20,000 nucleotides of DNA from an uncultured Methanosarcinales archaeon (lineage in GTDB: Archaea; Nanobdellota; Nanobdellia; Woesearchaeales; DSVV01). Positions 1 through 20,000 of the stretch are shown one piece after another (position 1 is the stretch's first letter; each line of letters begins with the position of its first letter). The stretch covers positions 50,340-70,339 of the forward strand of contig CAZQHZ010000004.1 of NCBI GenBank assembly GCA_964593285.1. Direction: 5' to 3'. The notes beneath the pieces are model-generated. The model searched no databases, was not told the DNA's origin, and saw nothing but the letters and a program-made list of their open reading frames with translations. The position numbers were made by a program, and so were the translations under genes.

Positions 1-1
1 A

Positions 2-430
2 ATTGAGGATACTTTTGATAAAAAAATTCTTGAAAATGAATTGGTTGAATTAATAAATAAAGTTTATGAAGATTTGAAAAATAGATATTTTAAAACATTG
101 AGTATTAAAATTAGATATTCAAATTTTAACACAATTACAAGGGATATAACACTAAAAACACCTGTTAATTCAAAAAAAATAATTATTGAAAATACACTAA
201 AACTTTTTAATGTATCTTATAGTAGTCAAAATAAAAAAATTACTAATACAAAAAATAATTATACTAATAATTACAATAGTATTAGTAATAATGTTACTAA
301 AAATTTTAATATTGTTAATGATGATAATACTACGAATAGTGGTTATAATAAAATAAGGCTTTTAGGAATAAAATTGAGTAATTTGATGAATGAAAAAGAA
401 ATTCAAACGAATTTGTTAGACTTTTTTTAA
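2..430 (+). CDS. dinB: DNA polymerase IV (Y-family), C-terminal little-finger region; 5' partial
   Basis: The frame is open from the window start (IEDTFDKK...). It shows IMS_C-type motifs FKTLSIKIRYSNFNTITR and IRLLGIKLSNL, and ends in a canonical PIP box, QTNLLDFF. Confidence 0.85.
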   Translation: MEDTFDKKILENELVELINKVYEDLKNRYFKTLSIKIRYSNFNTITRDITLKTPVNSKKIIIENTLKLFNVSYSSQNKKITNTKNNYTNNYNSISNNVTKNFNIVNDDNTTNSGYNKIRLLGIKLSNLMNEKEIQTNLLDFF

Positions 431-455
431 TTTATATTAAATTTTAATAATAATA

Positions 456-1286
456 TTAAAAAGGAATGAAACATAAAAGTCCTGTAATAATTAAAACAAT
501 TGAAATTATTTTTTGTAATAATTCTTGATTTATTTTATAGATAATTTTTGTTCCAACAAATGCACCTAAAATAACACCTGGGACTGCAAAGATTAAAATA
601 TCAAATGCTAAATATAAATCATTAATATTTGTTGTGAATAAATGGTAAAAGTGAGTTAAAGAAGTTGCTAATGTAGTAATTGCTATTATAAAAACAGTTG
701 TTGATACTATTGTTCTTAAATTAGAATTTGTTTTTTTAATTAAATTATATCCAAGTAATTCACCAAGACCTGCAGAAGTCATACCTAAAAATAAACTTCC
801 AATAGATGTATTAGCAATACATTTTTTTAAATCTTTTTCCTTTAATATAATTGATTTATCTGTTCTTTTAATACCAAATTTGATATCTGTAATTTTTTGA
901 CCCTTTTTAGTAATTGAAATAATATTTTTTAATAGTAATTTATAACCAATAAAAATTACAATAATTCCAAGCAAAATTCTAATAAAATATGGTGGAATGA
1001 TTGTTGATAAATAAGAACCAATTATTGCATATGGAATTGTTATTAATAAAAGAAAAATTCCTATATTATAATCTATTGTATTTTTTTTAATATATCTTAA
1101 AAGACCAGTAGTAAATCCAAAAAATTGAATCATTAAAGCTGATGCAATTGCAATATGGGGTTGTAATTTTAAAACTAAAATAAAAAAAGGAGAAAAAAAA
1201 GTTGCTCCACCAACTAAAGTTGACATTGCAATTGTTGCAATAATCATGCCTACTGGAAACATAAACCAATATTCAAAACTAACCAT
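456..1286 (-). CDS. Sulfite exporter TauE/SafE family membrane protein
   Basis: Multi-TM hydrophobic protein with VGGATFFSP, AGLGEL and PGVILGAFVG motifs. The ATG at 1286 is preferred over the TTG at 1301. Confidence 0.85.
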   Translation of the reverse strand: MVSFEYWFMFPVGMIIATIAMSTLVGGATFFSPFFILVLKLQPHIAIASALMIQFFGFTTGLLRYIKKNTIDYNIGIFLLLITIPYAIIGSYLSTIIPPYFIRILLGIIVIFIGYKLLLKNIISITKKGQKITDIKFGIKRTDKSIILKEKDLKKCIANTSIGSLFLGMTSAGLGELLGYNLIKKTNSNLRTIVSTTVFIIAITTLATSLTHFYHLFTTNINDLYLAFDILIFAVPGVILGAFVGTKIIYKINQELLQKIISIVLIITGLLCFIPF

Positions 1287-1439
1287 AAATTGTAATAACA
1301 AGGCTACATTTAAATAATTTTTTCAAAAAATGATGTTATTTTAAAATAGTAAAACAAAAAATTTATTAATTATTAATTAAATTTATTTTATTTAAGGTGG
1401 GAAAATATTTGGTAATTTATTTAATATCAATAATTTAAA

Positions 1440-3221
1440 ATGGAAAATGAAAATAATAGTACTGGATTTGAAAAAAATACTGATCTTGAAACAATACTTA
1501 AAATAAATTTTCCAGAAAATGTAATTCATGGAACTTTTCTTTGCGATATAAATCAAAATACAATTTTTATAAATGATGAATTTTCTAAAATTACAGGATA
1601 TAGTAAAGAAGAAATAATAGGAAAAAAAATATTAAATGAAAATTTATGGTTTAAAAAAGAAGATAGAAAAGAATATTTAAAAATACTTGATGAATTTGGA
1701 CGAGTAGATAAAGCAGTGGGTTATTTTAAAAAAAAAGATGATAAAATAATTCCAGTAACAATTTCTAGCACTTTTAATAAAACAAAAAAAAATGAAACAC
1801 TAGGCTATCAAGGGATTTTACAGGATTATAGTGAAATTTTAAATAATTTTTTTAAAATACAACTAGATAGATTAATGGAAAAACAAATCAATATTTTAGA
1901 TACTTTTACTTCAACAGATAATTTAGATGAATTAATTAAAGAAACAAATTATTGGCTTTCAAAAATTTTTTATGCAAAATCAAGTTCTATTTTTTTATAT
2001 GATTATGAACATAATAATTTTTTTTTAAAAAATGAAAATTATAAAAGGCTTGATGAAAAATTAATAATTAAACACGATAAAAATTCAAGAACGCCAATTA
2101 ATTATGCCATTAGAATGAACAAACCCTTAGTTGTATTAAATGGAAAAGCTTTAGTAAAAGAAAATAGAGAATCCATTGTTGAAAAGTCTAGAAAAATAAT
2201 TAAGTCAAATGAATCATATGAAAATATAATTTTAAAATCTCTTTTAAATGAAACTAATGAGAGTAATTATAAAATTTTAAAATTAGATGATTTATCACTT
2301 GAATTAAATGGTAATGAATATTATGAAAAACCAGAAAATTTTATTATAATACCACATGTTATAAAACAGCCAATTAATAAATTAACAGGTGTTATATGTT
2401 TATCAAATATTAATTCAAATGAAATATTTACATATATAAATCAACTTGAAAATAATCCAAAAGGAATTGGTAGTGCTAAAAAATTTGCACAAGAATTTTT
2501 TGTTGATGAGTCATATCAAAATAGCATTCATAATTTTTTTTTGAAAATGGCAAATCGAGTAGCGACAAATATTGGAACAAAAATTAAATCTGCTCAAAAT
2601 TATTCTATAATATTGGATCAATCAGAGCGAGATCATTTAACAGGACTTTATAATCAACGAAAAATGCATGAAATATTATCAAAAGATTTCAACAAAGTTA
2701 AAAAACACAATAATATAAAATGTGAAAAAAGAAAAGGTATTAAAAAAGATTTATCTTTAATCATGCTTGATTTAGATGATTTTAAAGAAATAAATGATAG
2801 GTATGGTCATGATATTGGCGATTTAACTTTGAAAAAAATAGGGAATAGACTTTATGAATGTGTTAGAGATGATGATTATATATTTAGATACGGTGGAGAA
2901 GAATTTTTAATTTCATTATATAATGCAGATTTAAATGTTAGTAAAAAAATATCTAAAAGACTATTAGATACAATTTCTAAATATGTTTCATTAGACATAA
3001 AAAAAGATTTATTAAATAAATGTGTTGATGAAAAAAAATTAGATGAGTTAATTCCAAGACAAATAACTGCAAGTATTGGAATTTCTAATTATAATGAAAA
3101 TAAAGTAAAAACATATCAAGAATTAATAAAAAATGCAGATCTTGCTTTATATAATTCTAAAAAATGTGGTAAAAATAGGTTTTGTTGTTATGATAAAACT
3201 TTGGTAGAAAAATTAAAATAA
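1440..3221 (+). CDS. PAS-GAF-GGDEF diguanylate cyclase (soluble)
   Basis: PAS: INDEFSKITGYSKEEIIGK. GAF-like middle region: SSSIFLYD...FIIIP...LTGVICLSN...MANRVA. GGDEF: DHLTGLYN, DLDDFKEINDRYGHDIGD, RDDDYIFRYGGEEF, TASIGIS, ADLALYNSKKCGKN. Confidence 0.95.
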   Translation: MENENNSTGFEKNTDLETILKINFPENVIHGTFLCDINQNTIFINDEFSKITGYSKEEIIGKKILNENLWFKKEDRKEYLKILDEFGRVDKAVGYFKKKDDKIIPVTISSTFNKTKKNETLGYQGILQDYSEILNNFFKIQLDRLMEKQINILDTFTSTDNLDELIKETNYWLSKIFYAKSSSIFLYDYEHNNFFLKNENYKRLDEKLIIKHDKNSRTPINYAIRMNKPLVVLNGKALVKENRESIVEKSRKIIKSNESYENIILKSLLNETNESNYKILKLDDLSLELNGNEYYEKPENFIIIPHVIKQPINKLTGVICLSNINSNEIFTYINQLENNPKGIGSAKKFAQEFFVDESYQNSIHNFFLKMANRVATNIGTKIKSAQNYSIILDQSERDHLTGLYNQRKMHEILSKDFNKVKKHNNIKCEKRKGIKKDLSLIMLDLDDFKEINDRYGHDIGDLTLKKIGNRLYECVRDDDYIFRYGGEEFLISLYNADLNVSKKISKRLLDTISKYVSLDIKKDLLNKCVDEKKLDELIPRQITASIGISNYNENKVKTYQELIKNADLALYNSKKCGKNRFCCYDKTLVEKLK

Positions 3222-3222
3222 A

Positions 3223-3927
3223 TTATATTTTATAAACATATAAGATATCATTTTTATTTTCTTTATCACTTAATATATCAAAGGTTGCGATAGGTTTTAT
3301 TTTTGAATATGGATTCATTATTTTTGCAGTTGGATTTTTATCACCATTAACACTTAATAGATAACCATTTTTAGATACTGCATAGGGTTTTGAAGCACAG
3401 CCACATGATAAAACAACTTGTAAATCAACCTTTTTGATTCCATCATCATATAATGATTTATATTCATTGTCCCTACAAATTTCAATTCCGCAAGTTTTTA
3501 TATTTTTAAAATTTAAATCAAAAATTCCTGTTTTTTCTCCTTTAAAAAATTTTTTTTTAACATCATAATTAAAATGATCATCTTCACCATAATCTTTCCT
3601 TGCACAAAGATTTTTTTTATCATATTCAAAAATAATTTCTCCATTTAGTGCAACATGGGCTCTATTATGGGTTATATATTTATTGTTTTCTTTTTCTCCT
3701 AAAATAAAACTAGTTCCAGGTATTAACAATAAATCTTTTTTTAATTTACTCAAAGATTTAATCTCATCTACTGAAATATTTGTATATTCTGATGAAACAA
3801 GCATGTCAAGATTAATTGTTTTATTCGAAGAATTTTTCAATTCGTTTGTTAAAATTTTATGAATACCTTTACTTGCATTGGTATTTTTTTTCCCAAATGT
3901 TTGATAAGCATAAAGTCCTATGTACAT
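3223..3927 (-). CDS. Carbon-nitrogen hydrolase (nitrilase superfamily), divergent
   Basis: Putative E-K-C triad in the motifs DMLVSSEY, YDKKNL and GIEICRD. Confidence 0.75.
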   Translation of the reverse strand: MYIGLYAYQTFGKKNTNASKGIHKILTNELKNSSNKTINLDMLVSSEYTNISVDEIKSLSKLKKDLLLIPGTSFILGEKENNKYITHNRAHVALNGEIIFEYDKKNLCARKDYGEDDHFNYDVKKKFFKGEKTGIFDLNFKNIKTCGIEICRDNEYKSLYDDGIKKVDLQVVLSCGCASKPYAVSKNGYLLSVNGDKNPTAKIMNPYSKIKPIATFDILSDKENKNDILYVYKI

Positions 3928-4049
3928 AATTAACTTTTAGTATAAGTAGTATTTAAAGTTTTTGATTTTTACTACTTTTTAGTAATTTAATTTAGAATTA
4001 GTTGGTGAAATGATAAAATTATTATATAAAGACGAAATATTCTATAAAA

Positions 4050-4712
4050 ATGACGATTAAAGAAAATTTGGATTTTATTAATAAACAAATTAGAGAAACT
4101 TGCGTTATTTCTGATAGAAATTATGATGATGTTAAATTAATAGCAGTTACAAAATCTGCATCAATTGATAAAATAAATGAATTAATTAAATGTGGTGTTA
4201 AAAGAATTGCCGAATCAAGAGTTAAACGAGCAAAAGAAATTTTTGAAAATTTATCGTCTAATTTTGGATATGATATTGAAAAGCATATGATTGGGCATTT
4301 ACAATCAAATAAAGTTAAAACTGCTGTTGAAATTTTTGATGTAATACAAAGTGTTGATTCATTAAAATTAGCAAATAAAATTAACAAAACCGCATTTGAA
4401 ATGCAAAAAGTGATTAAAATTATGCTACAAGTAAATATTTCAAATGAGAAGCAAAAGTTTGGTTTTAATAGTGAAGAAATATTTGAAATTTATAAAAAAA
4501 TGCTTAAATTTACTAATTTAAAGATAATTGGAATAATGGCTATGGCACCTTTTACTAAAAAAGAAAATACTAGAAAATATTTTAGTGAAGCAAAAAAAAT
4601 ATTTGATGAATTAAAATTAAAGGAATTATCCATTGGTATGAGTAATGATTTTGATATTGCAATAGAGGAAGGTGCAACTATGATTCGAGTTGGACGAATG
4701 ATATTTAATTAA
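4050..4712 (+). CDS. yggS: PLP homeostasis protein YggS/PLPBP
   Basis: Motifs LIAVTK (PLP Lys), HMIGHLQSNK, IQSVDS, QVNIS..QKFG, GIMAMAP and LSIGMSNDFDIAIEEGATMIRVG. Confidence 0.95.
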   Translation: MTIKENLDFINKQIRETCVISDRNYDDVKLIAVTKSASIDKINELIKCGVKRIAESRVKRAKEIFENLSSNFGYDIEKHMIGHLQSNKVKTAVEIFDVIQSVDSLKLANKINKTAFEMQKVIKIMLQVNISNEKQKFGFNSEEIFEIYKKMLKFTNLKIIGIMAMAPFTKKENTRKYFSEAKKIFDELKLKELSIGMSNDFDIAIEEGATMIRVGRMIFN

Positions 4713-4715
4713 TTT

Positions 4716-5561
4716 TTATTTTAGATTTATTCTATTTATACTACGTGAAATAATATTTATATCTAAAACATGAGGATTTAATGAATTATTGTGATTTCCT
4801 GGGGCTGTAGAAATAGTGTCTTTAATTCTGTCAATAAAATTACCACTTTTTTCAACTGTTTCATGAATGTGACCATGTAGCGTTAAATAAGGTTGATAAT
4901 TTTCAATAGCCATTCTAATTGCAAGACTTCCAATATGTTCATTTGAGTATGCTAAATCTAAGTTAGTATTATAAGGAGGAGAGTGAAAAACATAAATTGT
5001 TTTTTGTGGTTTTGATAAATTAAATAATTCTTTCATGTCATTTTCTATTGAATCTTCATCAGTGTAATTAAAAATTTTAGATTCATACCTCATATTTACT
5101 GTAGTAACACCAGTTAATAAAATTTCTTTTTTTGTATCAAAAATATTTCTTAATTTTATGTTTTCTAAATCCCATTTTTCAAAATCTTTTAATTTAAATG
5201 GGCTAATAGGCACATAAGGGTAGCCTGCAATAGAGAAGTTATTATCTAATTTTATAACTTTATTTATAATAATATTAAATAAATCATCATCATATTTATT
5301 AAAAATATCCATAATTCCAGCATAATCTTCATTACCTGGGATTAAAAAAATTTTAATTTTTCTATTAATTTTTTTTAATTCTTTAAGATTTGGAATAAAA
5401 AAGGTTTCAAGAAAATCACGTTGTTCATTCATACTTTTAGTTAAGCCTTTTTGGCAAATATCACCGCCAAATACTAAATAATCAAAATTTTTAGCATAAT
5501 TAAAAATTTTATTATATTGAAAAGTATTTCCATGAATATCTGCACAAAATAGTAATCTCAT
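4716..5561 (-). CDS. Calcineurin-like metallophosphoesterase (Icc-related), 281 aa
   Basis: Motifs ADIHG, GGDI, PGNED, FHSPP and HGHIHE. The start is moved to ATG 5561 (MRLLFCAD), which follows an SD-like AGAGGTG. The 41-aa extension in the ORF track overlaps a divergent gene and its promoter. Confidence 0.9.
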   Translation of the reverse strand: MRLLFCADIHGNTFQYNKIFNYAKNFDYLVFGGDICQKGLTKSMNEQRDFLETFFIPNLKELKKINRKIKIFLIPGNEDYAGIMDIFNKYDDDLFNIIINKVIKLDNNFSIAGYPYVPISPFKLKDFEKWDLENIKLRNIFDTKKEILLTGVTTVNMRYESKIFNYTDEDSIENDMKELFNLSKPQKTIYVFHSPPYNTNLDLAYSNEHIGSLAIRMAIENYQPYLTLHGHIHETVEKSGNFIDRIKDTISTAPGNHNNSLNPHVLDINIISRSINRINLK

Positions 5562-5648
5562 AAAAAATACACCTCTTTTTATATATATTTTATTTATTTT
5601 TATTTTAAATAAATAAATATTTATATAAATGTTGTTTTTTAACAAAAT

Positions 5649-5804
5649 ATGAAATGTGATATTTGTGGTAAAAAAATAGAACAAAATTTCCTTGATAAAT
5701 TTTTTGGAACTTATGTTAAAAATTCAAAAAATAAAAAAAAAATAATTTGCAATCAATGTCAAAAAAATTTATCAAAAGAAGAAATTTTAGAAAAAATAAA
5801 TTAA
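5649..5804 (+). CDS. Small Zn-finger protein, 51 aa (not in ORF track)
   Basis: Hand translation gives MKCDICGKKIEQNFLDKFFGTYVKNSKNKKKIICNQCQKNLSKEEILEKIN*, with two CxxC motifs. TTTATATA lies about 21 nt upstream. Confidence 0.8.
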   Translation: MKCDICGKKIEQNFLDKFFGTYVKNSKNKKKIICNQCQKNLSKEEILEKIN

Positions 5805-5908
5805 GCCCTTGTAGCATAGAAGCCATTGCGGCAGATTAAGTATAATTTGTTTAACTTAAGTCGAATTTCGTAAACTGCAGGTCGTGAGTGCAATTCTCAC
5901 CAAGGGCT
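5805..5908 (+). tRNA. tRNA-Thr(CGT) with 31-nt non-canonical intron at 30/31 (5835-5865)
   Basis: Acceptor stem GCCCTTG/CAAGGGC with discriminator T. T-stem GTGAG/CTCAC. After intron removal the anticodon arm reads GCAGT-TT CGT AA-ACTGC. A BHB-like splice motif is present. Confidence 0.9.
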
Positions 5909-5940
5909 TTTCTAATAATTAATAAAAAATAAATTTTCAA

Positions 5941-6774
5941 ATGCAATCTGAAAACATAAAGGAAAAAATTGTGAATTCAAAAAAAATAATTTCAAGTTTT
6001 ATTAATCATAAACATATTTTTTTAAAATCAAGAGGAAATTGTGCAATTTTAGATTCATTAAATTATGTTACGAAAATTAGTAAAAAAAAGAATATTTTAA
6101 TACAAGATCAAGGTGGGTGGCTTACTTATAAAAAATATCCAAAAAAATGTGATTTAAAAGTTTTAGAGTTAAAAACAGATTATGGGATTATTAATTTAAA
6201 TGAATTAGAAAAAAAAGCAAAAATTGCGGCTGCAATACTTTATCAAAATCCTGCTGGGTATATTGCAAATCAGCCTATTAAAGAGATTTATGAAATTTGT
6301 AAAAAAAATAATTGTAAAGTTATATTAGATGTTACAGGCTGCATTGGTGATAAAAATTTATGTAATGGGTTATATGCTGATGTTATTGTTTCAAGTTTTG
6401 GTACTGGAAAAATTGTTAATTTAGGTTATGGAGGATTTATTTCGTTTTTAACAGAAAATAAATTTGATATTTTAGAAGATTTTGACAGTAAATATTTCGA
6501 AGAATTAGTTGATAAATTAAATAATGCAAAAAATCGGCTTGATAAATTGTATAAATTGTCTATAAATGTAAAAAAAGATTTAAAAAAATTAAATTTAAAT
6601 ATAGTTCATCATGAAAAAATTGGAATAAATGTTGTTGTATTGTTTAATAATATATTTGAAAAAGAAAAAATATTAAATTATTGTAAAAATAAAAATTTTG
6701 AATATACAATTTGCCCAAGATATATAAGAATTTTAGATGATGCAATTTCTATTGAATTAAAACGTATTTTGTAA
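5941..6774 (+). CDS. PLP-dependent fold-type I enzyme, DegT/DnrJ-like, short form
   Basis: Motifs YQNPAGY, EICKKNNCKVILDVTGCIG and VSSFGTGKIVNLGYGGFI (PLP-Lys motif). Confidence 0.75.
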   Translation: MQSENIKEKIVNSKKIISSFINHKHIFLKSRGNCAILDSLNYVTKISKKKNILIQDQGGWLTYKKYPKKCDLKVLELKTDYGIINLNELEKKAKIAAAILYQNPAGYIANQPIKEIYEICKKNNCKVILDVTGCIGDKNLCNGLYADVIVSSFGTGKIVNLGYGGFISFLTENKFDILEDFDSKYFEELVDKLNNAKNRLDKLYKLSINVKKDLKKLNLNIVHHEKIGINVVVLFNNIFEKEKILNYCKNKNFEYTICPRYIRILDDAISIELKRIL

Positions 6775-6796
6775 ATTTTTTTGGCATATAAATTTT

Positions 6797-6988
6797 TTAT
6801 TCTTTTGAATCAAGATTATGTCCAATTAAACTTAATAAAGAAGTGATACCTATTACAAACAATCCTGTATTTTTATAAAAATAGCCCAAAGTAATTCCTG
6901 ATGCTGCACCAATTATGCAAAAAGTAATTAAAAATTTATTTCGTTTTAATAAATTTAAAAATTTATTTTCTTTTTTTTTATAGTACAT
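6797..6988 (-). CDS. Small two-TM membrane protein, hypothetical
   Basis: 63-aa ORF with a basic N-terminus and two hydrophobic segments. A TATA-like TTATAAA lies about 22 nt upstream. Confidence 0.6.
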   Translation of the reverse strand: MYYKKKENKFLNLLKRNKFLITFCIIGAASGITLGYFYKNTGLFVIGITSLLSLIGHNLDSKE

Positions 6989-7114
6989 ATAAAAATTAAT
7001 ATATTAATCATTTATAAGTTTTTTGAAAAATAAAATTACTATTTTTGAGTGTTTTTTAAAAATAAAAACAAAAAACATTTAAATGGTTTGATTTTTCTGA
7101 CAAATTGATTAAAT

Positions 7115-7495
7115 ATGGGAATTTCACAAGCAAAATCAAAAAGAAGTCCAACAGGAAAAAGATTAAACGATTATCGGAAAAAAAAACAATTTGAAACCGG
7201 TAAGTTACCAGTTTTAACAAAAATTGGACAAACTAAAAAAAAAATAACCAGAACAATTGGTGGAAATAGCAAAGAAATGCTTTTAAATGCAGAATTTGTT
7301 AATGTTTTAGATCCAAAAAATAAAACATCTAGTAAAACTAAATTGTTAAATGTTTTAGAAAATGAAGCTAATAGAAACTTTATTAGAAGAAATATTTTAA
7401 CAAAAGGAACAATTGTTAAAACAGAAAAAGGAAAAGTTAAAATAACTAATAGACCAGGTCAAGAAGGAACAGTTAATGGTATTTTAGTTGAATAA
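7115..7495 (+). CDS. rps8e: 30S ribosomal protein S8e
   Basis: Motifs SKRSPTGKR, RTIGGN, NRNFIRRNILTKGTIV and ITNRPGQEGTVNGIL. Confidence 0.97.
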   Translation: MGISQAKSKRSPTGKRLNDYRKKKQFETGKLPVLTKIGQTKKKITRTIGGNSKEMLLNAEFVNVLDPKNKTSSKTKLLNVLENEANRNFIRRNILTKGTIVKTEKGKVKITNRPGQEGTVNGILVE

Positions 7496-7497
7496 AA

Positions 7498-7947
7498 TTA
7501 AATTATTTCTTTTTTTAAATCATTTAATATAATATTTCTTCCAATCAATTTAATATTTTTGTTATTTATTGTTATTTTTTTAAAAAATTTAGTTTTAACA
7601 ATTAAATAATCTATTTCTTTATTTTCATCAATCATTGCTACATTGACTATTTTTCCAATATAGTCTCCTTTTCTATCAAATACTAATAAACCTAAATATT
7701 TTGTTTTTGGAGTGTGAGAAATGAAAACCGTGTCAATTCCAAAATTTATTATTAGATTAATACCAACAAAAAGCGTTGCTTTTAAAAAACCAGTATCTAT
7801 GCTCATTCCAATTATTTTTTTCTTTTTTTTGTCTATGTGAAGTTTAGTTATAATACCAATTAAATTTCCTTTTGAATCGATAACATCTTTACCTAATATA
7901 TCATCTGAAGTTATTATAAATTTATCAAATAATTCTTTTTCTTCCAT
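7498..7947 (-). CDS. Tandem PRC-barrel domain protein
   Basis: Two repeats: DILGKDVIDSKGNLIGII...GIDTVFI and YLGLLVFDRKGDYIGKIVNV...IGRNIIL. Confidence 0.85.
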   Translation of the reverse strand: MEEKELFDKFIITSDDILGKDVIDSKGNLIGIITKLHIDKKKKKIIGMSIDTGFLKATLFVGINLIINFGIDTVFISHTPKTKYLGLLVFDRKGDYIGKIVNVAMIDENKEIDYLIVKTKFFKKITINNKNIKLIGRNIILNDLKKEII

Positions 7948-8075
7948 TATTTAATTAAATTTTATCTATAATATAAATTTTTTGATTGTTATTTTCTAAA
8001 TAATTAAAAAAATTACTAATTTTAATTAGTTTTTACAAAAAATATTAAAATAAATTGTAAAACCTCTTAGTTTGT

Positions 8076-10088
8076 ATGGATAATAAAACTAATACAAAGT
8101 TAAAAAAAAGGGAATTAAATAAAGATTTAAAAACAGTTAATTCGCAAAAAAAAGCTAATAATACAAAAAAAGAATCTAAAAATACTACTATTACTAAAGA
8201 TTCAGATTTTAATTTTACTACTACTAAAGATATAACAGTAGATAAAGAAATTGTTAATCAGGTTGTAGGGCAAGAAAATGCCTGTAAAGTTATCAAAAAA
8301 GCTGCTAAAAAAAGAAGACATGTTTTTTTGATTGGTGAGCCTGGAACTGGAAAATCTATGCTTGGTTTAGCATTAGCTGAATTAATGCCTAAAGAAAAAT
8401 TAGTAGATATTGTTTCTTTTAATAATCCAAATGATGAGAATAATCCTTTAATTAGAACTTTAACTGCAGGAAAGGGTAGAGAATTTGTTGCAAGATCAAA
8501 ATTTCAAACAGGAGGATTATTTAAAGGACAAACTCTATTGTTAATATTTATATTACTATTGGCTTTTATAGGGCCAATTTGGGCATTTAGATACTATACT
8601 GCAGAATATTCTGCTGTTGTTGGAGCAATTATTTTTGCTGCACTTTCTGTTGGAAGTATTTTTTTTATTGCTGCAATAATTTTTATTATGAATTTTGGTT
8701 CTAGATTAGCAAAAGTTGATAAATCTAATTCACCAAAATTAATAGTTGATAATTTTAGTAAAATACAAGCACCTTATTTAGATGCAACTGGTGCTCATGC
8801 CGGTGCATTACTTGGTGATGTATTACATGATCCCTTTCAATCAGGTGGTCTTGGAACACCAGCTCATGAGCGAGTGGTTGCTGGGATGATTCATAAAGCA
8901 CATATGGGTGTTTTATTTATTGATGAAGTTTCAACATTAAAACCTCATACACAGCAAGAATTATTAACTGCTCTGCAAGAAGGAAAATATTCAATCACTG
9001 GTCAAAGTGAGCGAAGTGCTGGTGCTATGGTTAGAACAGAACCTGTGCCTTGTAATTTTGTATTGGTAATTGCAGGAAATTTAGAAACATTAAAACATAT
9101 GCATCCTGCACTTAGATCCAGAATTAGAGGTTATGGTTATGAAGTTTATATGGATGAAACTATGCTTGATAATAATGAGAATAGAATGAAAATTGCAAGA
9201 TTTGTAGCTCAGGAAGTAAATAAAGATAAAACAATACCTCATTTTACAAAAAATGCAGTACTTGAAATCATTGAAGAAGCAAAACGAATGGCTAATAGAA
9301 AAGGTCATTTAACTCTTCGATTGCGAGAACTTGGAGGGATTGTTCGTGCTGCTGGTGATATTGCATCAGAAGAAGAAAGTGAATTTGTTAGAACACACCA
9401 TATTCCTATTGCAAAAAAGATTGCAAAAACATTAGAAAAACAAATAGCTGATAAACATATTGAACGAAAAAAAGAATATGAAGTAATTAACATAAGTGGA
9501 CAAAAAATTGGTAGAGTTAATGGACTTGCAGTACTTGGTGGTTCAAATTCATTTTCAGGAATAATTTTACCAATTGAATCACAAATAACTCCTGGTGGAA
9601 AAGAACAACAAATTATTGCAACTGGTAAGCTTGGTGAAATTGCAAAAGAAGCAGTAACTAATGTTAGTGCGATTATTAAAAAATATTTTGGGTTAGATAT
9701 TAAAGAAAAACATGACATATATTTACAATTTTTACAAACATATGAAGGGGTTGAAGGAGATTCTGCAAGTATTGCTATAGCTGTTGCTATTATTTCAGCG
9801 CTTAAAAAATTACCAATCAAGCAAGACTATGCAATGACTGGTAGTTTATCTGTTAGAGGTGAGGTATTACCTGTTGGTGGGGTTAGCTCAAAAGTTGAAG
9901 CTGCAATTAATACTGGTATAAAAAATGTAATTGTTCCGCATTCAAACCTAAAAGATATAATAATTAAAAAAGAAAAATTAAAATTAATCAATATAATTCC
10001 AGTAAATAAAATAGCTGAAGTTTTAGAACATGCAATTGATTGGACAGGTAATGAAGATATTTTAAATTCTATTAAAAAAAATAAATAA
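8076..10088 (+). CDS. lonB: ATP-dependent protease LonB (archaeal, membrane-anchored)
   Basis: Walker A GEPGTGKS, two TM segments inside the AAA+ domain, Walker B LFIDE, catalytic Ser (EGDSAS) and catalytic Lys (GGVSSK). Confidence 0.97.
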
Positions 10089-10179
10089 TTTTTTCATTTT
10101 TTTAAAAATTTTTGATTTTTTTATTTTTTAAATAATTATAACAAATATTTATAAACATTAAATGGGATTATTGTAAAAA

Positions 10180-10887
10180 ATGGCAAAAAAACGAAAAGAA
10201 AGCTGGAAAATAATGGATAACGTATTTGATGAATTTACTTTAAATACTGTTAAAAAGTTAATTACTAAAGGAATTATTGAAGGGATAAAAAGCCCTATAA
10301 TGATTGGAAAGGAAGCTAATGTTTTTACTGCTGTAACTAAAGATATGCAAGTTAGAATTATTAAAATTTATCGACTTGAATCTTGTAATTTTAATAAAAT
10401 GTATAGTTATATAATATCAGATCCAAGGTTTATGGATGTTAAAAACCAACGAAGACAAGTAATATTTAATTGGACTAAACGCGAATTTAAAAATTTATCA
10501 ATTGCAAGAAAATCACAAGTTAATTGTCCAATGCCAATAGCTTTTTTAAATCATGTTATTGTTATGGAACTTATTGGAAATTTAGAACCTGCAAAGCAAT
10601 TAAAAAACAAATATCCTATAGATATTGATAAGTTTTTTAATGAATTAATTAAAAACTTGAAAAAATTATATAAAAATGGTGAAATTGTTCATGCAGATTT
10701 GTCTGAATTTAATATTTTAAATCATAATGACATACCATATTTGATTGATTTTTCCCAATCAACTTCTATTAAGGATCATGAATCAATAAATTATCTTAAA
10801 CGTGATATTGCAAATTTAAAAAGGTTTTTCTTGAAATTAAACTATGAAATAGATGTTGATGAAACAATTGAAAGAATTATACATTAA
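10180..10887 (+). CDS. rio1: RIO1-type serine/threonine kinase
   Basis: Motifs GKEANVF, IKIYR, HADLSEFNIL and LIDFSQS. Confidence 0.95.
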   Translation: MAKKRKESWKIMDNVFDEFTLNTVKKLITKGIIEGIKSPIMIGKEANVFTAVTKDMQVRIIKIYRLESCNFNKMYSYIISDPRFMDVKNQRRQVIFNWTKREFKNLSIARKSQVNCPMPIAFLNHVIVMELIGNLEPAKQLKNKYPIDIDKFFNELIKNLKKLYKNGEIVHADLSEFNILNHNDIPYLIDFSQSTSIKDHESINYLKRDIANLKRFFLKLNYEIDVDETIERIIH

Positions 10888-10959
10888 AATTATAAAATAA
10901 TATGTTTTGTCACTATTTGATAAAAAAATTTATAAATAATTATTTTTTTTTATGAAAAA

Positions 10960-11373
10960 ATGAAAAAAGTAATAGGTATTTGTGCATTTTTATTAACTTT
11001 AACTGCTAATGACTGTAATGATTCTAAATATTATAAAAATATAAATCAAGTCGAAAATAATATTTATCAAACTACATTAAATGAATTAACTAATGAAACT
11101 GATATTACTGCTCGTTTAGATGAAAGAATAAATTTGAAATTACAATATATTGAGAATAAAATTGTTGAACATTATAAAATAGTTCCCTCAATTGAAAAAC
11201 GATGTGAGTTTGTTAAAAATTTATATGAAACTGTAAAATTAGAGAATTTAAAAGATTGGCAAAAAAATTCAGGATTAATTGCGATCGATGGATATAATAA
11301 TTTTTGTAAAAATTTAGGGTTATATAAAAATTTTAATTCTAGTCATGTACCTAAAGCAGAAACGCAAAAATAA
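10960..11373 (+). CDS. Hypothetical secreted or lipoprotein-like protein
   Basis: 137-aa ORF with an N-terminal signal-like MKKVIGICAFLLTLTANDC. It has its own TTTATAAA at 10929-10936. Confidence 0.6.
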   Translation: MKKVIGICAFLLTLTANDCNDSKYYKNINQVENNIYQTTLNELTNETDITARLDERINLKLQYIENKIVEHYKIVPSIEKRCEFVKNLYETVKLENLKDWQKNSGLIAIDGYNNFCKNLGLYKNFNSSHVPKAETQK

Positions 11374-11450
11374 AATTTTTGTATGTTATTAATGAATTTC
11401 ATTTTAAATATCAAAAGCTTTAAAAACAAATCAATTTTTTAAAAAAATAT

Positions 11451-12020
11451 ATGGAAGAATATTCTTATGAATTAAAAATACCAAAAGAGAGAATTGCTGT
11501 TTTGATTGGAACTAAAGGAAAAGTAAAAAAAGAAATAGAAGATATTACAAACACTAAAATAGTTATTGATTCAAAAGATGGTGATGTAAACGTTATTGGT
11601 GAAGATTCTGTTGTTATTTTTAATGTAAAAGAAGTAATTAAGGCAATCGCTAGAGGTTTTAATCCAAATACTGCACTACTTTTACTAAAGCAAGATTATT
11701 GTTTGGAATTAATTGAAATTAGTGATTATGTTAAAAGTAAAAATCAATTTTTACGACAAAAGGGTAGAATTATTGGGCGCGAAGGAAAAGCTAGAAAAAA
11801 TATCGAACATTTAACTGATACAGATATTTGTGTTTATGGAAAAACCATTGGAATTATTGGTAGGTATGAAAATGCAAATATTTCAAGAAGAGCTCTTGAT
11901 TCATTGCTTTCTGGAAGTCCACATGCTACTGTTTATAAATGGCTTGAGAAAAAAAGAAGAGAATTAACTAGTATGGATTTTGAGTTGAAAAAAGATGGAA
12001 CAAAAGACTTTATCAAATGA
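11451..12020 (+). CDS. KH-domain pre-rRNA processing protein (Dim2/Pno1/Krr1 family)
   Basis: Motifs RIAVLIGTKG, KAIARGF, KGRIIGREGKAR and GSPHATVYKWLE. Confidence 0.93.
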   Translation: MEEYSYELKIPKERIAVLIGTKGKVKKEIEDITNTKIVIDSKDGDVNVIGEDSVVIFNVKEVIKAIARGFNPNTALLLLKQDYCLELIEISDYVKSKNQFLRQKGRIIGREGKARKNIEHLTDTDICVYGKTIGIIGRYENANISRRALDSLLSGSPHATVYKWLEKKRRELTSMDFELKKDGTKDFIK

Positions 12021-13683
12021 AAATATTAAACCAAAAGAAAAAATTATTGCAAATGAACTAGCAAAAGGACAACGTGATATTGGTATTGCAGAATTTTTTG
12101 CACGAAATAGACATTTATTAGGATTTGATAATAAAAAAAAAGCTTTAATGACCACAATTAAGGAAGCTGTGGATAATTCTCTTGATGCATGCGAAGAAGC
12201 AAGTATATTACCTGAAATTTCTGTTGAAATTGTTCAAATGGGTGATAGTAGATTTAGAGTTATAATTGAAGATAATGGCCCTGGGATTGTTAAAAAACAA
12301 ATACCTAATATTTTTGGAAAACTGCTTTATGGATCAAAGTTTCATAGATTAAAAATGTCTAGAGGACAGCAGGGTATAGGAATTTCTGCATCTGTTATGT
12401 ATGGTCAATTAACTACTGGAAGAAATGCAAAAATTGTTTCTAAAATACATAAAGATAAATCAGCACAATATTATGAATTAAAAATTGATACTAAAAAAAA
12501 TGTACCTGTAATTGTAAATGAAAAAGAAATTCATATAGATAAAGAAACAGGAACTAAAATTGAAATAGATTTGGAAGCTAGTTATTCTGGTGGTGTTCAA
12601 TCTGTAGATCAATATTTAAAACAAACAGCAATTACAAATCCTCATGCAACTTTTATTTATACAAATCCAAAAGCACAGCAGTATATTTTTCCAAGAGCAA
12701 CAGAAAAGTTGCCAAAACAAACAAAAGAGATAAAACCACATCCTTATGGTGTTGAATTAGGTGTACTTTTAGATTTACTTGCAACTACAAAAGCAAAAAC
12801 ATTGCAGCAATTTTTAACAATGGATTTTTCAAGAATAAGTCAAAATGTTGCAAAACAAATTTGCGAAAAAGCATTGATTTCACCAAATACAAAACCAAAA
12901 GCAATTTCACAACAAGTAGTTGAAAAATTAATCAAAGCAATACATGATACAAAAATCATGGCACCATCAACTGATTGTATTGCACCTATAAAAAAAGAAT
13001 TAATTGAAAAAGGATTAAAAAAAGAAATTAATGCAGAATTTTATTGTAGTGCAACAAGACCTCCAAATGTTTATAGGGGTAATCCTTTTATTATTGAAGC
13101 AGGGATTGCATATGGTGGGGATCAACAAAGTGAAGGACAGGTTAATATTATGAGATTTGCAAATCGTGTACCTCTATTATATCAACAAGGTGCATGTGCT
13201 GCTACAAAATCAATTATTGGAACAAACTGGAGACCGTATGGACTTAGTCAAAGCAGTAATGCAATACCCCAAGGCCCATGTTCAATAATGGTTCATATTG
13301 CATCGGTTTGGGTTCCATTTACATCTGAAAGTAAAGAAGCTATTGCTCATTATCCTGAAATTATTAAAGAAATAAAGCTTGCACTCCAAGAATGTGGAAG
13401 ACAGCTTGGAAGTTATATTAATAAAAAAAAACGAGTTAAAGATGAATTAAAAAAGCGAGGTTATATTGAAAAATATATCCCTCATGTTGCAGAAGCTTTA
13501 GTTAAGTTATTAACTTTAAATAAAGATAACAAAAATAGTATTGAAGATTCATTAAAAATTATTCTTGAAAAAAAACGTGGTAAAATTGATGAAATTAAAT
13601 TTGATCCAAATAACAATGAAGAATATGATGCAGAATTTGCAAAAATTGGAAAAGAAGTTTTAGAGGATGAAAATGAGCAATGA
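11995..13683 (+). CDS. top6B: DNA topoisomerase VI subunit B
   Basis: GHKL motifs KEAVDNSLDACEE, EDNGPGI, YGSKFH..SRGQQGIGIS; also RFANRVPLLY and VPFTSESKEAI. Confidence 0.98.
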   Translation: MEQKTLSNENIKPKEKIIANELAKGQRDIGIAEFFARNRHLLGFDNKKKALMTTIKEAVDNSLDACEEASILPEISVEIVQMGDSRFRVIIEDNGPGIVKKQIPNIFGKLLYGSKFHRLKMSRGQQGIGISASVMYGQLTTGRNAKIVSKIHKDKSAQYYELKIDTKKNVPVIVNEKEIHIDKETGTKIEIDLEASYSGGVQSVDQYLKQTAITNPHATFIYTNPKAQQYIFPRATEKLPKQTKEIKPHPYGVELGVLLDLLATTKAKTLQQFLTMDFSRISQNVAKQICEKALISPNTKPKAISQQVVEKLIKAIHDTKIMAPSTDCIAPIKKELIEKGLKKEINAEFYCSATRPPNVYRGNPFIIEAGIAYGGDQQSEGQVNIMRFANRVPLLYQQGACAATKSIIGTNWRPYGLSQSSNAIPQGPCSIMVHIASVWVPFTSESKEAIAHYPEIIKEIKLALQECGRQLGSYINKKKRVKDELKKRGYIEKYIPHVAEALVKLLTLNKDNKNSIEDSLKIILEKKRGKIDEIKFDPNNNEEYDAEFAKIGKEVLEDENEQ

Positions 13684-14761
13684 GAATGTAGTTGAAAAAA
13701 TAAAAGATGTTTCAAAAAAAGTATATGATGATATTTTAGTTATGAAAAATCCTTCACTTACAATGCCAGTTCGTTCACTTCAAAATGTAAAGTATGATCC
13801 AAAAAATGGGTTTTTTGAACTTGCTGGAAATGAAAAAGAAAGAACACTTACAGCATCAACCATAAAAACATTTGCTCAAACATTATTAATGTTATCATTA
13901 TCAAAAGAATTAGTTGAAAGTGATGATATGGCAACTAAAAGAGAAGCTTATTATGTTAGTAAAAATTGGGATGATGCAAGATTTAAAGAGCAACCTGAAT
14001 CCGATAGCGTAATGGATGATATTGAATCAATGCTTAGAGTTAATAGAGAACAGATAAAATTTATTCCAGAAGAGAAGGGTGGAGAGATTGCTGGAAAATT
14101 AATTGTTGTTGATAAAGATCAAGAAACTGGAAATGAACTTAAGATTGATTGTACAAAATTTGGTTCTGGTGCATATTCAATACCTATTTCTGTTGAAGAA
14201 TTAAAATTTGAGACCGATGCAAAATTCATTTTAGCAATAGAAACTGCAGGTATGTTTCAAAGATTATTAAAACATAAATTTTGGAAAACTGCAAATTGTA
14301 TTTTAATATCTATGGGTGGTGTTCCAACTAGGGCATGTAGAAGATTTATTAGAAGACTTAGTGATTCAAAGAAAATTCCAGTATATGTTTTTACTGATGG
14401 TGATCCATATGGGTATTTGAATATTTATAGAACATTAAAAGTTGGCTCTGGTAATGCTGCACATATAAATGAGTATTTTTGTGTTCCAAATGCAAAATTT
14501 ATAGGAATTACTCCACAAGACATAATAGATTTTAAATTACCAAGCCATCCATTAAAAGATGTTGATATGAAAAGAATTAAAGATGGAATAAAAAACGATC
14601 CTTTTGTAAAACATTATAAAGAATGGCAAAAAGCATTAAATTTACTTGTAAGTATAAAGAAAAGAGCAGAACAGCAAGCCTTAGCAAAATGGGGTTTAAA
14701 TTATGTAATTTCAGATTACTTGCCAAAAAAATTAAAAGATGAAAAATTATGGCTTCCTTGA
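13673..14761 (+). CDS. top6A: DNA topoisomerase VI subunit A (Spo11 homolog)
   Basis: TKREAYY (catalytic Tyr region), TOPRIM IETAG and FTDGDPYG. The start is ATG 13673 (after GAGG) or 13667, overlapping the end of top6B. Confidence 0.97.
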   Translation: MSNENVVEKIKDVSKKVYDDILVMKNPSLTMPVRSLQNVKYDPKNGFFELAGNEKERTLTASTIKTFAQTLLMLSLSKELVESDDMATKREAYYVSKNWDDARFKEQPESDSVMDDIESMLRVNREQIKFIPEEKGGEIAGKLIVVDKDQETGNELKIDCTKFGSGAYSIPISVEELKFETDAKFILAIETAGMFQRLLKHKFWKTANCILISMGGVPTRACRRFIRRLSDSKKIPVYVFTDGDPYGYLNIYRTLKVGSGNAAHINEYFCVPNAKFIGITPQDIIDFKLPSHPLKDVDMKRIKDGIKNDPFVKHYKEWQKALNLLVSIKKRAEQQALAKWGLNYVISDYLPKKLKDEKLWLP

Positions 14762-14899
14762 TTTTTTATTTTTTATCTCTTTTATTCTTTTTTTCATAAA
14801 TGCAATTTGAAATGCCATAGTTATTCTTCCAACAATTACTCCAATTATAAAAATTAAAAGTGAAATTGTTATTGCTTGAATATTTATTTGTTCAAACAT
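14747..14899 (-). CDS. Small single-pass membrane protein, 50 aa (not in ORF track)
   Basis: Hand translation gives MFEQINIQAITISLLIFIIGVIVGRITMAFQIAFMKKRIKEIKNKKSRKP*. It fills the top6A-primase gap and its start overlaps the primase 3' end. Confidence 0.65.
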   Translation of the reverse strand: MFEQINIQAITISLLIFIIGVIVGRITMAFQIAFMKKRIKEIKNKKSRKP

Positions 14900-16515
14900 T
14901 TTTTTTCTTCTCTAAATTTTTTCCTCATTTCTTTTTGCTCTTTTGTTAATTTTTTTCGGTGGCTTTTATCGGTGTTATTTAATTTTGATTTTAAAACTGA
15001 ATAATTTACTGGATTTTTTATTTTTTGACAAAAATTATCAGGAATACAAATTCCTAAATCTCTATAATAGCTTTTATTATCACAGTTTGGTGGGAGTATT
15101 TTTTTTTTTGAATATTTTCTATAATTTATTTGTGAATTTATTATTGTTTTTCTTAAATTTTCTGTATTTTTTAAATTCCATTCATCAATAATTTTATTTA
15201 TTCTCTCAAATCCATAGCCTGTATTTATAAAAAAGTTTAATAAAATAAATAAACCTCGTTTTCGTCCATCATCTAATCCATTTAGTATTTTATTAATACA
15301 TGGAGGAAATAATTCTTTTGGAATTTCATTTTCAATTTCATAATTTTTTTCATCATCATTTTCTAATTTTGAAAAAATTTTATTTTTATTATAAAAATCA
15401 TATGTATTTTGTGTAATTTTATTTGTTTGATTTTTTACTTTTAATGCTTCTTGTATTAAAAATGTGCCTTCTGATTGTGTTGTATTTTTTGTATCTAAAA
15501 ATTTATGTTTTGAAATTTTTAAATTTTTAGGATTTGCATATTCTTTTTTAAAATGTAAAATTTTTTCAGGATTAAATGGAATCGATGCAAGGTTTGATTT
15601 TTCATGTAATGAATAAACTAATCTATATAAATGCCTTGAAGAAATTAATAAAGTATCCAAATCAATTAGTGCTGCTGCATTTAATACGTTAAATGATTCA
15701 TTTGATCCACATTGACATATATTATCTTTACTTATTTCTTTTTTTTCCATTACACTATTACATTTATCACAAATCATGTATTCTTTTGAATCAAATAGGT
15801 TATTATTGCAATTTATACAAATAAATTGATGTTTAACATTATTGTCTTTTTCTTCAGAAATAATCTTTTCACATTTTAAGCATTTTTTTTGGACTAATTC
15901 ATCAAATTTTATGTTTAAATTTTTTGCTAAATAGTCAAAATTAAACTTATAATGTTTATTGAAAATAACTTCATTATCTTTTATATCAATCATATTTTTT
16001 GAGATATAATCAATTAAATAATATGAAATATTTCTACATAAATCTGGAAATTGATTTTTAGTTTCTATATTATCAACAGATTTTGGAAATGCATTAAATG
16101 GAACTGCTACATGAAAACCTTTGTTTCCTGAAAATTTTACTGAAATTGATTTTATTTTGTGTTTTTTTAAACATTCAATAATTAGCCATGTTATAATTTT
16201 TGATATTTTCCAATCACTACAATCAATATCTAAAATTAAATCCCATCCAATTCGTAAATCATCTAATTCTTTTTTTTTCATCCCTGTAACAATTTGCAAG
16301 GGATTTTTCCATAATTCTTCTGAAACGTGAAATGATGTTGCATAATTTTTTGCAAATTCTATTATATCTTTTGGATAAATTAATGTGTCTGGACGTTTTC
16401 CAAATCCTTTATCTGCATATTTAACAGCAACCTCTTTATTTTGTGAAGCAATTAACATTTCTTTTTGAATGTCTTCTCGTTTATAATGTCTAAGACATGT
16501 ACCAATATCCACCAT
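14884..16515 (-). CDS. Fused DNA primase PriS-PriL
   Basis: PriS motifs WDLILDID, FSGNKGFHV and RHLYRLVYSLH. PriL C-terminal Fe-S motifs FPPCI, PPNC, CIPDNFC and KNPVNY. Confidence 0.9.
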   Translation of the reverse strand: MVDIGTCLRHYKREDIQKEMLIASQNKEVAVKYADKGFGKRPDTLIYPKDIIEFAKNYATSFHVSEELWKNPLQIVTGMKKKELDDLRIGWDLILDIDCSDWKISKIITWLIIECLKKHKIKSISVKFSGNKGFHVAVPFNAFPKSVDNIETKNQFPDLCRNISYYLIDYISKNMIDIKDNEVIFNKHYKFNFDYLAKNLNIKFDELVQKKCLKCEKIISEEKDNNVKHQFICINCNNNLFDSKEYMICDKCNSVMEKKEISKDNICQCGSNESFNVLNAAALIDLDTLLISSRHLYRLVYSLHEKSNLASIPFNPEKILHFKKEYANPKNLKISKHKFLDTKNTTQSEGTFLIQEALKVKNQTNKITQNTYDFYNKNKIFSKLENDDEKNYEIENEIPKELFPPCINKILNGLDDGRKRGLFILLNFFINTGYGFERINKIIDEWNLKNTENLRKTIINSQINYRKYSKKKILPPNCDNKSYYRDLGICIPDNFCQKIKNPVNYSVLKSKLNNTDKSHRKKLTKEQKEMRKKFREEKKCLNK

Positions 16516-16586
16516 ATTTTAAAAGAAATTGAAAATAATATTTAAATGATACTTTTAGAAAATAAAATTTGGTTAAAGTTAATAAC

Positions 16587-16600
16587 GAAAGCTTTATAAA
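16587..16600 (+). promoter_or_regulatory. Archaeal BRE/TATA promoter of tRNA-Asn
   Basis: GAAAGC-TTTATAAA ends 28 nt upstream of the tRNA 5' end. Confidence 0.65.
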
Positions 16601-16628
16601 TAAATTATTAGTCCAAAATAATTAATAT

Positions 16629-16745
16629 GCCTCCATAGCTTAGCAGGTAGAGCGTGCGGCTGTTATCCTCACTAACGCTTGGGTCTTCCCAAACGTTGTT
16701 TGGTAAGTAACCGCAAGGTCACCAGTTCGAGTCTGGTTGGAGGCG
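16629..16745 (+). tRNA. tRNA-Asn(GTT) with 44-nt intron at 37/38 (16666-16709)
   Basis: Acceptor stem GCCTCCA/TGGAGGC with G73. D-arm GCTT..GAGC. Anticodon arm TGCGG-CT GTT A^A-CCGCA. T-arm ACCAG-TTCGAGT-CTGGT. Confidence 0.93.
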
Positions 16746-16767
16746 TTTTTCTTTTAATAAAAATTAT

Positions 16768-16947
16768 TTAATATCTAAATATTAAATCTTGTTTTATTAT
16801 TTTATTCAAAAAAGGAATTAGAAAATTAGTGCAAGGCGTTAGTAAACAAAATATTGTTAAAGTTAACCAAATATGTTTTTTATTAATTCTAAATGCACTA
16901 CCATAAGTTTTTTTATTCCAATATATAATCTCATTTAATTTTTTCAT
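16768..16947 (-). CDS. Small hypothetical membrane-associated protein (59 aa)
   Basis: ATG at 16947 (MKKLNEII...) with a hydrophobic segment IWLTLTIFCLLTPCTNFLIPFL. The ORF track uses TTG 16989. Confidence 0.5.
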   Translation of the reverse strand: MKKLNEIIYWNKKTYGSAFRINKKHIWLTLTIFCLLTPCTNFLIPFLNKIIKQDLIFRY

Positions 16948-17072
16948 AAAAATAAATGATGTTTTCTTATTTATATATCTCACAAGCAAATGTCTAGTGG
17001 ATTAAATACTATGTCACTTTAGAGTTATTACTAAATTATTTAAATGAATGATTAATTGATTTATTTATAAAA

Positions 17073-17636
17073 ATGATTGAAATTAAAATTATTGGAAGAG
17101 GCGGACAGGGTGGTAAAAGTGCAGCTGCAATTATTGCTGAAGCTGCTTTAAAAAAAGATAAATTTATACAGTCTTTTCCAGAATTTGGTGCAGAAAGACA
17201 AGGTGCTCCTGTTTTTGCATATACTAGAATTAGTGATAAAGAAATAAAAATTCATTATAGTATAAAAAATCCAAATATTGTTGCAGTACTAGATCCAACA
17301 TTATTAGATTCTATACCTATAGTTGATGGGATTAAAGAGAATGGTATTTTAATTGTTAATACAACTCTTAAACCAAAAGATATTAGAGATAAATTAGGAT
17401 ATAAAACCGGAAAGGTTTTTACAATTGATGCAACTAAAATTAGTGTTGAATTATTTGGGAGAAATATTCCAAATTCACCTATGCTTGGAGCTATAGAAAA
17501 AGCGTGTAATTTAGTTGGTATTGATGTTTTAAATGAGAAAATTCGAGAAAAATTTGAACGAAAAATTGGTGTTGATATAACTAATAAAAATATTGAAGCT
17601 ATAAAACGTGCATTTGATGAGGTTTTAGAAGGATGA
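17073..17636 (+). CDS. porC: Pyruvate/2-oxoacid:ferredoxin oxidoreductase gamma subunit
   Basis: Motifs GRGGQGGK, FPEFGAERQGAPV and NSPMLGA. Confidence 0.95.
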   Translation: MIEIKIIGRGGQGGKSAAAIIAEAALKKDKFIQSFPEFGAERQGAPVFAYTRISDKEIKIHYSIKNPNIVAVLDPTLLDSIPIVDGIKENGILIVNTTLKPKDIRDKLGYKTGKVFTIDATKISVELFGRNIPNSPMLGAIEKACNLVGIDVLNEKIREKFERKIGVDITNKNIEAIKRAFDEVLEG

Positions 17637-17923
17637 ATGAAAAACCTAAGTGGCAAGATTTAGAAGAAGGTGGAAAAATATTAGATGCTGGAAATTCATC
17701 TAGTTATAAGACTGGTGCTTGGAGAACATTTAGACCTGTTTTTATTCAAGAAAAATGTATTAATTGTATGATTTGTTGGATATATTGTCCTGATATTTCA
17801 ATTCCAGTTAAAGATGAAAAAAGATTAGAAACTAATTTTGATTCATGTAAGGGCTGTGGTATTTGTGCTAAAGTATGTCCTGTAAAATGTATTGAAATGA
17901 AAGATGAGAATGATTTTAAATGA
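17633..17923 (+). CDS. porD: Pyruvate:ferredoxin oxidoreductase delta subunit (2x[4Fe-4S])
   Basis: Motifs TGAWRTFRP, CINCMICWIYCP and CKGCGICAKVCP. ATGA overlap with porC. Confidence 0.95.
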   Translation: MNEKPKWQDLEEGGKILDAGNSSSYKTGAWRTFRPVFIQEKCINCMICWIYCPDISIPVKDEKRLETNFDSCKGCGICAKVCPVKCIEMKDENDFK

Positions 17924-19089
17924 AACCAAAAGCATTAACCGGATCTGATGCTGTTGCATTAGCTATGAAACAAATTAATCCAGATGTAGTTCCTGCATAT
18001 CCTATTACTCCGCAAACCCCAATAATGCATGGTTATTCAAAATATCATGCTGATGGAGATGTTGATGGTGAATTAATTAGGGTTGAATCAGAACATTCTG
18101 CAATGTCTGCTGCAGTTGGTGCAAGTGCTGCTGGTACTCGTGTGATGACTGCAACTGCTGCAAATGGCTTAGCTTTAATGTGGGAGATAGTATATATTGC
18201 AGCGTCAATGAGGCTTCCAATTGTTATGGCTGTTGCTAATCGGGCATTATCTGGACCAATAAATATTCATTGTGATCATTCAGATACAATGGGCGCTAGA
18301 GATAGTGGATGGATGCAAATTTATGCTGAAAATAATCAAGAAGCTTATGAAAATACTATTTTTTCGATGAAATTAGCTGAAAGAACAAGAATTCCAATGA
18401 TGTCTTGTCTTGATGGATTTATTACAAGTCATTCAGTTGAAGGGGTTATTCCTTTTAAGGATGAATTAGTAAAAAAATTTATTGGCGAATTAAAACCTAG
18501 ATACCCTTTATTGGATGTTGATACTCCAACAACTCATGGGCCTTTAGATTTATTTGATTATTATTTTGAACATAAAAGAAAACAATCTGAAGATATATTT
18601 TTAGCAAGAAAAGCATTTGATGATGTATCTAGTGAATTTTTTAATATGTTTAATAAAAAAATTGAAATGATTGAAGAATATATGTTAGATGATGCTGAAT
18701 TTGTAATTGTTGCATTATCTTCAAGTTGTGGTACAATTAAGCAAGCAATTGATGATTTACGAAAAGAAAATTTTAAAGTGGGTTTATTAAAAATTAGATT
18801 ATTTAGACCATTTCCAATTGAATTAATAAAAAAGACTTTAAAAAATAAAAAGTTTGTTGGAGTACTTGATAGATCAGAAAGTTTTGGTGCATTTGGTGGT
18901 CCATTGTTTAATGAAATTAGAAATGTTATGTTTAAGGAAGATAATTCTCCTGATATTGTTAATTATATTTATGGTCTTGGTGGTCGTGAATTTGATTTAG
19001 ATCATGCAAAAAATATATTTTATGAATTAAAAGAATATGAAAATATTAAAATTACTGAATATGTTAAATATCTTGGTGTTAGAGAATGA
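17920..19089 (+). CDS. porA: Pyruvate:ferredoxin oxidoreductase alpha subunit
   Basis: Motifs AYPITPQT, VESEHSAMSA, NRALSGPINIHCDHSD and RLFRPFP. Confidence 0.96.
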   Translation: MKPKALTGSDAVALAMKQINPDVVPAYPITPQTPIMHGYSKYHADGDVDGELIRVESEHSAMSAAVGASAAGTRVMTATAANGLALMWEIVYIAASMRLPIVMAVANRALSGPINIHCDHSDTMGARDSGWMQIYAENNQEAYENTIFSMKLAERTRIPMMSCLDGFITSHSVEGVIPFKDELVKKFIGELKPRYPLLDVDTPTTHGPLDLFDYYFEHKRKQSEDIFLARKAFDDVSSEFFNMFNKKIEMIEEYMLDDAEFVIVALSSSCGTIKQAIDDLRKENFKVGLLKIRLFRPFPIELIKKTLKNKKFVGVLDRSESFGAFGGPLFNEIRNVMFKEDNSPDIVNYIYGLGGREFDLDHAKNIFYELKEYENIKITEYVKYLGVRE

Positions 19090-20000
19090 ATTTAAAAGAA
19101 TTAACAAAAAATCCTGAAAGAATTTCATCAGGACATAGGATGTGTCCTGGATGTATTGCACCAGTTGTTGCACGAATGGTACTAAAAGCTACAAATAATC
19201 CTGTTGTTGTAGCATCTGCAACAGGTTGTCTTGAAGTTTCAACAACAATTTATCCATACACTTCATGGAAAGTTCCATTTATTCATAATGCATTTGAAAA
19301 TTGTGCTGCTACAATTTCTGGAATTGAAACAGCATTTAGAGTTTTAAAAAGACAAGGCAAAATAACTAAAGATATTAAATTTTTAGCATTTGGTGGAGAT
19401 GGTGGAACATATGATATTGGTTTACAATCTTTATCTGGTGCACTTGAGCGTGGACATGATTTTGTATATGTATGTTATGATAATGAAGCATATATGAATA
19501 CTGGAATTCAGAGAAGTAGTGCTACACCATTTGGTGCAAGTACAAAAACTGCACCTGCTGGAAAAATGCATCTTGGAAAAGAAGAATTTAAGAAAGATTT
19601 GATGGGCATAGTTACTGCACATAAAATACCTTATGTTGCTCAAGCATCAATACACAATTGGAATGATTTGTTAACAAAAGCTAAAAAAGCATTTGAAACT
19701 AAAGGACCTTCGTTTTTAAACATTTTATCTCCTTGTGTTCCTGGATGGGGAATTAGTATGGATTGTGGTGTTAGTATCTCAAAAATAGCTGTTGAAACTT
19801 GTTTTTGGCCTTTATATGAAGTTATTAATGATGAATATAAATTAAATTTTGATCCAAATGATAAAAAGCTTCCAATTGAAGAGTGGCTAAAACCACAAAT
19901 GAGATTTAAACATTTATTTAGACCAGAAAATAAGCATTTAATTGAAAAAATTCAAAATCAAGTTAACAAAGACTGGGAAAATTTAAAAAAAAGATGTTCT
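19086..20000 (+). CDS. porB: Pyruvate:ferredoxin oxidoreductase beta subunit (TPP-binding); 3' partial, not in ORF track
   Basis: ATG 19086 overlaps the porA stop. Hand translation: MNLKEL...GHRMCPGC, ATGCLEV, GGDGGTYDIGLQ, YDNEAYMNTGIQRS and SPCVPGW. Confidence 0.95.
   Translation, partial: MNLKELTKNPERISSGHRMCPGCIAPVVARMVLKATNNPVVVASATGCLEVSTTIYPYTSWKVPFIHNAFENCAATISGIETAFRVLKRQGKITKDIKFLAFGGDGGTYDIGLQSLSGALERGHDFVYVCYDNEAYMNTGIQRSSATPFGASTKTAPAGKMHLGKEEFKKDLMGIVTAHKIPYVAQASIHNWNDLLTKAKKAFETKGPSFLNILSPCVPGWGISMDCGVSISKIAVETCFWPLYEVINDEYKLNFDPNDKKLPIEEWLKPQMRFKHLFRPENKHLIEKIQNQVNKDWENLKKRCS

Follow-up and report, generated by a model that had tools for sequence, protein, structure and literature searches.

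A gene near the start of the window (the whole 20,000-nucleotide stretch of DNA that was analysed) encodes a 593-aa PAS-GAF-GGDEF protein whose intact motifs probably make it an active diguanylate cyclase, and this gene is a native, long-resident gene of an archaeon that we infer to be a Woesearchaeote of the order Woesearchaeales. Taken alone, the gene is one more archaeal cyclase. Across its order, GGDEF domains were found in half of the sampled genomes and the usual c-di-GMP receptors in almost none, which points to one DPANN order as a hotspot of makers with almost no known readers and turns the receptor gap into a testable lead. New here are the census of the order, the gap between makers and readers, and an architecture that joins PAS to an insert-bearing GAF.

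Domains and catalytic residues of the predicted cyclase

The features referred to below, with positions in the window, are as follows.

456..1301, - strand: TauE/SafE-family membrane protein, divergent neighbour (Pfam E 1.2e-30)
1440..3221, + strand: gene for the predicted PAS-GAF-GGDEF diguanylate cyclase, 593 aa (ORF list, Pfam, TIGRFAM, hydropathy)
1515..1838, + strand: PAS domain, aa 26-133 (PAS_9, E 8.9e-9; TIGR00229, E 2.2e-10)
1887..2609, + strand: divergent GAF domain, aa ~150-390 (VIA-align, ESM Atlas, custom profile)
2145..2333, + strand: GAF insert 1, aa ~236-298, variable and poorly modelled (borders by eye)
2412..2519, + strand: GAF insert 2, aa ~325-360, two predicted helices (model; borders by eye)
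2508..2630, + strand: long helix from GAF to the DxLT turn, predicted signalling helix or coiled coil (predicted models)
2631..3185, + strand: GGDEF domain, aa 398-582, with D444, K449, N452, D461, R483 and GGEEF 485-489 (profiles, structure match, motifs)
2768..2798, + strand: 31-base stretch encoding LDLDDFKEIN, contig break point, shared with other sequence in the metagenome samples
2865..2876, + strand: RxxD I-site, R476-D479 (motif, also in P0002)
3223..3927, - strand: nitrilase/CN-hydrolase-like convergent neighbour (weak match to the N-terminal part of an NAD+ synthase model, E 4.3e-7)

Pfam recognized the GGDEF domain at aa 397-580 (PF00990; E 3.4e-36, 124.9 bits against a cut-off of 23.8), as did TIGR00254 (135.3 bits, cut-off 37.4), and in a structure comparison its fold matched GGDEF structures with a target TM of 0.71-0.81. 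The motifs that had been picked out in a sequence-only reading of this DNA (DxLT, DLDDFK, NDxxGHxxGD and GGEEF) were all in place: DHLT at aa 398-401, DLDDFK at 444-449, NDRYGHDIGD at 452-461 and GGEEF at 485-489. Together they supply the residues of a class I diguanylate cyclase, namely RxGG(D/E)EF, the metal-binding Asp, the guanine-binding Asn and Asp, the Lys and the DxLT turn. The RxxD I-site described in the same reading was likewise found five residues upstream of GGEEF (RDDD, aa 476-479) and is kept in P0002, the closest homologue. R507, also present in P0002, lies 31 residues past R476, as far along as the third arginine of the I-site in PleD. The enzyme is predicted from these residues to be product-inhibited via the I-site. 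Hypr GGDEF proteins (GSU1658/GacA type) have the same fold but carry Ser at the Asp position of xxGD, the criterion given in the accessible part of PMC13725321; Asp461 rules out a Hypr or cGAMP synthase identity here, as the sequence-only reading had argued. Bacterial class I cyclases (DgcR 6zxm, DosC 4zve, PleD, WspR, Dcsbis 4zmu) have the fold, the motifs, the helix leading into DxLT and the RxxD site in common with this protein, although identity in structural alignments is ~25-30% and the protein scored far below all equivalog cut-offs.

The input of the protein had been read as a cytoplasmic PAS/GAF pair, and this held, with PAS recognized by Pfam (PAS_9, aa 31-132), GAF recognized by fold and not by Pfam, and no membrane segment or signal peptide found in the 593 residues (maximum Kyte-Doolittle 19-mer score 1.04). 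No GAF family in Pfam matched at E 0.1, which we attribute to two inserts that break the profile. A custom GAF profile matched aa 151-210 (E 1.3e-6), GAF clusters ranked first in the ESM Atlas (features 0.93, structure TM 0.58), and a model of aa 131-399 (pLDDT 53, built from a three-sequence alignment) was matched by VIA-align, among 48,161 chains, to the GAF of PtsP (3trc; Z 13.6, rmsd 3.6 over 163 residues) and, second, to a PDE6 GAF (Z 13.5). The fold matches span the GAFs of PtsP, PDE6, phytochrome and NifA at 7-17% identity. These comparisons support a GAF fold for the modelled middle region. A helix leading toward the GGDEF domain was predicted at aa 357-398 in this model and at aa 357-387 in a full-length model, which was poor (pLDDT 53, pTM 0.34) and used the sequence of P0001, an allele that differs at one residue.

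Few relatives share this arrangement. In a search of 5.8 billion proteins with N- and C-terminal queries, both of which cover proteins of 326-1038 aa, the N-terminal query had only two close matches, P0002 (58% identity) and P0003 (45%; PAS-GAF without GGDEF), and only P0002 passed E 1e-25 with the C-terminal query. Every catalytic residue is present in both the cyclase and P0002 despite about 40% divergence. Domain cores and linkers are 59-82% identical between the two, including 68% in the helix at aa 361-397; insert 1 is 38% identical, against 64-81% in the GAF core on either side, with pLDDT <50, and insert 2 is 39% identical. High identity in the cores and low identity in the inserts is a purifying pattern. 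The N-terminal query gave only weak PAS matches in 40 relatives, and no locus of P0002 or P0003 was found in the genome or metagenome scans; by sequence, PAS and the insert-bearing GAF appear to form a tiny, rare subfamily of their own, with P0002 as the only other member. A phylogeny had been suggested in the sequence-only reading, and one part of it was obtained: in a quick IQ-TREE analysis of 63 of 211 domains (three starred branches) the gene joined P0002 only. The Woesearchaeales label was clustered on this quick tree (11 changes versus 20.1 when shuffled), from which a single clade is not implied.

Genomic context and integrity of the locus

The assembly is 1.18 Mb in size, 95.9% complete and 0.12% contaminated, with about 1,100 genes. 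Among the best 80 relatives kept for the TopoVI-A protein of the window, the closest are 69-82% identical and mostly from Woesearchaeota, Nanoarchaeota or Nanobdellota; many of the 80 are labelled 'uncultured Methanosarcinales' and some are bacteria. The same 70-kb contig carries S8e, LonB, Rio1 and TopoVI downstream of the cyclase (Pfam) and aIF5B-, FtsZ-, EF-2- and EF-1a-like genes upstream (names read from sequence). The earlier assignment of the gene to a DPANN archaeon thus agrees with a Woesearchaeota-like contig that bears core genes. The claim that the gene sits between a PIP-box DinB and archaeal core genes was right for the contig as a whole, since both are there, but not for the direct neighbours, which are accessory genes: the TauE gene stands between DinB and the cyclase, and the nitrilase-like gene, a PLP-binding protein, a metallophosphoesterase and an aminotransferase lie between the cyclase and rpS8e (7115). 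The C-terminus of DinB, QTNLLDFF, fits a PIP box. A TauE gene of the same type also adjoins a GGDEF gene at another locus (L012), and a scan for this TauE returned 14 loci, mostly bacterial. For none of the genes next to the cyclase did a link in function to it emerge.

The cyclase gene is AT-rich like its neighbours, as had been noted: its GC3 is 7.6% against a genome median of 9.4%, and its codon bias lies at the 32nd percentile of 146 ORFs of similar length. Bacterial GGDEF domains reached at most 33-38% identity in the 2 of 64 parts of the scan that were covered (best 80 kept), and no near-identical, recent bacterial homologue was found. Because the flanks are archaeal, the codon use is native and no close bacterial homologue was found, we conclude that this is a native, long-resident archaeal gene that shows no trace of recent insertion from bacteria. 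A scan for sigma-70 promoters upstream of the gene gave matches at chance level, and no TATA box was called because the region is too AT-rich. The public runs listed as carrying the sequence are microbial-mat metagenomes, with no RNA runs among them.

A chimeric assembly or a recently acquired bacterial fragment would make these results an artefact, and we consider it very improbable. We compared contigs of three public mat metagenome runs from two studies (one run may be the source of the assembly) over positions 1-8000. All of these contigs break at the 31-base stretch within the GGDEF domain, no listed piece spans the whole, and sequencing depths (10.5, 8.0, 10.5 and 11.2) are ambiguous and do not fix the pairing across the break. 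However, the 31-mer is single copy in this genome, one run (X1) has a piece covering 1-2797 and another covering 2769-5465, and a run from the other study (X3) covers parts of either side and differs at few positions. In addition, P0002 is 58-60% identical on either side of the break, and three full-length 593-aa alleles are present on separate assemblies, in contigs of 23,987, 41,153 and 70,339 bases; these two observations uphold the join. The contig integrity that the sequence-only reading had wished to see confirmed is therefore supported by the flanking pieces and the alleles, if not by a spanning piece. A chimera or recent transfer is further countered by the native codon use and by P0002 being the only C-terminal match.

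GGDEF proteins and their partners across the order

An older view holds that GGDEF domains are nearly absent from archaea (accessible parts of PMC10086821 and PMC10249747), and the sequence-only reading had likewise called active archaeal enzymes rare. This rarity was overstated. Heterologous cyclase activity of archaeal GGDEF proteins has been published with bacterial reporters (Sidorov et al. 2026, PMC13725321, accessible part), and among 301 sampled genomes of the order PF00990 was matched in 151, corresponding to 110 of 223 high-quality genomes and 122 of 217 genera and including the single-contig genomes G016, G025 and G085. Some of the genomes counted are marked unpublished (G206, G183, G245, G210, G208, G132 and G121). 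At E 1e-12 for GGDEF, 138 of the 301 genomes pass; some of the weak matches are degenerate domains. Within the family, GGDEF was matched in 25 of 28 genomes, and several genomes had 2-8 matches. As far as the accessible text of PMC13725321 goes, its authors made no systematic survey and expect archaeal GGDEF proteins to be occasional and single-copy, in contrast to the half of the sampled order and the multiple copies seen here; prevalence, phosphodiesterase co-occurrence and receptors are listed there as open. We found no order-wide GGDEF census in the literature searched, which was mostly without subscription papers.

Five key sites were intact in 105 of 134 distinct GGDEF domains and 71 had RxxD, in a set fetched mainly from higher-scoring matches and so biased toward intact domains. 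At 75 of 116 GGDEF loci, versus 9 of 80 bacterial control loci, a neighbouring ORF shares 40% identity or more with a protein encoded by the genome studied here; a few loci are bacterial-looking and could be contaminants of their bins (L005, L026). The architectures of 93 longer proteins included GAF (23), PocR (16), PAS (14), EAL (5), REC (4) and HD_5 (2).

Partner domains were distributed very differently, with HD_5 in 76 of the 301 genomes, EAL in 6, MshEN in 3 and PilZ in 3. The GYP motif was present in 14 of the 19 top HD_5 proteins checked. HD_5 was enriched with GGDEF (38 of 138 strong-GGDEF genomes versus 14 of 163 others), and neither HD_5 nor EAL was found in 85 of the 138, counts in which kin are not independent. 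One explanation for so many makers (151 genomes) beside so few PilZ and MshEN proteins is that c-di-GMP is aimed outward, at an attached bacterial host or mat neighbours that would stop swimming or make matrix, in which case no receptor of its own would be needed. The many genomes with neither an HD_5 nor an EAL match and the presence of the sequence in microbial-mat metagenomes are consistent with this idea. We nevertheless hold it to be improbable, given that the protein lacks a signal peptide or membrane segment and no exporter was identified, that an I-site capping the level suits an internal signal, and that HD-GYP co-occurs in part of the order.

A 24-member GGDEF clade (FastTree 0.94; 24 genomes, 16 families) holds a PocR-GAF-GGDEF family, from which a starred group of eight rows was also recovered on the quick IQ-TREE; the genome with the strongest MshEN match (G206) contributes one member of the clade. 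The family belongs to the same order and has the same GAF-helix-GGDEF core and intact motifs as the protein studied here, which differs in having PAS rather than PocR, in falling outside that clade and in its locus. Among 20 wide loci, chosen mostly from this family, what we take to be an Obg/YchF-like GTPase gene adjoins PocR-GAF-GGDEF in 11, and genes that we presume, from their sequences, to be adenylate kinase-like and PhoU-like lie nearby. A DHH-DHHA1 gene is near PocR-GAF-GGDEF in 6 of the 20.

No association was seen between GGDEF and archaellins (19 of 47 versus 119 of 254 genomes, p 0.43, one weak archaellin match dropped). Homologues of the PgaC-like GT2 enzymes occur almost everywhere (73 of 80), and just 2 of their 12 closest orthologues come from GGDEF-positive genomes, so that GT2 proteins find no support as c-di-GMP effectors. 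These results, the housekeeping neighbourhood of PocR-GAF-GGDEF and the cytoplasmic inputs would fit an active cyclase with an output other than motility or attachment, such as nutrient- or ribosome-linked control of growth and dormancy through another receptor. We judge this unlikely, though less so than outward signaling, because the neighbourhood may be mere conserved synteny, the window gene lies outside that slot, and no receptor was identified for such an output.

Possible signaling in this host

The genome contains a second intact cyclase, on another contig (321 aa, RESD and GGEEF). The archaeal c-di-GMP circuit envisaged in the sequence-only reading was not borne out in its canonical form: unlike the hosts of bacterial class I cyclases, this 95.9%-complete genome gave no match for an EAL or HD_5/HD-GYP phosphodiesterase or for a PilZ, MshEN or ComFB receptor. 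Custom profiles run over the genome returned no further significant GGDEF or HD-GYP, only two generic HD proteins. No c-di-GMP riboswitch was found in the window, and an RF01051 search of the genome gave no match, nor did control genomes.

Would such an enzyme be active? In the accessible part of PMC13725321, the Woesearchaeota protein RJQ22058.1 showed activity in three assays in vivo, as consistently did KYK22704.1 (PAS-PAS-GGDEF, Thermoplasmatales); these, KHO53915.1 and MBT3408960.1 share with our protein an origin in archaeal or DPANN MAGs, GG(D/E)EF, the xxGD Asp, PAS/GAF inputs and RxxD, which is functional in KYK22704.1. Our protein is absent from the 11 cloned ones seen in the supplement and has its own PAS and insert-GAF subfamily. 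Intact motifs do not guarantee output, since only 2 of the 11 MAG proteins cloned in that paper gave consistent activity across the three assays; 3 of 7 others gave a riboswitch signal, and several MAG proteins gave catalysis-independent phenotypes. The latter would agree with a GGDEF protein that is an orphan or almost silent, acquired long ago and retained without a signaling role as a scaffold or as a binder of GTP or c-di-GMP, as would the genome without detected degrader or receptor, the very patchy subfamily and the absence of GGDEF from P0003. This reading is improbable, because all catalytic residues were retained across the divergence from P0002 and a 1.18-Mb genome retains two intact cyclases.

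c-di-GMP has so far been undetected in any archaeal cell (accessible parts of PMC13725321 and PMC10249747); we nonetheless think it probable that it is used as a signal inside this archaeon. It would likely be read by a non-canonical route, because the usual receptors are almost never found in the order. The genome has five archaellins, two MCPs, a full che operon and a number of histidine kinases and receivers, as well as two loci for T2SSE ATPases, one of them next to CheY, CheC and KaiC-like genes, and three PgaC/CelA-like GT2 glycosyltransferases; CheF was not found in it. With the che, archaellin, pilus ATPase and GT2 genes present, a choice between swimming and attachment would be available to c-di-GMP. 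Sediment-attached ultra-small prokaryotes have more cyclases, in counts that do not separate archaea (accessible part of PMC9938205). Motility or attachment as the output is offered tentatively, at less than even odds.

Our preferred reading, which we give a shade better than an even chance, is that a native, product-inhibited cyclase acts through an archaeal receptor of a non-canonical type, whose likely effect is to move the cell from swimming toward attachment. It starts from the observed retention of the catalytic and guanine-binding residues and RxxD in the protein and in its 58%-identical orthologue. By established GGDEF chemistry, two GGDEF domains would each bind GTP with Mg2+ (D444, E487) and join the two nucleotides into c-di-GMP, and c-di-GMP bound at R476/D479/R507 would cap output. 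PAS and the insert-bearing GAF may hold a parallel dimer, in which a cytoplasmic cue would travel down the helix before DxLT and align the active sites. Turnover might fall to a stand-alone DHH-DHHA1 or another generic phosphoesterase, a role assigned because no EAL or HD-GYP was found. In the weakest step, the target might be the archaellum, the chemotaxis system, pilus ATPases or processive glycosyltransferases. A Woesearchaeales-wide network, with multiple cyclase copies and inputs, a PocR-GAF family inherited vertically, an undescribed archaeal receptor, removal by DHH-DHHA1 and, in this mat-dwelling species, a CheF-less chemotaxis, archaellum and pilus switch from host search to attachment, is a more doubtful extension that we regard as rather unlikely.

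Motifs of c-di-GMP or related receptors known from bacteria (RsiG, Cle, VpsT, BldD, GIL, PilZ, MshEN, cNMP, STING) occurred in the genome at or below shuffle level or in unrelated proteins. At 1.18 Mb, the genome is of a size that would allow all its proteins to be screened for c-di-GMP binding, which could yield the first archaeal receptor. One weak lead as a receptor is a wHTH-REC-degenerate GGDEF protein on contig C9, conserved in the family and without the GGDEF motif or RxxD. A candidate degrader, weakly suggested by gene neighbourhood and by analogy with a mycobacterial DHH-DHHA1 enzyme that cleaves c-di-GMP weakly (PMC9779919, accessible part), is the stand-alone DHH-DHHA1 at C1:11528-12559, which is homologous (26%, E 2e-16) to one near PocR-GAF-GGDEF.

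Relatives and neighbours of the GGDEF gene

P0003, a protein 45% identical to the N-terminal part of the window cyclase, is a PAS-GAF homologue of 360 aa that terminates within the GAF region and lacks a GGDEF domain; it may be either a truncation or a stand-alone sensor. Genes near GGDEF genes in other surveyed genomes include a TauE gene of the window's type, directly flanking one in G017 (L012:2041-2889), and, in G222, a gene for a PLP-binding YggS-like protein (L029:2994-3467). These adjacencies could reflect either chance or a repeated slot. Open frames of ∼10,000 aa, each containing two weak GGDEF-like matches, were observed in G306:C7 and G301:C81 (L281).

Signalling, chemotaxis and archaellum genes

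Two gene sets of the source genome (G000) are relevant here:

G000:C9:3493-10561 (L313): operon that opens with a receiver gene, continues with genes for a wHTH-REC-degenerate GGDEF protein and a HAMP-PAS histidine kinase, and closes with a second receiver gene; a GAF kinase comes next
G000:C7:27.4-36 kb, C4:7.9-22.1 kb, C14:7-12.5 kb: complete chemotaxis operon, plus five archaellin genes at dispersed positions

The order of the first three genes of the C9 operon is retained at four other loci (L282, L284, L285 and L286). Archaellin genes were found in 48 of the 301 sampled Woesearchaeales genomes, often in 4-11 copies. A search for CheF in G000 found none. In this genome CheY and CheC genes adjoin a KaiC-like gene and a pilin gene, beside a T2SSE/T2SSF locus, which hints at an alternative connection from chemotaxis to the motor.

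A sigma-70-like protein in an archaeal genome

The same archaeal genome encodes a sigma-70-like protein:

G000:C22:10862-12142 (= L315:7863-9143): 427 aa, regions 2 and 4 present

In profile searches it scored 87.5 bits against TIGR02937 (cut-off 42.9); its top subfamily was FliA/WhiG, at a score under that subfamily's cut-off. A receiver gene flanks it on one side and ribosomal-protein-like genes on the other.

Other window features

14884-16515, -: primase-like protein, 543 aa
16629-16745, +: tRNA, 117 bases (Rfam match)

The primase-like protein combines weak small-subunit matches with a C-terminal Cys cluster, and resembles a fused PriS-PriL. The tRNA, detected by Rfam and missed by ARAGORN run without intron mode, is apparently a tRNA-Asn(GTT) with an intron 3′ of the anticodon.
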